Source: an uncultured Candidatus Saccharibacteria bacterium
Lineage (GTDB): Bacteria; Patescibacteriota; Minisyncoccia; Phycocordibacterales; PALSA-1337
Assembly (NCBI GenBank): GCA_964532285.1
Contig: CAZHHB010000004.1
Span: forward strand, 425 to 64,424
Direction of reading: 5' to 3'
DNA length: 64,000 nt
The notes under the pieces were generated by a model, which was given only the letters and a program-made list of their open reading frames with translations, was not told the origin of the DNA and made no database searches. How positions within the stretch are numbered: position 1 is the stretch's first letter; every line of letters starts with the position of its first letter. Positions 1-64,000 of this stretch are shown here, piece after piece. The position numbers were made by a program, and so were the translations under genes.

Positions 1-328
1 TAAGTTTGAATCCGAATTCTTCTACGGTAAAAGTGAAGAAATGATATTGCAGAGAACTTATAATGATACCTACTCCGCCGAAAAGTATTCCCAAGAAGAA
101 TAATGCTGGAATGAAAAGGGGAATAAATGAAACAATATTTGCACTGGCCGATGGTATGATTTCGTTGACTGAAGAGAGGTTCGTTGTCAGACTTTGGATT
201 ATTGTATCTTTGAAAAAAGAGAGGAGAATCACGAGTACAAGCAGGGCGAGCCCGGGGACCAATCCACGCAAAATCATGATAATAAGAGTCTTTCGTCCCA
301 GACGCTCGGGTCTTCCTATGGGAATCAT
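1..328 (-). CDS. Partial CDS (start codon in window, continues beyond position 1): hydrophobic multi-TM hypothetical membrane protein
   Basis: Own reverse-strand translation from ATG (complement of 326-328): 'MIPIGRPERLGRKTLIIMILRGLVPGLALLVLVILLSFFKD...IPLFIPALFFLGILFGGVGII...' with no stop codon down to position 1. It is absent from the ORF track only because it has no stop in the window. Confidence 0.35.
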   Translation of the reverse strand, partial: MIPIGRPERLGRKTLIIMILRGLVPGLALLVLVILLSFFKDTIIQSLTTNLSSVNEIIPSASANIVSFIPLFIPALFFLGILFGGVGIIISSLQYHFFTFTVEEFGFKL

Positions 329-451
329 ATGAACAATATTTTACAATGGAACAAGATATATTGCTATATTCGCTTCGCTCATATATCGCCTGCGCTCGGA
401 TTCTGTGAAAATGAATTTTCACGAATCCTCGCTTGGCGCTATAATTACAAT

Positions 452-1009
452 ATGTTATATACCCGCAAAGGTGATTCCGGTACGACTAAAGTCTTTGATT
501 CAAAATCTGGTGAGAGGATCTCCAAGAGTTCCTGCCAGACAGAATCTTTGGGGGCACTAGATGAGCTCAACTCTTTCTTGGGACTGGTGAAGGTAAAATC
601 CAGTGGAATTAAGTGGTCTGTAAATGAAAAAAAGATTGATGATATTGTAAATTGGGTTCAGAATTGCCTCTTTATAATCCAAGCTGAAGTGGCTGGTTCG
701 GATAAGAAAATAAATGGAGACAAGATAAATGAAATGGAATTGTTGGTTGATCTGATCGAAAAAGAAATGCCGCCGATAAAGACATTTTTCATCTCCGGAG
801 GAACGGAATTGACGGCGCTCATGGATATTTCTAGGACACTGGCTCGTAAGGCTGAACGCAGAGTGATTGAGGCTTCTGAAAAGGGAAGTGTTAGTGTTGG
901 TGGGCCGACTCTGGCTTTCTTGAATAGACTTTCTTCGTTGCTTTATGCTTTGGCGAGATTTATCAACTTCAAAACTGGTGTACATGAGGAAGCTCCGTGG
1001 TATAATTAG
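452..1009 (+). CDS. PduO-type ATP:cob(I)alamin adenosyltransferase family protein
   Basis: ORF 194..1009. The first ATG at 452 begins 'MLYTRKGDSGTTKVFDSKSGERISKSSCQTESLGALDELNSFLG', which matches the Cob_adeno_trans (PduO/MMAB) N-terminal signature. The in-frame stretch upstream of 452 looks non-coding. Confidence 0.7.
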   Translation: MLYTRKGDSGTTKVFDSKSGERISKSSCQTESLGALDELNSFLGLVKVKSSGIKWSVNEKKIDDIVNWVQNCLFIIQAEVAGSDKKINGDKINEMELLVDLIEKEMPPIKTFFISGGTELTALMDISRTLARKAERRVIEASEKGSVSVGGPTLAFLNRLSSLLYALARFINFKTGVHEEAPWYN

Positions 1010-1013
1010 ACAA

Positions 1014-2285
1014 ATGGATCCATTGAAACAATCTACAAATCAAATACCGCCCGAACAGACACATGTATCAAATCCCAACCCAATTCCAGCCCCAACTCCA
1101 ACTCCGACTCCGACTCCGACTCCAATTGTCACTCATTCTTTCATACCACCGACTCCGCCGGTGTATGCTCCTAGTTCGACCCAACGACTGGGTCAGTCTT
1201 TTCAGAAATCAAATTCATTTTCAAATCCTGATACCAAGTCTGAACTTCCTAGAATACCAGCGAATATTCCGGTGTTCATACCAGATATGCCACGTCGGAG
1301 TTCCAACAAATGGTTTGCGGGTATTAGTATCGCCATCTTACTTCTATTGGCAGGCCTGATCTACGGAACTTATGCCCTTATCATTTCACCCTCACGGGCT
1401 ATTCCGACAGCCTTCTCCAGCATCAATTCATTGTCAAAGAAACATGTTGGTTTTCTAGTCACTCTCGATTCCGATGATCCACAGATGAGTAGCCTGTCGT
1501 TTTCCGTGACAAGCGATATAGACAAGGCGAATCCAAATTCTACAGAAACACAATCAAGAGTTTATCTAGAATCCAAAGGCATTTCGGTTGCGGGAGATTT
1601 TGTCCTTGTTAATGGAGTGATCTACGGTCAACTAACGAATTTGCCAGATATGCTCGTAAAACCATTGAGTAAGTATATGAATCACTGGTATTCTCTAACA
1701 GTGGATGTCATAAAGAGATTGGCGAAGATAGATGATGCCTCCTTGAATGCTGTATCTCAACAAGGGTTAAGTTCTATCAGTGGCATTTATGAGAGGTTGT
1801 ATCTTGAGGGTGTATTCAAGAATGCTAACTTCGCCGGATTTACTAGTTACAACGGCAAGCTTGTCAGAAGGTATTCTGTAGATATAGACAAGGATACCCT
1901 GGCTGTACTTGTGAGCAAGTTCGCATCAAACAAAAATTCTCCAGACAGCACCCTCGTCAACGAAGGAGTGTCTTCTGTTAGTAACAGTTTGAGTTCCATG
2001 GAATTTCGTCCGGTTATAATAACGGTTGATCTATTATCTGGATCGCTCGAAGAGATCAAGTTGGAGACGCACATGTCTATACCAGCCACCAGATTTACTC
2101 CGGCTACAGATGGTGTGGTGCGATTCATCCTGACTTATGGTCCTGTGGAAGATGGTAAGGTCATCTCGGCTCCACAAGATGCGGAATCGCTGGACAATCT
2201 TCTCGTGGGTATGTTTACAAGACCGGCAATCGGCACATCTACAGTCCAGTCATCTACAACAAAACCCAAGAGCACGACTAGATAG
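1014..2285 (+). CDS. Hypothetical membrane-anchored protein with Pro/Thr-rich N-terminal linker
   Basis: ORF 945..2285. ATG at 1014 lies just after the upstream stop at 1009. Contains a 'PTPTPTPTPTP' low-complexity stretch, one TM segment 'WFAGISIAILLLLAGLIYGTYALII', and a long extracytoplasmic domain of unknown family. Confidence 0.5.
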   Translation: MDPLKQSTNQIPPEQTHVSNPNPIPAPTPTPTPTPTPIVTHSFIPPTPPVYAPSSTQRLGQSFQKSNSFSNPDTKSELPRIPANIPVFIPDMPRRSSNKWFAGISIAILLLLAGLIYGTYALIISPSRAIPTAFSSINSLSKKHVGFLVTLDSDDPQMSSLSFSVTSDIDKANPNSTETQSRVYLESKGISVAGDFVLVNGVIYGQLTNLPDMLVKPLSKYMNHWYSLTVDVIKRLAKIDDASLNAVSQQGLSSISGIYERLYLEGVFKNANFAGFTSYNGKLVRRYSVDIDKDTLAVLVSKFASNKNSPDSTLVNEGVSSVSNSLSSMEFRPVIITVDLLSGSLEEIKLETHMSIPATRFTPATDGVVRFILTYGPVEDGKVISAPQDAESLDNLLVGMFTRPAIGTSTVQSSTTKPKSTTR

Positions 2286-2323
2286 TGCCTAAAGTCTGAA
2301 ATTATGTTATAAGTAGGAACTAT

Positions 2324-2397
2324 GGTGCCTATGGTGTAATGGTTAGCACTGAGGTTTGTGGAACCTCCAGTCCGGGTTCGAATCCCGATAGGCACCC
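2324..2397 (+). tRNA. tRNA-His (anticodon GTG) with encoded G-1
   Basis: Cloverleaf folded by eye: G-1 + acceptor GTGCCTA/TAGGCAC + discriminator C; anticodon stem GAGGT/ACCTC; loop TTGTGGA (anticodon GTG); T-loop TTCGAAT. CCA is not fully encoded (CCg). Confidence 0.8.
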
Positions 2398-2403
2398 CGA
2401 ATA

Positions 2404-2428
2404 AAAATCCGCGATGAGCGGATTTTTT
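2404..2428 (+). terminator. Rho-independent terminator-like hairpin after tRNA-His
   Basis: Stem ATCCGC / GCGGAT with loop GATGA, followed by TTTTTT. Confidence 0.5.
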
Positions 2429-2561
2429 GAGGGGTGCCTAAGCGAGCCGACTGCTCGGCTCGCGGTCGGGATTCGAAAAGGCTGAACATATTTTCGACAC
2501 TTCGTAGCTCGACCGAAGGGAGAAGCGGAGAAGGGGAGAAAATGTGAAGCCTGTACTGAAG

Positions 2562-2582
2562 CTGTAAGCTTCGAATCCCGAT
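2562..2582 (+). repeat. 21-nt exact direct repeat of the tRNA-His 3' end (copy of 2377..2397)
   Basis: TTCGAATCCCGATAGGCACCC occurs at 2377-2397 (T-loop to acceptor of the tRNA) and again at 2562-2582. There is no complete tRNA around the second copy. This is the att-like signature of integrase-mediated insertion into a tRNA 3' end. Confidence 0.85.
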
Positions 2583-2610
2583 AGGCACCCAATTTTGTTA
2601 TACTAAATGT

Positions 2611-2820
2611 ATGGAAAAACGTTCCCGTTACGTCCGTGGTTATGTTGGTATTATCATTATCTTGATAGTCGTAGTTGTCGTAGTATTCTTGATGCTCGAT
2701 CAATACAAGAGTCAGGGTCTCATTCCCAGAGGAACACAAACTGATGAAACTACAGGGACATCTGCAGACCATGTGACCTTGATTTTTGGTCAAAAAAGTG
2801 CTATGTTTGCAACATGTTAA
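2611..2820 (+). CDS. Small hypothetical single-TM protein (uncertain)
   Basis: 69-aa ORF with a hydrophobic core 'IIIILIVVVVVVFLML'. It overlaps the hicB start by 7 nt and has no recognisable family. Confidence 0.25.
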   Translation: MEKRSRYVRGYVGIIIILIVVVVVVFLMLDQYKSQGLIPRGTQTDETTGTSADHVTLIFGQKSAMFATC

Positions 2821-3062
2821 ACAACGCAGAATACAAAATTGAGTATGAAGTAGATAAGGAAACCGCTCAGGTTACCGCTACTATTCCAGAACTAAACCAT
2901 CTATCTTCCTTTGGTGACTCTTTCGCCGAAGCGGAGTCTAATGTCAGAGAGGCCGCTCTCGGTTATTTTGAAGTACTTACAAAGGAACAACACGAAATCC
3001 CAAAGCCAGCATTTCACACGGAAGGTACATATCTCAAAATATTTATTCCTAAAATAGCATAA
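2814..3062 (+). CDS. hicB: HicB-family antitoxin (UPF0150), short form without DNA-binding domain
   Basis: 'YKIEYEVDKETAQVTATIPELNHLSSFGDSFAEAESNVREAALGYFEV' matches the HicB/UPF0150 N-terminal pattern. It lies immediately upstream of hicA. Confidence 0.65.
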   Translation: MLNNAEYKIEYEVDKETAQVTATIPELNHLSSFGDSFAEAESNVREAALGYFEVLTKEQHEIPKPAFHTEGTYLKIFIPKIA

Positions 3063-3067
3063 ACCTC

Positions 3068-3295
3068 ATGGGTAAACTCGGACGACTTTCAGCGAGAAAG
3101 GTTATCAAAAAACTAAAGAAAGTTGGCTTTGCTGAAACTCATCAGCGTGGTAGTCATCTGTACCTAAAAAGTGAAGACAGGACAAAAATTGTGACCGTGC
3201 CCATTCATGGATCAAAAGATATTCCAATTGGAACTCTTTATAATATTGTCGTGCGACAAGCAGGTCTGTCGGTAGATGAATTTAATAACTTATAG
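3068..3295 (+). CDS. hicA: HicA-family mRNA interferase toxin
   Basis: 'KVIKKLKKVGFAETHQRGSHLYLKSEDRTKIVTVPIHGSKDIPIGTLYNIVVRQAGL' is a near-textbook HicA (YcfA-like) sequence, including the catalytic Gly-Ser-His. Confidence 0.8.
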   Translation: MGKLGRLSARKVIKKLKKVGFAETHQRGSHLYLKSEDRTKIVTVPIHGSKDIPIGTLYNIVVRQAGLSVDEFNNL

Positions 3296-3321
3296 TAAAG
3301 TTTTGATAGCGACCCCTAACT

Positions 3322-3780
3322 TTAATTAAAAGCCATTTTGATATCTCTGATAATTTCATCAAGCTGATGATTGCTTTTGATGTAGTACTTACTTATGCCC
3401 AGACTAATGTAGGATTGTATAGTTTTCGCCCCCTCACTGTTTGATACCACGAAGATGGGGATTTTCTTCCATCGACCGCCGTTGGCTTTGATTTTCTTGA
3501 TGAGATCAAGACCGTTTTCTTTGCCCAAGAGATTGTGATCAAGCCATATTGCATCAACCTGTTCCAAATTTTCAAGATAGTCGAGCGCTTGCCTGATACT
3601 GCCCGCACTGATGATGCCTAAACCCTTTTTTTCAAGATTTGCATTGAAAACCTGATCAACACTTCGTGCAGTTACGACATCAAAGCCGCTTTTCTCAAGC
3701 TTCGCATTGACTACCTCTAGTAGGGGACGCTCATCTTCTATGACCAAGATAGTTTTCTTTTTTTGTATTTGTTTTTTCAT
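3322..3780 (-). CDS. Response regulator, stand-alone receiver domain
   Basis: 'KTILVIEDERPLLEVVNAKLEKSGFDVVTA...IWLDHNLLGKENGLDLIKKIK...IPIFVVSNSEG' carries the CheY-like phospho-acceptor Asp and the conserved T/K positions. Confidence 0.75.
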   Translation of the reverse strand: MKKQIQKKKTILVIEDERPLLEVVNAKLEKSGFDVVTARSVDQVFNANLEKKGLGIISAGSIRQALDYLENLEQVDAIWLDHNLLGKENGLDLIKKIKANGGRWKKIPIFVVSNSEGAKTIQSYISLGISKYYIKSNHQLDEIIRDIKMAFN

Positions 3781-3795
3781 ATTATTTATTATTAT

Positions 3796-5238
3796 TTATT
3801 TAATTTTTTTATTTTTCTTCTTACCCATCCCTCGGATGGGCAATGTTACATAAAAGGTGGTACCGAAGTTTTCTCGTGGTGATTTGAACCAGATTTTTCC
3901 TCCAGAGTTCTCCACGATTGATTTTACAATGTAGAGACCGAGACCTGTCCCATCGGTATCCATTCCTCTCACATTGTCCGCACGAAACAGCTTTGTGAAT
4001 ATTTTATCCTGCTGATTTCTGGGAATACCATATCCAGTGTCAGAGATTTTGATTTGAATTTTATCCTTCTCTGATAATGAAAGCATAAATTTTATTGCAC
4101 CATCTTTGGGAGTGTATTTTACCGAGTTTGATAGGATATTCTGCATAACCATTCGTAGAAGTTTCGGATCTGCTTGTATGTATGAAATTTTTTTCTCACA
4201 TGAAAATGAGAATCTTATTTTTTTCGTATTAATTTCTGGTTTCTGCTCATTTATTACACTTAACGCTAGTTTACGAATATCAGTTGTTTTGGGCTCAATC
4301 ACAAATGTTCCTAGTTCAAGACGAGAGACATCCAGAAGAGCATTCACAAGCTCAACCATTCTTTGGTTGCTACGGTATACCTCATCCAAATATTTTTTTT
4401 GTTTTCTATTTAGTTTTCCAACATCTCCAGCCAGAAGCATCTCTGTATACCAATTGACGGTAGAGAGTGGGGTACGAAGTTGATGTGATGCGAGTGAGAC
4501 AAATTCGGTCTTCGCCTTATCGACTGCTCGCTCGTTCGTGATATCTCGGAAAACCTTGATTGTCCCCATGACCTTTTTGTTGAGGATGACCGGCGTCACA
4601 GTGATTGCTACGGGTATCTTTATGCCATCTCTTCGCACATTGAAGTAAGTGGTTCCTGTCGTGGTAATGCCGTCTTTCAAGGCCATGTTTACTGGATGTT
4701 TCTCTGACAGAATGGGCGCACCCCTTTTGTCTTCCAAAAGAGCTATTTCGGAAAAATGTTTCCCCAAAACTTCATCATTTTTATTATCAAGTATTTTTTG
4801 AGCAGTTTTATTTATTAGGATGATGTTTCCTCTTTCATCGGTTGCCATGAGACCATCACCTATGGAAAGTAAAATCGCTCCTTCTTTTGCACTGACAATT
4901 TCTAGGCTTTTTGTGCGTTCAAGGACTTTTCTTTCCAATGTCTCGTGAGATTTCTTGAGTTTTTCTGCCGTCACCACCAGTTTTCGTCGAACACCCTCTC
5001 TCTCTCGGGCAGTTACAGCGAGTTTCTCCGCTGTTGTTGCTAATTTTGCCGCAGTCACAGCAAGTTTGCGCCTGACGCTTTCTTTTTCTCTAGCAGTTAT
5101 GGCGAGTTTCTCCGCTGTTGCTGCCAGCTTTGCCGCGGTCACAGCCAGCTTGCGTCGGACATCTTCTTTTTCTCTAGCCAAAATCCTCAGATTGAGGATA
5201 ATGTCATCGGATGTGGAAATAGTAGTTTTTTTATTCAT
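3796..5238 (-). CDS. Sensor histidine kinase: coiled-coil repeat N-terminus, PAS, HisKA, HATPase_c
   Basis: The H-box 'SHQLRTPL', N-box 'NILSNSVKYT' and G-boxes 'DTGYGIP' / 'GTGLGLYIV' are present. A PAS-like segment ('ILLSIGDGLMATDERGNIILINKTAQ') precedes the HisKA domain. The N-terminus is made of tandem 26-aa repeats. Confidence 0.8.
   Translation of the reverse strand: MNKKTTISTSDDIILNLRILAREKEDVRRKLAVTAAKLAATAEKLAITAREKESVRRKLAVTAAKLATTAEKLAVTAREREGVRRKLVVTAEKLKKSHETLERKVLERTKSLEIVSAKEGAILLSIGDGLMATDERGNIILINKTAQKILDNKNDEVLGKHFSEIALLEDKRGAPILSEKHPVNMALKDGITTTGTTYFNVRRDGIKIPVAITVTPVILNKKVMGTIKVFRDITNERAVDKAKTEFVSLASHQLRTPLSTVNWYTEMLLAGDVGKLNRKQKKYLDEVYRSNQRMVELVNALLDVSRLELGTFVIEPKTTDIRKLALSVINEQKPEINTKKIRFSFSCEKKISYIQADPKLLRMVMQNILSNSVKYTPKDGAIKFMLSLSEKDKIQIKISDTGYGIPRNQQDKIFTKLFRADNVRGMDTDGTGLGLYIVKSIVENSGGKIWFKSPRENFGTTFYVTLPIRGMGKKKNKKIK
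4960..5175 (-). repeat. Tandem ~78-bp coding repeats (about 3 units) at the histidine-kinase N-terminus
   Basis: The amino-acid unit 'RKLAVTAAKLA(A/T)TAEKLA(I/V)TAREKE(D/S/G)VR' repeats. The corresponding DNA repeats are visible at 4980-5200. Confidence 0.7.
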
Positions 5239-5246
5239 AATGTATT

Positions 5247-5630
5247 TTATTTCTTTAATATCATCTCAATCTTTTTTACTACATCATGAATTTTCCAATC
5301 GGATTTGATCAGGTGGTATGTTGAGGTATCACTACCCACATCACCAACTTGCTGTTCCTTGGTTACACTGAGGTTTGTAAGGATTATGATCGGTACTTTT
5401 TCACCCCATACATCTTCTCGGATCTTTTTGAATGCAGCCATGCCGTCCATTTCTGGCATCATAATATCAAGCAATATAAGGTCTGGATGTCTGGAAAGCG
5501 CAAGCTCCGCACCTTCTCTGCCATTCCTCGCTTCAAGTGGCATAAAGTTCTTCGTACGCAAAATATCCACAAGAGCTCCGCGGAGGCTCTTCTCGTCTTC
5601 CACGATAAGTATCATTTTTTGTGTTTCCAT
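5247..5630 (-). CDS. Response regulator, stand-alone receiver domain
   Basis: 'MILIVEDEKSLRGAL...DLILLDIMMPEMDGMAAFKKIRED...VPIIILTN' is CheY-like. It is the first gene of an RR-HK-RR cluster. Confidence 0.75.
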   Translation of the reverse strand: METQKMILIVEDEKSLRGALVDILRTKNFMPLEARNGREGAELALSRHPDLILLDIMMPEMDGMAAFKKIREDVWGEKVPIIILTNLSVTKEQQVGDVGSDTSTYHLIKSDWKIHDVVKKIEMILKK

Positions 5631-5803
5631 AATGTCTTTTTCGCTTTACGGCCAATAAATGGGTGAATCATCTTGTAGACATCACTATTTTTGTTAAGAA
5701 AACCCGTAATCAAGAGCCGTTCCAGGTCGCGAATCATTACAGTCTCTTGTGAAAGATGAAAAATGGGGAATATGGACCGTGGTATTACCACCAAGTCTGA
5801 TTC

Positions 5804-5855
5804 TTGACTTACTGGTGTTTCGAGAGTAGTTTTTGGTCAGGTTTGGGAATGGTTC
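5804..5855 (+). promoter_or_regulatory. Sigma70-like promoter (TTGACT-17-TAGTTT) plus 29-nt leader; copy 1 of a duplicated promoter/leader
   Basis: TTGACT at 5804-5809, a 17-nt spacer, then TAGTTT at 5827-5832. The stretch 5827-5855 'TAGTTTTTGGTCAGGTTTGGGAATGGTTC' is identical to 9083-9111. Confidence 0.5.
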
Positions 5856-5886
5856 CCAATGTAGCACAAAGAAAGAAAAACAAAAT

Positions 5887-7245
5887 ATGCAAACAAACGA
5901 AACGCAGTCGGCTGGCATACAGCCAATGAGCGAAGGGAAGACCAAACAAATCTTTCCCATCCCTGGCAGTCCTGCCAGAGTCGTAGTCAAATCGAAAGAT
6001 GACATCACTGCTGGTGACGGTGCCAAACACGACATTATCGAAGGTAAAGCCGCCCTGTCCACGCGGACAACCTGCAATGTGTTCCGACTCCTCCGGGCAT
6101 GCGGTATCCCTGTCGCCTTCGAGGATCAGGATGGCCCCACGGAATTCATCGCCGACAAGTGCACCATGTTGTCGTACGAGGTCGTGATCCGGCGCGAAGC
6201 CCACGGCTCATATCTAGATCGGAACCCTCATCTGCCGAAGGGACATGTCTTCCCGAATTTGGTCCTGGAGTTTTTCCTCAAGACTCATGGCAAGATCTGG
6301 ATCAATCCGGTGACCGGACGAAGTTATGAACTGCAGAAGGATGACCCGCTGATGGTGTCTGACCATCAAAAAGGTTGGATTGAGTTGTATTACCCGGGGC
6401 ATACTTCCGAAGAAAGGAAGATTGCTTCGAAGGGGCAACTCGTCGGGCAAAAACCCTTCCTCGTCCTGTCTGAAGAGGAAATTTTCTTCCGTGGAGATGA
6501 GGGGTCGCTCATGGCGCGCATGGGAAACATCGCTCGCCAAGCTTTCCTGGTTCTGGAGAAAGCGTGGCAGATCCAGGGGCGCAGGCTCGTGGACTTCAAG
6601 GTTGAGTTTGGTATCAACACTGAAGGACTGCTTCTGCTCGCCGATGTCATTGACAATGACTCCTGGCGGTTGATTGAACCTTCCGGCGGGTACATGGACA
6701 AACAGGTGTATCGCGACGGCGGGGATCTGAATACGGTCACGGCGAAGTATCGCGAAGTCGCGGATTTGACTGATCGGTTCGAAATTCCTCCCCAGCGTCT
6801 CATCATCTGGTGTGGGTCTGACAAGGATCACTTCACGGCAGTCGAAGATCTTTGGTTGAAGCTTGAACCGAAGCCACAGTTCCAATCCCTGCCGATCACC
6901 TGCTCGGTGCACAAACAGCCGGCCTTGGCGTACAAAATCCTGCAGCATCATCTGCAGGAGGGGCCGTACGATTCGGTTATTATCGCCTATATCGGTCGAA
7001 GCAATGGCGCTGGTCCGGTCCTGGCGGCGAATTGCACAGTTCCGGTCATCACCGTGCCGGCGGGATACAAGGAATTCCCCGAAGATGTTTGGTCGTCACT
7101 CCGCACTCCGAGCAATGTGCCGGTCATGACGGTGCTCGAGCCGGCAAATGCCGTACTTGCGGCTCTGCAGATCCTGGCGATGCGCAATCCGAGCATCTAT
7201 GCCGCCCTGCGTTTCGAACAGGAAAAGCGGTTGGTGAATGTTTAA
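5887..7245 (+). CDS. purC/purE: Bifunctional SAICAR synthetase (PurC) / AIR carboxylase (PurE-like) fusion
   Basis: The N-terminal ~300 aa carry the PurC motif 'TAGDGAKHDIIEGKAALSTRTTCNVFRLLRACGIPVAF'. The C-terminal ~150 aa ('VIIAYIGRSNGAGPVLAANCTVPVITVP') resemble PurE, the AIR-carboxylase fold. The reading frame opens at TTG 5833; the first ATG is at 5887 and an alternative ATG is at 5926. The region is GC-rich relative to its flanks. Confidence 0.75.
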   Translation: MQTNETQSAGIQPMSEGKTKQIFPIPGSPARVVVKSKDDITAGDGAKHDIIEGKAALSTRTTCNVFRLLRACGIPVAFEDQDGPTEFIADKCTMLSYEVVIRREAHGSYLDRNPHLPKGHVFPNLVLEFFLKTHGKIWINPVTGRSYELQKDDPLMVSDHQKGWIELYYPGHTSEERKIASKGQLVGQKPFLVLSEEEIFFRGDEGSLMARMGNIARQAFLVLEKAWQIQGRRLVDFKVEFGINTEGLLLLADVIDNDSWRLIEPSGGYMDKQVYRDGGDLNTVTAKYREVADLTDRFEIPPQRLIIWCGSDKDHFTAVEDLWLKLEPKPQFQSLPITCSVHKQPALAYKILQHHLQEGPYDSVIIAYIGRSNGAGPVLAANCTVPVITVPAGYKEFPEDVWSSLRTPSNVPVMTVLEPANAVLAALQILAMRNPSIYAALRFEQEKRLVNV

Positions 7246-7266
7246 TTACAGCGTTCCAAAGACAAG

Positions 7267-7295
7267 CTCCGAGGGTAACCTCCCGGAGTTTTTTT
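7267..7295 (+). terminator. Rho-independent terminator after purC/E
   Basis: CTCCGAGGGTAACCTCCCGGAG hairpin followed by TTTTTTT. Confidence 0.6.
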
Positions 7296-7410
7296 ATTAT
7301 CTTTTTTATTGCCTTTTTGGTGTTTTTGAGTAGTATTGATTTTAGAAAGCATCCGTCCACGAATTGTGGCGGAAAAATTAATAAAAACAAAGCAATAGAA
7401 AGGGGCACAT

Positions 7411-8994
7411 ATGCTTAACCTATCATTGCCGGGTAACCCCCGGTACCAACCGAAAGACCTACAGAAATATTTCGGCTACGACAACCTCTTCAGGTGTGTG
7501 GTCGAAGTGGAGATTGCAACCATGAGGACGCTGGCGGAGATCGGAGTCATTCCTCCTGAGGATATCGCTCTCCTCACGCCGGAACTTGAACAGAAACTCC
7601 TGGCGATCACGACGACCGAAGTCGACAGGGTCGAGAATACCGACACTGAAGAATTCGGCAAGAAGACCAAGCATGACATCCGCGCCTGGGTTGTGATAGC
7701 AAAGTCTCGGGTGCCAGAAGGTCTTCGCCGCTGGATTCACATTCCGCTTACAAGCTATGACGTCCTTGATACGGCTCGGTCGCTTCAGTTCTCTCGTGCT
7801 CACACAGAGGTGGTTAAACCCTTGGCTGATAAAGTCATCAAGCATTTCATTGAGCGGACTAGGACTTTCGCTTCGGTCAAGCAGATCGGTCGTACGCATG
7901 GTCAGCATGCGCTTCCAATCACAGTCGGATTCTGGTTCGCCACGATCTTGAGTCGGATTCTCCGGAATATTGAAAGTGCTAATATGGCAGCTTGTGGATT
8001 GGTAGGCAAGATCTCCGGTGCTGTCGGCGCGTACAATGCGCAGAAGGCGGTTGGGATCACATCAACATGTGCTCTGAACAGACTTGAAGCTATTCAAGCC
8101 TTCATGAGTAATCATGGGGTCACCAGTACAAACGATATTCCAGCGGGGATGATGAGTCGGATCATGTCAGAGCATCCAACTTTTGAAGAATTGGTATTGA
8201 AAAAGCTCGGCCTTAAACCGGCGCCGATCAGTACCCAGATCCTGCCACCCGAACCGCTCGCCGATTATCTGTTCGCATGTGTGAAGTTGTCGGCCTCCCT
8301 CGGCCAATTCGGTCGGGACGGTCGTAACCTCATGCGGAGCGAGATCGCTGAGCTCTGTGAACCGTTCGACAAGGGTCAAGTCGGTTCATCAACCATGGCG
8401 CACAAGAGGAACCCGATTAATTTCGAGAACCTTGAAAGCACATGGCTCAAGAACAAGAATGAGTTCGGCAAGGTCCTGGATGTATTCCTAAGTGATCATC
8501 AACGGGACCTGGTGAACAGTGCCGTTGCTCGGGATTTCCCGACAATCGTTGTAAATCTGGTTTCGCAACTGAACACTCTCTTGCGCGGCGACCCGCCATT
8601 CATCGCTCGGATCTCTGTTGACCAGGAAGCCTGCAAACGCAATCTGGAGCTTCAAGGTGTGGAGATTCTCGCAGAGCCAGTGCAAATAGCCCTTCAGATG
8701 GCAGGCTATACGGGAGATGCTCACAAGGTTGTAAACGAGCAGGCGCTTCCGCTCGTCAAACAAGGCAATTCCTGGTTGGGTGCGATCAAAAAGATTGCTG
8801 AAGATCAGAACGACCAAGGATTGTTGGAGGCCAGATCGAAATTACCGGATGATGTCATGTCGCTGATCGAAGATGTTGGCGGCCATTCCGAAAATTACAC
8901 TGGTCTGGCGGCCGAAAAAGCTCTGGAGATTGCCAAGGCTGCGGAAAACTATCTGAACGCTCCGGCTGTCATGGCTGCGTTTCTCGGTGTCTGA
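7411..8994 (+). CDS. purB: Adenylosuccinate lyase (PurB), fumarate-lyase superfamily
   Basis: Contains the fumarate-lyase signature 'GSSTMAHKRNPINFENL' (GSSxMxxKxN). Overall length and similarity fit ASL. GC-rich. Confidence 0.85.
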   Translation: MLNLSLPGNPRYQPKDLQKYFGYDNLFRCVVEVEIATMRTLAEIGVIPPEDIALLTPELEQKLLAITTTEVDRVENTDTEEFGKKTKHDIRAWVVIAKSRVPEGLRRWIHIPLTSYDVLDTARSLQFSRAHTEVVKPLADKVIKHFIERTRTFASVKQIGRTHGQHALPITVGFWFATILSRILRNIESANMAACGLVGKISGAVGAYNAQKAVGITSTCALNRLEAIQAFMSNHGVTSTNDIPAGMMSRIMSEHPTFEELVLKKLGLKPAPISTQILPPEPLADYLFACVKLSASLGQFGRDGRNLMRSEIAELCEPFDKGQVGSSTMAHKRNPINFENLESTWLKNKNEFGKVLDVFLSDHQRDLVNSAVARDFPTIVVNLVSQLNTLLRGDPPFIARISVDQEACKRNLELQGVEILAEPVQIALQMAGYTGDAHKVVNEQALPLVKQGNSWLGAIKKIAEDQNDQGLLEARSKLPDDVMSLIEDVGGHSENYTGLAAEKALEIAKAAENYLNAPAVMAAFLGV

Positions 8995-9016
8995 TACCTA
9001 TCTGGTACGAATTCAA

Positions 9017-9052
9017 CAGGCCCATTCTGTGAAAACGGAGTGGGTCTTTTTT
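9017..9052 (+). terminator. Rho-independent terminator after purB
   Basis: GGCCCATTCTG...CGGAGTGGGTC stem (with one G.U pair) followed by TTTTTT. Confidence 0.5.
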
Positions 9053-9059
9053 ATTACTC

Positions 9060-9111
9060 TTGACAGATATATACTTGGATGTTAGTTTTTGGTCAGGTTT
9101 GGGAATGGTTC
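9060..9111 (+). promoter_or_regulatory. Sigma70-like promoter (TTGACA-17-TAGTTT) plus 29-nt leader; copy 2 of the duplicated promoter/leader
   Basis: TTGACA at 9060-9065, a 17-nt spacer, then TAGTTT at 9083-9088. The stretch 9083-9111 is identical to 5827-5855. Confidence 0.5.
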
Positions 9112-9135
9112 TCAAAATAAAAAGAGAGGTGTCAT

Positions 9136-9684
9136 TTGAAAAAAATATTAAGTTTTATGAGTGTGGTAATGAGTATCTTCGGATACTCTTGTTTGATAGT
9201 GATGACCGCCAAGGGGACAGGTGAAGGGCTCTCCATTTCCACCTTCGGCCTCTGGTCTGCATTGGCGTGGATAACGAGCTTCACGATGTTGAGTCAAAAA
9301 GCCAATCCCGCAGTTCCCATTATCTACGGTGTTGGTGCAACTACGACGACGATCATACTACTCTTCAAAGGGAGGTATGGTTGGTCTGCTCTGGATACTG
9401 TCATAGCAATACTCGTCGTCTTGTGTGTGATACTTTGGCTTACCAGCGGTCCTCGATTGGCTCTTATTCTCTCTGTTGTGGCGGCAGCCATCGCTACTAT
9501 TCCATTCGTCGTTCTGACATGGAAGTCCCCAGAGATGAGCCCCATCATTCCAAATTCAGCATTTCTCGTGGCGAATTACCTAGCCTTTGTTTCGGCCAAG
9601 GCGTGGACTATCGAGGACAGACTGTATTCAGGGGTGAATGTGGTGGTTTGTTCGCTATTGATCATTCCGTGGTTGTTTCGTTAA
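9136..9684 (+). CDS. Hypothetical polytopic membrane protein (TTG start)
   Basis: 182-aa ORF with about 6 TM segments. A strong SD 'AAAGAGAGG' sits 6 nt upstream of TTG 9136. Family not recognised. Confidence 0.5.
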   Translation: MKKILSFMSVVMSIFGYSCLIVMTAKGTGEGLSISTFGLWSALAWITSFTMLSQKANPAVPIIYGVGATTTTIILLFKGRYGWSALDTVIAILVVLCVILWLTSGPRLALILSVVAAAIATIPFVVLTWKSPEMSPIIPNSAFLVANYLAFVSAKAWTIEDRLYSGVNVVVCSLLIIPWLFR

Positions 9685-9834
9685 TCTCGCGTGCGATCAC
9701 GATGATTTCTCAAATAGGCTCAGACGCAAGTTTGGGTCTTTTTTTATGTGTTAAATTATTAATAGATTTGTAAGATTTCATCCCTTAGATTCTGGTATTT
9801 TTTGGTAAATTTTCTCTAAAATAGCCTTATTTAT

Positions 9835-9878
9835 TACCGGGAATTGGAAGAATTTGCAAAAAATGCTAATTCCCGGTA
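9835..9878 (+). promoter_or_regulatory. Inverted repeat (10-bp arms, 22-bp spacer), candidate operator upstream of the GHKL gene
   Basis: TACCGGGAATT at 9835-9845 and AATTCCCGGTA at 9868-9878, about 10 nt upstream of the GTG start at 9889. Confidence 0.4.
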
Positions 9879-9888
9879 AAATCGTGTT

Positions 9889-10857
9889 GTGAAAATACAT
9901 TTACCAAATAGCGCATTTCTGGGTAATATTAACTCATTTCTTAGAAGTTTCGATTCATCTTCCCCAGATGAACTAATAGTTACTTCTAATAATAAATGGG
10001 TATCAGTTCATCCCGTCGTCATTGCAATGGTCGCCGCTCTAGGTAAGGGTATATCTGCCCAAAAGCTTAGATTCGAAGCTTTTGAAGCAAAGTCCAAGCA
10101 TTATTTTGAGAGAATAGGTCTATTTCGTTTTTTGGGTAAAGACTCAGGCATTTCAATAACAAAACATGATTCCTCTGGTCGTTTTATCCCTATAACAAAG
10201 ATTAAAAATTCTAACGAACAGAGTAAGTTCATTACGGAAATGATTCCTCTTTTACATCTCGCGGACAACCCTAGACAAGCAGAACCCATTCAGTATATTG
10301 TTGGTGAGTTGGTGAGAAATGTTATTGAACATTCTCAATCTAAGGACGGTGCTATAGTTTGTGCTCAATATTACAAAAAAAGTAACACTATCAGGATTGG
10401 AATTGTTGACGGGGGTGTTGGTATTAAAAAAACAATAACCCGTTCCCATCAAGCCGTAGATGACTTTGAAGCCATTAAACTTGCTCTAATGCCAGGTATA
10501 ACAGGCACAACAAGAAAGGAGGGTGGTACTGCTGAAAATGTTGGAGCTGGATTGTTTTTTATCAAATCCATTGCTCATGTGAACCGCGATTTTTTCTTAA
10601 TATATAGCGGTCAGGCAATGTTTAAATTACTTAAAAGACCCCTTGAAGGATCAGTGTTTTTACAGGCTGACCCTCTTCAAGACAGACATTCTAAAGAAAA
10701 AATGCTTCCATATTGGAATGGAACTGTTGTGGGGATAGATATATCTCTAGATAATACAAAAGAATTCTCTGTCATCTTGGATTTGATTCGTAATACATAT
10801 GCGACATCAGTTAGAGAGAGGAGAAAAGAAAAGTATAGAAAACCTAAATTTATATGA
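9889..10857 (+). CDS. GHKL/Bergerat-fold ATPase, histidine-kinase-like ATP-binding protein with ~130-aa N-terminal extension
   Basis: N-box 'ELVRNVIEH', G1 'VDGGVGI' and G2 'GTAENVGAGLF' are present, and the ATP-binding core resembles anti-sigma-factor kinases (RsbW/SpoIIAB). GTG start. The stop overlaps the next gene as ATGA. Confidence 0.6.
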   Translation: MKIHLPNSAFLGNINSFLRSFDSSSPDELIVTSNNKWVSVHPVVIAMVAALGKGISAQKLRFEAFEAKSKHYFERIGLFRFLGKDSGISITKHDSSGRFIPITKIKNSNEQSKFITEMIPLLHLADNPRQAEPIQYIVGELVRNVIEHSQSKDGAIVCAQYYKKSNTIRIGIVDGGVGIKKTITRSHQAVDDFEAIKLALMPGITGTTRKEGGTAENVGAGLFFIKSIAHVNRDFFLIYSGQAMFKLLKRPLEGSVFLQADPLQDRHSKEKMLPYWNGTVVGIDISLDNTKEFSVILDLIRNTYATSVRERRKEKYRKPKFI

Positions 10858-11144
10858 CAACAATAAAATTACAACCAATAGTTGGATCTTTTGCTGAGAA
10901 TAAAGATAAGGCAAAAGAGATTCGTATAAAGAAAATTAATCCTATATTAAAAAAAGGAGAGAGTATAAAACTAGATTTTGAAGGTGTTACCTTGGCAACT
11001 CAATCTTTTATACACGCTCTAATCAGCCAGTTGATTAGACATTATGGAACCGAAGTCCTAGATAGGATTCAATTTAAGAATTGTAATAACACACTGAAGA
11101 AAATTATTGAAATTGTTACTGACTATATGCAATTTAGAGAATAG
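10854..11144 (+). CDS. Small STAS-like (DUF4325-type) protein, translationally coupled partner of the GHKL ATPase
   Basis: 96 aa, 'ESIKLDFEGVTLATQSFIHALISQLIRHYGTEVLDRIQFKNCNNTLKKII', fits a STAS / anti-sigma-antagonist-like alpha/beta fold. It shares a 4-nt ATGA overlap with the upstream gene. Confidence 0.5.
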   Translation: MTTIKLQPIVGSFAENKDKAKEIRIKKINPILKKGESIKLDFEGVTLATQSFIHALISQLIRHYGTEVLDRIQFKNCNNTLKKIIEIVTDYMQFRE

Positions 11145-11191
11145 CCAGATTTCTAATCCCCAACCAATTTTTCCTGCTATACTATGAGCGC

Positions 11192-11971
11192 ATGGAAAAT
11201 TCTGAGAAATCACAAAACAGAGGTCTGTCGGAGGTTGTCATAAAAGATCTGCGTATTCTCGCTTCCTCATTTTGTATTCTATTATTTCTCGTCGGGATCA
11301 ATTCTATTTTTCAAAATTTATTTGCAGTTAAAGAGTCTGTTTCAGAAGTTGTCATTCCTAGACCACTGTCTTCACAAGAGATAACGCACGGCGATCAGAC
11401 CAAAAATCAAGTCATATTTACATTCGATGGAGGTAGTGGATCTGAGTCTGGCAAAGCTATTTTAGATACATACAAAAAACACAATATCAAAGCCACTTTT
11501 TTCCTCACAGGTAAATTTGTAGAAGAAAATCCAGAGCTTGTGAGAAGTATGGTCGCTGGAGGCCACGAGATATTCAATCATACTTATGATCACCCACATC
11601 TAGATGAAATTTCCGATCAGGAAATTATTGTAGAATTTGAAAAGATGGATCAGGTTTTGACGAGGACAGTCGGCATATCATCCAAACCTTTTTTCCGTCC
11701 ACCATATGGCAGTCGCGATCAGAGGGTGTTGGATATTGCATACAAGGCAGGGTATCAGTCCGTCTATTGGTCTATTGACGCCGGTGATTGGGAAGAGTCT
11801 AATGGCACCACTCCTGATCAAGTCAAATACAGAATACTTTCAAATCTTACTTCTGGTAATATTTACCTTATGCATATAGGAGATACGATTACTGCCACTA
11901 TCCTAGATGATGTATTCAATACAATTGAGTCTAAGGGGTACAAGATAGTTTCCTTGTCAGAAGGGTTGTAA
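11192..11971 (+). CDS. Polysaccharide deacetylase (NodB homology domain), membrane-anchored
   Basis: Carries the NodB-domain motifs 'FTFDGGSG', 'HEIFNHTYDHPHL' and 'RPPYGSRD', plus an N-terminal TM segment. Confidence 0.75.
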   Translation: MENSEKSQNRGLSEVVIKDLRILASSFCILLFLVGINSIFQNLFAVKESVSEVVIPRPLSSQEITHGDQTKNQVIFTFDGGSGSESGKAILDTYKKHNIKATFFLTGKFVEENPELVRSMVAGGHEIFNHTYDHPHLDEISDQEIIVEFEKMDQVLTRTVGISSKPFFRPPYGSRDQRVLDIAYKAGYQSVYWSIDAGDWEESNGTTPDQVKYRILSNLTSGNIYLMHIGDTITATILDDVFNTIESKGYKIVSLSEGL

Positions 11972-11990
11972 TCTATTACAATCACATTCT

Positions 11991-12644
11991 ATGAATACAA
12001 GACGAATAATATTTTGGTCCATCTTTGTCCTAGTCCTGGGATTGATAATCTGGGGACTTGCAGCCGCTATCAACAAATCTTCAAATGGAGGCTTGAAATT
12101 GGCCGCTCCAGCGCCTGTTAGCGCCACAGATCATGTTCGTGGCCCTTCAGATGCGCCAGTTACACTCATAGAATACGGTGATTTCCAGTGTCCTGCTTGT
12201 GCCGCTTATTTTCCTTTGATTGAGAGACTATTCAATGAATCCTCCACAACCCTTCGTATGGTTTCTCGCAATTTTCCACTTACTCAACACGCAAATGCCA
12301 TTCCTTCCGCCTTGGCGGCAGAAGCTGCTGGTATGCAAGGGAAGTATTGGGAGATGTTCAAGTCTCTGTATGAGAATCATGACGAATGGGCCGAAGTCAA
12401 AGACGCTTCTCCTCTATTTGAAAAGTACGCTAGCGAGATCGGTTTGAATATTGAAACCTTCAAGATAGATCTGAAAAATCCCGATCTTAGAAAAAAGATT
12501 GAGGATGATCGTGATGAGGGTATTCATATCGGCATAAATCATACGCCGACATTCTTCGTAAATGGTAAAGAGGTAGTTGATATCCAAAACTATGAACAAT
12601 TTAAAGAACTTATTCAAACAGCCGCTCAAGAAAGTTCCAAATAG
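11991..12644 (+). CDS. DsbA-like thiol:disulfide oxidoreductase (thioredoxin fold), membrane-anchored
   Basis: CxxC active site 'FQCPACAAY' in a DsbA-family context, with an N-terminal TM segment. Confidence 0.7.
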   Translation: MNTRRIIFWSIFVLVLGLIIWGLAAAINKSSNGGLKLAAPAPVSATDHVRGPSDAPVTLIEYGDFQCPACAAYFPLIERLFNESSTTLRMVSRNFPLTQHANAIPSALAAEAAGMQGKYWEMFKSLYENHDEWAEVKDASPLFEKYASEIGLNIETFKIDLKNPDLRKKIEDDRDEGIHIGINHTPTFFVNGKEVVDIQNYEQFKELIQTAAQESSK

Positions 12645-13101
12645 TATTGCAATATTCATTTTGATAATTGCTCTACTTGGCTTTGTTGACGCAGGTTATC
12701 TGACTGTTGAACATTATCGCAATGTAGTTCCTCCGTGTTCTCTGACCGCTGAGTGTGAACAAGTTTTGACCAGCTCATATTCCGTAGTTATGGGCGTGCC
12801 TGTTTCTCTGGCAGGAGCCATTTATTATCTTTTGATAATGATCGGGGCGTTCGGATATCTGGAAAGTAAGAATGTCAAACTCTTGAAGTTTACTCTACTT
12901 CTCACCATCGCTGGCCTCCTAGCTTCTTTGTGGTTTGTGTATGTGCAGGTCTTCATTATTCATTCATATTGTGCCTACTGTCTGGGTTCAGCTCTCACTT
13001 CAATTATTCTATTTGTAACATCTATGAATGTCCTGATGAGATATCAAATAGCCGGTGAGAGTGATGTTTGTGCAGAAATACCAAATGATCAAAACAAATA
13101 A
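12592..13101 (+). CDS. Vitamin K epoxide reductase (VKOR) family protein, DsbB-analogue partner of DsbA
   Basis: Multi-TM protein with a 'CAYC' redox motif in a TM helix and a loop Cys pair 'PPCSLTAEC'. The first ATG at 12592 overlaps dsbA by 53 nt (the frame opens at TTG 12577), so the start is uncertain. Confidence 0.6.
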   Translation: MNNLKNLFKQPLKKVPNSIAIFILIIALLGFVDAGYLTVEHYRNVVPPCSLTAECEQVLTSSYSVVMGVPVSLAGAIYYLLIMIGAFGYLESKNVKLLKFTLLLTIAGLLASLWFVYVQVFIIHSYCAYCLGSALTSIILFVTSMNVLMRYQIAGESDVCAEIPNDQNK

Positions 13102-14011
13102 TATACTCATAACAGAATCAAGCTCAGAATATGAACTTATAGATTCTGGGGAAGGGGAGAAGTTGGAACGCTTCGGTAAATTCGTCTTGTCCAGACCAGA
13201 TCCGCAAGCTCTGTGGAATAAAAATCTTTCATCAGATGAATGGAAAAAGGCCGATGGGCATTTCAGTCGCGATGAAGCCAAGGGCTCCTGGTCTCTCAAG
13301 AAAGATATGCCAGATCGTTGGGATATAGATTTTGGTGGTTTGAGATTCTGGATCCGTCCTGGGGCTTTCAAGCATACAGGTTTGTTCCCAGAGCAGTCGG
13401 TCAATTGGGATTGGTTGCGAGGAATTATCTCCACAAATACTGTGGAAAACAAGGATTTTGAAGTCCTAAACTTATTTGGCTATACCGGCGGTGCTACTCT
13501 CGCTTGTGCTCAGGCTGGTGCCAAGGTCGTACACATAGATGGTTCAAAAGCGGCGATCGCTTCCGCTAGAGAAAACGCCGAAATTTCTGGCTTGGACAAA
13601 AAGCCTATTCGTTGGATATTGGATGATGCTCGCGCTTTTGTGAAAAGAGAGATAAAACGCGAACGCAAATATGACGGCATTATCATGGATCCGCCAGCCT
13701 TTGGTCATGGTCCAGACAATGAATTGTGGAAAATTGAAGAAAATTTCATTCCTCTATTTGAGGATTGCTTGAAGATTTTGAAAGACAAACCATCATTTTT
13801 CCTGATAAATGGTTATTCTGCCGGCTATTCCGCCACTGCTTACGAAAATAATTTACTTTGTTTGGTTGATAAGTTCGGCGGCAAGATAGAAACAGGAGAA
13901 TTGGCTATAGCGGAGGCGAGGCCTACAAGGCGAGACCTACAAGGCGAGACCTACAAGGTGAGACCTCGTATTCTGCCAGCCGGCATATTCGCTAGGTGGT
14001 CTAGGGAGTAA
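13085..14011 (+). CDS. Class I SAM-dependent RNA methyltransferase (RlmI/YccW-like)
   Basis: The block 'NLFGYTGGATLACAQAGAKVVHIDGSKAAIASARENA...IIMDPPAFG' resembles the RlmI/YccW-type 23S rRNA m5C methyltransferases. The ATG at 13085 overlaps the VKOR gene by 17 nt. Confidence 0.6.
   Translation: MIKTNNILITESSSEYELIDSGEGEKLERFGKFVLSRPDPQALWNKNLSSDEWKKADGHFSRDEAKGSWSLKKDMPDRWDIDFGGLRFWIRPGAFKHTGLFPEQSVNWDWLRGIISTNTVENKDFEVLNLFGYTGGATLACAQAGAKVVHIDGSKAAIASARENAEISGLDKKPIRWILDDARAFVKREIKRERKYDGIIMDPPAFGHGPDNELWKIEENFIPLFEDCLKILKDKPSFFLINGYSAGYSATAYENNLLCLVDKFGGKIETGELAIAEARPTRRDLQGETYKVRPRILPAGIFARWSRE
13915..13968 (+). repeat. 14-bp tandem repeat (about 3.5 units, ACCTACAAGGCGAG) within the 3' end of the methyltransferase gene
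   Basis: GCGAGGCCTACAAGGCGAGACCTACAAGGCGAGACCTACAAGGTGAGACCTCG, encoding '...EARPTRRDLQGETYKVRPR'. Confidence 0.7.
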
Positions 14012-14030
14012 TTTATGTTATTGTAATACC

Positions 14031-14945
14031 ATGTCAGCTATTATTTTGGATGGCAGAAAAACTCGCGAGGCCTTGATGCCCGAGCTCATAAGCAGGGTGA
14101 AGACTTTTTCTTTTGCACCAATATTAGCAATTATTCAGGTTGGTGACAGGCCTGATTCGTCATCATATATCAGAGCCAAAGAAAGTTTCGCAAAGAAGAT
14201 CGGTGTCGAATGCAAGATTATGAAGGTTTCTGATGCGGTATCTCAGCAAGAAATTATAGAAATTGTGAAAGAGTGCAATGCTGACAAATCTATAAAGGGA
14301 ATTATTGTTCAGTTGCCACTTCCTATTTCCCTGGATCGCGACACGATAATTAACACTATTGATCCACACAAAGATGTTGATGGTTTGACCCCGTTCCAAG
14401 TAAAGGCTTGGAGTCAAGGTAGAGAAGATGCGGTTCTGCCAGCAACAGCTCGTGGTGTGAGACAACTTTTGAAGCAATACGACATATCTCTATTCGGTAA
14501 GAGGGTCACTGTTGTAGGCCGTTCAATGCTCGTGGGGAAACCCATCATCTCTATGTGTTTGAATGAGAACGCTACAGTCACAGTTTGTCATAGCAAAACT
14601 GAGGATTTGGCTTTCTATACAAAAAAAGCTGATATTTTGATCGTGGCTGCGGGCAAGCCTGGGCTGATTCAGAAAAAGCACACTAACAAGAAACAGATTG
14701 TGGTTGATGTCGGAATAAATACAGTCGGTGTAATCAGTGGTGAGTCTGATCGTCTTGGATATGCAGGAGGCAGTAAACTTGAAAAGTTGGAAAATGAGAT
14801 AGAGGGGAAGAAGTTGGTGGGTGATGTTGATTTTGACAAAATACAGAAATCTGTAGCGGCCATTACTCCTGTTCCTGGTGGCGTGGGACCCATGACAGTA
14901 CTGTCTTTGTTTGAAAATCTCTTGGATTTATGCGAGACTGAATAA
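14031..14945 (+). CDS. folD: Bifunctional methylenetetrahydrofolate dehydrogenase / methenyl-THF cyclohydrolase
   Basis: 'IIQVGDRPDSSSYIRAKE', 'GKRVTVVGRSMLVGKP' and 'ITPVPGGVGPMTV' match FolD. There is a ~20-aa insertion before the C-terminal helix. Confidence 0.85.
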   Translation: MSAIILDGRKTREALMPELISRVKTFSFAPILAIIQVGDRPDSSSYIRAKESFAKKIGVECKIMKVSDAVSQQEIIEIVKECNADKSIKGIIVQLPLPISLDRDTIINTIDPHKDVDGLTPFQVKAWSQGREDAVLPATARGVRQLLKQYDISLFGKRVTVVGRSMLVGKPIISMCLNENATVTVCHSKTEDLAFYTKKADILIVAAGKPGLIQKKHTNKKQIVVDVGINTVGVISGESDRLGYAGGSKLEKLENEIEGKKLVGDVDFDKIQKSVAAITPVPGGVGPMTVLSLFENLLDLCETE

Positions 14946-14977
14946 GAAATTACTTATTAAATAATTAATCTAAAATC

Positions 14978-15763
14978 ATGAACATACCAGAAAAATTTTG
15001 GAAGGGAATTATGGGCTTAGTCGGAATACTAATAGTTTTTCTTCTCGTTATTTCCATAAAAGAGATCAAAACTATAGGCTATATTGGTGCAAATCCAAAT
15101 ATCAGCAATACAATCAGTGTTGATGGCAGTGGAGATGCTGTAGCAATACCAGATATTGCAACATTTTCTTTCACAGTCAACGAAACAGCGAAAACTGTTG
15201 TTGATGCGCAAAAGTTGGCTACTGATAAGATGAATGCTGCATTGAAAGCGATTCGCGCCGGAGGAGTGGCTGACAAGGATATCCAAACACAGTCATACAA
15301 TATCAATCCACATTACGAATATCAGGGTAGTGTCTGTAGCACATACAGCTGTCCGCCTTCCAAGTCAGTCTTGACCGGATATGATGTAAGTCAGAGTGTG
15401 CAGGTCAAGGTCCGCGATTTGAGTAAAGCGGGAGCATTGTTCTCATCTATCGGTTCTCTGGATGTTCAGAATGTTAACGGCCTGTCTTTCTCTGTAGACA
15501 AGCCAGAGACAGTCCAGGCTGAGGCTAGAGGCAAAGCTATTACGAATGCCCAAGACAAGGCAAATAAGTTGGCGAAGCAATTAGGCGTATCACTAGTTCG
15601 CATCATCAGCTTCTCAGAAAATGGTAGTAACTACCCACGTCCGGTTGTATATGGAATGGGAGGGGATAGTGCCATGATGAAGAACGCCTCTGTTGCTCCT
15701 GAGATTCCAGCTGGTGAGCAAAAGGTTACAGCTACGGTCTCTATTACTTACGAGATAAAGTAG
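14978..15763 (+). CDS. SIMPL/DUF541 family periplasmic protein (YggE-like)
   Basis: N-terminal TM/signal segment, then 'FSFTVNETAKTVVDAQKLATDKMNAALKAIRAGGVADKDIQTQSYNI...VTATVSITYEIK', which fits the SIMPL domain. Confidence 0.6.
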   Translation: MNIPEKFWKGIMGLVGILIVFLLVISIKEIKTIGYIGANPNISNTISVDGSGDAVAIPDIATFSFTVNETAKTVVDAQKLATDKMNAALKAIRAGGVADKDIQTQSYNINPHYEYQGSVCSTYSCPPSKSVLTGYDVSQSVQVKVRDLSKAGALFSSIGSLDVQNVNGLSFSVDKPETVQAEARGKAITNAQDKANKLAKQLGVSLVRIISFSENGSNYPRPVVYGMGGDSAMMKNASVAPEIPAGEQKVTATVSITYEIK

Positions 15764-15799
15764 GTGGGGGTATGGTATACTGCGCATATCTAAAGTATT

Positions 15800-15991
15800 A
15801 TGGAAAACCTTCCCAAGGAGAAATTCTTTCGCGTTTATGCGAATTTACCTATTGGTCTAAGAGACCAAGTTGTTATTACACTACCTGAAGTGGGACCTAT
15901 GAGTTGGAACGCAGCCTATGTTGAAGTAAACAATGGTACCAAGATTGGGGATGCTATTGTCGAGAAATTGATTGAGCTTAAAATAATTTAA
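15800..15991 (+). CDS. Hypothetical small protein (63 aa)
   Basis: ORF only. It is the first of three tightly packed or overlapping small genes upstream of the DGR target. Confidence 0.3.
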   Translation: MENLPKEKFFRVYANLPIGLRDQVVITLPEVGPMSWNAAYVEVNNGTKIGDAIVEKLIELKII

Positions 15992-15996
15992 TTAAG

Positions 15997-16230
15997 ATGA
16001 GTACAGAAAAAGAAATTATTGACTTGGTAGTTGCGCGTCTGCAAAACTTGCCATCGAATAAAGAGATTTCTATAGGTTCTTCCGGTGAATTTACCAAGGA
16101 TCAGTTAATTGAGCATGTCAAAAATGATGACGAAATAGGCAAGAAGATGATAGTTATTGAAATGGATTTCTTGAGATCAATGAAAGAAGGAATATTCTAT
16201 GAGCAATACAGCCCTAGTAACAACTCCTAG
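15997..16230 (+). CDS. Hypothetical small protein (77 aa)
   Basis: ORF only. Its 3' end overlaps the next gene by 32 nt. Confidence 0.3.
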   Translation: MSTEKEIIDLVVARLQNLPSNKEISIGSSGEFTKDQLIEHVKNDDEIGKKMIVIEMDFLRSMKEGIFYEQYSPSNNS

Positions 16231-16690
16231 TTCGGATCGTACAACGAGATACATTTCGGCTTGGGCCGAGAATACGATCGAGAAACTGAAGTCCAAACAT
16301 CTTCAGTTTATTTCCCTGATCCGAGAACGAGCCACAACCTCTGTTTTGGAAAGTATGCTCAAAAAACACAATCCTTCTCTTTTGTTTTTGAATGGACACG
16401 GTGGCCCCGATCTAGTCTGCGGTCATGACGATGAGATTTTGATACAAAACGGTAAAAATGAAGCAGTACTCAAGGGTGTAGTTACCTACGCATTATCGTG
16501 TAGTTCTGCCCAAGTACTTGGACCTGCAGCAGTGAGAGCAGGAGCTACTGCTTATATCGGTTACAACGAAGACTTCATCTTTTTCATTTCACCAGAGAAA
16601 ATGAGTAGACCTTTAAGAGTATATGCGCTATCTGATTTGGGATATGAAGAGCTTGGTATGTCATGGAGACAAGAAAGCAATTGTTGTTAA
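16199..16690 (+). CDS. Putative minimal caspase-like (CHAT/C14-like) cysteine peptidase domain protein
   Basis: 163 aa with 'LLFLNGHGGPD' (candidate catalytic His) followed about 45 aa later by 'VVTYALSCSSAQ' (candidate catalytic Cys). This is the His...Cys dyad spacing of caspase/CHAT folds. Recognised by pattern only. Confidence 0.35.
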   Translation: MSNTALVTTPSSDRTTRYISAWAENTIEKLKSKHLQFISLIRERATTSVLESMLKKHNPSLLFLNGHGGPDLVCGHDDEILIQNGKNEAVLKGVVTYALSCSSAQVLGPAAVRAGATAYIGYNEDFIFFISPEKMSRPLRVYALSDLGYEELGMSWRQESNCC

Positions 16691-16738
16691 ATAATAGCAA
16701 TGGTAGGCGTTTCGGGCTAGAATTCAAGGCGTGTGCTA

Positions 16739-16848
16739 TTGACAAATACGGTGTTTAGGTGTATACTACCAAGCATAGTTCTTTGATAAGACTTGCGATT
16801 GGTCATAGCGAAAAATGGCTTAAAACTAGGCTGTTTCTCGCTATGACC
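16739..16848 (+). promoter_or_regulatory. Strong sigma70-like promoter (TTGACA-17-TATACT) followed by an 11-bp perfect-stem hairpin in the 5' UTR of the DGR target
   Basis: TTGACA at 16739-16744, then TATACT at 16762-16767. GGTCATAGCGA at 16801-16811 pairs with TCGCTATGACC at 16838-16848 around a 26-nt loop. Confidence 0.45.
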
Positions 16849-16884
16849 ACTACGGCTCATAGTTCCTCCTCGGATTAGGGGAAA

Positions 16885-17577
16885 ATGAAAATGGGCAAAT
16901 TAGCCCAAGGAGATAAGATTATGAACACAGAATTCATGATTGCAGAAGTAACGCCAGGGAAACTGAATGCGCTGGTAAAAAATATCATGCGTCAAACAGG
17001 CGAAACTGATCCCAATGAAGCTGTACGTCTCGTTAATTCGGGTGAGTGGGTAGTTTCGAAACCGACTCGCAACTGGCGCGAACAAGACGGCGTCATCTAC
17101 TTCTCGGTCACCAGCGATGGCACGACCGGCGAGGACTGGATCACCCGGCTCGAAAGCAAAGGCTTCCGCGTGGGTGACTACGCCAAGCAGGTGCTTCGTT
17201 CGCCGGACTTCAAGCCGACCAGTGGCATGACGACCGAAGTCGCCGTTCTCAAGGGCATGCTCTTCGAGGACAACGATCGGATCACGAAGAAGATTCGCGC
17301 CGAGGCAGACAAGCGCAAGCTGTCCAAGCCGAACGCCGAACTGGCCTGCCTCATCCGTGAGAAGTTCACGGACAAGGAGATTGAAGCGATGGGTCTGTGG
17401 TACATCGTTGCTATGCACGAGCCCATCAACGACTCCGATGGCGATCCGCGCCTCCTCCTCGCTTCCCGCGCTGACGATGGTCGGTGGCTGGATGCGTACT
17501 GCGGCAACCCTGGCCGCAGGTGGAGTCGTGGGCGCGGTTTTGCCTTCGTCGTCCCGCAAGTCAGTTCTCAACACTAA
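16885..17577 (+). CDS. DGR target protein (variable C-terminus, degenerate C-type-lectin/FGE-like ending 'GFAFVVPQ'); GC-rich
   Basis: The last ~45 codons form the VR. An SD 'AGGGGAA' precedes the ATG at 16885 (alternative ATG at 16921). No signal peptide is visible. The body of the gene is much more GC-rich than neighbouring genes. Confidence 0.7.
   Translation: MKMGKLAQGDKIMNTEFMIAEVTPGKLNALVKNIMRQTGETDPNEAVRLVNSGEWVVSKPTRNWREQDGVIYFSVTSDGTTGEDWITRLESKGFRVGDYAKQVLRSPDFKPTSGMTTEVAVLKGMLFEDNDRITKKIRAEADKRKLSKPNAELACLIREKFTDKEIEAMGLWYIVAMHEPINDSDGDPRLLLASRADDGRWLDAYCGNPGRRWSRGRGFAFVVPQVSSQH
17434..17560 (+). repeat. DGR variable repeat (VR)
   Basis: Aligns base-for-base with 17994-18120. All 18 mismatches are at positions where the TR has A. 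The resulting codon changes include AAC(N)->CGC/CTC/TCC/GAT/AGT and TAC(Y)->TGC. Confidence 0.9.
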
Positions 17578-17616
17578 GATCCTCGGGACTTTAGTCCCTT
17601 TGACCTTTGCACTTTG

Positions 17617-17645
17617 GCCCGGCATCACGCAAGTGATGTCCGGGC
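17617..17645 (+). promoter_or_regulatory. GC-rich hairpin about 55 nt downstream of the VR (candidate DGR target-recognition hairpin/cruciform)
   Basis: GCCCGGCATCAC-GCAA-GTGATGTCCGGGC, an 11-12-bp stem with one bulged T. Confidence 0.4.
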
Positions 17646-17993
17646 TAAATTTATGCTAGAATTTTATATGGTAGTAGGCGAATCATGCGGGCGGTTATGA
17701 CTTCCCGCGGCCGAATCCAGTATCCATGAGCTGAGAGCGAGAGCGGTCAGCCCAGTAGGCGAATCAGCAGATTCGCTCTTGGAGTAAATTCTACTGAATC
17801 AGGCTTCTCTCGGAGGGCTCATGTAGACACTTCATCCTTTGACAAGCTCGAGACGATCCTGAGCAAATCGAAGGATCAAAAAATGAAGCTACTTGGTGCA
17901 AGGTGCTATGGCATTATAATAATGCCAAATTCGATTCAACTCTGAGATCGCGTAAGCTTCAAAGGGTGGTGGCATGGAAGGCCTTATGCACAT

Positions 17994-18120
17994 TCCGATG
18001 GCGATCCGAACCTCCTCAACGCTAACCGCGATGACGATGGTCGGTGGCTGAATGCGTACTACGACAACCCTGACAACAGGTGGAATCGTGAGAACGGTTT
18101 TGCCTTCGTCGTCCCGCAAA
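17994..18120 (+). repeat. DGR template repeat (TR), invariant donor copy
   Basis: A non-coding remnant of the target C-terminus with no in-frame start. It carries adenines, including several AAC codons, at every site that differs in the VR. Confidence 0.9.
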
Positions 18121-18125
18121 TCTCT

Positions 18126-18512
18126 TCATTTCTTCCCCGCTTTTGTGGGGAAGTTTTGTTTATCTCGAGCTGTGTCCAAAGTTTTTGTAAGCTGGCCATT
18201 CCAACCTCCTAGATCTCTCCCAACCCCATCTAACTTTATAGAAAGTGCGATATACTTCTTGTCATCCAGTGATTTTGTTTCCCACAGGATCATTAGTAAT
18301 ATTTTCAGTGCATCTAGTTTCTTTATGGACAGGCGCACATACGGATGTTTCTCTTGTGGTGACAAGAAACCCGCTGCCGCGACAGATTCTATGATTTCTA
18401 CGAATAAAGTATCGATTCTGTATCCGAAAGAGTTCCTATTAAATTTCGGTAAATCTTTGTAAAAACCATGCCATAACAAATAAGTATCTTTGACCTTATT
18501 CAAAACAGGCAA
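18126..18512 (-). CDS. avd: Avd-like DGR accessory protein (four-helix-bundle / '23S rRNA intervening-sequence protein' family)
   Basis: 128 aa, basic and helical: 'KVKDTYLLWHGFYKDLPKFNRNSFGYRIDTLFVEIIESVAAAGF'. Size and family match Bordetella-phage bAvd. It is divergently oriented to the RT. Confidence 0.6.
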   Translation of the reverse strand: MPVLNKVKDTYLLWHGFYKDLPKFNRNSFGYRIDTLFVEIIESVAAAGFLSPQEKHPYVRLSIKKLDALKILLMILWETKSLDDKKYIALSIKLDGVGRDLGGWNGQLTKTLDTARDKQNFPTKAGKK

Positions 18513-18521
18513 AATTCGGTT

Positions 18522-18531
18522 GGGGGGGGGG
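18522..18531 (+). repeat. Homopolymeric G10 tract in the avd/RT divergent promoter region
   Basis: GGGGGGGGGG lies between the avd start (18512, minus strand) and the RT start (18542). Confidence 0.9.
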
Positions 18532-18541
18532 TCTTCATAGT

Positions 18542-19573
18542 TTGCGACGGATTCAGTTCAATCATACATACAATGATATCATTTCATTAGAAAATCTTCT
18601 TGAAGCATGGAAGGAATTCGTGAGAGGTAAGCGGAGTAAAAAGGATGTTCAGGAATTTGAACATGATCTGATGAGTAATATCATCTCACTTCATCGTGAT
18701 CTTGCGGCGAAAACCTATGAACATTCCGCATATGAATTCTTCAGAATTTCAGATCCCAAACCGCGCGATATTCATAAAGCGAAGGTAAGAGATAGGTTAT
18801 TACATCACGCCATTCATAGGAAATTGTACCCATTCTTCAATAAAACATTTATTGCGGATTCTTTCTCATGCCGACTTAAAAAGGGAACACATAGAGCCAT
18901 AGATAGATTTCGTACTTTTTCTTACAAGGTCTCAGAAAATCATACCAAGACAGTATGGGTACTCAAATGTGACATTAGAAAATTCTTTGCTTCAGTCGAT
19001 CAAGCCATACTTCTCGGTATTTTAAATAATTACATAAAAGACAAAGACATTCTCATGTTACTTTCGAAAGTCGTGGGCAGTTTTTATTCAACAGAGAAGG
19101 GTGTTGGTTTACCACTTGGTAATCTCACCTCTCAATTATTCGTGAATATTTACATGAATGAATTTGACCAGTTTATGAAACATAAAATAAAGGCAAGATA
19201 TTACATAAGATATGCGGATGATTTTGTTGTTTTTTCACAAGATAAGCCATGGCTTCACGGTATTATTTCGGAGATTACAGGTTTTCTTCTTAATAGACTG
19301 AAACTTCATCTCCATCCGAACAAGATATCTATAAGTACTATTGCTTCGGGTATTGATTATTTGGGTTGGGTCAATTTTCCAGATCACAGAGTCTTGAGGA
19401 CGAAGACCAAGAAGAGAATGTTTAGAAACATAAAAGCGAAAGGCGGAAAAGAAGAAACAGTTCAGTCGTATCTGGGTCTCATCAGCCATGGCAATAGCTG
19501 GAAGTTGCGACAGGAAATTATAAAATCACAGCCATTGACTTCAGTCGTATTTGGGTATATTATCCACATGTAA
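18542..19573 (+). CDS. DGR-type reverse transcriptase
   Basis: Motif 4 'LPLGNLTSQLFVNIY' is the DGR hallmark [I/L]GxxxSQ, essentially the Bordetella bRT 'IGNLTSQ'. Motif 5 is 'YIRYADDFVVF'. Also present is 'PKPRDIHKAKVRDRLLHHAIH'. TTG start at 18542, with an in-frame stop immediately upstream. Confidence 0.85.
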   Translation: MRRIQFNHTYNDIISLENLLEAWKEFVRGKRSKKDVQEFEHDLMSNIISLHRDLAAKTYEHSAYEFFRISDPKPRDIHKAKVRDRLLHHAIHRKLYPFFNKTFIADSFSCRLKKGTHRAIDRFRTFSYKVSENHTKTVWVLKCDIRKFFASVDQAILLGILNNYIKDKDILMLLSKVVGSFYSTEKGVGLPLGNLTSQLFVNIYMNEFDQFMKHKIKARYYIRYADDFVVFSQDKPWLHGIISEITGFLLNRLKLHLHPNKISISTIASGIDYLGWVNFPDHRVLRTKTKKRMFRNIKAKGGKEETVQSYLGLISHGNSWKLRQEIIKSQPLTSVVFGYIIHM

Positions 19574-19574
19574 T

Positions 19575-19592
19575 CCCCAGGAGGGGTTTTTT
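19575..19592 (+). terminator. Rho-independent terminator after the RT
   Basis: CCCCAGGAGGGG followed by TTTTTT. Confidence 0.6.
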
Positions 19593-19609
19593 AATAGAAT
19601 TTCAAAAAT

Positions 19610-19786
19610 ATGAGTCTCAGTAATTACATCAAGGAAACAAAGGCTGAAATGATACATGTCAATTGGCCGACACGCGAACAGACTACTCGCTTTACTGTCA
19701 TGGTTATAGTCTTGTCTTTGGCCACCGCAGCCCTTCTCGGACTATCTGATTTCGTATTCTCAAAACTACTTACACTATTGTTCTAA
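19610..19786 (+). CDS. secE: Preprotein translocase subunit SecE (58 aa; not in the ORF track)
   Basis: Own translation: 'MSLSNYIKETKAEMIHVNWPTREQTTRFTVMVIVLSLATAALLGLSDFVFSKLLTLLF'. It has the SecE 'V.WPTR.E' motif plus a single TM, and lies directly upstream of nusG. Confidence 0.7.
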   Translation: MSLSNYIKETKAEMIHVNWPTREQTTRFTVMVIVLSLATAALLGLSDFVFSKLLTLLF

Positions 19787-19805
19787 CTTTTTAATTAAAT
19801 AAAGT

Positions 19806-20351
19806 ATGACAAAACAACATACAACTGGTGAGAGGAGTTGGTACGCGATACATACATACGCGGGGTATGAGAACGCAGTTGCCCGCAACTTGAAACAGCG
19901 CATAGAATCTCTGGGTATGGAGGACAAGATTTTTGCCGTGATTGTGCCTACAGAAAAGAAGATCAAGGTCAAAGGAGGCAAGAGGGTAGAAGAAGAAGAG
20001 AAGATCTATCCAGGATATGTTCTCGTTGAAATGATCGTGACCGATGATTCTTGGTATGTTGTCAGGAATACTCCACGCGTGACGGGCTTTGTCGGTGCAG
20101 GAGTTTCCCCAGTGCCATTGGATCCCAAAGAAGTTGAGTCTTTGTTCGCTCGTATGCAAACAGGAGAGACACAGCATGCTATAGACCTATCTCCTGGTGA
20201 TCTCATCAAGGTTTCGGACGGTCCATTCAAAGATTTTGAAGGCAAGGTATCAGAGGTTGATACTCAGAGGGGCAAGATCAAGGTCTTGGTGTCCATGTTC
20301 GGTCGCGAGACGCCTGTAGAGTTGGATTTCTTGCAAGTTAAGAAGGTTTAG
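19806..20351 (+). CDS. nusG: Transcription termination/antitermination factor NusG
   Basis: NGN domain 'WYAIHTYAGYENAVARNLKQRIE' and KOW domain 'GDLIKVSDGPFKDFEGKVSEVD'. Confidence 0.9.
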   Translation: MTKQHTTGERSWYAIHTYAGYENAVARNLKQRIESLGMEDKIFAVIVPTEKKIKVKGGKRVEEEEKIYPGYVLVEMIVTDDSWYVVRNTPRVTGFVGAGVSPVPLDPKEVESLFARMQTGETQHAIDLSPGDLIKVSDGPFKDFEGKVSEVDTQRGKIKVLVSMFGRETPVELDFLQVKKV

Positions 20352-20387
20352 TGTACCGTAACCAAATACCATTTTTCATTCAATACC

Positions 20388-20810
20388 ATGGCAAAGAAAA
20401 TCATAAAAAAAGTAAAAGTCATCGCTCCAGCAGGTAAGGCTACACCAGCTCCTCCTTTGGGTCCAACACTTGGTCAGGCAGGCGTCAATATTGGTGATTT
20501 TACGAAAAAATTCAACGATGCTACCAAGGCTATGATCGGCGACATGATCCCCGTTGTCATCACTGTTTACGATGATCGTTCTTACACTTTCGTCTTGAAG
20601 ACCCCACCAGCTTCAAGTCTGATCTTGAAAGCCCTAAAGAAAGAGAAGGGTTCTGGTAAACCAAATTTGAGCAAGGTTGGAACACTTTCCAAAGCTCAAT
20701 TGAAAGAAATCGCAGAGAAAAAGATGCCTGATCTTAATGCCAATACTGTAGAAGCGGCTATGAAAGTTATCGCGGGTACGGCGAGATCTATGGGGGTGGA
20801 AGTTAAATAA
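20388..20810 (+). CDS. rplK: 50S ribosomal protein L11
   Basis: '[38 protein letters not shown]...[22 protein letters not shown]'. Confidence 0.9.
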
Positions 20811-20976
20811 TATCTAGGCAAACATAACAAGCGTGTTTTCGAGACAGCCGAGGACCTGTCTGAGCAGAGTATAAATTGCTAGGTTTTTGTGCTCGGACTG
20901 CCAGATGCCCCGTGAGCACAAAAACCTTGCAATTTAACGATAGCGAGTCCCGCAGGCTGGCGAGAAAACACACTTG

Positions 20977-21486
20977 TTACGTTTGCCTGATTACTGAATA
21001 TTCCGACAACACTGCTCCACTCTCTGTCTTTATTGATTCTATAAGTGTTAATCTGTAGTCGAGGTCTTCCTTGAATAACCTGATCCCGTCGCCGAATATT
21101 ACTGGTTCAACAGTCAAATAGAGTTTGTCTACTAAACCGGATTTCATAAACATTGTGTATATCTGTGAACCTCCGCAGATAGCTACTTCTTTGAAACCGC
21201 GATTTTCCAAAACTTTTAATAAATCTGCGGGACTCTTTGTGGTGAGTTCAACGCCTTCTGGTAAATTTTCAATTGGTTCAGGTGAATAGACGATAGTCAG
21301 GCGATCTTTCAGTGCTTTGCCGATAGTTTTCCAGGTATTTTGACCCATGACTACTACACCCGCGCGTTTCGTCATCTCCACGAAGCGCTTTTTGTCGTCC
21401 TTACCAGTCCAAACTGTGGATGGAACGGTAGGATTTTTCGCAATATATCCGTCTGCCGTCAAGGCTACAATGATGAAACAAGTCAT
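20977..21486 (-). CDS. Dihydrofolate reductase family protein (DHFR / RibD C-terminal-like)
   Basis: 'MTCFIIVALTADGYIAKNPTVPSTVWTGKDDKKRFVEMTKRAGVVVMGQNTW...LYLTVEPVIFGDGIRLF'. Confidence 0.65.
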   Translation of the reverse strand: MTCFIIVALTADGYIAKNPTVPSTVWTGKDDKKRFVEMTKRAGVVVMGQNTWKTIGKALKDRLTIVYSPEPIENLPEGVELTTKSPADLLKVLENRGFKEVAICGGSQIYTMFMKSGLVDKLYLTVEPVIFGDGIRLFKEDLDYRLTLIESIKTESGAVLSEYSVIRQT

Positions 21487-21543
21487 AATGTTTTGTATTG
21501 TAGCATATCATTTAATATGATAAGTTAGTGAGACAATAATAAT

Positions 21544-22164
21544 ATGACTACAAAAGGATTTTTCACAAATGGAGGAATATTTGCTCTGGGGTCAAATTTC
21601 AAAGATAGATTTGTACCAAATTATGATAAATTAAAAAAGCTCGTAGAACACTGCAGGGGAATAGGGCTCAAGGTTGTGCTTACCCAGGGAACATACGACA
21701 TGGTCCATATCGGGCATGGCCGTTATTTTGAGGAAGCTAGGAAGCACGGGGATCTGTTGGTGGTCGGAGTAGATAGCGACAAGAAGGTCCGTGCGAGGAA
21801 GGGTCCAGACCGACCTATCGTCCCCCACAAGGAGCGTTTGGAGATGGTTACACATCTGCGTTCGGTTGATGTCGTGACTCTGAAGGAACACAATATGCCT
21901 CGTTTCCACTTGATCAAGACAGTTCAGCCAGATGTTTTGGTTGTTACAAAGGAGACTTTGAAGAAATACAACAAAGAGGAGATTGCCGAGATGAAATCTT
22001 ACTGCGGTAAGATAATCACACTCGCCCCTATGGCTACGACTTCTACTAGTGCCAAGATACGCGTGCTCCAGCTCAAACTCGCCAAGCGTTTCGAGAAGAC
22101 TATCGTCCCGAAGTTGGCTGATATGATCAGCAATGCTCTGGGAGACAAAAAGAGCAAGAAATAA
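21544..22164 (+). CDS. Cytidylyltransferase-like HIGH-motif nucleotidyltransferase (RfaE/HldE domain II or TagD-like)
   Basis: 'GTYDMVHIGHGRYFEEARKHGDLLVVGVDSDKKVRARKGPDRPIVPHKERLEMVTHLRSVDVV'. Confidence 0.6.
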   Translation: MTTKGFFTNGGIFALGSNFKDRFVPNYDKLKKLVEHCRGIGLKVVLTQGTYDMVHIGHGRYFEEARKHGDLLVVGVDSDKKVRARKGPDRPIVPHKERLEMVTHLRSVDVVTLKEHNMPRFHLIKTVQPDVLVVTKETLKKYNKEEIAEMKSYCGKIITLAPMATTSTSAKIRVLQLKLAKRFEKTIVPKLADMISNALGDKKSKK

Positions 22165-22165
22165 T

Positions 22166-23047
22166 ATGATCATCGTCGCTTATGTTCCAGTTCTACATGA
22201 AGGATACAAAAGATTCTTTGATAAACATCCTGAAGCTACGAAATTACTTTTGATTGGTTCGGAAATAATCAAAGACTTCAAACCGCTTGTGAAAGATTTG
22301 AGGGCTTTGGAAGCATCTCTCATTAGAGATTCACTTCTGGCATGGAAGAGATTTGAGACTATTGAAGTGATTGGTGCGAAAGATTTGGAAAAACTGGATT
22401 CTCCCAAGACTAGTATCGTCATGCCTGATGAGGATGTCATGCGTGAGATCAAAGATAAATATTTGCCGAAAGCTTCAGTGACTTTTGACTCTATATTCCT
22501 GCGTTGGGACAAGCATAAATCTACAGAAGGTAAGCCTGTTGAAGCGGATCAGACGGTTTCGGTCAAAGATCTGGATGTAAAAATGATTGCTACATTGAAA
22601 AAAGAAGCGGGTAAAAGCGGAGATTGGTGGAGACATGTAGCGGCGGCCATAGTGAAGAATGGTGAGATAATTTCCCAAACCCACAACAAACATGTGCCGT
22701 CTGAACAGATGCCTTATGTGGACGGAGATCCTAGGAGTGATTTCCATAAGGGTGTAAATCTAGAGCTTTCAACATCTTTCCATGCTGAGGCTTCTCTTGT
22801 TACCGAAGCCGCACGGAAGGGTATCTCTCTAGAAGGAGCAGAAATGTATGCCACAACTTTTCCATGTCCACCATGCGCGAAGATGATCGCATATTCTGGG
22901 ATAAAAAAGCTTTATTATGCTGATGGTTATGGGGTTTTGGATGCTGATAGAATACTAAAAAGTCAGGGCGTGGAGATTGTTTTTGTGGAGACGGGGGAGG
23001 GGGATGCTTCAAAATCTTCGTCTGGAGAGGTTCATTATAGACATTGA
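22166..23047 (+). CDS. dCMP / cytidine deaminase family protein with ~150-aa N-terminal extension
   Basis: The C-terminus carries the zinc-binding motifs 'HAEASLV' and 'PCPPCAKMI'. The N-terminal domain is unassigned. The ATG at 22166 follows the upstream stop at 22164. Confidence 0.65.
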   Translation: MIIVAYVPVLHEGYKRFFDKHPEATKLLLIGSEIIKDFKPLVKDLRALEASLIRDSLLAWKRFETIEVIGAKDLEKLDSPKTSIVMPDEDVMREIKDKYLPKASVTFDSIFLRWDKHKSTEGKPVEADQTVSVKDLDVKMIATLKKEAGKSGDWWRHVAAAIVKNGEIISQTHNKHVPSEQMPYVDGDPRSDFHKGVNLELSTSFHAEASLVTEAARKGISLEGAEMYATTFPCPPCAKMIAYSGIKKLYYADGYGVLDADRILKSQGVEIVFVETGEGDASKSSSGEVHYRH

Positions 23048-23142
23048 GATTAGTTGTTTGTATTTTTTCTATAAATAAAAAGGCAGACAAATGGATTTTG
23101 TCTGCCTGCGAAATCCGTGTGTGGAGTGGGTGGATTGGTAGA

Positions 23143-23745
23143 TTAGATTCGACCTTCCACCAGTTTCTGTTCGTACTCGAGCAGTTCGCTGACTTGTACC
23201 CCAGCATACAAGCGTCCATAGATGTGCATGCGGGCGATAGCCTCCTGGAATTTTTTCGGATTCTTAGCCAGAGTTACTTGGATGTCTCCAGTTTGATCAG
23301 GAACAATAATATTGGCATGCAGGTGCAGAACACTTCCGGCATTGAACTTTGGCGTACCGAATCTCATCACAAATCCTCCTCCGATGATATCAAACTCACG
23401 GCATGCCCCAAGCATCAATGCACCAATCTGCGTGAAGTCTGACTGATTGAGTCCTTGTTCCGGCATGATGTGCTTGATAGGTGCCATCATCAGATGAAGC
23501 ACCGAATGTTTGATTGGAAAGGGATTCTTCCATATCCGCCACCCACCGACCGATTGCGCAATCACAACATTTTTCTTGTCGAGGGGATCGCAGAAGGGGC
23601 ATTTGCCGGCGTCGTAATCAGTACGCATACTTTCATACTGCTCGAACCCTCTACAATTAATGAGAGTCAGTACCTGATCAGCGGTTAACCCCTCAATTAC
23701 AGGAATTGGTATTCCTGCATAAGTTGCTACAGTATTCATTTTCAA
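23143..23745 (-). CDS. GalT-like HIT-superfamily protein (paralogue of 24020..24478)
   Basis: 'GKCPFCDP' Cys pair plus a histidine-triad-like 'VLHLHANIIVP'. Confidence 0.4.
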   Translation of the reverse strand: MKMNTVATYAGIPIPVIEGLTADQVLTLINCRGFEQYESMRTDYDAGKCPFCDPLDKKNVVIAQSVGGWRIWKNPFPIKHSVLHLMMAPIKHIMPEQGLNQSDFTQIGALMLGACREFDIIGGGFVMRFGTPKFNAGSVLHLHANIIVPDQTGDIQVTLAKNPKKFQEAIARMHIYGRLYAGVQVSELLEYEQKLVEGRI

Positions 23746-24019
23746 TCACTTTCGTTGAGTTTTTACAGTTGTTGTCCTTTTTGAATACTAGTGATTTTTG
23801 GAGATATGTCAAATTGGTAGTACCCCCACCCTCACATCGTTTATCCACGAGCGAGCATAATCCACGAAGAACATATCGTCGAATTTTCCAAATGATGGCT
23901 GAAGCCTTGGAAGACATCATTTGTGAAAATTCCGATATGTGATGAGTGGAGTGCGAGTGAGTGAGAAAACAATGTGAGGGCGGGGGTAAGGCAGAATTAC
24001 TTTCTCGTCTTCCCAAAAG

Positions 24020-24478
24020 TTATTTCCCTTGACCAAATTTGAATCTCCAACCCTCATCTGAAGCCAATGCTTTTAAGTCTGGCTCTATCATGTGCGCATG
24101 AATATGCAGTACACTATTGCCGTATGAGCCCAGTTCTGGATTGCTACCAAAGCGGATGGCGATACCTCCACCTGGGATATTTCTTTTCACTGCTTCTTCC
24201 TTGAACATTTCTATAAGCTCAGCACCAGCTTCTTGGTCCATTTCTCTAATATGTTCAATATGTGTCTTGTAAATAGCCAAAAGTTGATGTTTCACTTTCT
24301 CATATGGCCATTGATTGTCCGTTAATATCCAATATTTTCCGTCTTTCAAGATGGGGTTTTTGTGATATTTTGCTAGATTTTCTGGGCAAAAAGGACAATG
24401 ATCCTGAGTTGCTATTTCGGCCATAACTTTTCTCTGATCTTCTCTCCTGATATGTTCGGGCTGGATAAATTTACTCAT
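24020..24478 (-). CDS. HIT-superfamily (GalT/Ap4A-phosphorylase-like) protein
   Basis: 'HCPFCPEN' Cys pair plus the canonical histidine triad 'VLHIHAHMIEP'. Confidence 0.5.
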   Translation of the reverse strand: MSKFIQPEHIRREDQRKVMAEIATQDHCPFCPENLAKYHKNPILKDGKYWILTDNQWPYEKVKHQLLAIYKTHIEHIREMDQEAGAELIEMFKEEAVKRNIPGGGIAIRFGSNPELGSYGNSVLHIHAHMIEPDLKALASDEGWRFKFGQGK

Positions 24479-24488
24479 TGAAGTTTAA

Positions 24489-25403
24489 TTATATAGCAAC
24501 CGGTATGCCTTTGATCCCTGGGTGCGGGTTGTAATCGGAAAGCGTGAAGTCGTCTTTTCTAAAATCAAACAAATCTTTCTTTTCTGGATTCAATGTCATC
24601 GTGGGGAAGGCGCGTGGCTCACGGCGGAGCATCTCTTCTACGGCGGGGACTTGGTCTACATATATATGTGAATCAGAAATCGTGTGAATGTATTCATACG
24701 GCTCTATGCTCAAGGCTTGAGCTATAGCCATAGTCAGTGCCGCGTATTGGATCATATTTGCCGGTACGCCTATAGGAACATCACCAGATCTTTGGAACAT
24801 ATGTAATGTGAGTTTATTATTCAAAATACGCAGATGGATCCAGCCGTGACATGGGGCGACGACAACCTTCTGTTGTTTGCCAGTACCGCGAATGGTGTAC
24901 TGCGGAACCCATGGAGTTATGAAATGTGTGCGCAGATGAGGAAACTCTTTCATTTGTTCCATTATGTTTTTGAATTGATCATAGGGCTCTCCTTCGGAAG
25001 TGGGGAAGTCGTGGAAAGCCGCGCCGTATGAACCAGGGCCGAGGTCACCAGTTTCAAGTCCGCGCTTTTTGCATTTGGCTTCGGTACCCCAGGGTGTCCA
25101 CCACAAACAGTTAAATTCTTCTAGTTGTTTCAATGTCCTAGCGCCATTTATAAATCCGAGGATCTCTGCGATGGCTTGTTGCCAGATAGTTACCTTGAGC
25201 ATTTCTGATACTTTTGGATTCATATTTCTCTCAGTGATCATGGGGAATCCATTTTCAAATTTGAAATGCATAGAGCCTGGTCCCATGAGGGTGATGGCAT
25301 CTACTTCTTGCTGGGTATTTGTTCTAGTACCTTGTTCCAAGATCCTTTTTAATAGATCACGATATTGTGTGTCGGGTGTTCTTTCTGAATAAGGTTTGAT
25401 CAT
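24489..25403 (-). CDS. thyA: Thymidylate synthase (ThyA family), divergent folate-binding region
   Basis: Catalytic 'VVAPCHGWIHL', 'QRSGDVPIGVPANMIQYAAL' (Asn retained, which indicates dUMP specificity) and a C-terminus 'YNPHPGIKGIPVAI' that matches ThyA. Confidence 0.75.
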   Translation of the reverse strand: MIKPYSERTPDTQYRDLLKRILEQGTRTNTQQEVDAITLMGPGSMHFKFENGFPMITERNMNPKVSEMLKVTIWQQAIAEILGFINGARTLKQLEEFNCLWWTPWGTEAKCKKRGLETGDLGPGSYGAAFHDFPTSEGEPYDQFKNIMEQMKEFPHLRTHFITPWVPQYTIRGTGKQQKVVVAPCHGWIHLRILNNKLTLHMFQRSGDVPIGVPANMIQYAALTMAIAQALSIEPYEYIHTISDSHIYVDQVPAVEEMLRREPRAFPTMTLNPEKKDLFDFRKDDFTLSDYNPHPGIKGIPVAI

Positions 25404-25837
25404 GTGATTTTGTATTATCTTGGCTTTTATATACGGCGATTATATCACGACACTGTTCAATGTGAACTTTTTTATAATCCACATGCTCTATTGACAGGGT
25501 ATCCATACAGGAGTAGTCTTTCGGACAGAGGATCACTTAGATCCAATTGCATTGGCTTCGTTTGGGGATACCAGGAATACTGGGAATACCGAATGTCGCT
25601 TAGCAAAACAAGAGAGCCGGCGTCGTAAGACACAAGCCCTAGGGCTGAAAACTACAAATAATCACTCGTCACCACATTGGAGATATGACATTAAAAGTGA
25701 CTTGTTATGAACCTGGTTTGCCGGTTTGATTTCCTTCCTAGTTATCGTCCCTGTAGGTTAGTGGCTTGGGTTTCAAAATCCCAACGCGGCTACGAAGCAG
25801 TGCGAGAAGCGGGTTGGTAAAGTGAGTAAGTGAGTCA

Positions 25838-25876
25838 GGGCCGTCGCAGCGTTTTCGCGCGACGGCCCTCTTTTTA
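25838..25876 (+). terminator. Strong rho-independent terminator in a 530-bp non-coding region, with no upstream plus-strand gene
   Basis: GGGCCGTCGCGC...GCGCGACGGCCC stem followed by TCTTTTT. Confidence 0.55.
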
Positions 25877-25917
25877 TACCCGAGATCCGATCTTGGTATA
25901 CCGAGATCCGATCTTGT
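25877..25917. repeat. Twin-palindrome intergenic repeat, copy 1 (CCGAGATCCGATCTTGG-TATA-CCGAGATCCGATCTTG)
   Basis: A member of a 6-copy family of two tandem 17-bp palindromes (CCRAGATCSGATCTYGG) joined by TATA. Confidence 0.85.
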
Positions 25918-25931
25918 GATACGATGGCGGT

Positions 25932-27158
25932 ATGAAAGATATTCAAATAAAAAAACTAATAGATACTGAAAAGAAAAGACAGAAGAAGGTTGTCAATCTT
26001 ATAGCTTCGGAAAACTATGTTTCAAATGATGTACTTGAAGCTCTAGGCTCAGAGTTGACCAATAAATACGCTGAAGGCTATTCCAAAGCTCGTTATTATG
26101 GTGGCAATGAAGTGGTAGACAAGATAGAGGATCTCTGTAAAGAAAGAGCTTTAAAGTTATTCGGACTTTCTCCTGAACAATGGAATGTTAATGTCCAGCC
26201 ACTATCAGGATCGCCCGCTAATTTGGCTGTTTATCTGGCATTGCTCGGCGGACCAAATACTTCATTGGAAAATGGTAAACAACTTCCCAAAATCATGGGT
26301 ATGGCCCTGGATCATGGCGGACACCTTACTCATGGACACAAGGTTTCTGCTACAGGCAAATTTTGGACGCAAGTTCCATATGGTCTGGATCAGACTACAG
26401 AAGTTATAAACTTTGACCAACTGAGAGAACTTGCAATGAAGGAAAGACCGGCCATCATCGTATCTGGTTATACAGCATATCCACGCATCATAGATTGGCA
26501 AAAGATGAGGGAAGTTGTATCTGCAGCCGAATCCATAATGATGGTTGATATGTCTCATATTGCCGGTCTCGTAGCTGGTGGAGTGTATCCATCGCCTTTT
26601 GAATATGCCGATATTGTGACCACTACTACGCACAAGACTCTTCGTGGCCCTCGTTCAGCCATGATTTTCTCAAAAAAGGATAGTAGGGAATTTGGTAAGA
26701 AGATAGACAGAGCAGTTTTTCCCGGACTTCAGGGCGGTCCTCATATCAATCAGATTGCGGCAGTGGCAGTGGCTTTGAAAGAGGCTTCTGCTCCAGCTTT
26801 CAAGAAATACGCTACGCAAGTTGCAAAAAACGCCAAAGTTTTAGCGGAAGAATTACACAAACGTGGCTGGCGTATTATTTCCGGCGGTACTGATACACAT
26901 CTCATACTTATAGATACATGGAATGATGGCAAGAAAAATGAACAAGGTGCGGGATGTGTAACGGGCAAGGAAGCTAGTGATAGGTTGGAAAAAGAGGGTA
27001 TTATCGTAAATAAAAACGCCATTCCATTTGATCAGCGCCCGCCGGCAGATCCATCGGGTATTAGACTGGGTACAGCCGCGGAGACTACGAGGGGCAGAAA
27101 GGAAAAAGATATGAAGAAGATTGCGGAGAGGATTGATGGGATTTTGCGGGGGATCTAA
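25932..27158 (+). CDS. glyA: Serine hydroxymethyltransferase
   Basis: 'VVNLIASENYVS', 'YAEGYSKARYYGG' and the PLP-Lys region 'TTTTHKTLRGPR'. Confidence 0.9.
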   Translation: MKDIQIKKLIDTEKKRQKKVVNLIASENYVSNDVLEALGSELTNKYAEGYSKARYYGGNEVVDKIEDLCKERALKLFGLSPEQWNVNVQPLSGSPANLAVYLALLGGPNTSLENGKQLPKIMGMALDHGGHLTHGHKVSATGKFWTQVPYGLDQTTEVINFDQLRELAMKERPAIIVSGYTAYPRIIDWQKMREVVSAAESIMMVDMSHIAGLVAGGVYPSPFEYADIVTTTTHKTLRGPRSAMIFSKKDSREFGKKIDRAVFPGLQGGPHINQIAAVAVALKEASAPAFKKYATQVAKNAKVLAEELHKRGWRIISGGTDTHLILIDTWNDGKKNEQGAGCVTGKEASDRLEKEGIIVNKNAIPFDQRPPADPSGIRLGTAAETTRGRKEKDMKKIAERIDGILRGI

Positions 27159-27261
27159 GTGTTTATTATCCCCACTTTTTCTCCCTTGTCTCCACCCCCC
27201 CGTGATAATATAGACATATACAAGGAGCGGCCTATTTGCCGTTCATATCTTCTATATATTG

Positions 27262-30200
27262 ATGAAAAAATCCTATACACTCATAACCCTACTCCTCCTC
27301 ACGACAATCATCTTACCCTCATATACTCTGGCTCAAACCAATAAATCCAATAGTAAATCCCTCCTCGCCAGCATCTACTGCTCCACTATCGGTGCTTGGT
27401 TCAATTCACCTAGCTGTATAGAGGAAACTCCATCTGTAATACCAGAAGACAAAGAGTCCAATACAACAACAATCAACCAAACCACCGCACAATCATCAAC
27501 CACAGCTTCATCAACACCCAGAAACACAACAAACTCAGTAAATACCTATCTACAATCTATACCCAACATCAGTGATATCGTAAACTCCGCAGTCCAAAAA
27601 GCTCTTTCAACATATACAACAGCAAATACCAATTCATTCAACCCTAACGATTTCGTCACTAGAGACTTCCTCTCAAGACAAGTCAGTGCTACCAGTGAAT
27701 CCGCCGGTCGTTCCGTGAGTGCCGTGTCATCTAGTATTACGAGCGGTGGGACACTGACGAATTCTGTTTTGACAAATCCAACAGCTGATTCGATATCAGT
27801 TGCCGGTAGTTCCGGACTCAAAGTTACAACTGATGGAAATGTCGGTATAGGGACGAATGCTCCAACAGTAAAATTGGATATAGCTGGTTCTGTAAATTCA
27901 CTATTGAGTAGCGGAAATATTCCAGTAGAGATCGGTTCTGTAAATGATGCAGAGAGATATGAAGCACATAGTGTGTTCGTCTCTGGACGATATTTATACA
28001 CATCAAACTATTGGCCAAATACGGCGCAAGTTATTGATATTAGTAATCCAGAATCACCCGTGATTGTTGGAAAAAAGACTGGGGTATCTTACACATCTGG
28101 TCTGTATGTTTCTGGAAAATATGCGTTTATGACAGATATGAATGGGCAAGGATTGCGTATTATTGATGTTTCAGATCCATCAAGTCCAACAATAATTTCC
28201 AGTATTTCTGGGATGGGAGTCCGTACATTGAGTCCTTTCGTTTCAGGAAGATATGTATATTTGGTGAGTGTCCTTTCGAATACACTAAATATTATAGATG
28301 TCGTTAATCCATATTCGCCGGTATTAGTATCGTCATATACGGTTGGTGGAAATCCAAATTCAGTATATGTCTCTGGGAAGTATGCATATATATTAAATAC
28401 AAATAGTGGTATAGGTAGTGTGTCTATACTTGATGTTTCTAATCCATCTATTCCAATTCCAATGAGTACCACTACAGTTGGTACGAGTTTGTATACCACA
28501 GGTACACAAGGAGGCAATTATATACTCGTTTCAGGTCGCTATATGTATGTGGCAAATTCTGGAGATAATACTGTCTCTGTTGTTGATATTTCAAATCCAA
28601 CAAGTCCGAGCATTGTCGCTACACATACTGTAGGTACTGAACCTAGAGGTATGTATTTGTCAGGTAGATATCTCTATGTGGGTAATTATGCAGGTCAAAC
28701 GATAACAACGGTGGATGTTTCTGTTCCGGAATCTCCTGTAACGATTGGCACAACACCTGTCACAGGTAAACCGTTGAGTATATACGGTTCAGGCAGATAC
28801 CTCTATGTTGGAAAGTATTACTTAAGTCCTGTCCAGGAAAGTCCTGAAAGCAACGGTGTCAGTATTCTCAAAATACCAAGCGTAGAATTTGCATCCGAAG
28901 AAGTTCATTCTCTTGAGGCTGGATCTTTGCAAGTAAAAGACAGTGCGCTTGTCCAAGGACAATTGCAAGTTACTGGTGGTATTAATTCTACAGGTTTACT
29001 TATACAGGGTGACGCTGGAATCGCTGGAAAACTTACGTCTGCTAAGGGTCTCGGTATCGGTACATCAACCCCCTACGCGATGCTATCAGTCTCAAACCTC
29101 TCTACAGCAACGACCACTCTCGCTCTCCGTCCAATAGCATCTCAAACCGCTAATATCCTAGATATATTCAATACCACTGGATCACTCGGTACAGTACTCA
29201 CCGCTAGTCACAATCTCGGACTAGGTACATCATCTCCCTACGCCAAACTCTCTGTAGTCGGAGAAGTGGTCGCTCGTAATTTCACAGCCACCTCCACTAC
29301 AGCAACAACCACAATCGGTCTCGGGGGATTGGCAGTCGGTACCACTACTCCATACGGTAATGGTCTATTGACTGTAGGGACATCCTCACCATTACTATAT
29401 GTAGACAGAAACAATGGAAATATTGGCATAGGTACAGCTAGTCCAACATCTCCTCTGCAGATATTGAGTACCCGTAGCAATCAACTTCGACTGGGTTATG
29501 ATGGTTCAAATTACACTACGCTTGGTGTGGATAGTGCAGGAAGCTTGTCTCTGACTACTGCTGGAAGTACTGGAAATCTCAATCTAACTACCGCCGGAGC
29601 TGGAAACTTCTCATTGAACAATGGTGCATTGTATTTCAGTTCAACCAATAAGACTCTGTCACTCAACAACTCTGCTTCCACAAATCAATTTGAGGTGGAT
29701 GTCCCTACTGGAACGCAATTGAACACAATACCAACAATGTTGAGCAATACAACACCAAGTGGTGTGGCTAGTGCAAGTGCAGATGCTGGTCCAAGTTATC
29801 AAGCATGGAATGCAATGGATGGAAATTTTTCCGGATATTGGCAAGCTACTGGTGTACCGAATTGGCTCGCCTATGAATTCGCTACATCAAAAACGATTGT
29901 TAAGTATACTATTTATCCTAGACCTACAGACAATTACAAACCGACTGCCTGGACATTTGAAGGTTGGGATGGAAGTCAGTGGGTTGTTCTAGATACAAGA
30001 AGTGGAATTACATGGAACATTCCTAATCCCAATACTTATACCTTCTCCAATACCACTGCATATATCAAATATCGCATAAATATTTCAGCGACCACTGATG
30101 GATATGTAAACATTACCGAACTCCAAATGTTCGAAGCCTCTTCCTACACCCCCGCCTTCGCAGTAACCACAGCTGGTCTCGCAGGTATCGGTACATCCAG

Positions 30201-31278
30201 TCCTCTCACATCACTATCATTACAGAGTCTAAGTACTACAACAGATCTATTGAACATCGCATCATCTACAGGTGCATCAGCTTTGTATATAAACAGAGCT
30301 AGCAATGTCGGTATCGGTAGTACATCCCCCTACGCCAAGCTATCAGTTGTCGGTAATGTTGCCATAAACGGCCTCACAGCCAATTCCGGCTCCAACTACG
30401 CTGTCTGTATCAACAATACAACCAAGGAACTCACAGCAGATGTCGGAGGTGCCTGTAACCCTTCATCAGAGAGATTCAAGAACAACATACAACCTCTAGC
30501 AGTATCTGCTACCGATATCATATCCTCCCTAAAACCCTCTACATTCTCATACAACAATACAAACTCATCAAACGCCACCACCTCTACCAAATACGGTCTC
30601 ATCGCAGAACAAGTCTCTCTTATAGACCCACATCTCGCTACCTATGAAGAAGACGGAACTACTCCTCATGGACTAGATCAGAGTGCCATACTGTCGGTAC
30701 TCGTGAAGGCGGTGCAGGAGATCGCGGTGAAAGTGGGTGCGATAACAAATTCGGCTGGCGAAATAGTTTTCAATGTTGTCAGAAGTACGCTCGGTGTATT
30801 TTCAAAAGTCGAAACTGATACTCTATGTGTAGGGAAAACTTGTGTGACTGAGACAGAGTTACAGGCACTACTTTTGAGGAACGGTGTAAACCCTATTATA
30901 TATACAAATCCTGAACAATTATCAACGACAACTGTGACAGAAACAACATCAGTAGCGTCACCATCGTCCACAGCATCAACAAATACACCCAGTGGAACGA
31001 GCATGGTATCACCAAGTCCAACTCCTGAAATTACTCCAGAGAATACGCCAGAATCCATTGTCGAATCTACATCAAGTCCTACACCAGAACCATCACCAGA
31101 GTCGACTACCTCTCCCGAAATAATCTTGGAAAATACATCAGAGTCAACTCCTGATCCTGTCACCGGACAAACATCGGAACCATCACCAGAGCCGACCGCT
31201 TCTCCCGCAGGAGAAACAGATGTTACTCCAGAACCATCTCCAGCACCAGTATTACCAGAGCCATCTCCTGTAGAATAA
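27262..31278 (+). CDS. Giant secreted surface protein: signal peptide, LVIVD-repeat beta-propeller region, repetitive 'GIGTxSPYAKLSV' region, F5/8 type C (discoidin) domain, phage tail-fibre-like peptidase S74 (intramolecular chaperone) domain, Pro/Thr/Glu-rich tail
   Basis: Signal peptide 'MMKKSYTLITLLLLTTIILPSYTLAQT'. LVIVD-like units 'YVSGKYAFMTDMNGQGLRIIDVSDPSSP'. Discoidin-like 'GYWQATGVPNWLAYEF...WTFEGWDGSQW'. S74-like 'CNPSSERFKNNIQPL...YGLIAEQV'. The frame opens at TTG 27259; the first ATG is at 27262. Confidence 0.7.
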   Translation: MKKSYTLITLLLLTTIILPSYTLAQTNKSNSKSLLASIYCSTIGAWFNSPSCIEETPSVIPEDKESNTTTINQTTAQSSTTASSTPRNTTNSVNTYLQSIPNISDIVNSAVQKALSTYTTANTNSFNPNDFVTRDFLSRQVSATSESAGRSVSAVSSSITSGGTLTNSVLTNPTADSISVAGSSGLKVTTDGNVGIGTNAPTVKLDIAGSVNSLLSSGNIPVEIGSVNDAERYEAHSVFVSGRYLYTSNYWPNTAQVIDISNPESPVIVGKKTGVSYTSGLYVSGKYAFMTDMNGQGLRIIDVSDPSSPTIISSISGMGVRTLSPFVSGRYVYLVSVLSNTLNIIDVVNPYSPVLVSSYTVGGNPNSVYVSGKYAYILNTNSGIGSVSILDVSNPSIPIPMSTTTVGTSLYTTGTQGGNYILVSGRYMYVANSGDNTVSVVDISNPTSPSIVATHTVGTEPRGMYLSGRYLYVGNYAGQTITTVDVSVPESPVTIGTTPVTGKPLSIYGSGRYLYVGKYYLSPVQESPESNGVSILKIPSVEFASEEVHSLEAGSLQVKDSALVQGQLQVTGGINSTGLLIQGDAGIAGKLTSAKGLGIGTSTPYAMLSVSNLSTATTTLALRPIASQTANILDIFNTTGSLGTVLTASHNLGLGTSSPYAKLSVVGEVVARNFTATSTTATTTIGLGGLAVGTTTPYGNGLLTVGTSSPLLYVDRNNGNIGIGTASPTSPLQILSTRSNQLRLGYDGSNYTTLGVDSAGSLSLTTAGSTGNLNLTTAGAGNFSLNNGALYFSSTNKTLSLNNSASTNQFEVDVPTGTQLNTIPTMLSNTTPSGVASASADAGPSYQAWNAMDGNFSGYWQATGVPNWLAYEFATSKTIVKYTIYPRPTDNYKPTAWTFEGWDGSQWVVLDTRSGITWNIPNPNTYTFSNTTAYIKYRINISATTDGYVNITELQMFEASSYTPAFAVTTAGLAGIGTSSPLTSLSLQSLSTTTDLLNIASSTGASALYINRASNVGIGSTSPYAKLSVVGNVAINGLTANSGSNYAVCINNTTKELTADVGGACNPSSERFKNNIQPLAVSATDIISSLKPSTFSYNNTNSSNATTSTKYGLIAEQVSLIDPHLATYEEDGTTPHGLDQSAILSVLVKAVQEIAVKVGAITNSAGEIVFNVVRSTLGVFSKVETDTLCVGKTCVTETELQALLLRNGVNPIIYTNPEQLSTTTVTETTSVASPSSTASTNTPSGTSMVSPSPTPEITPENTPESIVESTSSPTPEPSPESTTSPEIILENTSESTPDPVTGQTSEPSPEPTASPAGETDVTPEPSPAPVLPEPSPVE

Positions 31279-31295
31279 AATTGCAATAAAAAAAA

Positions 31296-31325
31296 GCGTA
31301 AGTCTCTGGTGAACTTACGCTCTTT
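31296..31325 (+). terminator. Terminator after the giant surface-protein gene
   Basis: GCGTAAGT...ACTTACGC hairpin followed by TCTTT. Confidence 0.45.
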
Positions 31326-31577
31326 GCGACGACCGATCTAGCACTCGGCTAGTAGGGAGTGGGATCTTTTGTAATGTCGGTATGGAGGAACCGTGTGACA
31401 AAGATCACTTTGCCTTTCAGGTATTGGGTCTTGGAATGAAAAGATTGGTTTCGATGCTCCAGACAATCTTCTCAAATTCTCAATGTCGCTCCAGGCCCAT
31501 GTACCTGAATATAATCTAGCCCATAATCCTGTATTAGTCAAGTGAGATTAAATTCGTATTTTTGCTACAATATCTAT

Positions 31578-33293
31578 ATGAAACAAGAGATTTTGGATGT
31601 TTTGAAGGATGTTACAAAGGGTTTGGGAATTGAAGGTAATTCAATCAAACTGGACTATCCTGAAAATTTCAATCATGGGGATTTCACTACCAACATAGCC
31701 CTTTTGAGTGCGCGTGATTTGGAGATGTCGCCAAAAGTCCTGGCAGAAAAGATTGTTGCTGAATTCAATAAAAAACAACCGAAATTCATTCGTGAGGTGA
31801 ATATCGCCGGCGTAGGGTTTATTAATTTTTTTATCAAGGATGAATTTTTTGCGCAGGAGATCGCTCTGATCTCGGATACTGATTTTGGTAAGTCCGTGAT
31901 TGAAAAAGGCAAGAAAGTGATGATTGAGTATACTGATCCGAACACTTTCAAGGCTTTTCATATAGGTCACCTCATGTCCAACGCTATCGGCGAATCCATT
32001 TCACGCTTGATTGAATATTCAGGTGCGTCTGTCACCCGTATTTGTTATCCATCTGATATAGGTTTGCATATAGCCAAAGCCATATGGGCTATACAGAAAC
32101 ATCAGGATGAAGTTCCTGCTGATGGGGCATCTATTATTGAAAAAACTACATTTCTCGGAAAAATGTATGTAGAAGGTACGGTTGCGTACGAGGCAGATCC
32201 AGCGAATAAAGATGACATAGATGCTTTGAACAAAGTCATATATGAGAAATCCAGTCCTGCGGTGAACAATCTATATGAAAAGGGCAGACAGTGGAGTCTG
32301 GAACATTTCGAATTGTTGTACAAAATCTTGGGAACAAAATTTGACGATACTATATTTGAAAGTGACATGGCTCCGGTGGGATTGGATATGGTTAAGACTC
32401 ACTTGAAAAATGGAATATTTGAAGAGAGTGAGGGGGCTATCGTATTCAAAGGAGAGAAATACGGTTTGCATACGAGAGTGTTTATTAATTCCAAAGGGCT
32501 ACCTACTTATGAAGCCAAGGATATAGGTCTGAATATAACAAAATTCAATAAACACCCTGATTCAGAACAGTCAATCATCATTACTGCCAGTGAGCAAAAT
32601 GATTATTTCAAAGTCATCACGAAAATATTGAGTCTGATAGATGAAAAGAATGGTGCCAAAACCAAGCATATCGGACATGGTATGATGCGTTTTGCTTCTG
32701 GCAAGATGTCTTCTCGAACAGGAAAAGTTATCACGGCAGAGGATTTGCTCGCTGATATCAGAGAATTGGTCGCAGGGAAAATAGTTGGGAGAGGTTTTTC
32801 GGCAGAGGAAACCGAGGAGATATCCAGTGTCATTGCTGTCGGCGCAATTAAATATTCAATACTGCGGTCATCTATCGGCGGTGATATCATCTTTGATTCA
32901 GCAGCCTCAATATCTTTTGAAGGTGATTCCGGCCCATATCTGCAATATTCGGTAGTTCGTGCGAATACTGTATTAAATAAAGCCAAACAAGAAGGTATAA
33001 AAGATTTTAGTAATAAAGATTCCAAGGTTCCGGAAAAGGTGAGTTCGGTAGAGCGACTAATATCCCGTTTTCCTGATATAGTAGAAAGAGCCAAAGATGA
33101 ATATGTACCACAGTTGGTTGCAAATTATTTGATCAATTTGGCCGGGACATTCAATAGTTTCTATGCTTCACAGACCATTGTAAATAAAGGAGATCCTCTG
33201 TCACCGTATTATGTTATGTTGACGAAGACCTTCAGAGATACGATGACGAAAGGGTTGTGGTTATTGGGGATAAAAGTGCCGAGTAAGATGTGA
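31578..33293 (+). CDS. argS: Arginyl-tRNA synthetase
   Basis: Class I HIGH motif 'FKAFHIGHLMSN', an ArgRS-type anticodon-binding C-terminus, and 'GKMSSRTGK'. ATG at 31578 (the ORF opens at 31542). Confidence 0.85.
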   Translation: MKQEILDVLKDVTKGLGIEGNSIKLDYPENFNHGDFTTNIALLSARDLEMSPKVLAEKIVAEFNKKQPKFIREVNIAGVGFINFFIKDEFFAQEIALISDTDFGKSVIEKGKKVMIEYTDPNTFKAFHIGHLMSNAIGESISRLIEYSGASVTRICYPSDIGLHIAKAIWAIQKHQDEVPADGASIIEKTTFLGKMYVEGTVAYEADPANKDDIDALNKVIYEKSSPAVNNLYEKGRQWSLEHFELLYKILGTKFDDTIFESDMAPVGLDMVKTHLKNGIFEESEGAIVFKGEKYGLHTRVFINSKGLPTYEAKDIGLNITKFNKHPDSEQSIIITASEQNDYFKVITKILSLIDEKNGAKTKHIGHGMMRFASGKMSSRTGKVITAEDLLADIRELVAGKIVGRGFSAEETEEISSVIAVGAIKYSILRSSIGGDIIFDSAASISFEGDSGPYLQYSVVRANTVLNKAKQEGIKDFSNKDSKVPEKVSSVERLISRFPDIVERAKDEYVPQLVANYLINLAGTFNSFYASQTIVNKGDPLSPYYVMLTKTFRDTMTKGLWLLGIKVPSKM

Positions 33294-33312
33294 TTTTGTC
33301 CAAGGTCGGACC

Positions 33313-36300
33313 TTGGACATGACTATTCAAAAGATGGAAGACGAAAATAAGAAAAAAGAAATACAGAAAAGTCAGAGTGCTCTCCGCGAAGAGCGTATTT
33401 TGGCATATTGGAATGAGAAAGATATTTTCAAGAAAACCTTAGAGAAACCTGCGCCTAAGGGAACTTACACATTCTATGATGGACCGCCTTTCGCTACGGG
33501 GACTCCGCATTATGGTCATATTCTAGCCAGTACGATCAAGGACGCTGTACCAAGGTTTTGGACTATGAGGGGTTACAAGATTCCACGCCGTTGGGGTTGG
33601 GATTGCCACGGTTTACCTGTAGAAAATCTCATAGAAAAAGAATTAAATTTGAAGACAAAGAAAGACATAATCAGTTATGGTATAGGAAAGTTCAATGACG
33701 GAGCACGTTCTGCTGTTATGCGTTATGCAGATGAATGGCGCAAGATTATCCCACGCCTCGGTCGTTTCGTAGATATGGATGACGATTATCGCACTATGGA
33801 TGCGAGCTATACCGAAACTGTTTGGTGGACATTCAAACGCCTATACGACAAAGGGTTGATTTATGAGGGGTTCAAGTCTATGAGTCTATGTCCGCGATGT
33901 GAGACTACATTGTCAAACTTTGAGGTTGCTCAGGGTTACAAAGATATAACTGATATTTCGGTTTATGTGAAGTTTAAAATTAAATCTCAAAAATTAAATC
34001 TCAAAAATGAGGCACAGGATTCATTGGGGAATGTTTATTTGATCGCCTGGACGACCACCCCATGGACCTTGCCGGGTAATGTGGCTTTGGCTGTAAATCC
34101 AGATATTGAATATTGCAAAGTGAAGATTACAGAGTCCGCAAGGGGAGACGGTGTTTCATCTGCGGGAGATTTGTTAATCGTCGCCAAGTCTAGATTGGTG
34201 GCTTTGAAAGATATCAAGTACGAGATTGTGGAGACTTTCAAAGGTTCCGACCTTGTGGGCGAATCTTACGAGTCATTATTTGATTATTACTCCAAAGACT
34301 CTGAGTTGAAGAATAGGGAAAATGGTTGGAGGGTGTACGGTGCAGATTTTGTTACGACCGAAGATGGAACTGGTGTGGTGCACATCGCTCCAGCTTTTGG
34401 TGCTGACGATTATGAAATGCTCACGAAACACGATTTGCCTTTTGTTCAACATGTGACGACAGGCGGCCATTTCAAAAAGGAAGTTACTGATTTTGCCGGT
34501 ATAGCGGTAAAGCCTAAGGCTGTTGAGGGAGAAAAGGATGCAAACCAAAAGGCCGATATCGAGATCATCAAATGGCTTGCTCATCGTGGTGGTCTGTTCG
34601 CAAAGGAGAAAATAGTTCATTCATATCCGCACTGTTGGCGCTGTGACACCCCACTTTTGAATTACGCCGCTTCCTCATGGTTTGTAAAAGTGACAGACCT
34701 GAAAGACAAACTGGTAGCTGAAAATAAAAAAGTGAAATGGACGCCGCCTGAGATTGGTGAAGGAAGATTTGGTAATTGGCTGTCGGGTGCGCGCGATTGG
34801 GCAATATCGCGTTCTAGATTCTGGGGAGCACCTATACCTGTCTGGAAAGAAGAGAAGACTGGAGTTTGCCATGTTCTCGGCTCAGTAGGGGATTTGAAAA
34901 AATTCAGTAAAGCCAAGAATACATATTATGTCATGCGTCATGGACAAGCAGACAATAATGTTAAAGGTATTTTGAGTAATGATATTGCTGATCCGTATCA
35001 TCTGACAGATGAAGGTCGGAAACAAGTGGCGGAGACGGCTGATAGATTGAAAGGGGTCAAGTTCGATGAAATATTCGTCTCACCTTTTGTCAGAACTAGA
35101 GAGACAGCTAATATTGTGAAAGAGAAACTTGGCTGGAAAGATGAAGATATGCATGTTGATGAGAGGATTCGTGAACTCGGATCAGGAGTTTTTGCTGGCA
35201 AGAGTGTGGAGGAATTTTCACAAGTTTTCCCATTCAGAGAGAGATTTACAAAATGTCCAGAAGGAGGTGAGACCTATGCCGATATCAAGAAGCGCATGGG
35301 AGATTTCCTCTACGATATGGAGAGTAAGTATTCGGGGAAGACCATCATGATAGTCAGTCATGAGACCTCGTCATACCTGCTTGTTGCGGCGGCTATGGGA
35401 CTGAATAGGGAACAAACACTTGATCTGCGTGGTGACTGTGATTTCATGGCCAATGCTGAATGTAGGAAGATAGAATTCTCACCCCTACCACACAACGCCG
35501 AATATGAATTAGATCTACATCGTCCTTATATTGATGATGTTGATTTGAGGACTCATCATGGAGACAAGTTGATGCGAGTTCAGGATGTCTTTGATTGTTG
35601 GTATGAATCAGGGTCCATGCCTTATGGTGAAGCTCATTATCCATTTGAGAATACTGAACAATTTGAACCGGCTTCTGGTCTATTTAAAAAATCTGTAGGT
35701 TTCCCAGCCGACTTCATTGCTGAAGGAGTAGATCAGACACGCGGGTGGTTCTATTCAATGATGGTTTTGGGTGTTGCTCTATTCGGCAAATCTCCATACA
35801 AGAGAGTTGTCGTCAACGGATTGGTCTTGGCTGAAGATGGTCAGAAGATGTCGAAATCAAAGAATAATTTCCCAGATCCGATCTTGATCTTTGATAAATA
35901 CGGCGTTGATGCACTCAGATATTATCTACTTTCATCACCACTTCTGAAGGCAGAAGATCTGAATTTCTCTGAGAAGGATGTAGATCTAATAAATAAAAAG
36001 ATCGTTATGCGCTTAGACAATGTCGTATCATTTTATAAATTATATGAGACTTCTCAAAAATCCGAGCCAAAGTCTCAGGTTTCTACAAATGTTCTGGATA
36101 TTTGGATCACAACAAGGTTGGATGAACTTGCAAGCGAAATAACCAAAGCGATGGAAAAATATGAGCTTGATAAGGCGACAAGGCCTATCGCTGATTTTGT
36201 GGATGATCTATCTACCTGGTACTTACGTCGTTCACGAGACAGGTTCAAAGGAGATGATTTGTCGGACAAGGAAAGTGCTTTGAATACCACCAGATATGTC

Positions 36301-36870
36301 CTGTTGGAAACAGCCAAGCTGATCGCTCCATTCATGCCTTTCTTGGCAGAAGATATATATAAGCAAGTGGGAGGGGCGAAGGAAAGTGTGCATTTGGAAG
36401 ATTGGCCAACGACGGAGAAAGTTGATGCCAATATTCTTGATGAAATGAGAGCTGTTCGAGCCATTGCTTCATCTGGTTTGGAGGCGCGCACCGTCGCCAA
36501 GATCAATATTCGTCAACCTCTAGCAACCATGGAGGTCAAGAGTAATAGGAAATTGGGAGAACAACTTGTAGAGCTTTTGAAAGATGAGGTCAATGTAAAG
36601 AGGGTGGTATTCGGTGCGGATATTGATAAAGAAGCGACCTTGGATATGAATATTACTCCGGAACTCAAAGAAGAAGGTCAGGTGCGTGAATTGTTACGCA
36701 CCATTCAAGATCTTCGCAAGGAGAAGGGGCTTAAGGTGGGGGATAAAGCGACACTTACTGTTACAGATGATATGAAAGATTTAGTTTCGCGCCATGAAAA
36801 AGAAATAATGAAGGCGACGGGATTGGAGCAGATAGAATATGGCGACAAAATGGAGATCGCGACGCCGTGA
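33313..36870 (+). CDS. ileS: Isoleucyl-tRNA synthetase (type 2) with an inserted histidine-phosphatase (PGAM-like) domain
   Basis: 'PHYGHILAS', 'WDCHGLPVE', 'WAISRSRFWGAPIP' and 'KMSKSKNN' are all present. Between 'PIPVWKEE' and 'DVFDCWYESGS' there are about 250 aa, versus about 60 in typical IleRS. The extra segment carries 'VMRHGQADN', 'VSPFVRTRETA' and 'IVSHETS'. Confidence 0.85.
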   Translation: MDMTIQKMEDENKKKEIQKSQSALREERILAYWNEKDIFKKTLEKPAPKGTYTFYDGPPFATGTPHYGHILASTIKDAVPRFWTMRGYKIPRRWGWDCHGLPVENLIEKELNLKTKKDIISYGIGKFNDGARSAVMRYADEWRKIIPRLGRFVDMDDDYRTMDASYTETVWWTFKRLYDKGLIYEGFKSMSLCPRCETTLSNFEVAQGYKDITDISVYVKFKIKSQKLNLKNEAQDSLGNVYLIAWTTTPWTLPGNVALAVNPDIEYCKVKITESARGDGVSSAGDLLIVAKSRLVALKDIKYEIVETFKGSDLVGESYESLFDYYSKDSELKNRENGWRVYGADFVTTEDGTGVVHIAPAFGADDYEMLTKHDLPFVQHVTTGGHFKKEVTDFAGIAVKPKAVEGEKDANQKADIEIIKWLAHRGGLFAKEKIVHSYPHCWRCDTPLLNYAASSWFVKVTDLKDKLVAENKKVKWTPPEIGEGRFGNWLSGARDWAISRSRFWGAPIPVWKEEKTGVCHVLGSVGDLKKFSKAKNTYYVMRHGQADNNVKGILSNDIADPYHLTDEGRKQVAETADRLKGVKFDEIFVSPFVRTRETANIVKEKLGWKDEDMHVDERIRELGSGVFAGKSVEEFSQVFPFRERFTKCPEGGETYADIKKRMGDFLYDMESKYSGKTIMIVSHETSSYLLVAAAMGLNREQTLDLRGDCDFMANAECRKIEFSPLPHNAEYELDLHRPYIDDVDLRTHHGDKLMRVQDVFDCWYESGSMPYGEAHYPFENTEQFEPASGLFKKSVGFPADFIAEGVDQTRGWFYSMMVLGVALFGKSPYKRVVVNGLVLAEDGQKMSKSKNNFPDPILIFDKYGVDALRYYLLSSPLLKAEDLNFSEKDVDLINKKIVMRLDNVVSFYKLYETSQKSEPKSQVSTNVLDIWITTRLDELASEITKAMEKYELDKATRPIADFVDDLSTWYLRRSRDRFKGDDLSDKESALNTTRYVLLETAKLIAPFMPFLAEDIYKQVGGAKESVHLEDWPTTEKVDANILDEMRAVRAIASSGLEARTVAKINIRQPLATMEVKSNRKLGEQLVELLKDEVNVKRVVFGADIDKEATLDMNITPELKEEGQVRELLRTIQDLRKEKGLKVGDKATLTVTDDMKDLVSRHEKEIMKATGLEQIEYGDKMEIATP

Positions 36871-36871
36871 A

Positions 36872-37007
36872 TCAGGTGAATATTGTTTCGAGCGCAGCTG
36901 CGTGTTAGTCTTCCGAGTCATTGGCTGGCGAGCCATAGTCTGCCTCAGAGAAGCATAGACTGACGCACCCATCGCATACTCGCAGTCGCTCGAAACAATA
37001 TTCACCT
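36872..37007. repeat. Long inverted repeat (24-bp perfect arms around an ~88-nt loop) between ileS and recO, followed by two 19-bp direct repeats
   Basis: ATCAGGTGAATATTGTTTCGAGCG at 36872-36895 pairs with CGCTCGAAACAATATTCACCTGAT at 36984-37007. GATTCACGGCAACTCACAG occurs at 37005-37023 and again at 37060-37078. Confidence 0.8.
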
Positions 37008-37093
37008 GATTCACGGCAACTCACAGACAGCATTAATCATGCAGCTGCGCCCAAAGTAGTACCTGTCAGATTCACGGCAACTCACAGCAACCC

Positions 37094-37693
37094 ATGTATA
37101 ACATCAATACCACACAAGGATTCATCATCGGTTCGCGACCATATGGGGAAGCGAATAGAATTCTCTCAATATTTACTCGTGATTTTGGTTTGGTTTCGGT
37201 TATTGCTTCGGGTATTCGTCTAGAGAAATCAAAACTGCGTTATCACACAGTGGAATATTCGTTGGGGGAGTTTTCCATGGTCAAAGGAAAAGAGTTTTGG
37301 CGGTTGACGAGTTCGTTTGGAAATAGGATGTCAAAATCGGTGAAGGTTGGAAAGACTGGTCTTGAATTAGTTGCGCGCATAGCTCTACTTTTGAAGAGAT
37401 TACTACACGGCGAGGAAGAACATGTTGAATTATTTGGGATCCTAGAGTCTTGTATTTTATTCCTCGAACAAGATGAACAAGTCTATCAAATCACCGACGA
37501 GCAGATGAAAACTCTTGAGTCAGTAACTATTCTGAGGATTCTGCACGTCCTCGGTTATATTGGTGATAATATTGGATTTGAGGAATGTTTGAAGTCGCGA
37601 GAGATTACAATTGGGCTGCTGGACAACTTCAAAGATAAACGAACACTGATCAATCAGCATATCAATAAGGCTTTGAGAGAGTCGCATTTGTGA
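37094..37693 (+). CDS. recO: DNA repair protein RecO (short form)
   Basis: N-terminal OB fold 'GFIIGSRPYGEANRILSIFTRDFGLVSVIASGIRLEKSKLRY'. Confidence 0.6.
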   Translation: MYNINTTQGFIIGSRPYGEANRILSIFTRDFGLVSVIASGIRLEKSKLRYHTVEYSLGEFSMVKGKEFWRLTSSFGNRMSKSVKVGKTGLELVARIALLLKRLLHGEEEHVELFGILESCILFLEQDEQVYQITDEQMKTLESVTILRILHVLGYIGDNIGFEECLKSREITIGLLDNFKDKRTLINQHINKALRESHL

Positions 37694-37715
37694 TTTTTAT
37701 TGTATAATATACCCT

Positions 37716-39674
37716 GTGCCCAATCCTGAAGATAAAAGTTACATTGAAGAACTCAAAAAGTCTCTTTATTCTAGAACAGCTCCCGATGTGCGTACCAGAC
37801 GCAAGTTGAGATTTAGTGATACGAACAAGAGCGTGCCGACCAATTGGGATAAGCAGACTTCAGAAGCGGGGCATAGCGGCGATAGTGTGGGGCCACCCCT
37901 TAAACTCAATCAAAATTACGAAAATCATCGCATGTCATTCTTTACAAAACTTCTAATATATTCAGGTACCTTCTGTTTGATCGCTGTAGGCGTCGGCGGT
38001 TATTTGTTCCTGAATGGAGCCAATCTTATATCTGCCAACAATATTTCCATAGATATAAATGGTCCAGTCTCCATCGCTGGTGGAGAGCCGGTTTCTTTCG
38101 ATATACGAGTCAGCAATCAAAACAATATTGATTTGCGTATCGTGGATCTATCTATTGATTTCCCCGCAGGCGCCACAGATCCAAATGATCCAACCAAAGA
38201 GTTGAGAAATTTTCGAGAATTCCTCGGGGACATACCAGCTGGTGAATCAAAGACCAAGACAGTATCCGCGATCATCTTTGGAGAAGAAAATCTTCAGAAG
38301 CAAATATTTGTGACGGTGACTTATTCCATAAAGGGTTCTTCTTCCGTTTTTTCCAAAACACAGACACATGAAGTTCTCATCAATTCCTCACCGATAAACA
38401 TGACCATTTCTTCCTTCAAAGAAATAACATCTGGGCAAGAATTCGATACTGAGGTGAGGTTGAAGTCTAACTCCAAAGAAACCTTGAAAAATGTTATACT
38501 GAAAGTCGCATATCCATTTGGCTATATTCTTTCCTCATCCAATCCGGTGTCACTTTCAGACAAGACTACCTGGAAAGTTGGAGACATTCCACCCGGTGCA
38601 GAACGCAGGGTGATTATTCACGGCAAGATTACTGGTGAAGACAATGATACTAGAGTTTTTCACTTCACGGTTGGAGCGCAAAGCTCGTCAGATTCCAGTG
38701 TTATTGGCACTCAGTATATGACGACAGAGCAAGATATTGTTATTCAGAAGCCGTTCATATCATTAAAGGTGGCTGTGGATAATGATAGTTCGCCCGATGA
38801 TTTCATCGCACAAGCCGGACAATCAAGAAGGGTAGAGATAGCATGGTTCAATAATCTTCCCACAACAGTTTCCAATGTAACCGTTACCGCCAAGTTATCT
38901 GGATCTGCTTATGATAAGACTTTAGTCAGTCCAGACCAAGGATATTTCGATTCATCAAAGGATGAGATTGTCTGGAGCAGGCAGACCAATAGTGAATTGG
39001 GTTCTGTTTCTGCTGGAGATACCGGTACGGTGTCATTTACCATTACTCCAAAAGATGTTTCTGTGGGTAATACTATCAGCAATCCTTCTCTGGCCATCAC
39101 AGCCAGTGTTTCTGGTAGCCGTACGCAAGAGACAAATGTTCCTCAAACTATCGCTGCAGTTGTCACAAAGAATATAAAAATCTCTTCCAATATTTCACTT
39201 TCAGGTAGAGTTGTGCGTACGACAGGACCTTTTGTAAATAGCGGCTTCGTTCCACCGAAGATTGACCAGCCTACGACTTATACAGTTATATGGAATGTAG
39301 ATAATGCCTCAAACATTGTTAATAATTCTCAGGTTACAGCAACACTGCCACCTTATGTTGAATGGCTTTCTATGACCAGTCCAGCAAATGAGAATATTTC
39401 TTTTGATAAAGATAGTGGGAAGATCACCTGGAATGTTGGAAGTGTCGGTATTTACACATTGAGTTCTTCAAGGAGGAGGGAAGTGATGTTCCAGGTCTCA
39501 TTCAAACCAAATGTGAATCAAGTCGGGCAGTCGCCTGTGATTGTCAATTCAGCGGTTTTGACTGCCACGGACAATTTCACTGGTGCTAGCTTGCAAGATG
39601 GACAGGATAGTCTGACGACGAGGTTTAGTACTGATCCCAGCTATAAAAGTGGTGATGAGGTTGTGGGGAAGTAA
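37716..39674 (+). CDS. Hypothetical membrane-anchored protein with multiple beta-sandwich (DUF11/CARDB-like) repeats
   Basis: A single TM 'LLIYSGTFCLIAVGVGGYLFL' followed by repeated Ig-like segments. No catalytic motifs. Confidence 0.5.
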   Translation: MPNPEDKSYIEELKKSLYSRTAPDVRTRRKLRFSDTNKSVPTNWDKQTSEAGHSGDSVGPPLKLNQNYENHRMSFFTKLLIYSGTFCLIAVGVGGYLFLNGANLISANNISIDINGPVSIAGGEPVSFDIRVSNQNNIDLRIVDLSIDFPAGATDPNDPTKELRNFREFLGDIPAGESKTKTVSAIIFGEENLQKQIFVTVTYSIKGSSSVFSKTQTHEVLINSSPINMTISSFKEITSGQEFDTEVRLKSNSKETLKNVILKVAYPFGYILSSSNPVSLSDKTTWKVGDIPPGAERRVIIHGKITGEDNDTRVFHFTVGAQSSSDSSVIGTQYMTTEQDIVIQKPFISLKVAVDNDSSPDDFIAQAGQSRRVEIAWFNNLPTTVSNVTVTAKLSGSAYDKTLVSPDQGYFDSSKDEIVWSRQTNSELGSVSAGDTGTVSFTITPKDVSVGNTISNPSLAITASVSGSRTQETNVPQTIAAVVTKNIKISSNISLSGRVVRTTGPFVNSGFVPPKIDQPTTYTVIWNVDNASNIVNNSQVTATLPPYVEWLSMTSPANENISFDKDSGKITWNVGSVGIYTLSSSRRREVMFQVSFKPNVNQVGQSPVIVNSAVLTATDNFTGASLQDGQDSLTTRFSTDPSYKSGDEVVGK

Positions 39675-39695
39675 TAAAATGCTATTATTACCTCT

Positions 39696-41024
39696 ATGGT
39701 AAAAAAAGAGGACAATAATGTGATGGAAGCGATCATATCGCTGGCGAAGAGGCGTGGTTTTATCTTTCAAGGCTCTGAAATATACGGCGGATTGGCTGGA
39801 ACATGGGATTATGGTCCTCTCGGCGTAGCTCTCAAGAACAATGTCCGTAAGATATGGTGGAAGCGTTTCGTAGACGATCGAGATGACATGTTTGGTGTGG
39901 ACGCGGCCATATTGATGAATCAAAACACCTGGAAAGCCTCCGGTCATGTTTCCGGTTTTGCCGATCCTCTGGTTGAGTGTAAGAAATGTAAACACCGTTT
40001 CCGTGCTGATCAAATAGAAAAAACTGATGGGAGATTGGTCTGTCCAGATTGTGAGGGCGGGCTCGGTGAAGCCAGACAATTCAATATGATGTTCAAGACC
40101 AATGTTGGAGCCGTTGAAGATGACTCATCGATATCATATCTACGTCCGGAAACAGCTCAGGGTATGTTTGTAAATTTCAAAAACATCCTTGATTCACTGC
40201 ATCCAACTCTGCCTTTTGGCATGGCTCAGATAGGTAAGGCTTTTAGGAATGAGATTGCTCCCAGAGATTTTCTCTTCCGTGCCCGTGAATTTGAGCAGAT
40301 GGAGATAGAATATTTCGTCAACCCAAAAGATTGGGAAAAAACATTTGAGCATTTCCAGGGGGAGGTAAAAGCTTTCATCAAAGATGTAGGTTTGACTGCA
40401 AGCAAGGTTCACGAATTGGAAGTTCCTGACGGCGAACGGGCGCATTACTCCAAGCGCACCATAGATTTTGAGTTTGATTTTCCTTTCGGTAAAAAAGAGC
40501 TCTACGGTTTGGCATATCGTACAGATTTTGATTTGAAACAACATTCTGAATTTAGTAAAGTGGACTTGTCATATTACGATGAAGAAAACAAAGAGAGATT
40601 CATCCCGCATTGTATAGAGCCATCATTTGGTTTGGATAGGACAGTTTTGGCAATACTCACGGATGCTTATAGAGAAGACGAGATTGGTGGAGACAAGAGA
40701 ACTTATTTAAAACTGTCACCATCAGTTGCCCCTTACAAAGTCGCGGTCTTTCCACTTCTCAGAAACAAGCCGGAACTTGTAAAAAAAGCCGAAGAAATAT
40801 TCAAGCTAATAAAAAAAGAAATCCCAGCAACAACTTTTGATGATAATGGAAATATTGGCAAGCGTTACCGCAGACAAGATGAGATCGGTACGCCAATGTG
40901 TGTAACTGTTGATTTTGAGACTATTGAAAAAGGTGAAGGGGTGACAGTGAGAGACAGGGACAGCGGTAAACAAGAAAGGGTTGCCGAAAAGGATTTGATT
41001 GCGTATATTCAGAGTAAGATCTAG
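39696..41024 (+). CDS. glyQS: Glycyl-tRNA synthetase, alpha2 (archaeal/eukaryote-like) type
   Basis: 'RRGFIFQGSEIYGGLAGTWDYGPLGVALKNNVRKIW' and 'FRNEIAPRDFLFRAREFEQMEIEYF' are class II motifs. Confidence 0.85.
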   Translation: MVKKEDNNVMEAIISLAKRRGFIFQGSEIYGGLAGTWDYGPLGVALKNNVRKIWWKRFVDDRDDMFGVDAAILMNQNTWKASGHVSGFADPLVECKKCKHRFRADQIEKTDGRLVCPDCEGGLGEARQFNMMFKTNVGAVEDDSSISYLRPETAQGMFVNFKNILDSLHPTLPFGMAQIGKAFRNEIAPRDFLFRAREFEQMEIEYFVNPKDWEKTFEHFQGEVKAFIKDVGLTASKVHELEVPDGERAHYSKRTIDFEFDFPFGKKELYGLAYRTDFDLKQHSEFSKVDLSYYDEENKERFIPHCIEPSFGLDRTVLAILTDAYREDEIGGDKRTYLKLSPSVAPYKVAVFPLLRNKPELVKKAEEIFKLIKKEIPATTFDDNGNIGKRYRRQDEIGTPMCVTVDFETIEKGEGVTVRDRDSGKQERVAEKDLIAYIQSKI

Positions 41025-41039
41025 TAATACATTTACATT

Positions 41040-42308
41040 ATGAAATTCAATAAAAAAGTCTTGAAAAATGGCTTGCGTGTGATAACCGTACCAATGACCG
41101 ACAATCCATCAGTCACAGTTTTGGTAATGGTAGAAGCTGGGTCAAAATATGAGACAAAAAGAGAGACCGGCTTGTCTCATTTCCTGGAGCATATGGTTTT
41201 CAAGGGTACAACCAAGAGACCGAAAGCCATAGATATTTCCAGAGAGTTAGACGGCATCGGTGCTCATTACAATGCATTTACAGCCCAAGAATTCACTGGT
41301 TACTACGCCAAAGCAGACGCTAGGCATACCGACGCTATCCTAGATGTTGTTTCTGATATGTATTTAAACCCATTATTCGATGCCAAAGAGATGGAAAAAG
41401 AGAAGGGAGTTATCGTAGAAGAAATCCGCATGTATCAGGATTTGCCACAGCGCCATGTCCAAGATCTATTCATGGAACTTGTCTATGGTGATCAGCCTGT
41501 AGGTTGGAATATTGCTGGAACTGAAGATTCCGTCAAATCTTTCACTAGAGATGAACTTGTTTCATATAGGAAAGCCCATTATGTAAGCGGTGCCACTACA
41601 GTTGTCGTGGCAGGTTCATTCAATGAATCTGACATGATAAAGAAGATCGAAAAGGCTTTCGATTCTGTTTCAACAGAAAATATGAAAGACAAACTGAAAG
41701 TTATTGAGTCACAAGATGCTCCACAGATAAAGATTTCATTCAAAGAAACAGATCAGACACATCTCGTCATCGGGGTTAGGACATTCCCAATAAAAGACAA
41801 GAAAATGCCTGTTATGGAAGTTTTATCTACAATACTTGGTCGTGGTATGAGTTCTAGACTTTTTTCCAAAATGCGAGATCAATTGGGTATTTGTTATTAT
41901 GTAAAAGCCAGTCATGACACTTTTACCGATCATGGAGTCTTGACCATCTCTGCTGGAGTTGATAATACGCGTGTAGAGGAAGCAGTGAAGGGAATTATGG
42001 GAGAATGTGAGAGATTGAAGACAAAATTAGTTTCTCCTGCTGAATTGAAAAAAGCCAAAGATTATGTTGCGGGCACGACAATGTTGGAATTGGAAACTTC
42101 AGATGCGAGGGCCGAATTCGCCGGCTTCCAAGAAATCTTGAAGAAAGAGATTGATTTGCCAGAAGATATTATCGAGAAGATCAATAAAGTCACAGCCAAA
42201 GAAGTACAGGATTTGGCCGAGGATATTTTCGTAAACAATAGTCTGAATATGGCTCTAATAGGGAGGATTAAGGACGATTCAATACTGAAGCCCTATTTCA
42301 AATTCTAA
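41040..42308 (+). CDS. M16-family zinc peptidase (insulinase-like)
   Basis: Inverted zinc motif 'HFLEHMVFKGT'. Confidence 0.8.
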   Translation: MKFNKKVLKNGLRVITVPMTDNPSVTVLVMVEAGSKYETKRETGLSHFLEHMVFKGTTKRPKAIDISRELDGIGAHYNAFTAQEFTGYYAKADARHTDAILDVVSDMYLNPLFDAKEMEKEKGVIVEEIRMYQDLPQRHVQDLFMELVYGDQPVGWNIAGTEDSVKSFTRDELVSYRKAHYVSGATTVVVAGSFNESDMIKKIEKAFDSVSTENMKDKLKVIESQDAPQIKISFKETDQTHLVIGVRTFPIKDKKMPVMEVLSTILGRGMSSRLFSKMRDQLGICYYVKASHDTFTDHGVLTISAGVDNTRVEEAVKGIMGECERLKTKLVSPAELKKAKDYVAGTTMLELETSDARAEFAGFQEILKKEIDLPEDIIEKINKVTAKEVQDLAEDIFVNNSLNMALIGRIKDDSILKPYFKF

Positions 42309-42368
42309 TCATGCCGTAGGTACGAAGTACTGTAGGCACTGAGCGTAGCGAAGTGCTACAATAATCCT

Positions 42369-43475
42369 ATGTCAGGATTTGACCGTGATATCCGCATAAG
42401 TTTAAACACAGGTACGATACTGCGCTTCTTTCTTATTGGGATTCTAATTTTTGCGATCTATTACATGTTTGATGTCGTCGTCGTTATTGCCACTGCAATC
42501 ATTATCGCTTCGGCAATAGAGCCGGTGGTCAGGCGCATGAAGAGATTGGGTGTCCATCGTGTCATAAGTGTCATCATTATATATTTTATAGGTGCTACAG
42601 TACTGGCTGGTTTGGTGGTGTTTTTCTTGCCACTTGTTGTGAAGGATGCAGTAGCGTTTCTGAGCAATTTACCACAAACTATATCTTTAGAAGAGATCTG
42701 GGGACCGATTCGAGATGCCGGATTGAATCTGGGAACTGGTTCCGGAGCAGTGCTTGGAGAACATACGGTTTCTGTGTCTGAATTTGTAAACGGTTTGAAA
42801 TCACTCATCGTAGATACTAGCGCTGGAGCATTCAACACCGCAAGTATAGTCTTTGGTGGAGTCCTGTCTTTTATTCTCATGGTAGTCTTGTCATTCTATC
42901 TGGCTGTCCAAGAAGATGGTGTGGATGATTTCTTGCGCATCGTCGCTCCCGTCAAACACCATGATTACATCATAAATCTTTGGAAGCGTTCACAGAGAAA
43001 GATAGCCTTATGGCTACAAGGGCAGATTATTCTAGGTCTAGTGGTTGGTTTGCTAGTTTACCTAGTTTTGAAAGTTGTTGGCATTCCACATCCTCTGGTC
43101 TTGGCCGTATTTGCTGGATTCTTTGAAATAATCCCAATTTTCGGTCCGATAATTTCCGCAATACCGGCGGTACTTATCGGTTTTGTAGATTTCGGTATAG
43201 GCACAGGAGTACTCTTGATATTCCTATATGTAATTATACAACAGCTGGAAAATCAGGTTTTGTATCCATTGGTGGTAAAGAAAGTTGTGGGTATATCTCC
43301 GATTATTGTCATCCTGGGATTAGTCATCGGTGCCAAACTAGCCGGTTTTCTGGGTGCCATTATCGTAGTACCGCTCCTAGCAGCTTTCATGGAGTATATT
43401 CACGATATTGAGAAATACAAGAAGGCTGAAATTGCAGAGAGGGAAACTGTGGGGAAAGGGTTTGATTTTAAGTAA
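42369..43475 (+). CDS. AI-2E family transporter (PerM/UPF0118)
   Basis: 8-TM topology with 'LRFFLIGILIFAIYYMF...' and the conserved C-terminal region. Confidence 0.7.
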   Translation: MSGFDRDIRISLNTGTILRFFLIGILIFAIYYMFDVVVVIATAIIIASAIEPVVRRMKRLGVHRVISVIIIYFIGATVLAGLVVFFLPLVVKDAVAFLSNLPQTISLEEIWGPIRDAGLNLGTGSGAVLGEHTVSVSEFVNGLKSLIVDTSAGAFNTASIVFGGVLSFILMVVLSFYLAVQEDGVDDFLRIVAPVKHHDYIINLWKRSQRKIALWLQGQIILGLVVGLLVYLVLKVVGIPHPLVLAVFAGFFEIIPIFGPIISAIPAVLIGFVDFGIGTGVLLIFLYVIIQQLENQVLYPLVVKKVVGISPIIVILGLVIGAKLAGFLGAIIVVPLLAAFMEYIHDIEKYKKAEIAERETVGKGFDFK

Positions 43476-43482
43476 AGTTTGC

Positions 43483-43520
43483 CCAAGATCCGATCTCGGT
43501 ATACCAAGATCGGATCTTGG
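43483..43520. repeat. Twin-palindrome intergenic repeat, copy 2
   Basis: CCAAGATCCGATCTCGG-TATA-CCAAGATCGGATCTTGG, 8 nt after the stop of the upstream gene. Confidence 0.85.
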
Positions 43521-43566
43521 ATAACTGTTTCCCATTTCTTCTCCTATGAGGTAAACTAGGTTTTAC

Positions 43567-45180
43567 ATGCCCAAGTCAACGACCAAAACCACAAAGACCA
43601 CCCTACTTCGCCCCTCGATAAAAACTCGGGGCTTCGAAGGGCAAGAAATTAGAGAGGTCAAGAAACCTTTCTATATAACAACTACCTTGCCGTATGTGAA
43701 TGCTGAACCACATATTGGTTTCGCCATGGAACTCATTCGTGCAGACATCATCGCTAGGAACAAAGCCCTGCAGGGACATGAAGTATTTTTGAATACCGGA
43801 ACGGACGAACACGGCACCAAGATATATCGCAAGGCGAAAGAGCAACACATGGAGACTCAGGCTTATGTGGACGATTTGGTTTTGAAATTCAAAGAACTAA
43901 TCCCACTTTTGGGTATTCGCACGGACACCAACTTCATTCGGACAACGGACCCACATCATATCGCGGCCGCTCAGGAATTCTGGAAAAATGTGGACAAAAA
44001 CGGACTTATTTATAAGAAAAATTACAAAATCAAGTATTGTGTCGGTTGTGAACTGGAAAAGACCGAGTCAGAATTGGTAGAAGGGAAATGCTCACTTCAT
44101 CCTCTTCAAGAATTAGAATTGATAGAAGAAGAAAATTATTTCTTCCGTTTCAGCCTATTCCAAAAACAACTCATGGATCTCTATGAGAAAGTCCCAGATT
44201 TCGTGGTGCCAAACTCTCGTTTGAATGAAATAAGGGCTTTCGTAGAGCGTGGTCTAGAAGATTTCAGTGTGTCACGATTGGCTACAAAAATGCCTTGGGG
44301 CATACCAGTACCAGGTGATGACAAGCATGTGATGTATGTTTGGTTTGATGCTTTGGTGAATTATGTTTCGGCAATTGGGTGGCCTGAAAAAGAAGTACCC
44401 TCCTCCACATCTCCTTCCAGTCGAGCTTCGAAGGGCAAGGAAAGTGAGGTGTTAAATTTTCAGAAGTGGTGGGTGGAAAGTGGGGGGGTTATTCAATATT
44501 GCGGCAAAGACAATCTCCGACAACAAGCCGCAATGTGGCAAGCCATGCTCATGGCGGCAAAACTCCCGCCTTCCAGGAAGATTATTATAGATGGTTTCAT
44601 TACAGGAGAAGGTGGTATCAAGATGTCCAAATCTCTAGGCAATACTGTCAGTCCTGTTGGTATAGTAAAGGATTATGGAACAGATGCTTTGCGTTATTAT
44701 GTTACTAGAGAACTAGCGCCTTTCGAAGATAGTGCATTTACTCCAGAGAAATTCAAAGAAGCTTACAACGCCCATCTGGCTAATGGCCTGGGCAATCTTG
44801 TTTCTAGAGTTATGAAAATGGCTGAGACAAATGATATAAAGTTTGATAATAAGGTTTTGGAGAAATTTGTTGATTCGGAAGAATTCAAATCAATTGACGC
44901 GAGATATAACGAAGGCTTCGAGTCATATGATCTGCAGAAAGTTGGTAATGTTGTTTGGGAGCTTATTTCAAGTACTGACAAGATAGTTCAAGAACGCGAG
45001 CCATTCAAAAAAATAAAAACAAACAAGACAGAAGCAGAATCGGACATCAGGGAACTAATCGTCCGTGTATACATGATCGGTTCATTACTGGCTCCTGTTT
45101 TGCCAGAAACAGGGGCGAAGATCATCACATTGATTGAGGGCAACAAAATGCCTGAGGCTCCGTTGTTTGCAAGGAAGTAA
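43567..45180 (+). CDS. metG: Methionyl-tRNA synthetase with ~30-aa N-terminal extension
   Basis: 'YITTTLPYVNAEPHIGFAMELIRADIIARN' and 'KMSKSLGN'. The N-terminal extension '[27 protein letters not shown]' contains a 48-nt element shared with recA. Confidence 0.85.
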   Translation: MPKSTTKTTKTTLLRPSIKTRGFEGQEIREVKKPFYITTTLPYVNAEPHIGFAMELIRADIIARNKALQGHEVFLNTGTDEHGTKIYRKAKEQHMETQAYVDDLVLKFKELIPLLGIRTDTNFIRTTDPHHIAAAQEFWKNVDKNGLIYKKNYKIKYCVGCELEKTESELVEGKCSLHPLQELELIEEENYFFRFSLFQKQLMDLYEKVPDFVVPNSRLNEIRAFVERGLEDFSVSRLATKMPWGIPVPGDDKHVMYVWFDALVNYVSAIGWPEKEVPSSTSPSSRASKGKESEVLNFQKWWVESGGVIQYCGKDNLRQQAAMWQAMLMAAKLPPSRKIIIDGFITGEGGIKMSKSLGNTVSPVGIVKDYGTDALRYYVTRELAPFEDSAFTPEKFKEAYNAHLANGLGNLVSRVMKMAETNDIKFDNKVLEKFVDSEEFKSIDARYNEGFESYDLQKVGNVVWELISSTDKIVQEREPFKKIKTNKTEAESDIRELIVRVYMIGSLLAPVLPETGAKIITLIEGNKMPEAPLFARK

Positions 45181-45188
45181 TTTGCGAC

Positions 45189-45230
45189 TACCGAGATCGG
45201 ATCTCGGTATACCAAGATCGGATCTCGGTG
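45189..45230. repeat. Twin-palindrome intergenic repeat, copy 3
   Basis: TACCGAGATCGGATCTCGG-TATA-CCAAGATCGGATCTCGG, starting 9 nt after the metG stop. Confidence 0.85.
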
Positions 45231-45237
45231 TAAAATT

Positions 45238-46056
45238 ATGAAATACATAGATATACATGGACATGTTAATTTCCCCGAATACGACGGTGACAGGGAAGCG
45301 ACGCTCAAAAGAGCCACGGATGCTGGCGTGTCAATGATCACTGTAGGTACTGATCTTGAAACTTCTAGATCGGCGGTTGAATTGGCGAATAAGTTTGAGA
45401 ATATGTATGCCACGGTTGGAACCCACCCTACTTCCAAAGAGGTTATAGATATTGAAGCTTACAATAATCTTGCAAATGATCCGAAAGTTGTTGCTATCGG
45501 CGAGTGCGGTCTGGATTACTTTAGGTCAGATGAAGGAACTGCCGATGAACAGCGCAAGGTGTTTGAAATGATGATTGATCTGGCAAATAGGGTAAATAAG
45601 CCTTTGATGTTGCATTTGCGAAATCCTGTTGTCAGAGGTCCGACCTCTACACCGACCTCTGCATACAAAGACGCCTACACTATTCTCAAGGAGCGTTCAA
45701 AAGTCTTGGGTAATCTCCATTTCTTTGCTGGGAGCATAGAGGAGGCGAAGCCGTTCTTAGATTTAGGATATTACTTTTCTTTTACAGGAGCCATAACATT
45801 TGGCAATAACTATGAGGAAATAATTAAATACATTCCCATTAATAGGATAATGTCGGAGACTGACTGTCCATTTGTTGCGCCTATTCCATATAGAGGTAAA
45901 AGGAATGAACCAGCTTATGTCATTGAAGTGGTCAAAACTATTGCTAAGATTAAAGGCCAATCTGAGGAAGTGGTCAGGGAACAGGTGTTGAAGAATGCTG
46001 AAACATTTCTACCAAGATCCGATCTCGGTATACCAAGATCCGATCTTGGAACTTGA
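45238..46056 (+). CDS. tatD: TatD-family metal-dependent DNase; C-terminal tail encoded by a palindromic repeat
   Basis: 'IDIHGHVNFPEY' and a 'DLGYYFSFTGAITF' region. The last 14 codons ('LPRSDLGIPRSDLGT') are read through repeat copy 4. Confidence 0.8.
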   Translation: MKYIDIHGHVNFPEYDGDREATLKRATDAGVSMITVGTDLETSRSAVELANKFENMYATVGTHPTSKEVIDIEAYNNLANDPKVVAIGECGLDYFRSDEGTADEQRKVFEMMIDLANRVNKPLMLHLRNPVVRGPTSTPTSAYKDAYTILKERSKVLGNLHFFAGSIEEAKPFLDLGYYFSFTGAITFGNNYEEIIKYIPINRIMSETDCPFVAPIPYRGKRNEPAYVIEVVKTIAKIKGQSEEVVREQVLKNAETFLPRSDLGIPRSDLGT

Positions 46057-46106
46057 GATTTTATCAGGAATTTATCTCTTTTTTATCAGGAATTTATCTT
46101 TGTTTG
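46011..46106. repeat. Composite repeat: twin palindrome (copy 4) plus tandem 'TTATCAGGAATTTATCT' x2 module
   Basis: ACCAAGATCCGATCTCGGTATACCAAGATCCGATCTTGG, then TTATCAGGAATTTATCTCTTTTTTATCAGGAATTTATCTTTGTTTG. The same ~95-bp composite occurs at 56835-56920. Confidence 0.85.
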
Positions 46107-46290
46107 CTAGAGTTCTCTTAGATCTTTGAAATTTCATCTATGATTATTTTGTTCATAACCCTTGCGTTACGGGTCATTTATGTGGTAGCCTCATATTAAT
46201 TATAAGTAATCGCGGTAAGTCCCAAGAGTCTTGAATAATAAGACTATGGGTCCCGAAGGAGAAATCCGAGGGTCACTGACCGCAAAAAAT

Positions 46291-46800
46291 ATGGAAGAAA
46301 TAAAAGAGGGCCACAGTACGGTCTATGAGATAGGGTATTTAATAGTCTCTTCAATTCCTGAAGAGGGTGTTCCAGCTGAAGCAGATATTGTGAGAAAGAT
46401 TATCAATGATGCGGGTAGTTCTATCATTGCTGAGGAAGCTCCACATCGTCAATCTTTGGCATACACCATACGAAGAAAGACTGTATCTGGATCGTATGAT
46501 AAATTTGATGAAGCTTACTTTGGTTGGATCAAGTTTGAAGTCGAGTCCAGTAAGATTGAAGCTATCAAGAAATCTGTAGAGATCACCCCTTCAGTACTCC
46601 GTATGCTTCTCATAACTACAGTTAGTGAAAATACATATCTGGGCAAACGCGCTCCGTTGGTATCTATCAACCCTATAACAGAAGAGAAAATCCCTTCACG
46701 CCAACCAGCAGATGGCGCAGTTAATGTTACAGACAATGCGGCTCCGGCAACCATAGAGGAGATGGACAAGAGTATAGATGAAATGGTTAAAGAGGTCTAA
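46291..46800 (+). CDS. rpsF: 30S ribosomal protein S6 with C-terminal extension
   Basis: 'VYEIGYLIVSSIPEE...RKIINDAGSSIIAEEAPHRQSLAYTIRRK...VLRMLLI'. The start was placed at ATG 46291 (the ORF opens at 46231). Confidence 0.7.
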   Translation: MEEIKEGHSTVYEIGYLIVSSIPEEGVPAEADIVRKIINDAGSSIIAEEAPHRQSLAYTIRRKTVSGSYDKFDEAYFGWIKFEVESSKIEAIKKSVEITPSVLRMLLITTVSENTYLGKRAPLVSINPITEEKIPSRQPADGAVNVTDNAAPATIEEMDKSIDEMVKEV

Positions 46801-46826
46801 ATTTATTAAAAGTAATAACAATAAAT

Positions 46827-47318
46827 ATGTACCTAAACAAAGCATTAATCATAGGCAATCTAACGCGTGATCCTGAACTCAAAGCATTACCATCTGGAAT
46901 CAAGGTCTGCAGTTTCAGTGTAGCTACCAATCGTACTTACAAAGACAAAGATGGCAAAAAACAAGAGACTGTAGAATTTCACAATGTTTCCGCTTTCTCT
47001 AAACTTGGAGAATTGGCAGGACAATATTTGAAGAAAGGTCAGCAAGTTTTGGTAGAGGGTCGTTTGCAAACTCGTTCCTGGGAATCAAATGGTGAGAAGA
47101 GGTATCGCACAGAGATTATTGCCGACAATGTCCAGTTCGGCATGAAGGGAACTGGGGGTAGTGGTTTCCAGAAATCTTCCGGATCTACAACCACAAGTCA
47201 GGATTCAGGTGGTGATATACAGTCATCTGGTGGAACGAGTGAAGCGCCGGCTGGCGGAGCTGGAGAGAAGATAGATTATCCGACCGAGGAGATAAATCCA
47301 GAAGACATACCATTCTAA
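46827..47318 (+). CDS. ssb: Single-stranded DNA-binding protein
   Basis: OB fold 'ALIIGNLTRDPELKALPSGIKVCSFSVATNR...' and the acidic tail ending 'EDIPF'. Confidence 0.85.
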   Translation: MYLNKALIIGNLTRDPELKALPSGIKVCSFSVATNRTYKDKDGKKQETVEFHNVSAFSKLGELAGQYLKKGQQVLVEGRLQTRSWESNGEKRYRTEIIADNVQFGMKGTGGSGFQKSSGSTTTSQDSGGDIQSSGGTSEAPAGGAGEKIDYPTEEINPEDIPF

Positions 47319-47342
47319 TCAATTATAATTTAATTAAAAATC

Positions 47343-47546
47343 ATGAAAAAGCAGTGTTATTTCAGTCAACATAATATAAAGCATATAGATTACAAGGATA
47401 CAGACATCCTTCGTAAGTTCTTGAATCCGCACGGACGAGTCTTGTCCCGCAAGCGTACAGGTATCTCAGCAAAGTATCAGCGTCAACTCGGCACAGCTGT
47501 AAAGCGCGCGAGGTTCATGGGGCTTCTGCCGTATGTAGCGAGGTAA
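47343..47546 (+). CDS. rpsR: 30S ribosomal protein S18
   Basis: 'IDYKDTDILRKFLNPHGRVLSRKRTGISAKYQRQLGTAVKRARFMGLLPY'. Confidence 0.85.
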   Translation: MKKQCYFSQHNIKHIDYKDTDILRKFLNPHGRVLSRKRTGISAKYQRQLGTAVKRARFMGLLPYVAR

Positions 47547-47560
47547 AAGTAGAGAATGCA

Positions 47561-47729
47561 AAAAGGAACAGTTGTAATTTTTAGTTACCTGCGAGACTCG
47601 CTCCGTGAAATTGCTAGGTAAAAGGCTCAGGAATTGTAAACAATTCCAACGACATTCGCCTTTTACCAAGCAATTTCTACTGCGCTCAGACAAGGTTCTC
47701 GGCAACTAAAAATTACAATTGTTCCTTTT
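47561..47729. repeat. Copy A of a ~110-bp conserved core (47590-47700) nested in the loop of the rpsR/efp bidirectional terminator palindrome
   Basis: Outer arms GGAACAGTTGTAATTTTTAGTTACC / GGCAACTAAAAATTACAATTGTTCC, with T-runs on both strands. The core 'CCTGCGAGACTCGCTCCGTGAAATTGCTAGGTAAAAGGCTCAGGAATTGTAAACAATTCCAACGACATTCGCCTTTTACCAAGCAATTTCTACTGCGCTCAGACAAGGTTCTCGGC' is about 96% identical to 53137-53245. Confidence 0.8.
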
Positions 47730-47731
47730 TG

Positions 47732-48304
47732 TTACTTACCAACTCTTTCTCGGTACTCACCGTTCTCTGTATTTATCCTGATGACATCTCCTTCGTTGAC
47801 GAAGAGGGGAACATTGATCGTTGTACCAGTTTCTAGGGTCACAGTCTTCTGACCGCCTGTAGCGGTGTCGCCTTTGACATTTGGAGGGGCTTCGGTGACC
47901 TTGAGTTCGGCTGTGATGGGCATTATGAATCCCATAGGTTGCTCTTTAAATAAGAGCTGTTTGACGATAGTATTTACCTTGAGGAATCTACCTTGCGGTC
48001 CTACTATCTCTTCGGATACCTTGAATCTGGCACTAGGATTGGTTGGGTCAGTGAACCACCATTCATCGCGGTTGTTATAGAGATATTTGACCTCTTTTTC
48101 CTCTATCTCGGCCTCCTCCACCTTCTCAGATTGATGGAATGAGTACTCGGTAACCTTGCCTGTCATGAGGTTCTTGAGTTTGGTGGCGTTGACGGGCTTG
48201 CGCTGTTGTTTGCGGAAGACATGTGAAGATATGACTTCATAAGGCTGACCATCCAAGACGATGTATTTCTTCTCGGTTATTTCGCTGTATTCTAGGAGTG
48301 ACAT
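47732..48304 (-). CDS. efp: Elongation factor P
   Basis: 'MSLLEYSEITEKKYIVLDGQPYEV...KPVNATKLKNLMTGKVTEYSF'. Confidence 0.85.
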   Translation of the reverse strand: MSLLEYSEITEKKYIVLDGQPYEVISSHVFRKQQRKPVNATKLKNLMTGKVTEYSFHQSEKVEEAEIEEKEVKYLYNNRDEWWFTDPTNPSARFKVSEEIVGPQGRFLKVNTIVKQLLFKEQPMGFIMPITAELKVTEAPPNVKGDTATGGQKTVTLETGTTINVPLFVNEGDVIRINTENGEYRERVGK

Positions 48305-48421
48305 GGTTGGGTTGGGAATTTGTTGGATAATTGGGTGATTGAGCCATTCTATAGGGAATCTAGTAAAAAAGCAAAAAATAACACCCCTAGGTCGGACCTA
48401 GAGGTTTGGTGTGTTTGTTTG

Positions 48422-48625
48422 CTATACTTTTGCTGCTTTGAATAATTCCGCCACTTTTGTTCCGACGGGATCGTGTTTCTCGAAGTTTTTCACGATTAAG
48501 TCATTATTAACTCGTGTCCCCCGAGAATCTCCATCGGGAAATTGTCCATTCGCTTGTGCTTCGCGTAACTTTTGTTCCCTGGCGGCTCTCATAGATAATT
48601 TGGCGCCAGCAATTAATTTGTTCAT
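48422..48625 (-). CDS. Hypothetical small basic protein (67 aa)
   Basis: The ORF opens at 48667; an SD 'AAAGG' precedes the internal ATG at 48625. No family recognised. Confidence 0.3.
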   Translation of the reverse strand: MNKLIAGAKLSMRAAREQKLREAQANGQFPDGDSRGTRVNNDLIVKNFEKHDPVGTKVAELFKAAKV

Positions 48626-48705
48626 GGTTATACCTTTCTGTTGAAAGATTATCATATAGTCAAACAAACAAAAACCCCGCGTAGAGCGGGGTTTTGTGGG
48701 TATTA

Positions 48706-48951
48706 TCAGTCGTATGCTTTGTCGCGCCGTCTTATACTCATTATGTGTATTGCACCGGCATGTCTCTCAAAGAATATTCTATAATCTCCAGATCTCCATC
48801 TGTGTGACTTTTCCGTCGCTATATACTTGGCGAAGACAAGAGGGTCTCTATATCTCATAAGAGATCTGATCTTTTCTGTTACGCGTATTTTATTTTCCAC
48901 TGACAAATTAGATAGCTCATTTTGAGCTCTACGAGTTATGTATATCTCCAT
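48706..48951 (-). CDS. RelE/ParE-family type II toxin
   Basis: 'RSGDYRIFFERHAGAIHIMSIRRRDKAY' fits the RelE/ParE C-terminal pattern. It lies directly downstream of a small antitoxin-like gene with a 5-nt gap. Confidence 0.6.
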   Translation of the reverse strand: MEIYITRRAQNELSNLSVENKIRVTEKIRSLMRYRDPLVFAKYIATEKSHRWRSGDYRIFFERHAGAIHIMSIRRRDKAYD

Positions 48952-48956
48952 GAGAA

Positions 48957-49199
48957 TTACAGTCCCAATTCCTTGAATACTTCTTCTGCTGGACGAGTTC
49001 TACCTTTTCGTATATCTTCACGGGCCTCAGCGAGATCGCGTTGTAAGGCAGTCATTTTTATATGACCATTTACATATTCGCGTGCAGCAAAGTTTAAAAA
49101 TGCACTTAGAGTCATCCCTTCTTTGCGTGCTTTTCTCATAACTTCTTTTTTGAGAGTAGTATCCATGTTCATTAGTACTTTAGAAGTTTTTAATTTCAT
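48957..49199 (-). CDS. Putative antitoxin (RelB/DinJ or RHH-like) of the RelE/ParE toxin
   Basis: 80 aa, 'MDTTLKKEVMRKARKEGMTLSAFLNFAAREYV', in a canonical antitoxin-then-toxin arrangement. Confidence 0.5.
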   Translation of the reverse strand: MKLKTSKVLMNMDTTLKKEVMRKARKEGMTLSAFLNFAAREYVNGHIKMTALQRDLAEAREDIRKGRTRPAEEVFKELGL

Positions 49200-49295
49200 A
49201 GTAATAACAGTATATATCTTATATATATACAGTCAAGATTAAGACACACCAAAAATTACGACTAATAGTTGGGTATATTAAATCTTATTTGTCGA

Positions 49296-50417
49296 TTATT
49301 GCTCTTTGAACTTCACTCTTATCTCACTCAATATCTGATCTTTGATTTTCGGGTTCTCTTTGAGGAATTGTCTGGTGGCGTCATATCCACGGCCGAGTTT
49401 CACTTCTCCGAAAGCATAGGATGAGCCGCTCTTTTGGAGTAAGCCGTATTTCTCACCCAAAGCGATGATCTCGCCTTCTTGCGATATTCCCTCGTTGTAC
49501 ATGAGGTCAAATTCTGTCTGTTTGAATGGTGCGGCGACTTTATTCTTCACAACCTTGACTCGTACACGACCGCCCATGATCTCTTCGCCTTTTTTGATCT
49601 GAGCAATGCGTCGGATGTCCAATCGTACAGAAGAGTAGAATTTCAAAGCCTTACCACCTGGTGTCGTCTCTGGATTGCCGAACATAACTCCGATTTGCAT
49701 GCGGATCTGATTGATGAAGATAACAGTAGTCTTTGACTTTGCGACTATAGCTGTCAATTTGCGTAGAGCTTGAGACATTAATCGAGCTTGAGTTCCGACA
49801 TGGAATGCTCCCATATCGCCTTCAATCTCTGCACGCGGAGTCAGGGCAGCTACGGAATCAATAACCACAACATCCATTTTGTTTGTGCGGATGAGGCTGT
49901 CTACAATCTCCAAGGCTTGTTCGCCTGTGTCTGGCTGTGATATCAGAAGTTCATCTATCTTCACACCCAAGCGTTTGCTGTATTCTGGATCCATAGCGTG
50001 TTCTGCATCTATATAAGCACAAACTCCACCAAGCTTCTGTGCCTCAGCTACAATGTGCAAGGCTAGGGTTGTTTTGCCGGATGATTCTGGCCCGAACACC
50101 TCTATAATGCGTCCACGGGGAACCCCACCAATACCGAGGGCCCAATCTAGGCCGAGAGAACCTGTGGGTATGGCGTTGACGTTGACCTTTGGCTTCTCAT
50201 CCAACTTCATGATGGAATCTTCACCAAACTTTGTGCGAATGGCGTCTAGGGCGTCTTGGATGCCAGCACCAGCACTTTTTTTGTTCTTATCTTCGTGACC
50301 AGATTCGACTACTGATTCTACAGCTTCCTTATTTTCTGTTTTGCTTTCTTCTTGCCCTTCGGAGCCCCGAGTTTTTATCGAGGGGCGAAGTAGGGTTTGT
50401 TTTTTCTTTATAGACAT
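49296..50417 (-). CDS. recA: Recombinase RecA with ~45-aa N-terminal extension
   Basis: Walker A 'GPESSGKTT', L1/L2 loops and '[23 protein letters not shown]'. The extension '[23 protein letters not shown]...' shares a 48-nt element with metG. Confidence 0.9.
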
Positions 50418-50468
50418 GTTTTTTCTGATTACATTCTTACTTATAAATGGCAGGCATAGGGTATAATA

Positions 50469-50825
50469 TCATATACGAACAATATCCAGTATCGTCTTGA
50501 CTTCACGACCAAACTGATCTCTTGCTTTGAGGCTTATCTTGTTTAGACCAGGAAAAACTATGATAGTTTCGGAGAAATGACCTTGCTCATCTATTGAGAG
50601 GGCGTTCCCGTTCAAATATATGTTATTGACACGCTCAACTATTCCGCGGATCGTAATAGTGGTAGATGCGGTTGAGGACCCATTCAATGGTTCTATGATA
50701 TTTATAACTGGTCCGCGGGTGTAATTCAATGAACGCCAAATAGCGTAGGCGATAATTATTCCAGCTAGAATTAGTATTCCGAGTAATTTTATTAAACGAA
50801 TAGTTGTTGTTCGGGTTGGCAGCAT
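50469..50825 (-). CDS. Hypothetical single-TM protein
   Basis: The ATG at 50825 follows the ftsK stop at 50830 (the ORF opens at 50891, overlapping ftsK). 'TIRLIKLLGILILAGIIIAYAIW' is a TM segment. Confidence 0.4.
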   Translation of the reverse strand: MLPTRTTTIRLIKLLGILILAGIIIAYAIWRSLNYTRGPVINIIEPLNGSSTASTTITIRGIVERVNNIYLNGNALSIDEQGHFSETIIVFPGLNKISLKARDQFGREVKTILDIVRI

Positions 50826-50829
50826 TTGA

Positions 50830-53079
50830 CTAAACTTTCTCCTCAATTGATTCTGTGACAGGAACACTATCTTCTTGCTCAACACCCGCACCTACGCCGA
50901 TAATCTCGCGAGGTTTGGAACCATTAGCAGGACCTATCACTCCATGCTCCTCCAGCATGTCCATAAGTTTGGCGGCACGAGAATATCCTACACCCAATTT
51001 CCTCTGAATGTAAGAAGTTGAAGCTTTACCGGCTGATGATACAGCTTCACGAGCGGATTCGTAGAGCTCGTCCTCTTCTTCGGAATCATCGCCAATCATA
51101 GAATCAAAAGCGGCGCTGGCACCAGCTTCTGTTGGCGTGAGACTGATCTCGCTCATGATCTCGTCTTTGTAGGTATCAGTCAGATGCTTTACTACGCGCT
51201 TTACCTCGGATTCGGATATGAATGCTGATTGTAGGCGAACAGGTTTGGACATCTCGCCTCCGAGATAGAGCATGTCACCGGCACCTAGAAGTTTCTCTGC
51301 ACCCATCTGGTCTAGAATGGTTCTGGAATCAATCTGTGATGATACTTGTAGGGCAATGCGACTTGGTATGTTGGCCTTGATGAGTCCGGTGATGACATTG
51401 ACACTTGGGCGTTGGGTTGAGATGACGAGGTGTATGCCGATAGCACGACTCATCTGGGCGAGACGGACGATCGCCGCTTCAAGCTCTCGTGGATATGCCT
51501 GCATGATATCTGCCAATTCATCGATCACGATGACGATATAGGGCATGGTTTCTGGAAGTACAGTTGCCTCTTTGTTGTCTGCGCCACCTTGTTGTTTGTA
51601 TTTTGCTAATGCTGGAGCCAAAATGTTCTTGTGATATGAGTCAATATCACGAGCAGAATTTTGCTCCAAAATATTGTATCTACGACTCATTTCTTTTGCG
51701 GCCCATTTCAAAGCCAAGATAGCTTTCTTGGGATCGGTGATAACTGGTGTCAAAAGATGTGGAATCTTGTTGTACAAGGTGAGCTCTACACGCTTCGGAT
51801 CTATCATGATGAATTTCATGTTCTCCGGAGAATTGCGATACAGAAGGGAGGTGATGAGAGCGTGAATGCTTACAGATTTGCCTGAGCCGGTTGTTCCTGC
51901 AATGAGCATGTGTGGAGCTTTGCTCAAATTACTAAAATGCGCTTTGCCGGTAATGTCTTTGCCAAGAGACATCAGTAGAGGCTTCTCTGATTCTTGGAAT
52001 TCAGATGCGGAAAGTAGAGTTGCGAGTCCGACTGTTGTCTTGGCTGTGTTTGGAACTTCTATACCGACTAGGGATTTGCCTGGGATAGGGGCTTCTATAC
52101 GGATAGGGTGGGCGGCCAGAGCTAGAGCTAGATCATTGTTCAGCCCGATTATTCTGGATAGTTTCACCCCCTCAGCTGGCTTCAAGGCATAACGAGTAAC
52201 TGATGGTCCGATGGAGATCTCATCCATTTCTACGGTTATGCCGAAATTTTGCAAAGTACGCTTGATGATATTTGCATTGGCTTTTATGTCACCTGTCTCT
52301 GGTTTGCCACGATCCTTCTCCAATAGAGACAACGGTGGGGGAGTGAATGGTAGGAGGTGTGGCAAGATGACCGAGGAAGCAAAAGTGGCTTCTTCGGCGT
52401 CGGTGAAATCCAAAAGACCTTTCTTTACAACCTTCGCTTTATTATCAGTTTCTGTGCGAGGTTTGATATCGTTTGCTATGGCTGGGGTTCCTTGTGTGGC
52501 GGCTACGGCTTTGTTGATAGCGGCATTCTCATAGTCATCCATCTCACCATTTTTCTTCTTTGGTATGGCAACATCCTCATCCTTTTTCTTCCAAAACATT
52601 AGATCATTTAGATTGAAGGACACATTGAATGTCATTATCACAGAGATGATCAATACGGCGATGAGTATGGCGGTCGTGGCCCAGTAATCTATAAATTTCA
52701 GAAATGGGCTAGCGATCAGATGACCGATAACACCTCCTGCGTTGGCGACGACGACATGGATGAGGCCCAGTCCTGATACGAGGAATAAGAAGGCTCCTAT
52801 ACCCTTGGATATCTCAAATTTCCTCTTCATGCCCTGGAGGAAGGTGATGCCGAGCATGGCGGCAGTTATAGGTATCAAGTAATATCCGATGCCGAATAGT
52901 TTGGAAAAGACACGAAAGCCATATTCTCCTACGGGACCAGCTTTGCCGAAAGCAGCTAGTACTGTTATGACAGTTATAAGGAATGAAACTATGGCTAGTA
53001 TTACTTGGACAGTTTCGTCCTTCATCTCATCCCAGAATCTTATTTTTTTACCGAGGTCGTAATCTTTTTTCTTTGCCAT
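50830..53079 (-). CDS. ftsK: DNA translocase FtsK/SpoIIIE
   Basis: N-terminal TM domain, Walker A 'GTTGSGKS', and a C-terminal gamma winged helix 'YIQRKLGVGYSRAAKLMDMLEEHGVIG'. The start was placed at ATG 53079 ('MAKKKDYDL'); the upstream in-frame extension to 53133 overlaps a repeat arm. Confidence 0.85.
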   Translation of the reverse strand: MAKKKDYDLGKKIRFWDEMKDETVQVILAIVSFLITVITVLAAFGKAGPVGEYGFRVFSKLFGIGYYLIPITAAMLGITFLQGMKRKFEISKGIGAFLFLVSGLGLIHVVVANAGGVIGHLIASPFLKFIDYWATTAILIAVLIISVIMTFNVSFNLNDLMFWKKKDEDVAIPKKKNGEMDDYENAAINKAVAATQGTPAIANDIKPRTETDNKAKVVKKGLLDFTDAEEATFASSVILPHLLPFTPPPLSLLEKDRGKPETGDIKANANIIKRTLQNFGITVEMDEISIGPSVTRYALKPAEGVKLSRIIGLNNDLALALAAHPIRIEAPIPGKSLVGIEVPNTAKTTVGLATLLSASEFQESEKPLLMSLGKDITGKAHFSNLSKAPHMLIAGTTGSGKSVSIHALITSLLYRNSPENMKFIMIDPKRVELTLYNKIPHLLTPVITDPKKAILALKWAAKEMSRRYNILEQNSARDIDSYHKNILAPALAKYKQQGGADNKEATVLPETMPYIVIVIDELADIMQAYPRELEAAIVRLAQMSRAIGIHLVISTQRPSVNVITGLIKANIPSRIALQVSSQIDSRTILDQMGAEKLLGAGDMLYLGGEMSKPVRLQSAFISESEVKRVVKHLTDTYKDEIMSEISLTPTEAGASAAFDSMIGDDSEEEDELYESAREAVSSAGKASTSYIQRKLGVGYSRAAKLMDMLEEHGVIGPANGSKPREIIGVGAGVEQEDSVPVTESIEEKV

Positions 53080-53114
53080 GGTGTAATGATAACATAAAAA
53101 TGTGCGAACCCTAA

Positions 53115-53267
53115 CAAACAGGTTTCCTTGCAAGCCTGCGAGACTCGCTCCGTGAAATTGCTAGGTAAAAGGCTCAGGAATTATAAATAATTCCAACGAC
53201 GTTCGCCTTTTACCAAGCAATTTCTACTGCGCTCAAACAAGTTCTCGGCTTGCAAGGAAACCTGTTT
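53115..53267. repeat. Copy B of the ~110-bp conserved core (53137-53245) nested in an unrelated perfect 22-bp palindrome
   Basis: Outer arms CAAACAGGTTTCCTTGCAAGCC / GGCTTGCAAGGAAACCTGTTTG. The core differs from copy A at about 5 positions. It sits in the divergent region between ftsK and the 53441 gene. Confidence 0.8.
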
Positions 53268-53440
53268 GTTGGAGTTCGACCAGGAAAGGCCCCTCACTTC
53301 GTTCGGGACGCCCACTTTAAAAAAAGTGGGCGCTTGCAACTTACTTTTTAAAGACTATAATGGGCATGTCTCATAAGAGGGGAAATTGATTTTTTATCAA
53401 GGACAAAGATAAAATCTATAAAAGACATACATTTACGATA

Positions 53441-54244
53441 ATGGACAACAAAGAGACAAACAATCAGCCTTCGTTTAATGATCCAATAAACTGGAAATCC
53501 CTTGGGTTTTTTTCTGCTGAAGACTATCTAATATACATTTTCAAAAAGACAGAAAGGATCACTGCGGGTTTGTATCTAGTTTCAGGACTACTAAAGGACG
53601 AGGAGCCACTCAAGTGGGAAATGCGAGACAAGGGAATAGACCTTTTGTCTTCGTCCTTTTCTGCTTCAAACTCTCTGCCTGGTGACAAGAGTGCTATTAT
53701 TCAATCTTTGTTTACGGCGGCACTAGAAACTCTATCTCTGTTGAATGTGGCCCGTATTTCAAACCTTATTTCAGAGATGAATCACAAATTACTAGTTAGG
53801 GAAGTTGATCATATTGTCGGCATGCTCCGTGACAGACTGGCTCAGAGTGCAGAAAATGCTGGATATGTATTGTCAGAGTCATTCTTTAGGACACCAGATT
53901 TATTCTCATCAGGCTTCAGGTCTGCCAATAAGACAGGTGGAAGTATCAATCAGGGGATGAATAAGAGACATGAAACTGGGGACTACGCTAGTAATGATAG
54001 TAGTAACTATGTTAAATCAAGTGCAAATAAAGGACATGTTGATGTTCAAGCAAAAAAGACACAGAGACAGAGCGTTATTTTGAGCGTGCTTAAAGGTCAA
54101 TCCAATCTTACAGTCAAGGACTTCACTAAAGTTATAAAAGATTGCAGTGAGAAAACTATCCAGCGCGAGCTGATCGATTTGGTAGAAAAGGGCATAGTTA
54201 AGCGGGAGGGGGAGCGGAGATGGAGTAGGTATTCGCTTAGGTAG
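53441..54244 (+). CDS. Hypothetical protein with C-terminal winged-helix DNA-binding-like domain
   Basis: C-terminus 'QSVILSVLKGQSNLTVKDFTKVIKDCSEKTIQRELIDLVEKGIVKREGERRWSRYSL'. Confidence 0.4.
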   Translation: MDNKETNNQPSFNDPINWKSLGFFSAEDYLIYIFKKTERITAGLYLVSGLLKDEEPLKWEMRDKGIDLLSSSFSASNSLPGDKSAIIQSLFTAALETLSLLNVARISNLISEMNHKLLVREVDHIVGMLRDRLAQSAENAGYVLSESFFRTPDLFSSGFRSANKTGGSINQGMNKRHETGDYASNDSSNYVKSSANKGHVDVQAKKTQRQSVILSVLKGQSNLTVKDFTKVIKDCSEKTIQRELIDLVEKGIVKREGERRWSRYSLR

Positions 54245-54682
54245 GATTCCTTGCCTTTTTGTTCATATTTTGCTACTATTTACTCGTTAATTGTGTGTGT
54301 TACGGGATGTCCATTTTTAAGGGGATTTTCAGTTTTTTGGCGTTATCCACATTGTCTTTTGCAACATAGTTTGTTTGTGAGCTATAATGTCCTGTAACGA
54401 GTATGTAAGCGGTTTCAAACCTCTTGTATACTCGTACCAGAGCATTTCATTTGGAAGCCCTAAAGCCTACGAATATAGTGCGCACTGGGAAACGGACTTT
54501 GACAAATTAATAATAACAAAAAATAGTCATGTTCGTTATTTGTTTTGCCCACAAAATCTTTTGCCAATCGTGTCGATAGCGAAAGGTGAGAGAGGTGGAA
54601 ATTATTAGTCTTTATCAAAGCAGTTTCTTTCCACGATATTAGAAATAAACGGAAAGGGATTGTTTAATTATTAAATCACAAA

Positions 54683-56530
54683 ATGAAAAAAGTTCTTATT
54701 GCATCAGGCGTCGCCGTTATGGCCTTCGCTATGATCGCAGGAGCTCAAGCAACAGTCTTCAGTATGAACCTCACAGTTGGTTCAACAGGAGCTGATGTTG
54801 TAGCTCTTCAGACCGCTCTTATTAATGGAGGTTACAGCATCCCAGCTATCACTTCAGGTGCTGCAGCTAAGGGTTACTTTGGTTCACAAACCAAGGCCGC
54901 CGTCATGGCATATCAGGCAGCTCGCAGTATTCCAAACACAGGCTTCGTAGGTCCTTTGACCCGCGCCGCTTTGAATGGTGGAGTAGCAGGTGCTCCGGTA
55001 GCCGTAGGTTGCCCAGCAGGTTATACTTGTACACTAATTGGTGGTGGTACACCAGTTGTTGGTAGTCCAACAGGTATCACGACTCCGGGTGCTGAGGGAG
55101 TTCTTACAACAAAGCTTGCATCAAGCCCAATCGCAGATGCAAACATTGTTATATCTTCCAATGTCCCAGTTTACGGTATTGAAGTTAAGGCCCAGGGTTC
55201 AGACATGGTCGTTGACCGTGTTCTCCTCCAGGTGGCAGTAGGAGTTGGTGGTGCGGCTACAAGCCTCAGCAACCCTGCAACTTTCGTTAGATCTCTCAGT
55301 GCTTATGATGGTTCTACCCTCTTGAAGACTTGGAACCTCGGTCCTGCAGATTTCAACAAAGATTCATCTGATAGATACTATGTCATCGCTTCAGGTATGC
55401 GCTTCGTTGTCTTGAAAGATACAACAAGAGTTCTTACCTTCAAGATGGATGTCTCAGGTGTTTCTGCAGATATGAGTGCTCGTTATGTAACAGTTCAGGG
55501 ATACGCTGGTAACACCCAGAATGTCCGTGCAATTGACGGTTTGGGATTGAGCTCATACGCAGACATGTCCGGCTCTGCAAACAGCCGTGTTCAGGTCTTT
55601 AACACATCAGGCAATTCATCTTTGACAGTTACTACAAATTCAGCTCTTACTCCAAAGTCAACAAACATCAAGATTGATGCAACTGATGGAAGTAAGGAAG
55701 TAGTAATGCAAGTCTTTGATATCAAATCAACCACAGGTGCTTCAGTTGTAAAGAAAATCTATGTTACAACAAACGCTACAGCAACAGTTGGTTTGCCTTC
55801 AACATTGTACTTGTATGACGGTTCAACACTATTGTCTTCTGTAAGCGCTCCTACGACTCTGTATGCTTCGACCGCTTTCACAGATCTTACCGTTCCAATA
55901 GCAAAGGATCAGACCAAGACTTTCACAATCAAGGCTGATTTCCCAACAACTGGAAATGGTAATGCCGCTTCTACATCAATTGCCACAAATGGTGTCAGTT
56001 ATGAGAAGCCAGATAGTACAACAGCTTCAAGTACGATTACCCAATTTGGTGGTAACAGTCTATATCGTTGGACAGCTGCCCCTCAGTGGACACTCGTAAG
56101 TTCAAGTATTACTCCATCAGCCGGCGTACTCAACGTGTCATCTAGTTCACTTACAGCTACTATGGTTCTCAAAGCAACCGCCGTTGGTGGTGCTATGACC
56201 AAGCCAGTTGTCGGTGACATTACGATGATCTTTGCTTCCAGTACGGCAGCGGGAGGTGCTTACTCTACAACGGGTAACATAAACGCTATCGCTGTTACTC
56301 CGATCATCACAGTTACTCCAACTGATGCTACTGTCGGAGAAAATGGAACTTACACTGTTACGGTTACAGGAACACTGTACTCTAACAATGCACAAGTTAC
56401 CGCAAGTGCTCCATTCTTGATGGCGGTTTCCGCTCTTGATAGTGTTGTTGGTGCTGTAACTATCACCAACCAGACATGGGGTATTGATGATTTCTACACA
56501 GCTCCTGCTCAGTTGACAAAGGCTAACTAG
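54683..56530 (+). CDS. Secreted protein with N-terminal peptidoglycan-binding (PG_binding_1-like) domain and long Thr/Ser/Val-rich beta region
   Basis: Signal peptide, then 'GSTGADVVALQTALINGGYSIPAITSGAAAKGYFGSQTKAAVMAYQAARSIPNTGFVGPLTRAAL'. Confidence 0.55.
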   Translation: MKKVLIASGVAVMAFAMIAGAQATVFSMNLTVGSTGADVVALQTALINGGYSIPAITSGAAAKGYFGSQTKAAVMAYQAARSIPNTGFVGPLTRAALNGGVAGAPVAVGCPAGYTCTLIGGGTPVVGSPTGITTPGAEGVLTTKLASSPIADANIVISSNVPVYGIEVKAQGSDMVVDRVLLQVAVGVGGAATSLSNPATFVRSLSAYDGSTLLKTWNLGPADFNKDSSDRYYVIASGMRFVVLKDTTRVLTFKMDVSGVSADMSARYVTVQGYAGNTQNVRAIDGLGLSSYADMSGSANSRVQVFNTSGNSSLTVTTNSALTPKSTNIKIDATDGSKEVVMQVFDIKSTTGASVVKKIYVTTNATATVGLPSTLYLYDGSTLLSSVSAPTTLYASTAFTDLTVPIAKDQTKTFTIKADFPTTGNGNAASTSIATNGVSYEKPDSTTASSTITQFGGNSLYRWTAAPQWTLVSSSITPSAGVLNVSSSSLTATMVLKATAVGGAMTKPVVGDITMIFASSTAAGGAYSTTGNINAIAVTPIITVTPTDATVGENGTYTVTVTGTLYSNNAQVTASAPFLMAVSALDSVVGAVTITNQTWGIDDFYTAPAQLTKAN

Positions 56531-56633
56531 TCTTAGTCGCTAGAGTATGAAGTAAGTAGTCAATCTACTCATCTCCTACGCAACGGGTTACAAAGTTGCA
56601 GTCGCCTACACCTAACGGTTACGGCGTACTAAA

Positions 56634-56665
56634 AACAAAAACCCCTTCCACTTCGGAAGGGGTTT
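56634..56665 (+). terminator. Rho-independent terminator
   Basis: AAAACCCCTTCC-ACTTC-GGAAGGGGTTTTTG. Confidence 0.7.
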
Positions 56666-56834
56666 TTGTGTTGGGGGAAATAAGGATAAACTTCGAGTCG
56701 CCTTGCTGTGTTATACTAATTGCAACATGGTTAACCCCTTCGACCGTAGTTTCTTCAAATTCTTCTTCGGATTCATTTGTATTCTATTTGTAAGTTTTGT
56801 AATTATCTATGTTGCTGGACGCTACTGATTCTAT

Positions 56835-56920
56835 CCAAGATCCGATCTTGGTATACCGAGATCCGATCTTGGACTTTATCAGGAATTTATCTCTTTTTTA
56901 TCAGGAATTTATCTTTGTTT
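56835..56920. repeat. Composite repeat: twin palindrome (copy 5) plus tandem 'TTATCAGGAATTTATCT' x2 module
   Basis: CCAAGATCCGATCTTGGTATACCGAGATCCGATCTTGG, then ACTTTATCAGGAATTTATCTCTTTTTTATCAGGAATTTATCTTTGTTTG. The downstream module is identical to 46061-46106. Confidence 0.85.
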
Positions 56921-56986
56921 GATACGATTCAGACATTATTTACGCTGAGCTTTGTCGAAGCATCGGCTTAATGTCGTATCAAAATT

Positions 56987-59788
56987 ATGAATAGAATAAG
57001 GTTTTTAACAGTGTGTGCGGTGGCTGCTTTTATCTTCGCTATTACCATGGAGATGGCTATAGCGGCGCCAAATTTCACAGGGACACGGATCCCAAGTGGT
57101 GATTTGGTAGGTGATGTGGTGTGGACGAAAGAAGGAAGTCCGTATCTCCTTGGAGGTCAGGTCAATGTTACTTCTGGGCACTCATTGACTATTAAGCCTG
57201 GAGTTACGATAGCACTAGATCTGAAAAATAATAATTCGGCTCAAATCGTTGCTGAAGGAGGCTCCGTATTTATCGAAGGTACGAAAGATGAGCGTGTAAC
57301 TATAAAAGAAATAACAGATATACGTGTTTTTGGGGGCTTTATAAATGTCGCTTATGCGGACATAGAGATTCCTGGAATGAGCCTTTTTTTATTGGGCTCG
57401 AAAGCCATAATAGCCAGCTCCACCATCTCTAGTTTATACGGGGCTGGTGTTTATGTGTGGAATAGTAGCGCCAATATTAGTGATAGTGTTATAAGAAATA
57501 ATTCTACAATGGGCATAAGCATACCAGAAGATTTTGGAGGGGTACATTCTTCTGTCGTCATAAAAAACTCAAGCATCGTTGGAAATATACAGAATTCTAT
57601 TAGGAATAAAGGTACATACGCCGTCAAAGCCGAAAACAACTGGTGGGGAAGTGCGGATGGCCCGGCTGCTACAGGTACCAATTCTATAATAGGTTTAGTC
57701 TCTTATAGCCCATGGTTGACTTATGATCCTACCGCAACATCTACTCTGGTTTCCACAACGACGAATTGTTGTTCAAGTATCCTCTTTATCCCTGGGTTGG
57801 AAGGTTCGCGACTCTATACTCCTGAGAATGGACTATTGAAGATATTCTCATCCACAAATCAGCTCTGGGAACCCAATCGAAATGCGGATGTTCGTAAATT
57901 GTATTTGAATCCCGATGGTACAAGTGTTGATCCAGCTATATATTCTGGAGCCCCGATCGCAAAAGCGTTCGGTATAGTAGACATATATGGGAAATTCATC
58001 AATTTCCTAGATGGGCTAACTGCCAAAGGTACGATAAATGAATGGAAGTCCTTCGGTTATGATTGGCGCAAGCCCATAACAGAAGTGGTTGCGGGCGCCG
58101 AAGAGAAAGCTACGACGACGGAATCATTAATAAAAACTGTTACAGAACTAGCTTCGCGATCTAGGACTGGTAAGGTAACACTGGTCGCGCATAGCAACGG
58201 TGGCCTGGTGGCAAAATATCTTGTAAAAACTTTGGCTGATATGGGGAAAGAAGGACTTATTGATTCTGTTATCTCCGTGGCAGTTCCATATCTGGGGACA
58301 CCAAAAGCTATCACTGCACTACTTCACGGAGATGATCAAGCACTTGGTTATGGTCTAATCTCATCGGCAGATACTATGCGTGGTCTAGGTGAAAATATGG
58401 CTAGCGCTTATTCGCTATTACCATCAAAAGAATATTTCGCGAAGATATTTACTCCTACCATTGCCTTTGCTTCTACTACGGTCGAAGGTGTAAATAATGG
58501 ATCGTATCCTTTGGCAATAAAAGATTCTGTTTCTCAATCAAACTTCATAAAGGATTCAAACAATGTCAGGGTAGACCCGGCTTTCACCAGTACCAATTTG
58601 CCGATAAAAGGTAACGGCTTATTGATAGCTGCAGCAGATATCGTTCATGGAATCCTCGATCCATTCTCCTGGCCGGCGACTATATCCAGGTGGGCTATCG
58701 TCGGTTGGAATCTATACACAACAAGCGGGGTTACTTATTCTTTCGAAGAAAAGTGCCCGATTAACTTCGTCGGGGTTACTTGTCCCGAACTGTTGTCTCA
58801 TGAACAAGAAAAGACGAAAATGGGTGATGGAACGGTAGTATCTCCTAGTGCGGCGTACAATGCTGGGAATACGATCTCCGTCGATCTTGCTACTAGTTCT
58901 ATAAATTCGGGCAAGAATATTGACCATGTGAATATCCTGAATGCTTCAACGACGCAGTTTGCTATTGAGAGTATTGTAAGTAATAACGGTTTGGGTGGTG
59001 CCGGAACTGTATTGAATAACCTCTCAAAACTACCTGGCGTGACTATAGGTGAGCCTGATTATTCCAAAGAGCCGACATCTCTAGTCTTGAGTACGCACTC
59101 ACCGGTGGAGTTGCACATATATGACAGCAAAGGCAACCATACTGGTTTGGTATCGAAGCCGCCTGAGCTTGCAGACAATGACTTCATAAGCAGTATGTAT
59201 GAGACGAAGATTCCAGGCAGTAGTTTCGAGATATCAGAAGCCTCTGATGGTAATGATACATATATCTATCTGCCGAATAACACAGGGGATAAATATTCGG
59301 TAGAGATTCTCGGTACGGATATTGGTCTAGTTACTTTCGATGTGGAAAAGAAAGTGGGTACTGATGTTTTGGAGAGTGTGAAGTATTCAATGTTTACGGT
59401 GACTCCGTTGACTGTTGCTACGACGACTGTTTCCGATCTGTTGCCTCAGAGATTGAATATAGATGTGGATGGTAATAATGTCACTGATATGAGTATTGTT
59501 CCTAGCTACAATAAAATACCGAATCAGGCCTCAACCACTGAGTCATTGAGGATAACTTTGAAGGCTCTCATCAATAATGATCCACATGCCCAGGGTCTCT
59601 TGAAACGCTTGGATCATGTGATTGAAATGATGAAAAACGGCAAAGCGAAACAGGCGAGTAAGCAAGCAGAGCAATTCAATAAAAGATTGGGACATATCAA
59701 GTTGAAGGGGATATCGTCATCAGATCGCCGGAAGATTCTAGACGCCATTGAAAGGATAATTATAGAAGCAGAAGGGATGTATAAGTAA
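56987..59788 (+). CDS. Secreted protein: right-handed parallel beta-helix region plus alpha/beta-hydrolase (lipase/esterase-like, GxSxG) domain
   Basis: Signal peptide. Beta-helix repeats 'NSSANISDSVIRNNSTMGISIPED...'. Nucleophile elbow 'VTLVAHSNGGLVAKYLV'. Confidence 0.55.
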   Translation: MNRIRFLTVCAVAAFIFAITMEMAIAAPNFTGTRIPSGDLVGDVVWTKEGSPYLLGGQVNVTSGHSLTIKPGVTIALDLKNNNSAQIVAEGGSVFIEGTKDERVTIKEITDIRVFGGFINVAYADIEIPGMSLFLLGSKAIIASSTISSLYGAGVYVWNSSANISDSVIRNNSTMGISIPEDFGGVHSSVVIKNSSIVGNIQNSIRNKGTYAVKAENNWWGSADGPAATGTNSIIGLVSYSPWLTYDPTATSTLVSTTTNCCSSILFIPGLEGSRLYTPENGLLKIFSSTNQLWEPNRNADVRKLYLNPDGTSVDPAIYSGAPIAKAFGIVDIYGKFINFLDGLTAKGTINEWKSFGYDWRKPITEVVAGAEEKATTTESLIKTVTELASRSRTGKVTLVAHSNGGLVAKYLVKTLADMGKEGLIDSVISVAVPYLGTPKAITALLHGDDQALGYGLISSADTMRGLGENMASAYSLLPSKEYFAKIFTPTIAFASTTVEGVNNGSYPLAIKDSVSQSNFIKDSNNVRVDPAFTSTNLPIKGNGLLIAAADIVHGILDPFSWPATISRWAIVGWNLYTTSGVTYSFEEKCPINFVGVTCPELLSHEQEKTKMGDGTVVSPSAAYNAGNTISVDLATSSINSGKNIDHVNILNASTTQFAIESIVSNNGLGGAGTVLNNLSKLPGVTIGEPDYSKEPTSLVLSTHSPVELHIYDSKGNHTGLVSKPPELADNDFISSMYETKIPGSSFEISEASDGNDTYIYLPNNTGDKYSVEILGTDIGLVTFDVEKKVGTDVLESVKYSMFTVTPLTVATTTVSDLLPQRLNIDVDGNNVTDMSIVPSYNKIPNQASTTESLRITLKALINNDPHAQGLLKRLDHVIEMMKNGKAKQASKQAEQFNKRLGHIKLKGISSSDRRKILDAIERIIIEAEGMYK

Positions 59789-59863
59789 AATCCCCCTTTG
59801 AAAAAGGGGGTGCCCGAAGGCGATTAGCCGAAGGGTGGGGGATTTTTGTATAGAAAAACTCCG

Positions 59864-59890
59864 AATAGTTCGGAGTTTTTCTATTTCTTA
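59864..59890. terminator. Bidirectional terminator between convergent genes (56987 gene and rplL)
   Basis: AAAAACTCCGAA-TAGT-TCGGAGTTTTT, plus an additional hairpin at 59788-59812 (AAAATCCCCCTTT...GGGGG). Confidence 0.65.
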
Positions 59891-59899
59891 TTTATTTGA

Positions 59900-60292
59900 C
59901 TATTTCAACTCAACTTTACCTCCGGCGGCTTCAATCAATTTCTTCATGTTATCTGCATCTTCCTTCTTCACTCCTTCTTTGAGAAGTGATGGGGCAGCAT
60001 CAACTAGATCTTTGGCTTCTTTGAGTCCTAGAGCCAAGAGTTCCTTGACGGCCTTGATGACAGCGATCTTCTGAGCACCAGATGAAGCTAGGTGTACTGC
60101 GAAAGTACTCTTTTCTTCGGCGGCGGCACCAGCGGCTGGTGCGGCGGCCACAGCAACAGCGGCGGCTGACACTCCGAATTTTACTTCTAGTAATTTGACG
60201 AGCTCATTCAAGTCCATGACAGACATCTTCTCTATAGACTCCACAATGGTCTTGAACTTTGCTGGGGTTTCAACTGTGTTAGTAGGTTCCAT
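59900..60292 (-). CDS. rplL: 50S ribosomal protein L7/L12
   Basis: '[41 protein letters not shown]...[20 protein letters not shown]...[13 protein letters not shown]'. Confidence 0.9.
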
Positions 60293-60315
60293 ATTTTTTA
60301 ATTAATATTTAATAA

Positions 60316-60819
60316 TTATTTTTTCTTTGCGATCTGATCTAGTGCCATGACAAAACCCTGGATAGGAGAATTGATGACATTGACGAACATTCCATACAAG
60401 GTCTGTAGAGGTGGAATGGAAGCAATAGCGGTCATTTCCTCTTTTGTGACGAACTTGTCTTCGAATACACCACCAACGATCGTGACCTGGTCCTTGAATT
60501 TCTTCTGGAATTCGAACACGCCACTGGCTGGAGCTGTGAGGTCTTTACTGTACGCTAGACCGAACTCACCTACTAGTGTAGGTATTGTTCCTGTGTATTT
60601 CTTGGAAGCAAGTGCTTTCTCGGTCAAGCTTTTCTTGGCTACGAAGAATCCTACGCCTTTCTTTGTTAATTCACGGCGCATAGTCGTGGCGTCTAGAACT
60701 TTCAATCCATGAAAGTTGACGAAGACGAGCGTCTTGGCATCGCCCATGATTTTCTCTAATTTCTCTATGATTTCTTTTTTCTGTACTTTTGTACGAGCCA
60801 TATTTTTGTTTGCCATCAC
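60316..60819 (-). CDS. rplJ: 50S ribosomal protein L10
   Basis: 'KKEIIEKLEKIMGDAKTLVFVNFHGLKVLDATTMRRELTKKGVGFFVAKKSL'. Confidence 0.85.
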   Translation of the reverse strand: MMANKNMARTKVQKKEIIEKLEKIMGDAKTLVFVNFHGLKVLDATTMRRELTKKGVGFFVAKKSLTEKALASKKYTGTIPTLVGEFGLAYSKDLTAPASGVFEFQKKFKDQVTIVGGVFEDKFVTKEEMTAIASIPPLQTLYGMFVNVINSPIQGFVMALDQIAKKK

Positions 60820-61060
60820 ATTTTCATGTGGATAACAATATTGATTTCGACCTTTATGGGGCCTGACGAAAGAGATGTGGTATCTCGGAAAGTCTCACTT
60901 CGCCTCGCCGTAGCTCGCAATTAGCGAGCGTAGGCGGGTAAACGCTTTCTGTCTTTGACCTTGAGGACCATATTACAGCAACAAACGATAATTGCAAGTC
61001 TTCCCGAAGGCCGATTTCGAAAGGTAGGCCTCCTCGCATTTTCAGAATATTCTGTTAGAA
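60820..61060 (-). promoter_or_regulatory. ~240-nt 5' UTR of rplJ (candidate L10 leader autoregulatory RNA)
   Basis: A long untranslated region directly upstream of rplJ on the minus strand. Structure not verified. Confidence 0.3.
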
Positions 61061-61084
61061 TAGCATTTACTATATAAATACCAC

Positions 61085-61714
61085 ATGGATACACTCACGG
61101 CATTATTTGAGAGCCCTGCAAAAGTAAAGCTTCTTCGCTTATTCCTTTTCAATGCATCCACAGCTTTTCTTGTAAAAGAACTTTTTGACAGAGTGAAATG
61201 TCCGTTACCAGCCGTGAAGAGGGAATTAAATGTTTTGATCCGAGCCGGTATTATCAAGAGGAAAGATGTTTCCAAAGAAATTCAAGTTGGGCGAGGGAAG
61301 AAGATAATTACGAAAAAGTTAAGTGGCTCGGGTTATGTTCTAAATGATAAGTTTGCATATCTTGAACCCCTCAAGAACTTCCTGACGGTTACAAGTTTAC
61401 AGGCGGATGAATCATTGGCGAAACGCTTTACCAATGCAGGCAAGATCAAGCTTTTCATCGCGGCCGGAGTTTTCATCCAAAATTGGGATTCCAGGGTAGA
61501 TCTACTCATTGTTGGCGATGAACTCAATTTGCCTAGGATAGAGTCCGTGATTACTTCTATAGAATCAGAGATAGGCAAAGAGATAGCTTATTCAGCTTTT
61601 GAGACACAAGACTTTGAATATCGTTACGGTATACACGACAGATTGGTTAGGGATATTCTTGATTATCAACATATTACTTTATTGGATAGGCTAGGAGTTG
61701 AGGGTAATCAATAG
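61085..61714 (+). CDS. Hypothetical protein with N-terminal winged-helix-like segment
   Basis: 'PAKVKLLRLFLFNASTAFLVKELFDRVKCPLPAVKRELNVLIRAGIIKRK'. No catalytic motifs. Confidence 0.4.
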   Translation: MDTLTALFESPAKVKLLRLFLFNASTAFLVKELFDRVKCPLPAVKRELNVLIRAGIIKRKDVSKEIQVGRGKKIITKKLSGSGYVLNDKFAYLEPLKNFLTVTSLQADESLAKRFTNAGKIKLFIAAGVFIQNWDSRVDLLIVGDELNLPRIESVITSIESEIGKEIAYSAFETQDFEYRYGIHDRLVRDILDYQHITLLDRLGVEGNQ

Positions 61715-61716
61715 AT

Positions 61717-61760
61717 ACCAAGATCAGATCTAGGTATACCGAGATCGGATCTTGGTATAA
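61717..61760. repeat. Twin-palindrome intergenic repeat, copy 6 (slightly degenerate)
   Basis: ACCAAGATCAGATCTAGG-TATA-CCGAGATCGGATCTTGG, 3 nt after the stop at 61714. Confidence 0.8.
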
Positions 61761-61848
61761 CACCTATCCACAGCCTGTCACTTGCGACGGGCATTCAATG
61801 CTATAATTAGAGGATTACAAGAGTAATTACTAGTTAAACAAAATAAAC

Positions 61849-62529
61849 ATGATGTTCGTTCAAAATTGGAGTGATGCTCTAACGCAATCGCTTCTCAATG
61901 TGTGGGGTGGGGTCATAAGTTTTGTACCAGGTCTCATTCTCGCTATTATTATCTTTGCTATCGGCTGGGTTTTGTCAGCGCTAGTCGAGAAGCTCGTAGA
62001 GAGTATTTTCAAGAGCTTGAAAGTCGACGCTGCTTTGAAAAGTGCCGGACTTGAGGATGTCGTCAAGCGAGCAGGACACAATTTGAATTCTGGATTATTC
62101 GTCGGTGTCCTTGTTAAATGGTTTGTCATAGTTGTGTTCTTGATGGCGGCATTTGACAGTATTGGATTAAATCAGGTCACACTATTTCTCAGTGATGTCG
62201 TCAGTTATCTTCCAGAAGTTATCGTAGCAGTCCTCATATTGATGGTGGCGGTTATTGTCGCCAATGCTATGCATAGGATCGTTGTTGCTAGTTCACGCGC
62301 AGCCAATATCAAGTCGGCTGAACTTCTCGGAAATGTTACCAAGTGGGCAATCTGGATCTTTGCTATTCTCACAGCTTTGTACAACCTCGGTGTTGCACCA
62401 GGATTGATACAGACTATTGTGATGGCAGTATTTGCCGGAGCAGGATTGGCTCTAGGTCTAGCGTTTGGTCTCGGTGGCAGGGATGCTGCTCAGAAGATTA
62501 TTGAGAGGACTATGCGTAATGTAGAATAG
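61849..62529 (+). CDS. Conserved membrane protein with tandem TM-helix repeats (MscS-associated 'TM_helix'-like)
   Basis: Two similar halves 'GLILAIIIFAIGWVLSALVEKLVESIFKSL' / 'VIVAVLILMVAVIVANAMHRIVVASSRAANI', and a Gly/Ala-rich C-terminal TM. Confidence 0.45.
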   Translation: MMFVQNWSDALTQSLLNVWGGVISFVPGLILAIIIFAIGWVLSALVEKLVESIFKSLKVDAALKSAGLEDVVKRAGHNLNSGLFVGVLVKWFVIVVFLMAAFDSIGLNQVTLFLSDVVSYLPEVIVAVLILMVAVIVANAMHRIVVASSRAANIKSAELLGNVTKWAIWIFAILTALYNLGVAPGLIQTIVMAVFAGAGLALGLAFGLGGRDAAQKIIERTMRNVE

Positions 62530-62548
62530 TAGTAGTAAATAGAAATCA

Positions 62549-62577
62549 AAAATCCCCCTTTGAAAGGGGGATTTTTG
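62549..62577 (+). terminator. Rho-independent terminator
   Basis: AAAATCCCCCTTTGAAAGGGGGATTTTTG. Confidence 0.7.
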
Positions 62578-62581
62578 ATAG

Positions 62582-62617
62582 CAAGGTCGGACCTAGGGAC
62601 TCTTAGGTCCGACCTTG
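62582..62617. repeat. Inverted pair of AGGTCGGACCT-type palindromes (CAAGGTCGGACCTA-GGGACTCT-TAGGTCCGACCTTG)
   Basis: The same 11-nt palindrome AGGTCGGACCT is also at 33302-33312 and 48389-48399. Confidence 0.8.
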
Positions 62618-62643
62618 CGACTCTCCCCATACTATCCACCTAT

Positions 62644-62672
62644 TGACTTATATAATGGCTAGTATATACTCG
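62644..62672 (+). promoter_or_regulatory. Candidate rRNA promoter (TTGACT-16-TATACT)
   Basis: TTGACTTATATAATGGCTAGTATATACT, about 300 nt upstream of the 23S 5' end. Confidence 0.35.
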
Positions 62673-62979
62673 TATCTTACAGAATGATAATCATGTTAAA
62701 CCACTCAAAGACGCGGCCATAGCCACACTCCTTATGGGGCGTAGCTTGTAGCCGCTGAATAAAGCGGTTTTTCATTTCCAGGAGGAAAGCAGTTTGAAAA
62801 TTTCATACCAAAAGAAAGTAAAGAGTTCGTTTTTATTGAGTAAATAAAAATTGAACGGCTTATTCATTTTTCGGGTCGAAAGATGGGTAGGTGTGGATGT
62901 AGGTTTATAGCCCTACGACGCTCTGCTTTGCAGAGCTAAGAAGGGCAAGAACACACAGCGGTGTGTGGATTTCCTAGTA

Positions 62980-64000
<1,021 letters not shown>

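What the first reader, a model, noticed from the sequence alone, without database searches (positions are those of the whole stretch)
34900..35570. Histidine-phosphatase (PGAM/RHG-type) domain inserted into the catalytic core of IleRS
IleRS (33313..36870) is 1185 aa. Between the conserved 'WAISRSRFWGAPIPVWKEE' and 'DVFDCWYESGS' blocks there are about 250 residues instead of the usual ~60. The extra ~190 aa contain the three hallmark motifs of the histidine-phosphatase superfamily branch 1: 'VMRHGQADN' (catalytic RHG), 'VSPFVRTRETA' (SPLxRAxxTA) and 'IVSHETS' (second His). There are no intein splicing motifs, neither a C/S...HN junction nor endonuclease blocks. This therefore looks like a genuine in-frame domain insertion that creates an aaRS-phosphatase chimera, not a self-splicing element.
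Basis: partly seen in the sequence, partly recalled or inferred. Interest (0 to 1): 0.8.

Follow-up and report, generated by a model that had tools for sequence, protein, structure and literature searches.

The report
Phosphatase domain nested inside IleRS
The isoleucyl-tRNA synthetase of this tiny-genome (Patescibacteria) bacterium carries a complete, apparently active histidine phosphatase inside a surface loop of its catalytic domain; this two-enzymes-in-one design is standard across a whole bacterial class, recurs in valyl-tRNA synthetases, and seems never to have been studied.

Summary
ORF 33313..36870 is a type-2 IleRS (TIGR00392, 878 bits). A 198-aa insert (aa 536-733, nt 34918..35511) matches His_Phos_1 at E=2e-33. 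It replaces only 2 residues of human IARS1 and lies in the peripheral CP3 subdomain. It is not an intein or an assembly artefact.

- **Phosphatase:** all catalytic residues are present (R542, H543, R594, E621, H683). They are intact in 121/121 close and 147/148 wider relatives.
- **Fold:** the insert is predicted confidently as a PhoE/PspA/CobC-like lobe (pLDDT 85-95, TM 0.70-0.77).
- **Synthetase:** the HYGH, KMSKS and editing motifs are intact.
- **Distribution:** all 120 best relatives have the insert. At least 98 GTDB species representatives of Paceibacteria/Parcubacteria have it, with conserved ArgRS-IleRS-RecO synteny and host-like base composition.
- **Recurrence:** related inserts occur at other IleRS sites and in ValRS of Gracilibacteria/Peregrinibacteria, mostly again in CP3.
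- **Relic:** one gene kept only the phosphatase.

The substrate and the reason for the fusion are unknown. I found no paper describing it. Most likely it is an active small-molecule phosphomonoesterase tethered to a working IleRS.

The parts
33313..36870 (+). Whole chimeric IleRS ORF (1185 aa from TTG; the probable true start is ATG 33334, giving 1178 aa)
   Evidence: ORF; TIGR00392 ileS 878.5 bits against cutoff 621.4; public protein P0162 starts at M8.
33313..34917 (+). IleRS N-terminal part (aa 1-535): first half of the Rossmann fold, CP core, CP1 editing domain, CP2, and the first part of CP3
   Evidence: tRNA-synt_1 aa 29-538; aligns to human IARS1 14-495; domain names from PMC7191050 and PMC7955072.
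33508..33519 (+). HIGH signature (HYGH, aa 66-69)
   Evidence: H66, G68 and H69 are invariant in 50 relatives.
34048..34068 (+). Editing-site threonine-rich motif WTTTPWT (aa 246-252)
   Evidence: W246, T247-T249, W251 and T252 are invariant. Its role in editing is from established knowledge of IleRS CP1.
34789..34827 (+). CP2-CP3 linker ARDWAISRSRFWG (aa 493-505), counterpart of the yeast 453-ARDWNVSRNRYWG-465 that lines the tRNA CCA/reveromycin pocket
   Evidence: PMC7955072.
34918..35511 (+). Inserted histidine-phosphatase module (aa 536-733, 198 aa) including its C-terminal linker 'SPLPHNAEYEL'
   Evidence: it replaces human residues 496-497; delimited in 34 homologs; GC 0.428, GC3 0.394, matching the host.
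34927..35433 (+). Pfam His_Phos_1 match (aa 539-707)
   Evidence: E=2.3e-33; PhoE 1EBB/1H2E, E=4e-13; model pLDDT 80.6; Foldseek TM 0.70-0.77 to 9MMH, PhoE, PspA, GpgP.
34936..34944 (+). Catalytic RHG (R542, H543 the nucleophile, G544)
   Evidence: R and H are 34/34 in divergent chimeras and intact in 121/121 close relatives.
35092..35094 (+). Second phosphate-pocket arginine, R594 (in SPFVRTRETA)
35173..35175 (+). Proton-donor glutamate, E621
   Evidence: aligns with the PhoE 'REIHLG' Glu; 31 E plus 3 D of 34.
35359..35361 (+). Second catalytic histidine, H683 (in IVSHETS)
35512..36870 (+). IleRS C-terminal part (aa 734-1185): rest of CP3 from 'DLHRPYIDD', second half of the Rossmann fold, anticodon-binding domain, and C-terminal DUF5915 domain
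   Evidence: Anticodon_1 at 929-1070, DUF5915 at 1109-1180; aligns to human 498-799.
35845..35859 (+). KMSKS signature (aa 845-849)
   Evidence: K845, M846 and K848 are invariant.

Best explanation
The gene encodes one polypeptide holding two enzymes, one nested inside the other. The host is a type-2 (eukaryote/Thermus-like) isoleucyl-tRNA synthetase with intact synthetic (HYGH, KMSKS) and editing motifs, so it should charge tRNA-Ile normally. A complete short histidine phosphatase of branch 1 (PhoE/PspA/CobC type, about 198 aa) is spliced into a surface loop of the peripheral CP3 subdomain. It begins directly with its first beta-strand (TYYVMRHG) and returns through a last strand and the linker SPLPHNAEYEL. 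It has the full catalytic set (Arg-His, Arg, Glu, His) and is predicted to fold as an independent alpha/beta lobe.

Shown: the architecture, the conservation of the catalytic residues, the fold, the wide vertical distribution in Paceibacteria/Parcubacteria, the recurrence in ValRS and at other IleRS sites, and a relic gene that kept only the phosphatase.

Inferred: both activities are functional. The phosphatase hydrolyses a phosphomonoester through a phospho-His543 intermediate. Its substrate is more likely a small molecule (nucleotide, sugar phosphate or phospho-amino acid) than tRNA. The main effect of nesting is obligatory co-expression and co-localisation with an essential class Ia synthetase, not precise substrate channelling. 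The substrate is unknown.
For: Host identity: TIGR00392 878.5 bits; best PDB relatives are type-2/eukaryotic IleRS at 663-708 bits, against type-1 S. aureus IleRS at 296 bits.

Insert identity: His_Phos_1 E=2.3e-33; PhoE E=4e-13 with all catalytic residues aligned.

Catalytic conservation: R542, H543, R594 and H683 are 34/34 and E621 is 31 E plus 3 D in representatives whose inserts are on average only 33% identical pairwise. The pentad is intact in 121/121 close and 147/148 wider relatives.

Fold: pLDDT is about 85-95 across aa 520-730 in the full-length model. The insert-only model has pTM 0.82 and matches short phosphatases 9MMH, 1H2E, 4IJ5 and 4PZ9 at TM 0.70-0.77.

Synthetase integrity: the synthetase and editing motifs are invariant in 50 relatives.

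Single open frame: 66/80 species-representative loci have one open frame of at least 1100 codons through the insert, and 13 of the other 14 are cut by contig or locus ends.

Age and vertical descent: ArgRS is upstream in 53/80 and RecO downstream in 69/80 loci. Insert GC and GC3 equal the host's.

Autonomy: the relic P0010 keeps the phosphatase ORF, short IleRS-derived flanks and the RecO neighbour, but has lost both synthetase halves.

Small-molecule leaning: the nearest structures all act on small phosphomonoesters. The insert carries no consistent positive charge (window -8; family mean +0.7, sd 7.6). Inserts occur at several separate positions along the IleRS sequence.
Against: No enzymatic data exist for either activity. 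Relative domain orientation is not reliably predicted (pTM 0.58, low pLDDT in the Rossmann core), so coupling between the active sites cannot be excluded. The same phosphatase clade was captured repeatedly by IleRS and ValRS, mostly in the homologous CP3 loop, and 130 of its 161 closest members sit inside class Ia synthetases. That pattern is hard to explain by mere co-expression and hints at a functional link with aminoacylation. In ValRS hosts 22/79 copies lack the Glu and/or the second His, so catalysis is not always what is retained. I could not test whether a second, insert-free IleRS exists in the same genome.
Confidence: 0.75

Rival explanations
1. Functionally coupled accessory. The phosphatase acts on something produced or used by the synthetase. 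One option is removal of a 3'- or 2'-phosphate from damaged tRNA ends so that they can be charged (end healing, as in Pnkp-type repair). Another is hydrolysis of a nucleotide product or a phosphorylated inhibitor near the active site.
For: The insert lies about 30 residues after the CP2-CP3 linker that lines the tRNA CCA pocket in yeast IleRS. The same phosphatase clade is found almost only inside IleRS/ValRS (130/161). It was captured in the homologous CP3 loop of both paralogs (64/83 ValRS copies). One IleRS (P0160) also carries a P-loop kinase-like AAA_18/AAA_33 domain, which recalls kinase-phosphatase end-healing enzymes.
Against: There is no consistent basic surface. The nearest structural relatives act on small molecules. 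Inserts also occur at sites B and C, far along the sequence from CP3. The papers read do not describe CP3 as a tRNA-contacting element. The relic P0010 persists without any synthetase.
Confidence: 0.2
2. It is the organism's cofactor-dependent phosphoglycerate mutase (a glycolytic enzyme) parked inside IleRS.
For: The best NCBIfam hit for the insert is archaeal dPGM NF038349 (101 bits). The monomeric S. pombe PGM 1FZT is among the structural matches (TMq 0.73).
Against: The score is far below the equivalog cutoff (101 against 225), and TIGR01258 pgm_1 scores 17 against 81.7. After the Glu the sequence reads ELGSG, not the dPGM ERHYG. After the second His it reads HETS, not HGNS (plus established knowledge of dPGM signatures). 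The top structural hits are phosphatases. Gracilibacteria, some of which lack essentially all glycolysis genes (PMC8406219), still carry the domain in ValRS.
Confidence: 0.07
3. Catalytically irrelevant passenger. The domain is a neutral or selfish in-frame insertion tolerated by a permissive loop, or a pseudo-enzyme kept only as a structural or binding module.
For: CP3 is structurally variable among IleRS (PMC7191050). Patescibacterial IleRS tolerate other inserted domains, including a GNAT, a kinase-like domain and even an in-frame IS200-type transposase domain. Tandem and multi-site copies exist. 22/79 ValRS copies have lost catalytic residues.
Against: In IleRS hosts the catalytic pentad is intact in 268 of 269 copies even though the rest of the insert has diverged to about 33% identity. 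The insert has been kept across at least 98 species-level lineages. The relic retains an intact phosphatase ORF.
Confidence: 0.06
4. Intein or other self-splicing element, or an assembly or gene-calling artefact that fuses separate genes.
For: The insert is large, sits in an essential gene, and has an 'HN' dipeptide near its C-terminal end (PLPHNAEYEL).
Against: There are no Hint, intein or homing-endonuclease families. The residue after HN is Ala, not Cys/Ser/Thr, and the HN is not conserved in other lineages (LPYDND, LPFNKD, APRRKN). The first insert residue is Asn, not Cys/Ser. The whole insert is accounted for by a His_Phos fold. The same continuous frame is present in 66 independent genomes and in hundreds of database clusters. 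The fragmented versions (L001, L002, L088) carry frameshifts throughout IleRS and ArgRS, as expected from sequencing errors.
Confidence: 0.01

Closest known systems
Short branch-1 histidine phosphatases: PhoE/YhfR (1EBB, 1H2E), PspA phosphoserine phosphatase (4IJ5), GpgP Rv2419c (4PZ9), CobC (6E4B, 6NRU), riboflavin-pathway HFP (9MMH)
   Same: Size of about 200 aa; the RHG...R...E...H catalytic set; the 'GGE' motif; the alpha/beta fold (TM 0.70-0.77, 22-27% identity).
   Different: These are free-standing proteins. Here the domain is nested inside another enzyme and has an extra C-terminal strand and linker that return to the host. No NCBIfam equivalog cutoff is reached, so no substrate can be transferred.
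Type-2 IleRS (eukaryotic cytoplasmic IleRS 9W01, 7D5C, 6LDK; P. megaterium IleRS2 8C8U; T. thermophilus 1ILE)
   Same: Full-length collinear homology at 663-708 bits; HIGH and KMSKS signatures; CP1 editing domain; CP2 and CP3; anticodon-binding and C-terminal domains.
   Different: A 198-aa enzyme domain replaces 2 residues in the CP3 loop. CP3 in the known structures is a small 60-70 aa subdomain.
NCBIfam NF040702 'ileS_w_GNAT' (IleRS containing an N-acetyltransferase domain)
   Same: An IleRS with a foreign enzyme domain inserted in-frame. The related protein P0095 carries both a His_Phos and a GNAT.
   Different: The window protein has no GNAT and scores 335 bits against a cutoff of 1999. 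In P0095 the GNAT sits at a different site, between 'SGSMPYA' and 'DQTRGWFY'.
Bifunctional RNase H / acid phosphatase (Rv2228c type, NCBIfam PRK07238)
   Same: A CobC/PhoE-like histidine phosphatase covalently joined to an enzyme of nucleic-acid metabolism. The insert matches its phosphatase half (80 bits).
   Different: That is an end-to-end fusion, not a nested insertion. The score is below cutoff (80 against 326) and the partner enzyme is different.
CP1 editing domain of class Ia synthetases (the canonical nested domain)
   Same: [quoted passage not shown]
   Different: CP1 is universal, ancient, and acts on the aminoacyl-tRNA product. The His_Phos insert is lineage-restricted, belongs to an unrelated superfamily, and has no known link to the reaction.
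Inteins
   Same: A large in-frame insertion in an essential housekeeping enzyme.
   Different: No Hint fold, splice-junction residues or endonuclease. The insert is a conserved enzyme that remains in the mature reading frame.

Membership tests
Histidine phosphatase superfamily, branch 1 (Pfam PF00300) | Profile match above the curated threshold | tested here: met
   115.9 bits against a cutoff of 21.7, E=2.3e-33, aa 539-707.
Histidine phosphatase superfamily, branch 1 (Pfam PF00300) | RHG motif with the nucleophilic His, second Arg, proton-donor Glu/Asp, and second His | tested here: met
   R542, H543, G544, R594, E621 and H683 align with the PhoE catalytic residues. They are conserved in 34/34 divergent and 121/121 close homologs.
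Histidine phosphatase superfamily, branch 1 (Pfam PF00300) | Alpha/beta fold of the phosphoglycerate-mutase type | tested here: met
   AF2 insert model pLDDT 80.6, pTM 0.82. Foldseek probability 1.00 and TM 0.70-0.77 to 9MMH, 1H2E, 4IJ5, 4PZ9 and 1FZT.
Histidine phosphatase superfamily, branch 1 (Pfam PF00300) | Phosphomonoesterase (or mutase) activity through a phospho-histidine intermediate | not testable with these tools
   Requires an enzyme assay.
Cofactor-dependent phosphoglycerate mutase (dPGM) | Equivalog-level profile score and the dPGM substrate-binding signatures (ERHYG after the Glu; HGNS at the second His) | tested here: not met
   NF038349 scores 101 against 225; TIGR01258 17 against 81.7; NF002339 46 against 316. 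The sequence reads ELGSG and HETS.
Isoleucyl-tRNA synthetase (TIGR00392), type 2 | Equivalog profile score; HIGH and KMSKS signatures; CP1 editing motif; closer to eukaryote/Thermus-type than to type-1 IleRS | tested here: met
   878.5 bits against 621.4. HYGH at aa 66-69, KMSKS at 845-849, WTTTPWT at 246-252. PDB type-2 hits score 663-708 bits against type-1 at 246-296 bits.
Isoleucyl-tRNA synthetase (TIGR00392), type 2 | Aminoacylation of tRNA-Ile, and being the only IleRS of the genome | not testable with these tools
   Needs an assay and the complete genome; only 64 kb is available.
Mupirocin-resistance IleRS MupA/MupB (NF000257/NF000258) | Exception-level profile score | tested here: not met
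   693 and 707 bits against a cutoff of 1900.
IleRS with GNAT domain (NF040702) | Profile score and presence of an acetyltransferase domain | tested here: not met
   335 bits against 1999. No GNAT family in Pfam.
Intein | Hint domain; Cys/Ser at the first residue; His-Asn followed by Cys/Ser/Thr at the C-terminal junction | tested here: not met
   No Hint or intein families. The first insert residue is Asn536. 'HN' is followed by Ala and is not conserved among homologs.
Anti-phage defence systems (PADLOC) | Match to any defence-system protein model | tested here: not met
   0 families for the insert and for the whole protein.

The most novel reading that the evidence does not exclude
Patescibacteria (CPR) may have evolved a previously unrecognised accessory module for the two editing class Ia synthetases. 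A PhoE-like histidine phosphatase was captured independently by IleRS (Paceibacteria) and ValRS (Gracilibacteria/Peregrinibacteria), preferentially in the homologous CP3 loop, sometimes in 2-4 copies and at other sites. On this reading the module is functionally coupled to aminoacylation. It might clear phosphorylated tRNA ends, a nucleotide by-product, or a phosphorylated antimetabolite. That would amount to a third catalytic activity on these synthetases, beside synthesis and editing.
Probability: 0.2. Interest if true: 0.8.

Novelty: new variant of a known kind. Interest (0 to 1): 0.62.

Why it matters
Aminoacyl-tRNA synthetases are among the most conserved enzymes, and new catalytic domains inside their cores are rare. 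Here an entire bacterial class, plus ValRS in sister lineages, has kept an apparently active phosphatase nested in the catalytic domain over a long evolutionary time.

If the two activities are coupled, this would be a new kind of synthetase accessory function in organisms whose biology is largely unknown. If they are not coupled, it is a clear natural example of how a permissive loop (CP3) lets minimal genomes pack an extra enzyme into an essential gene, and it gives protein engineers a ready insertion site.

There is also a practical point. Automatic annotation currently names these essential IleRS/ValRS genes 'class I tRNA ligase family protein' or 'histidine phosphatase family protein'. 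Both names can distort metabolic reconstructions of CPR genomes, for example through a false 'phosphoglycerate mutase' call or an apparently missing IleRS.

Tried and rejected
- **Intein or self-splicing element:** rejected. No Hint or endonuclease families and no splice-junction residues.
- **Assembly or gene-call artefact:** rejected. There is a continuous frame in 66 genomes. The fragmented relatives L001, L002 and L088 have frameshifts all along IleRS and ArgRS. The 'free-standing' hits P0002 and P0008 were such fragments.
- **Glycolytic dPGM:** rejected on profile cutoffs and signature residues.
- **Defence-system or phage origin:** PADLOC gave nothing. PHROGs gave only an uncharacterised His_Phos family, phrog_12933.
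- **Recent horizontal acquisition:** insert GC and GC3 equal the host's, and I saw no repeat on reading the 45 nt on either side of each junction.
- **Domain tree:** a neighbour-joining tree of inserts, other-site copies and free homologs was star-like and gave no reliable order of events.
- **Polyphyletic hosts:** the test of whether 'eukaryote-like' and 'Thermus-like' IleRS hosts are polyphyletic was inconclusive. P0041 host against window host scores 787 bits, against insert-free P. megaterium IleRS2 795 bits.
- **Divergent-alignment scan:** a genome-collection scan with the divergent alignment A2 failed for lack of a conserved stretch. The scan with the closer alignment A3 therefore samples only the nearer clade.
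- **afdb50 fold search:** the library was unavailable.
- **Literature:** six searches found no description of IleRS or ValRS with a histidine-phosphatase insert. The library lacks most subscription journals, so this is absence of evidence only.
Full report
**1. The observation**

The window holds an uninterrupted ORF at 33313..36870 (+) of 1185 codons counted from a TTG. The public copy of the same protein (P0162, 100% identical, 1178 aa) starts at the in-frame ATG at 33334. I keep the 1185-aa numbering.

NCBIfam identifies the protein as isoleucine-tRNA ligase: TIGR00392 scores 878.5 bits against a cutoff of 621.4. Pfam splits the class I catalytic-domain match around a His_Phos_1 match at aa 539-707, with E=2.3e-33 and 115.9 bits against a cutoff of 21.7.

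In the HMMER alignment to human cytoplasmic IleRS (9W01), query residue 535 pairs with human 495 and query 734 pairs with human 498. The insert is therefore aa 536-733 (198 aa, nt 34918..35511) and replaces two residues.

**2. The host**

The best solved relatives are eukaryotic cytoplasmic IleRS, P. megaterium IleRS2 and T. thermophilus IleRS at 663-708 bits. Type-1 IleRS such as S. aureus reach only 246-296 bits. This is a type-2 IleRS.

The following motifs are present and invariant or nearly so in an alignment of 50 relatives:
- HYGH (aa 66-69)
- KMSKS (aa 845-849)
- the editing-site WTTTPWT (aa 246-252)
- GVVHIAPAFGADD (aa 354-366)

I infer that the synthetase and its editing site are functional.

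The published domain maps put CP3 at residues 473-534 in C. albicans IleRS and 459-526 in yeast IleRS (PMC7191050; PMC7955072). Window residues 532 and 536 align to residues 499 and 496 of those chains. The insertion is therefore inside CP3, after its hairpin and first helix and just before 'DLHRPYIDD'.

CP3 is a peripheral subdomain whose topology differs between C. albicans, Thermus and S. aureus enzymes. In humans it serves as a docking surface for LARS1 (PMC13439101). The papers I read do not describe it as a tRNA contact. However, the CP2-CP3 linker about 30 residues upstream (ARDWAISRSRFWG here) lines the CCA/reveromycin pocket in yeast.

**3. The insert**

The closest solved sequence relative is the broad-specificity phosphatase PhoE/YhfR (1EBB, 1H2E; E=4e-13). 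Every catalytic residue is aligned: R542, H543, N549, R594, E621 and H683.

An AlphaFold model of the whole protein has only moderate overall confidence (mean pLDDT 74.5, pTM 0.58), but pLDDT is about 85-95 throughout aa 520-730. The insert modelled alone gives pLDDT 80.6 and pTM 0.82.

Foldseek places the insert with the short branch-1 phosphatases at TM 0.70-0.77:
- the riboflavin-pathway HFP 9MMH
- PhoE
- the PspA phosphoserine phosphatase
- glucosyl-3-phosphoglycerate phosphatase
- E. histolytica PSP
- CobC

No NCBIfam equivalog cutoff is reached, so no specific substrate can be transferred. The best hit, archaeal dPGM, scores 101 bits against 225. The dPGM-specific signatures are absent: the sequence reads ELGSG rather than ERHYG, and HETS rather than HGNS.

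There are no intein, Hint or endonuclease matches. The junction residues are Asn536 at the start and HN-Ala near the end, and they are not conserved in homologs. This excludes a canonical intein. Rfam finds nothing in the region.

**4. Distribution**

An exhaustive HMMER search of 1.84 billion cluster representatives with the insert gave 94 hits at E<1e-30. Of the 161 closest proteins fetched, 130 are flanked by IleRS-like class Ia sequence, 29 are free or fragments, and 2 sit in another context.

All 120 best full-length relatives of the window protein (58-66% identity) carry PF00300. Where named, they come from Paceibacterota, Parcubacteria, Taylorbacteria or the 'Patescibacteria group', and some lie on contigs of 650-825 kb.

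A deliberately narrow pattern scan of one genome per GTDB species found 98 relatives. The record titles among the 80 kept loci include Parcubacteria, Paceibacterota, Nomura-, Taylor-, Yonath-, Vogel- and Wolfebacteria and the 'Patescibacteria group'; about 38 carry an automated 'uncultured Candidatus Saccharibacteria' label and a few are unclassified. In those 80 loci:
- 66 have a single open frame of at least 1100 codons running through the insert.
- 13 of the remaining 14 are cut by contig or locus ends.
- ArgRS lies upstream in 53 and RecO downstream in 69, as in the window.

Insert GC and GC3 (0.428 and 0.394) equal the host's (0.428 and 0.414), and no other His_Phos copy exists in the window. 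The insertion is therefore old and vertically inherited. In this clade it simply is the IleRS.

**5. Selection on the phosphatase**

Across 34 divergent chimeras the insert averages 33% pairwise identity against 43% for the host. Even so, R542, H543, R594 and H683 are 34/34, and E621 is 31 Glu plus 3 Asp. With an HMM-based alignment of every copy fetched, the pentad is intact in 121/121 close relatives and 147/148 of the wider set. This is the pattern expected if catalysis is under selection.

**6. A wider phenomenon**

Pfam confirms that some IleRS carry two or more His_Phos domains at other positions (P0143, P0161, P0129):
- between 'SGSMPYA' and 'DQTRGWFY'
- between the KMSKS region and the anticodon-binding domain
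- in a second CP3 loop

P0161 has no copy at the window's site. There its CP3 loop has only about two residues more than the host-derived part of the window's loop.

Other IleRS combine the phosphatase with further domains. P0160 adds a P-loop kinase-like AAA_18/AAA_33 domain. P0095 adds a GNAT and an in-frame IS200-type Y1 transposase domain. The GNAT case corresponds to an architecture NCBI already models as 'ileS_w_GNAT'.

P0051 is a ValRS with four copies. A search with it showed that ValRS chimeras of 1030-1626 aa are common in Gracilibacteria and Peregrinibacteria, next to insert-free ValRS of 880-930 aa. In these ValRS, 64 of 83 copies again sit within 70 residues after the WGxxIP motif, that is in CP3. 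However, 22 of 79 copies lack the Glu and/or the second His.

IleRS and ValRS are ancient paralogs that lack this insert elsewhere. I therefore infer that the same domain family entered the homologous loop at least twice.

Whether the 'eukaryote-like' and 'Thermus-like' IleRS hosts inherited one insertion could not be decided.

**7. A natural excision**

P0010 is a 251-aa free His_Phos seen on 13 contigs. It lies directly upstream of RecO and is 50% identical to aa 476-707 of the chimeric IleRS P0138. The match includes IleRS-derived flanks ('VWK...', 'IPHN..EFD'), and tblastn similarity extends a little upstream of its start codon. Nothing else of IleRS remains. Its catalytic residues are intact.

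This is a relic of a chimeric IleRS that lost the synthetase and kept the phosphatase. It argues that the phosphatase has value of its own and can work without being in cis with IleRS.

**8. How it most likely works**

Shown: a nested, independently folding, catalytically complete histidine phosphatase sits in a permissive CP3 loop of an otherwise canonical type-2 IleRS. It is maintained for a long time in many lineages.

Inferred: both enzymes are active, and the phosphatase uses His543 as nucleophile and Glu621 as acid.

I lean towards a small-molecule phosphomonoester substrate and tethering or co-expression rather than channelling, for four reasons:
- The nearest structures are small-molecule phosphatases.
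- The domain has no consistent positive charge (window -8, pI 5.2; family mean +0.7, sd 7.6).
- Copies occur at several separate positions along the IleRS sequence.
- The relic survives alone.

The main counter-argument is the near-exclusive and repeated association of this clade with IleRS and ValRS, usually in CP3. That keeps a reaction-coupled role alive, such as tRNA end healing or removal of a nucleotide or antimetabolite.

A glycolytic mutase role is unlikely. Some Gracilibacteria lack essentially all glycolysis genes (PMC8406219), yet members of that group carry the domain in ValRS.

**9. Comparison and novelty**

The parts are ordinary members of known families: IleRS type 2 and His_Phos branch 1. 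Both memberships were tested and met.

The combination is a nested two-enzyme architecture. It is analogous in form to the CP1 editing domain or to 'ileS_w_GNAT', and in content to the end-to-end RNase H/acid-phosphatase fusion of mycobacteria.

Six full-text searches found no description of it. A 2026 survey of domain insertions discusses synthetases as hosts but contains no occurrence of 'phosphatase'. The sequences are public, but they are labelled 'class I tRNA ligase family protein', 'hypothetical protein' or 'histidine phosphatase family protein, partial'.

I rate it a new variant of a known kind. It is real, widespread and unexplained, but it is not a new category of system.

**10. Limits**

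- There is no biochemistry.
- Domain orientation is not reliable.
- I could not test for a second IleRS in the genome.
- The genome scan sampled only the nearer clade.
- The literature library omits most subscription journals.

Noticed in passing
P0095 (IleRS relative, aa 340-461, 680-854, 935-1063); P0160 (aa 746-869): Other patescibacterial IleRS carry further in-frame foreign domains. P0095 has an IS200-type Y1 transposase domain inside the editing-domain region plus a GNAT acetyltransferase. P0160 has a P-loop kinase-like AAA_18/AAA_33 domain between 'SGSMPYA' and 'DQTRGWFY'.
   Followed up: partly
P0051 and P0283-P0401 (ValRS relatives): ValRS of Gracilibacteria/Peregrinibacteria commonly carry 1-4 His_Phos copies, and 64/83 copies are in CP3. 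In 22/79 copies the Glu and/or the second His is replaced (RHRGH, RHRSN, RHRAN and others), which suggests catalytic decay in some lineages.
   Followed up: partly
L005 3488-4243, L006 875-1630, L007 1104-1859: P0010 is a 251-aa stand-alone phosphatase directly upstream of RecO. It retains IleRS-derived flanks, so it is the relic of a chimeric IleRS whose synthetase parts were deleted.
   Followed up: yes
L088 937-3022: In one relative, an IS605 OrfB-like gene and a Cas1 gene sit between ArgRS and the chimeric IleRS.
   Followed up: no
L001, L002, L088: IleRS (and in L002 also ArgRS) is broken into several overlapping ORFs by frameshifts along its whole length. These are most likely long-read assembly errors, and they create spurious 'free-standing' phosphatase genes such as P0002 and P0008.
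   Followed up: yes
window 33313-33336: The longest ORF starts at TTG 33313, but the public annotation of the identical protein starts at ATG 33334 (1178 aa). The true start is probably the ATG.
   Followed up: partly
window 27259-31278: A 1339-aa ORF combines LVIVD repeats, a beta-propeller, an F5/8 type C domain and a Peptidase_S74 (endosialidase chaperone) domain. It looks like a large surface or adhesion protein just upstream of ArgRS.
   Followed up: no
window 37716-39674: A 652-aa ORF downstream of RecO has no Pfam match. A gene of similar size (624 aa, weak CLIPPER hit) follows RecO in L088.
   Followed up: no
window 62975-64000: The 5' part of the 23S rRNA covers model positions 1-908 in 1026 nt, about 118 nt more than the model. 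This may be a small expansion or insertion.
   Followed up: no
public records of P0004, P0006, P0164, P0178, P0192 and others: Automatic annotation names these essential synthetases 'class I tRNA ligase family protein', 'hypothetical protein' or 'histidine phosphatase family protein, partial'. The likely reason is that the insert pushes them outside the annotation pipeline's naming rules. This could mislead metabolic reconstructions.
   Followed up: partly

Follow-up and report, generated by a model that had tools for sequence, protein, structure and literature searches.

A 48-nt palindromic repeat shared by metG and recA and probably tolerated in frame in Patescibacteria

Introduction

Palindromic repeats inserted in frame in essential genes are already known from Rickettsia and from some Proteobacteria. 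The Rickettsia palindromic elements (RPEs) were reportedly described by Ogata and colleagues in 2000 as RPE-1 to RPE-8. These short repeats lie in frame in essential genes whose orthologues do not have them, at permissive sites outside the folded core of the protein; they are also found between genes and in RNA genes, and no transposase adjoins them. Inserts that are skipped by translational bypass, such as the gap in gene 60 of T4 and the 'byps' of Magnusiomyces mitochondria, are hairpin-forming sequences of ~50 nt that likewise lie inside coding sequence, where the frame is not required and stop codons are usual.

The repetitive extragenic palindromes (REPs) of the GTAG and CGTC type have unpaired di- or trinucleotides between stem and loop, and the loop itself may be self-complementary (Di Nocera, De Gregorio & Rocco 2013, PMC3733652). 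REPs form inverted dimers, overlap the ends of open reading frames (ORFs) and donate stop codons to them, and those located within genes encode 10–30 residues, often at the N terminus, with repair genes, DNA ligase and tRNA synthetases among their hosts (PMC3733652). The same work counts RPE-4 and RPE-6 of Rickettsia among the CGTC REPs (PMC3733652). Bacterial MITEs, which include Correia/NEMIS elements and the QMITEs of Coxiella, are small, non-autonomous, dispersed repeats that form hairpins and may sit in frame (PMC10969869, PMC5896051). In the literature searched, neither the sequence of the element analysed here nor REP-like elements in Patescibacteria, or the Candidate Phyla Radiation (CPR), were described.

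Results

A repeat pair in metG and recA

The stretch of DNA analysed here, which is 64 kb long and is referred to as the window, contains two copies (A and B) of a 48-nt sequence within metG and recA, respectively (Table 1). The original prediction was that these genes share a 48-mer with a single A/G difference and that both copies are in frame near the 5′ coding ends, and we were able to confirm each of these points. Specifically, copies A and B are identical at 47/48 positions, and the A/G difference of the plus strand corresponds, when each copy is read on its own strand, to a T versus a C at element position 35. This mismatch is non-synonymous (F/S) and falls at an unpaired position of the predicted fold. 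Similarity between the copies breaks off precisely at the 48-nt borders, and their flanks are otherwise unrelated. The pair emerged from a repeat listing as the longest inverted repeat of the window, and no match of this kind arose in 100 dinucleotide-preserving shuffles. An identity of 47/48 within unrelated flanks argues for a recent common origin of the two copies at the DNA level. Both are positioned in the same frame of the longest ORFs, in which they encode a basic, hydrophilic peptide of 16 residues that ends in (F/S)EGQE.

Table 1. Coordinates of the repeat family members and their host genes in the window
Feature	Position	Strand	Description
metG (MetRS, 537 aa)	43567..45180	+	Host of copies A and C
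Copy A of the element	43600..43647	+	48-nt palindromic repeat ACCCTACTTCGCCCCTCGATAAAAACTCGGGGCTTCGAAGGGCAAGAA; in frame, metG codons 12–27
Inner hairpin of copy A	43610..43632	+	23 nt, GCCCCTCGATAAAAACTCGGGGC; 5-bp stem, 13-nt loop
Copy C, decayed, inside metG (ACCCTCCTCC...GCTTCGAAGGGCAAGGAA)	44397..44442	+	Residues 278–292; different frame, PSSTSPSSRASKGKE
recA (373 aa)	49296..50417	-	Host of copy B
Copy B of the element	50349..50396	-	48-mer with one T>C (F>S); in frame, recA codons 8–23
Inner hairpin of copy B	50364..50386	-	23 nt; sequence match to the core of copy A
Copy D, arms CCCTACGACG ... CTAAGAAGGGCAAGAA	62911..62951	+	Other inner hairpin, CTCTGC-TTT-GCAGAG

Orthologues and start codons

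The proteins most similar to MetRS and RecA come, by their annotation, from Paceibacterota, Parcubacteria or Patescibacteria. The block encoded by the repeat was found in none of 119 MetRS orthologues (62–72% identity, the nearest being 72% identical) and in none of 120 RecA orthologues (77–94% identity), and the core peptide, read in any of the five open frames, was likewise missing from all 239 proteins. The two genes had been predicted to carry N-terminal extensions absent from orthologues in other bacteria. This holds for the 16-residue block, but the RecA tail itself is not unique, as every one of the 120 RecA orthologues has a K/E/S-rich tail of 30–80 residues starting MSIKKK, MSLKKNK or MPIKKK, and over 100 of them conserve the M(S/P)IKKK start. 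In the MetRS orthologues, the N terminus ahead of PFYITTTLPYVN spans 3–25 residues. K/T-rich versions resembling that of the window are seen in P0120 (MPKTSTKSTTKKPFYITT) and P0017 (MPKSSPKPFYITT), and N termini of the MPK..K..KKPFYITT type occur in relatives such as P0120, P0017 and P0081.

A syntenic relative, L014, has the gene order ftsK, recA, efp, rpsR, ssb, rpsF, tatD, metG, as in the window, and its metG (488 aa) contains neither of the two inserts found in the window gene. The start context of metG, actagg(t/c)t(t/c)tacATG, is nonetheless conserved between them (actaggctctacATG in L014 versus actaggttttacATG in the window). Moreover, no ATG, GTG or TTG codon is present from the element to the conserved domains in either metG or recA. 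On the basis of these sequence comparisons we conclude that the upstream ATGs appear to be the real starts and that the element would lie within the coding sequence. Given the conserved upstream starts and the lack of a downstream one, we infer that the insert is translated.

Two other blocks in the orthologues deserve mention. In about nine RecA orthologues, a block PASAESAKHGKGGVP with the build CTTC-hairpin-GAAG occupies the same site and may be related; within 21 kb of L014 it has no second copy. An insert in the MetRS of P0069 encodes a similar peptide (LLRSP...RGSEG), but its similarity at the DNA level is weak and it was rejected as a family member.

Further family members in the window

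Two diverged members accompany the near-identical pair, which brings the family to four in the 64-kb window. Copy C, a second repeat within metG, retains the left arm ACCCTCCTCC and matches 17/18 bases of the right arm GCTTCGAAGGGCAAGGAA around a decayed middle. Copy D is located 24 nt upstream of the 5′ end of the 23S rRNA (62975) and is co-oriented with this gene. Three of the four copies are thus intragenic and one lies in an rRNA leader. The window has two exact occurrences of the 23-nt inner hairpin, hereafter the core, and near-variants with up to five edits were absent from 178 kb of sequence. Pfam scans of ~50 ORFs in the 64-kb window detected no transposase, whether RAYT/Y1_Tnp or other. 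An inversion between copies A and B was also considered; gene order and orientation are the same as in L014, so this was unsupported.

Tolerated sites in the host proteins

An AlphaFold2 model of MetRS, based on 52 sequences, had a mean pLDDT of 88. Values below 50 were confined to residues 1–26 and 278–294, which nearly coincide with the element-encoded residues 12–27 and 278–292. The model thereby predicts that both MetRS inserts are at disordered or surface sites that are compatible with the fold. The internal site of metG, between GWP(D/E) and F.KWW, holds unrelated inserts in at least 10 orthologues. Some of the orthologue inserts at this site show the mirror-like peptide pattern typical of translated palindromes.

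An open frame together with an insert missing from relatives was found for metG, at two sites, and for recA; for the copies in SecA, a ComF-like protein and LigA (see below), the host frame is open. Overall, all six coding copies have an open frame and an effective length divisible by three. The forward frame with the TAA is not read in the interior of any gene and occurs solely at rpmF, where it supplies the stop codon. Open frames in the coding copies, along with avoidance of the TAA frame inside genes, constitute the pattern expected if selection filters insertions.

Predicted fold and architecture

In the predicted fold of the 48-mer, GCCCC pairs with GGGGC to close a loop of 13 nt, and a 3x3 internal loop separates this inner stem of 5 bp from the outer one, CCCTAC/GAAGGG, which spans 6 bp and in the window copies includes one A.A mismatch. 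With respect to the proposal that the element can form a hairpin, the GCCCC/GGGGC stem was recovered, but the stability of the fold is only modestly above that of shuffled sequences (RNA z = -1.5 to -1.8). The element may accordingly be described as a short imperfect palindrome that forms a stem–loop of modest stability, with a consensus fold over five copies of -17.9 kcal/mol. No compensatory pairs were observed among the five CPR copies, and Rfam returned no match at the element when the window was searched at the gathering threshold and five other loci at E<=1.

As a general architecture, the element would have CCCTWC/GAAGGG as its outer helix of 6 bp, inside which a 3x3 internal loop leads to an inner hairpin that can be exchanged; a tail, CAAG(A/C)AA, follows on the 3′ side. 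The unpaired segment between the inner and outer stems is CTAC in the Saccharibacteria copies described below and CTTC or CTCC in the window copies. The left arm reads GTAGGG on the opposite strand, and this sequence is contained in the outer helix. None of the copies bears an unpaired terminal GTAG or CGTC tag, and GTAG is found solely within the outer helix or between the stems. Inspection by eye of the flanks of all copies revealed no target-site duplications. The flanks of copies A–D and of three loci from other genomes (L001–L003) have no direct repeat in common, and inverted sequence is confined to the 6-bp outer helix.

The core in other genomes

The exact 23-nt core was found at 13 loci in other genomes and metagenomes: a scan of one genome per species yielded five loci in three metagenome-assembled genomes (MAGs), and the JGI metagenomes yielded eight. 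Identity of the core across these loci is a consequence of the exact-match search and does not convey the degree of conservation.

A species-representative MAG of Saccharibacteria has three core matches in total, and ~24 kb sampled from one Saccharibacteria MAG held three exact cores and at least one variant. In this MAG, the core is in frame inside SecA and a ComF-like gene, where it is read as PLDKNSG, and an intergenic copy lies between nusA and a pilB-like gene, upstream of the latter, with an arm-family element that carries a third inner hairpin as its partner in inverted orientation. At the Saccharibacteria locus L003, a second element with the same arms around another inner hairpin constitutes an inverted doublet with the first, like the dimers of REPs. 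The same reading, PLDKNSG, recurs in LigA, where the core is in frame in the HhH-BRCT linker. At this locus, 14 nt of the downstream coding sequence recur after the core as a perfect inverted copy, and the DNA fold has z = -5.5. At the 3′ end of rpmF, the TAA of the core loop serves as the stop codon, such that the core is read as ...APR-stop, and in a Paceibacterota MAG the core lies 18 nt upstream of tmRNA. The core was also present in at least four different intergenic spacers of soil contigs with 63–68% GC, near nuoA, nuoC, RDD-family and LamB/YcsF genes. The genes adjoining copies at the other loci are housekeeping genes.

Genomes ranging from 41 to 68% GC carry an identical core, A-rich loop included, within very different flanks. 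It is surrounded by CPR-type arms, by high-GC flanks, or by no arms, and the arms are in turn also found around other inner hairpins. As judged from these arrangements, arms and core behave as separate modules.

No transposase was found beside any of the 15 copies of the core. Among 2.9 million viral contigs none contained the core, and searches of phage records with the 48-mer and of plasmids with the high-GC version produced chance-level partial matches only. The core also had no match in E. coli genomes, so it is not a fragment of a universal RNA. A degenerate arm pattern gave 89 matches in the viral contigs, which is about the number expected by chance on a rough estimate; on inspection the top-ranked matches resembled ordinary coding sequence, with one being a GC-rich hairpin in a high-GC phage.

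Orientation of the core

At all 12 loci that could be assessed, the core runs in the sense direction of the host or flanking transcript. The GC skew is positive throughout the window, including the interval from the metG to the recA copy. A constant skew implies that these two copies are opposite to each other relative to replication, and orientation in the window consequently tracks transcription. For the same reason, replication-strand bias can be rejected as an explanation of the orientation rule within the window.

Discussion

Relation to described repeats

The present element resembles the RPEs in its in-frame insertion in essential genes, its use of permissive sites, its intergenic and RNA-gene copies, and the absence of an adjacent transposase. 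It differs from RPE-1, which is reportedly about 100–150 nt long, in that it measures 48 nt and is found in Patescibacteria, and from the RPEs in general in its modular build of arms and inner hairpin, with an inner hairpin that is common to unrelated phyla; the likeness to RPEs is one of behaviour. With intragenic REPs it shares the stem/loop build, inverted dimers, donation of stop codons, a length of ~10–30 aa, the gene classes in which it is enriched, and a location at N termini. In contrast to the tagged REPs, this family has no unpaired terminal GTAG/CGTC tag and no RAYT in the 64-kb window, and its core is strictly co-oriented with transcription. REPs are also mostly extragenic, near the 3′ ends of unidirectional or convergent ORFs, a pattern followed by the rpmF copy and by those of the high-GC soil contigs but not by the window copies, of which three lie inside genes and one in an rRNA leader. 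MITEs carry the terminal inverted repeats of a parent IS as well as target-site duplications, and the present element shows neither. Finally, unlike bypassed inserts, all six coding copies are open-frame, which indicates that they are read rather than skipped. We therefore say that the family acts like RPEs or intragenic REPs and do not assign it to any named family.

A palindromic repeat tolerated in frame

Taken together, these observations are best explained if the 48-mer belongs to a selfish, REP/RPE-like family of short palindromic repeats whose copies are tolerated and translated in disordered tails and loops, and we consider this reading probable. In such a scenario, the family would colonise Patescibacteria genomes, with copies being made at the level of DNA and without leaving a target-site duplication. 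Likely routes would be ectopic recombination or gene conversion, or else transposition in trans with the enzyme supplied from another locus. Copies would then survive only in harmless places, namely intergenic spacers, the leaders of stable RNAs, and permissive sites in genes, and survival within a gene would require a length that is a multiple of three, a stop-free frame, and a disordered tail or surface loop. In metG and recA, the repeat would have inserted after the true start codons, in the lysine-rich N-terminal tails, so that its transcription and translation would add 16 hydrophilic residues dispensable for function. Mobility, translation and neutrality of the element are thus all inferred features of this model. 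Among the explanations offered in the original prediction, a small mobile in-frame insertion fits these data, as the block is missing from 239 orthologues and the same DNA is present in other genes, genomes and frames and at intergenic sites.

A repeat family behaving as a purely selfish element does not account for the identity of the core in CPR and in soil contigs of 63–68% GC, nor for its co-orientation with transcription at 12 loci. These two features, along with the modularity of arms and core and the inverted copy at LigA, keep alive alternatives that act at the level of RNA or that involve a single-stranded DNA module.

Alternatives acting on RNA or DNA

The first of these alternatives is that the hairpin is a selected RNA-level element, such as a determinant of RNase processing or stability or a site for a conserved RNA-binding protein, which is effective in any transcript that carries it and which, near the 5′ ends of metG and recA, would tune translation or mRNA decay. 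Such a role is consistent with the co-orientation of core and transcript at 12/12 assessable loci, which in the window does not follow replication, with an identical 23-nt core and A-rich loop in genomes of 41–68% GC, and with the presence of family members in the leaders of tmRNA and 23S rRNA. Nonetheless, the identity of the core is guaranteed by the exact-match search, and the lack of an Rfam match, the weak folding z-scores and the absence of compensatory pairs among five CPR copies all run counter to a selected RNA structure. The contexts of the copies are moreover mixed (mid-gene, 3′ end, 5′ leader and spacer), and absence from 239 orthologues implies that the element is not needed for expression of metG or recA. 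We accordingly regard this alternative as unlikely. The more specific proposal of a translational control element shared by the two genes received no specific support, given that there is no Rfam match or covariation and that most other copies are far from start codons.

Alternatively, the core could be a site recognised as DNA, for example an end hairpin of an IS200/IS605- or RAYT-like single-strand transposon transferred between phyla, a site of recombination, or a DNA-uptake-type signal, with the arms acting as lineage-specific carriers. That core and arms are found apart or in other combinations is consistent with a separately recognised module, and the lack of target-site duplications is as expected of Y1/HUH-type transposition. 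The hosts furthermore include genes of uptake and recombination (recA, ligA and the comF-like gene), and one copy lies upstream of a pilB-like gene. Set against this are the absence of a transposase beside any of 15 copies or in the window, an orientation in the window that is independent of the replication strand, and the lack of matches in 2.9 million viral contigs, phage records and plasmids. With regard to uptake, two exact cores per 64 kb are far too sparse for an uptake sequence, for which about one per kb would be anticipated. These points make recognition at the DNA level a rather improbable explanation.

A more speculative proposal, to which we attach similarly little probability, treats the 23-nt hairpin GCCCCTCGATAAAAACTCGGGGC as an independent, cross-phylum mini-element, that is, an orientation-specific RNA or single-stranded DNA motif that enters genes by a transcription-coupled or RNA-mediated route. 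It would rely on a factor common to the phyla concerned, would move or be maintained in Patescibacteria and in high-GC soil bacteria alike, and would nest in lineage-specific palindromic carriers, in contrast to an ordinary REP confined to one species.

Peptide function and downstream initiation

It is scarcely credible that the block is a functional N-terminal peptide module of MetRS and RecA spread by gene conversion. The frame and the approximate position are indeed the same in the two genes, and the encoded peptide is basic and hydrophilic, but the single nucleotide difference changes the residue (F/S), the segment is predicted to be disordered, and the block is present in no orthologue. 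The variety of frames and contexts excludes the peptide tag that had been put forward as a possibility: the same DNA is read in another frame within metG itself, as PLDKNSG or ...APR-stop in other proteins, or not translated at all, and a two-sequence profile of the 30-aa region yielded no match among 1.84 billion representative proteins.

Comparably far-fetched is initiation of metG and recA downstream, at non-canonical codons, with the repeat as a shared 5′-UTR motif: an ATT codon (43648) does directly follow the metG copy and is preceded by GAAGGG, and many N-terminal REPs of other species are probably non-coding (Di Nocera et al., PMC3733652), but no start-like codon follows the recA copy, neither gene has an ATG, GTG or TTG ahead of its conserved domains, and a downstream start of both genes is contradicted by conservation of the upstream ATGs, of the first residues (MPK... 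and MSIKKK) and of the metG upstream context in relatives free of the element.

Implications

For genome annotation, the N-terminal extensions of MetRS and RecA would represent real coding sequence but would not by themselves speak for a new function. Across the lineage, insertion hot spots are visible in the MetRS loop and in the RecA tail, and repeats of this kind seem to supply the tiny genomes of the CPR steadily with new disordered protein segments. If the occurrence of the core across phyla and its sense-strand rule are true, they would point to a shared recognition system or to an unusual route of insertion.

The 23-nt core outside the window

The inner hairpin of the 48-nt element, the 23-nt core (GCCCC-13 nt-GGGGC), was observed, among other settings, in a LigA gene (locus L012), where it lies in the HhH-BRCT linker. 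After the core comes an inverted copy, 14 nt long and perfect, of the immediately downstream coding sequence (AGTCAGCACGAAAA / TTTTCGTGCTGACT), and this inverted pair yields a strong hairpin (DNA fold z = -5.5) whose loop, TTTGAGGGACAAG, is a motif that the soil and CPR versions also carry on the 3' side of the core.

Another setting is an intergenic multi-hairpin repeat of about 65 nt on soil metagenome contigs of 63-68% GC (L006, L007-L009, L011 and L013), in which the core is unchanged and is arranged as GGGGCCCC-core-GTCCCGAGCGAAGTCGAGGGACGC... Several copies of this soil repeat end in CGCGACTAA a few bases upstream of the start codon of nuoA or of a zinc-ribbon/RDD gene. The other strand of the repeat can adopt an alternative fold, CTCGGG-ACGC-CCCGAG followed by TTTTTAT, which looks like an intrinsic terminator.

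Other repeats and insertions in the window

With respect to the window itself, a second palindromic family consists of tandem pairs of CC(A/G)AGATC(C/G)GATCT(C/T)GG hairpins located at gene 3' ends. Such pairs bracket metG on both sides, the same hairpin repeat makes up the C-terminus of the TatD ORF (...PRSDLGIPRSDLGT), and two copies of the family are followed by a common 53-nt repeat. A separate 107-nt repeat, itself a long imperfect hairpin, is present in two copies that are 96% identical, each enclosed by a 31-bp inverted repeat that differs between the copies and is locus-specific; the build is that of a conserved inner module within a variable outer stem. No Rfam match to the 107-nt repeat was found at either site.

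The window also contains a complete diversity-generating retroelement, in which the mismatches between the template and variable copies of a 134-nt repeat all fall at adenines of the template copy. In addition, the class I catalytic/editing region of a 1185-aa isoleucyl-tRNA synthetase-like protein is interrupted midway by an inserted histidine phosphatase domain (His_Phos_1, residues 539-707, E = 2e-33).

Locations of the features described
Feature	Location	Remarks
LigA gene with 23-nt core	L012 9900-9990	minus strand
Second palindromic family	window 25853-25916, 43477-43523, 45185-45234, 46006-46050, 56829-56879, 61711-61760, 62575-62617	
53-nt repeat	window 46057-46109, 56872-56924	
Region of the 107-nt repeat, first copy	window 47559-47731	between rpsR and efp
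Region of the 107-nt repeat, second copy	window 53105-53278	ftsK 5' end
Retroelement	window 16885-19573	
Variable repeat	window 17434-17567	3' end of ORF 16885-17577
Template repeat	window 17994-18127	
Small ORF	window 18052-18462	after template repeat
Reverse transcriptase	window 18542-19573	RVT_1, E = 1e-22
Isoleucyl-tRNA synthetase-like protein	window 33313-36870	
RecA insert DNA	L014 10019-10064	CTTC-TGCTGAATCAGC-GAAG...GGGAAAGG

Insertions in MetRS and RecA orthologues

In about nine RecA orthologues (P0133, P0149, P0150, P0159, P0168, P0182, P0193, P0197 and P0220), PASAESAKHGKGGVP immediately follows M.IKKK, the position occupied by the 48-nt element in the window's recA. The DNA of this insert, read in the syntenic relative L014, is a small palindrome with a layout loosely like that of the 48-nt element, and no further copies of it were found within 21 kb of L014.

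The MetRS loop between GWP(D/E) and F.KWW (equivalent to window 44390-44450) is an insertion hot spot, holding unrelated inserts of 10-45 aa that differ by lineage (P0006, P0019, P0029, P0036, P0040, P0064, P0069, P0074, P0078 and P0085). Some of these inserts contain mirror-like peptides, such as SEYLVPS...VLGTRNSE in P0064, suggestive of other translated palindromes.

Follow-up and report, generated by a model that had tools for sequence, protein, structure and literature searches.

A lineage-specific family of intergenic hairpin repeats with a conserved internal loop in Paceibacteria

Introduction

The MITE-like ERIC/IRU, bcr1, and Correia-type elements are non-coding, intergenic, multi-copy repeats of 100–200 bp, each of which forms one long imperfect hairpin. 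They are often co-transcribed with their neighbours, and both compensatory substitutions and variable presence occur among them. The repeats of the REP/BIME-RAYT and IS200/IS605 PATE systems are likewise palindromic and intergenic, and are thought to be handled as folded single strands; REPs are 20–40 nt long with a conserved 5′ tetranucleotide, and PATEs keep distinct left- and right-end subterminal hairpins. In attC sites (57–141 nt), which have R″/R′ boxes at the base of the stem and lie in cassette arrays beside an integrase, the structure is conserved and the stem sequence is free, and the folded single strand is recognized through its unpaired bases. Among structured RNAs, 6S RNA is a rod of ~180 nt in which a large central bubble separates the closing helix from the terminal helix. 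The genomes of CPR/Patescibacteria are small and compact, and are considered to contain little mobile DNA and few known regulatory RNAs.

A first-pass annotation of a 64,000-nt stretch of such a genome (contig CAZHHB010000004.1; the whole stretch is referred to below as the window) had noted a ~110-bp core in the loops of two long palindromes. Here, we show that these two copies, A and B, are members of a lineage-specific intergenic hairpin-repeat family in Paceibacteria (Patescibacteria/CPR). The family is previously undescribed and is a new lineage-specific structured interspersed repeat. The ERIC, bcr1, and Correia-type hairpin repeats are the nearest known things, and share with it the general build, the compensatory substitutions, and the variable presence. 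In contrast to them, the family (A, B, C, and E) is least conserved at its termini and most conserved in its internal loop, no target-site duplication can be seen beside the copies, only three to four copies were seen, no cognate transposase is known, and the host belongs to the CPR. The 5′ tetranucleotide of REPs and the subterminal hairpins of PATEs are both missing, and, unlike in those systems, no Y1 HUH gene was present among the scanned open reading frames (ORFs) of the window. The likeness to attC sites lies in the conserved structure with free stem sequence; however, the neighbours of the family are core housekeeping genes, and its AAC...GTT motif, located 9–10 bp inside the stem, fits RYYYAAC/GTTRRRY only partly. 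The rod shape recalls 6S RNA, but the family differs from it in having no match to the Rfam 6S model, several copies at non-orthologous sites, no promoter of its own, and perfect closing stems of 31–34 bp.

Results

Copies A and B in the window

Copy A occupies positions 47559–47731 of the window and copy B positions 53105–53278, both on the plus strand, with scores of 143 and 139 bits, respectively, for covariance model R1. Their cores, which run from CC to GG at 47588–47702 and 53135–53248, are identical at 110 of 114 aligned positions (96%) and differ by four substitutions and one indel; the two nearly identical cores of the first-pass annotation were thus borne out. Two of the four substitutions compensate each other, replacing a G-C pair of the apical hairpin (47636/47641) by an A-T pair. 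For a 19-mer of the core, 0.04 occurrences would be expected in the window, and exactly two were found. The flanking inverted repeats are near-perfect, as had been noted, but are longer than the 22–25 bp then assigned to them. The inverted-repeat scan gave arms of 31 bp in A and 32 bp in B (53105–53136 and 53247–53278), each with 94% complementarity and with transitions as the only mismatches, and the perfect stretch in B is 24 bp instead of 22 bp. Both copies fold as long rods on either strand (−79.5 to −94.3 kcal/mol, z = −10.9 to −13.2).

In copy A, the 31-nt 5′ arm of the closing stem P1 (47559–47589) carries the A-tract CAAAAAGG at its outer end and AACAG 22 nt from the junction with the core. 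It is followed by the 5′ strand of an internal loop, TGCGAGACTCGCTCCGT (47590–47606), in which 15 of 17 columns are invariant among A, B, C, and E. The next segment (47607–47677) is formed by the 20-bp helix P2 (47607–47626 and 47658–47677), which has a conserved A.A mismatch and encloses the loop TCA / AACGACATTC and the helix P3 (GGAATTG-TAAA-CAATTCC, 47630–47647). The 3′ strand of the internal loop, TACTGCGCTCAGACAAGGTTCTC (47678–47700, 16 of 22 columns invariant), leads into the 31-nt 3′ arm of P1 (47701–47731), which ends in CCTTTTTG and abuts the efp stop codon.

The gene order at A is rpsF-ssb-rpsR, the element, and the convergent efp, and the element takes up nearly the whole gap between the stop codons of rpsR (47544–47546) and efp (47732–47734). 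The A-run CAAAAAGG and the T-run CCTTTTTG lie on the outermost arms, and by eye the T-run CCTTTTTG follows the arm on both strands; the gene context and the T-runs on both strands that had been reported for this copy were confirmed. Copy B lies, as had also been reported, in the divergent region between ftsK (ATG at 53079, minus strand) and a 267-aa gene at 53441. It adjoins the start of ftsK, 25 nt upstream of the ATG and antisense to this gene.

Further members of the family

The family was searched for with nhmmer profiles of the two conserved loop strands, whose boxes CCTGCGRGACTCGCT and GCTCARACA are 70–100 nt apart, and with R1. Both methods recovered A, B, and a third copy, C, in the window, and a copy, E, in L011/L012; the earlier count of two copies therefore did not hold. 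Copy C (20816–20988, minus strand) is a diverged member that was also recognized by the inverted-repeat scan and by direct reading, and it scores 122 bits with the covariance model. It has 34-nt arms with a 4×4 internal loop, the same loop boxes, and a 23-bp P2 with compensatory changes, and is devoid of the J2/P3 module. This copy fills the convergent gap between rplK and a gene for a DHFR-like protein, and overlaps the final 12 nt of the DHFR-like ORF (20977–21486). Copy E (L011/L012, 16308–16503) is situated 43 nt upstream of metG in a different Paceibacteria genome, at a locus different from those of the window copies.

A further left arm, F, was found in L024, a contig of another assembly of the window organism, where it is joined to a core identical to that of B. 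Positions 1–415 of L024 (ENA ERZ27247817 k141_798620) are identical to the window from the start of the B core onward. The upstream flank differs from the window and consists of an ordinary terminator and then ...TGATAGGCCCGACAGTAATGATTTTTTGGATA directly against the CC of the core. The B core and B right arm are thus joined to another left flank, which exposes a copy F beyond the window. This junction reflects either a chimeric assembly across the repeat or genuine recombination of two copies. The element is present in all same-species contigs, and the others among them end inside it.

No further copy was found by nhmmer or R1 in the window (filters off) or in ~185 kb of relatives' loci (~250 kb in total), and the covariance model, which is strand-specific (143 versus 32 bits), detected none in ~145 kb of relatives outside the L011 genome. 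A 20-mer of the core that spans the variable top of P2 gave only a chance match, in an unrelated Spirulina locus, among genome and metagenome contigs. In viral contigs, a core 19-mer gave three chance matches and the two-box gapped pattern gave zero, and the core had no blastn match in the phage and plasmid collections. The copies observed amount to three to four per genome, at non-orthologous sites. These results support a multi-copy, non-coding, structure-forming element, as the first-pass annotation had proposed; it is not a segmental duplication. A hidden peptide was rejected because no reading frame is open across all copies.

Conserved architecture and covariation

A hand-curated structural alignment was made of A, B, C, and E, which are four full sequences and effectively three independent ones. 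The members are intergenic, 173–196 bp long, and built on a common plan: P1 of 31–34 bp, an asymmetric internal loop (17–18 and 22–23 nt), and P2 of 20–23 bp with the conserved A.A mismatch. The second loop (TCA / AASGACRTTC) and P3 are present in A, B, and E. The consensus of the internal loop is TGCGRGACTCGCT(A)YCGT for the 5′ strand and WACTSYGCTCARACARG(G)TYCTC for the 3′ strand, the latter also written.ACT..GCTCARACARG.TYCTC. Among the comparable columns of the internal loop, 31 of 39 are invariant, and the unpaired columns taken together give 42 of 52 (15/17, 3/3, 8/10, and 16/22 by strand).

Standard pairs make up 95.4% of the 239 pair cells of the alignment, and 40 of the 64 stem pairs have undergone double-sided compensatory changes. 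In the control, none of 500 shuffles reached the observed values, and slid registers gave at most 12 such pairs. The third-codon identity between the window and L011 is 48–50%, which corresponds to saturation, yet the cores of A and E are 86% identical. It is therefore apparent that the stems turn over but stay complementary, whereas the loops are nearly constant across saturated synonymous divergence. Because the loops are conserved and the stem changes are paired across genomes that retain no neutral similarity, these results show that selection acts on the folded form and on the loop sequence. This form may be RNA or DNA: P1 contains four G.U pairs versus three A.C mismatches and P2 contains no one-sided change, and since G.U pairs are not in excess in this hand alignment of four sequences, a constraint on the palindrome at the DNA level fits equally well.

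Arms and cores give discordant groupings

The inverted arms are present in every copy and are only 28–63% identical between copies. Each of the five known left arms is 31–34 nt long and has AACAR at 22–23 nt from the junction; a pyrimidine-rich (T-rich) tract lies closer to the junction than AACAR does. Gapped pairwise identity was uninformative, as shuffled arms also reach 0.67; the arms were therefore compared anchored at the junction, ungapped or with one indel as indicated, against shuffle controls. Similarity was significant for B-C (19/30, 63%, P < 0.0025), E-F (19/32, 59%, P < 0.0025), A-E (17/29, 59%, one indel, P < 0.0025), and A-C (17/29, 59%, one indel, P = 0.005). On the other hand, the A-B pair was not significant (28% ungapped; 12/29, 41%, with one indel, P = 0.25). 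The outer 8–10 bp of the arms are alike only between B and E (GAACTCC). The first-pass annotation had called the flanks of A and B completely different and unrelated; their dissimilarity stands, but "unrelated" does not once the other copies are compared. The constant arm length, the AACAR motif, the T-rich tract, and the significant pair similarities indicate that the arms belong to the element and, to judge from their sequences, are diverged homologues and not foreign palindromes.

The cores group differently. Their identities are 96% for A-B, 86% for A-E, 79% for A-C, and 72% for B-C. As the arms of B are closest to those of C and its core is closest to that of A, B has C-like arms and an A-like core. 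The earlier suggestion that closing helices had been swapped around a maintained core is closer to these data than its alternative of a core that targets hairpin loops in unrelated palindromes, against which stand the likeness of the arms in length, motif, and sequence and the lack of empty arm-like palindromes. The inverted repeats listed for the window and for the loci of five relatives include none of the latter. The simplest reading of the discordance would be an exchange or homogenization of cores between diverged family members of one genome. The exchanged tract in B must end within ~6 nt of both junctions, a precision that keeps alive, at low probability, the reading of the core as a mobile unit. 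As guides or spacers, the arms had no convincing targets in the DNA searched: arm 18-mers (up to three mismatches) matched only themselves, save for a few scattered, isolated matches in the window, L011, L027, and L024.

Orthologous sites in relatives

By its RecA and DHFR-like homologues, the window belongs to Candidatus Paceibacterota. Syntenic loci of six other lineages were compared with the window; third-codon identity to the window is 40–52%, i.e., at saturation, in all five relatives for which it was compared. Sites A, B, and C are unoccupied among L010, L013, L015, L016, L025, and L031, all of which are distant genomes. At site A, L010 and L013 each have a short GC-rich bidirectional hairpin terminator, and L015 has no element, its efp and rpsR genes being directly adjacent. 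Site B is empty in L010, L011, and L013. Site C is a plain terminator in L025 and L031, the latter being the closest relative (its DHFR-like protein is 81% identical to that of the window). Site E is in turn unoccupied in the window, where another palindrome is found. The element sites thus vary in presence and absence between relatives, in agreement with the first-pass reading of the repeat as an element: the loci of the copies differ from genome to genome, and elsewhere ordinary terminators are present at the orthologous sites.

An AT-rich hairpin repeat unlike the A family, H2 (AAGTGCAAAATGCAAAGTT...), was found at 12353–12470 of L011 and at 10504–10617 and 16798–16911 of L027. It is specific to the L011 genome, with three copies in 41 kb, and two of these sit in the efp/rpsR and DHFR/rplK gaps, which are the sites of A and C.

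Known RNA classes, partners, and signals

When the whole window was compared with Rfam 15 at gathering thresholds, only tRNA-His and 23S rRNA matched. At permissive E-values, A, C, and E gave only sub-threshold matches to long hairpins of the miRNA-precursor type (e.g., 33.9 bits against a gathering threshold of 211). The covariance search called for in the first-pass annotation therefore connects the core with no known housekeeping RNA family, and 5S, SRP, and 6S identities were ruled out by Rfam. Compared with the bacterial model, the 23S rRNA gene that starts in the window (62975–64000) contains several insertions, among them one of ~79 nt close to model position 283 and one of ~26 nt close to position 583.

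The same annotation had pointed to TnpA(Y1) or another transposase; a Pfam scan of 35 ORFs of the window found no Y1, HUH, or other transposase, recombinase, or nuclease partner. No end architecture with PATE/REP-type hairpins or a GTAG-type motif is visible in the element, no direct repeat was seen beside the arms of A, B, C, and E when the flanks were read directly for target-site duplications, and no clearly conserved terminal inverted repeat was seen among the copies. A protein search with six-frame translations of A and C found no predicted protein that overlaps a homologous element.

No promoter-like site was found inside any copy, and no terminator belongs consistently to the element. 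Canonical T-runs follow the stem only in A and are missing in C, B, and E; a consensus terminator scan, which considers loops of 3–8 nt only, reports none at A. No other terminator-like site was found in the gaps of A or C. Copy C is located at gene 3′ ends, and B and E are not, being located upstream of genes (25 and 43 nt from the ATG, respectively).

Other repeats and genes in the window

The only reverse transcriptase (RT) gene of the window (18542–19573, PF00078) lies at a distance of 1.2 kb from copy C, and none of the other copies (A, B, and E) has an RT gene beside it. It forms part of a complete diversity-generating retroelement (16885–19573), which comprises a target gene (16885–17577) with the variable repeat VR (17434–17567), the template repeat TR (17994–18127), and an Avd-like 136-aa ORF (18052–18462). 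The differences between TR and VR are all at TR adenines. This cassette is missing from the syntenic SIMPL-secE-nusG interval in L025 and L027.

A hairpin designated D (36864–37017), between ileS and recO, has perfect 31-bp arms separated by 92 nt. It shares the overall architecture of the family: ATCAG occurs at a distance of 24 nt from the junction, a T-rich tract is present, and on the minus strand the junction is immediately followed by CTGCGAG. The rest of the core is different, however, and with an E-value of ~1 for the covariance model, membership of D is not supported. The ileS/recO gap of L015 is only 12 nt. The adjacent isoleucyl-tRNA synthetase-like ORF (33313–36870, 1185 aa) has a His_Phos_1 domain inserted between the halves of its catalytic domain, an architecture recorded likewise for the orthologues of L015 and L027.

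REP-like repeats of ~43 nt each, composed of two 17-nt palindromes CCRAGATCNGATCTYGG joined by TATA, were found at 25874, 43477, 45185, 46006, 56829, 61712, and 62575. There are ten CCRAGATCNGATCTYGG palindromes in the window, two in L024, and none in the relatives' loci. One REP-like repeat is upstream of metG, the site that holds E in L011. Tandem TTTTTTATCAGGAATTTATCT repeats at 46057–46131 and 56872–56924, 96% identical between the two places, each directly follow a REP-like doublet, and the two may form a composite repeat. In L011 (9426–9541), two inverted, perfectly complementary 31-nt REP-like hairpins (TGTCATTCCCGCGAAGGCGGGAATCCAGGAT) are spaced 54 nt apart between ftsK and the next gene. 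A PAS/histidine-kinase ORF (3796–5238) contains two tandem 84-nt units (4960–5127, 74% identical).

Discussion

We propose that the element functions, and is under selection, in the form of a folded single strand, which would probably be RNA read through from neighbouring genes and could also be single-stranded DNA. The conserved internal loop between two helices of free sequence is a putative recognition site for a protein. The repeat would spread rarely as a non-autonomous DNA element; it occupies different loci in two lineages at saturated divergence, and five to six others lack it at the orthologous sites. Within one genome, the cores may be homogenized or swapped by recombination between copies, which would account for a 96–100% identical core on the three arm sets of A, B, and probably F. 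Where it lies between convergent genes (A and C), the element may replace the usual intrinsic terminator hairpin and probably ends or stabilizes the transcripts of the neighbouring genes. Taken as a whole, this account seems to us evenly balanced between right and wrong. Several observations weigh against it: no transposase, recombinase, or nuclease partner was present among the 35 scanned ORFs; target-site duplications and conserved terminal inverted repeats were not seen, and the copy number is low; B and E are upstream of genes and not at 3′ ends, and C has no T-run. In addition, the balance of G.U pairs and A.C mismatches in P1 and the absence of one-sided changes in P2 point more to DNA palindromy than to RNA covariation, and an exchange in B that ends within ~6 nt of both junctions is oddly precise for RecA gene conversion. 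The alignment behind the account consists of four full sequences, effectively three.

The copies could instead be paralogues of a trans-acting structured small RNA, such as a 6S-like or protein-sequestering rod RNA, with differing closing helices. A rod of 173–196 nt with a conserved 17/23-nt bubble between two covarying helices, the conservation of the loops across saturated divergence, and the strand-specific scores of the covariance model (143 versus 32 bits) agree with such an RNA. However, no internal promoter-like site and no consistent terminator of its own were found, an Rfam match, 6S included, is lacking even at E ≤ 10, and the 31–34-bp stems are nearly all Watson-Crick, with no excess of G.U pairs. 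Moreover, the genomes have three to four copies at non-orthologous sites, ~145 kb of relatives outside the L011 genome contain none, and C is without the whole J2/P3 module. We therefore regard this explanation as fairly unlikely.

A bolder version of core exchange is that the CC...GG core is a module passed between hairpin scaffolds of the family by structure-guided, homing-like, or folded-single-strand recombination; equivalently, the family would be the substrate of a new CPR enzyme that recognizes the conserved asymmetric internal loop of a long hairpin of DNA or RNA. We consider this unlikely.

A rather unlikely alternative is a non-mobile cis-acting RNA module, namely a bidirectional terminator, an RNase III site, or an mRNA 3′ stabilizer, whose copies arose by local recombination. 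It would explain why A and C are the only hairpins in two convergent gaps where relatives have plain terminators, why A is flanked by T-runs on both strands, and why, in the L011 genome, these two gaps contain another hairpin repeat. Termination, however, requires neither a conserved 40-nt internal loop nor 170 nt of sequence, B and E are in 5′ regions, T-runs are missing from C, B, and E, and homologous copies at non-orthologous loci in two genera imply movement of some form.

Insertion of a ~115-bp mobile core, PATE- or REP-like and served by a Y1 or other transposase, into pre-existing unrelated palindromes appears quite unlikely. The 96–100% identical cores of A, B, and the F contig on three arm sets, the beginning and end of this identity within a few nucleotides of the CC/GG junction, and the resemblance of the outermost A arm to the A/T tracts of terminators would follow from it. 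On the other hand, the arms are constant in length and share motifs and significant similarity even across genera, no empty arm-like palindrome was seen when the window and five relatives' loci were scanned for inverted repeats, unique perfect palindromes of 60–68 bp are not a background feature of the relatives, and no TnpA, RAYT, or other transposase was present among the scanned ORFs.

Finally, retron ncRNAs are bordered by variable inverted repeats and an RT gene is 1.2 kb from C, but it is very improbable that the element is the template or ncRNA of an RT system, similar to retron msr/msd, in which the arms would be a1/a2 and the RT at 18542–19573 would act in trans. This RT belongs to a complete diversity-generating retroelement with TR/VR differences only at TR adenines; nusG and rplK are located between it and C; no RT gene lies near A, B, or E; and the search with translated elements was empty.

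The unpaired loop sequence of the repeat has been held nearly constant while about 60 base pairs turned over with compensation, across saturated synonymous divergence. Such an element is either a functional motif of RNA or single-stranded DNA to which a protein partner is dedicated, or a selfish element that is recognized through its structure in an unusual way, and either option would extend the very short list of characterized non-coding elements in the CPR radiation. The gaps between convergent genes in these genomes are repeatedly colonized by long hairpin repeats that replace ordinary terminators, and the repeat explains the breaks or mis-joins of this organism's assemblies at the element sites. 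If the core is indeed exchangeable, or if an enzyme recognizes the loop, ultra-small bacteria would possess, in this family, a structure-specific mobile or regulatory system of a new kind.
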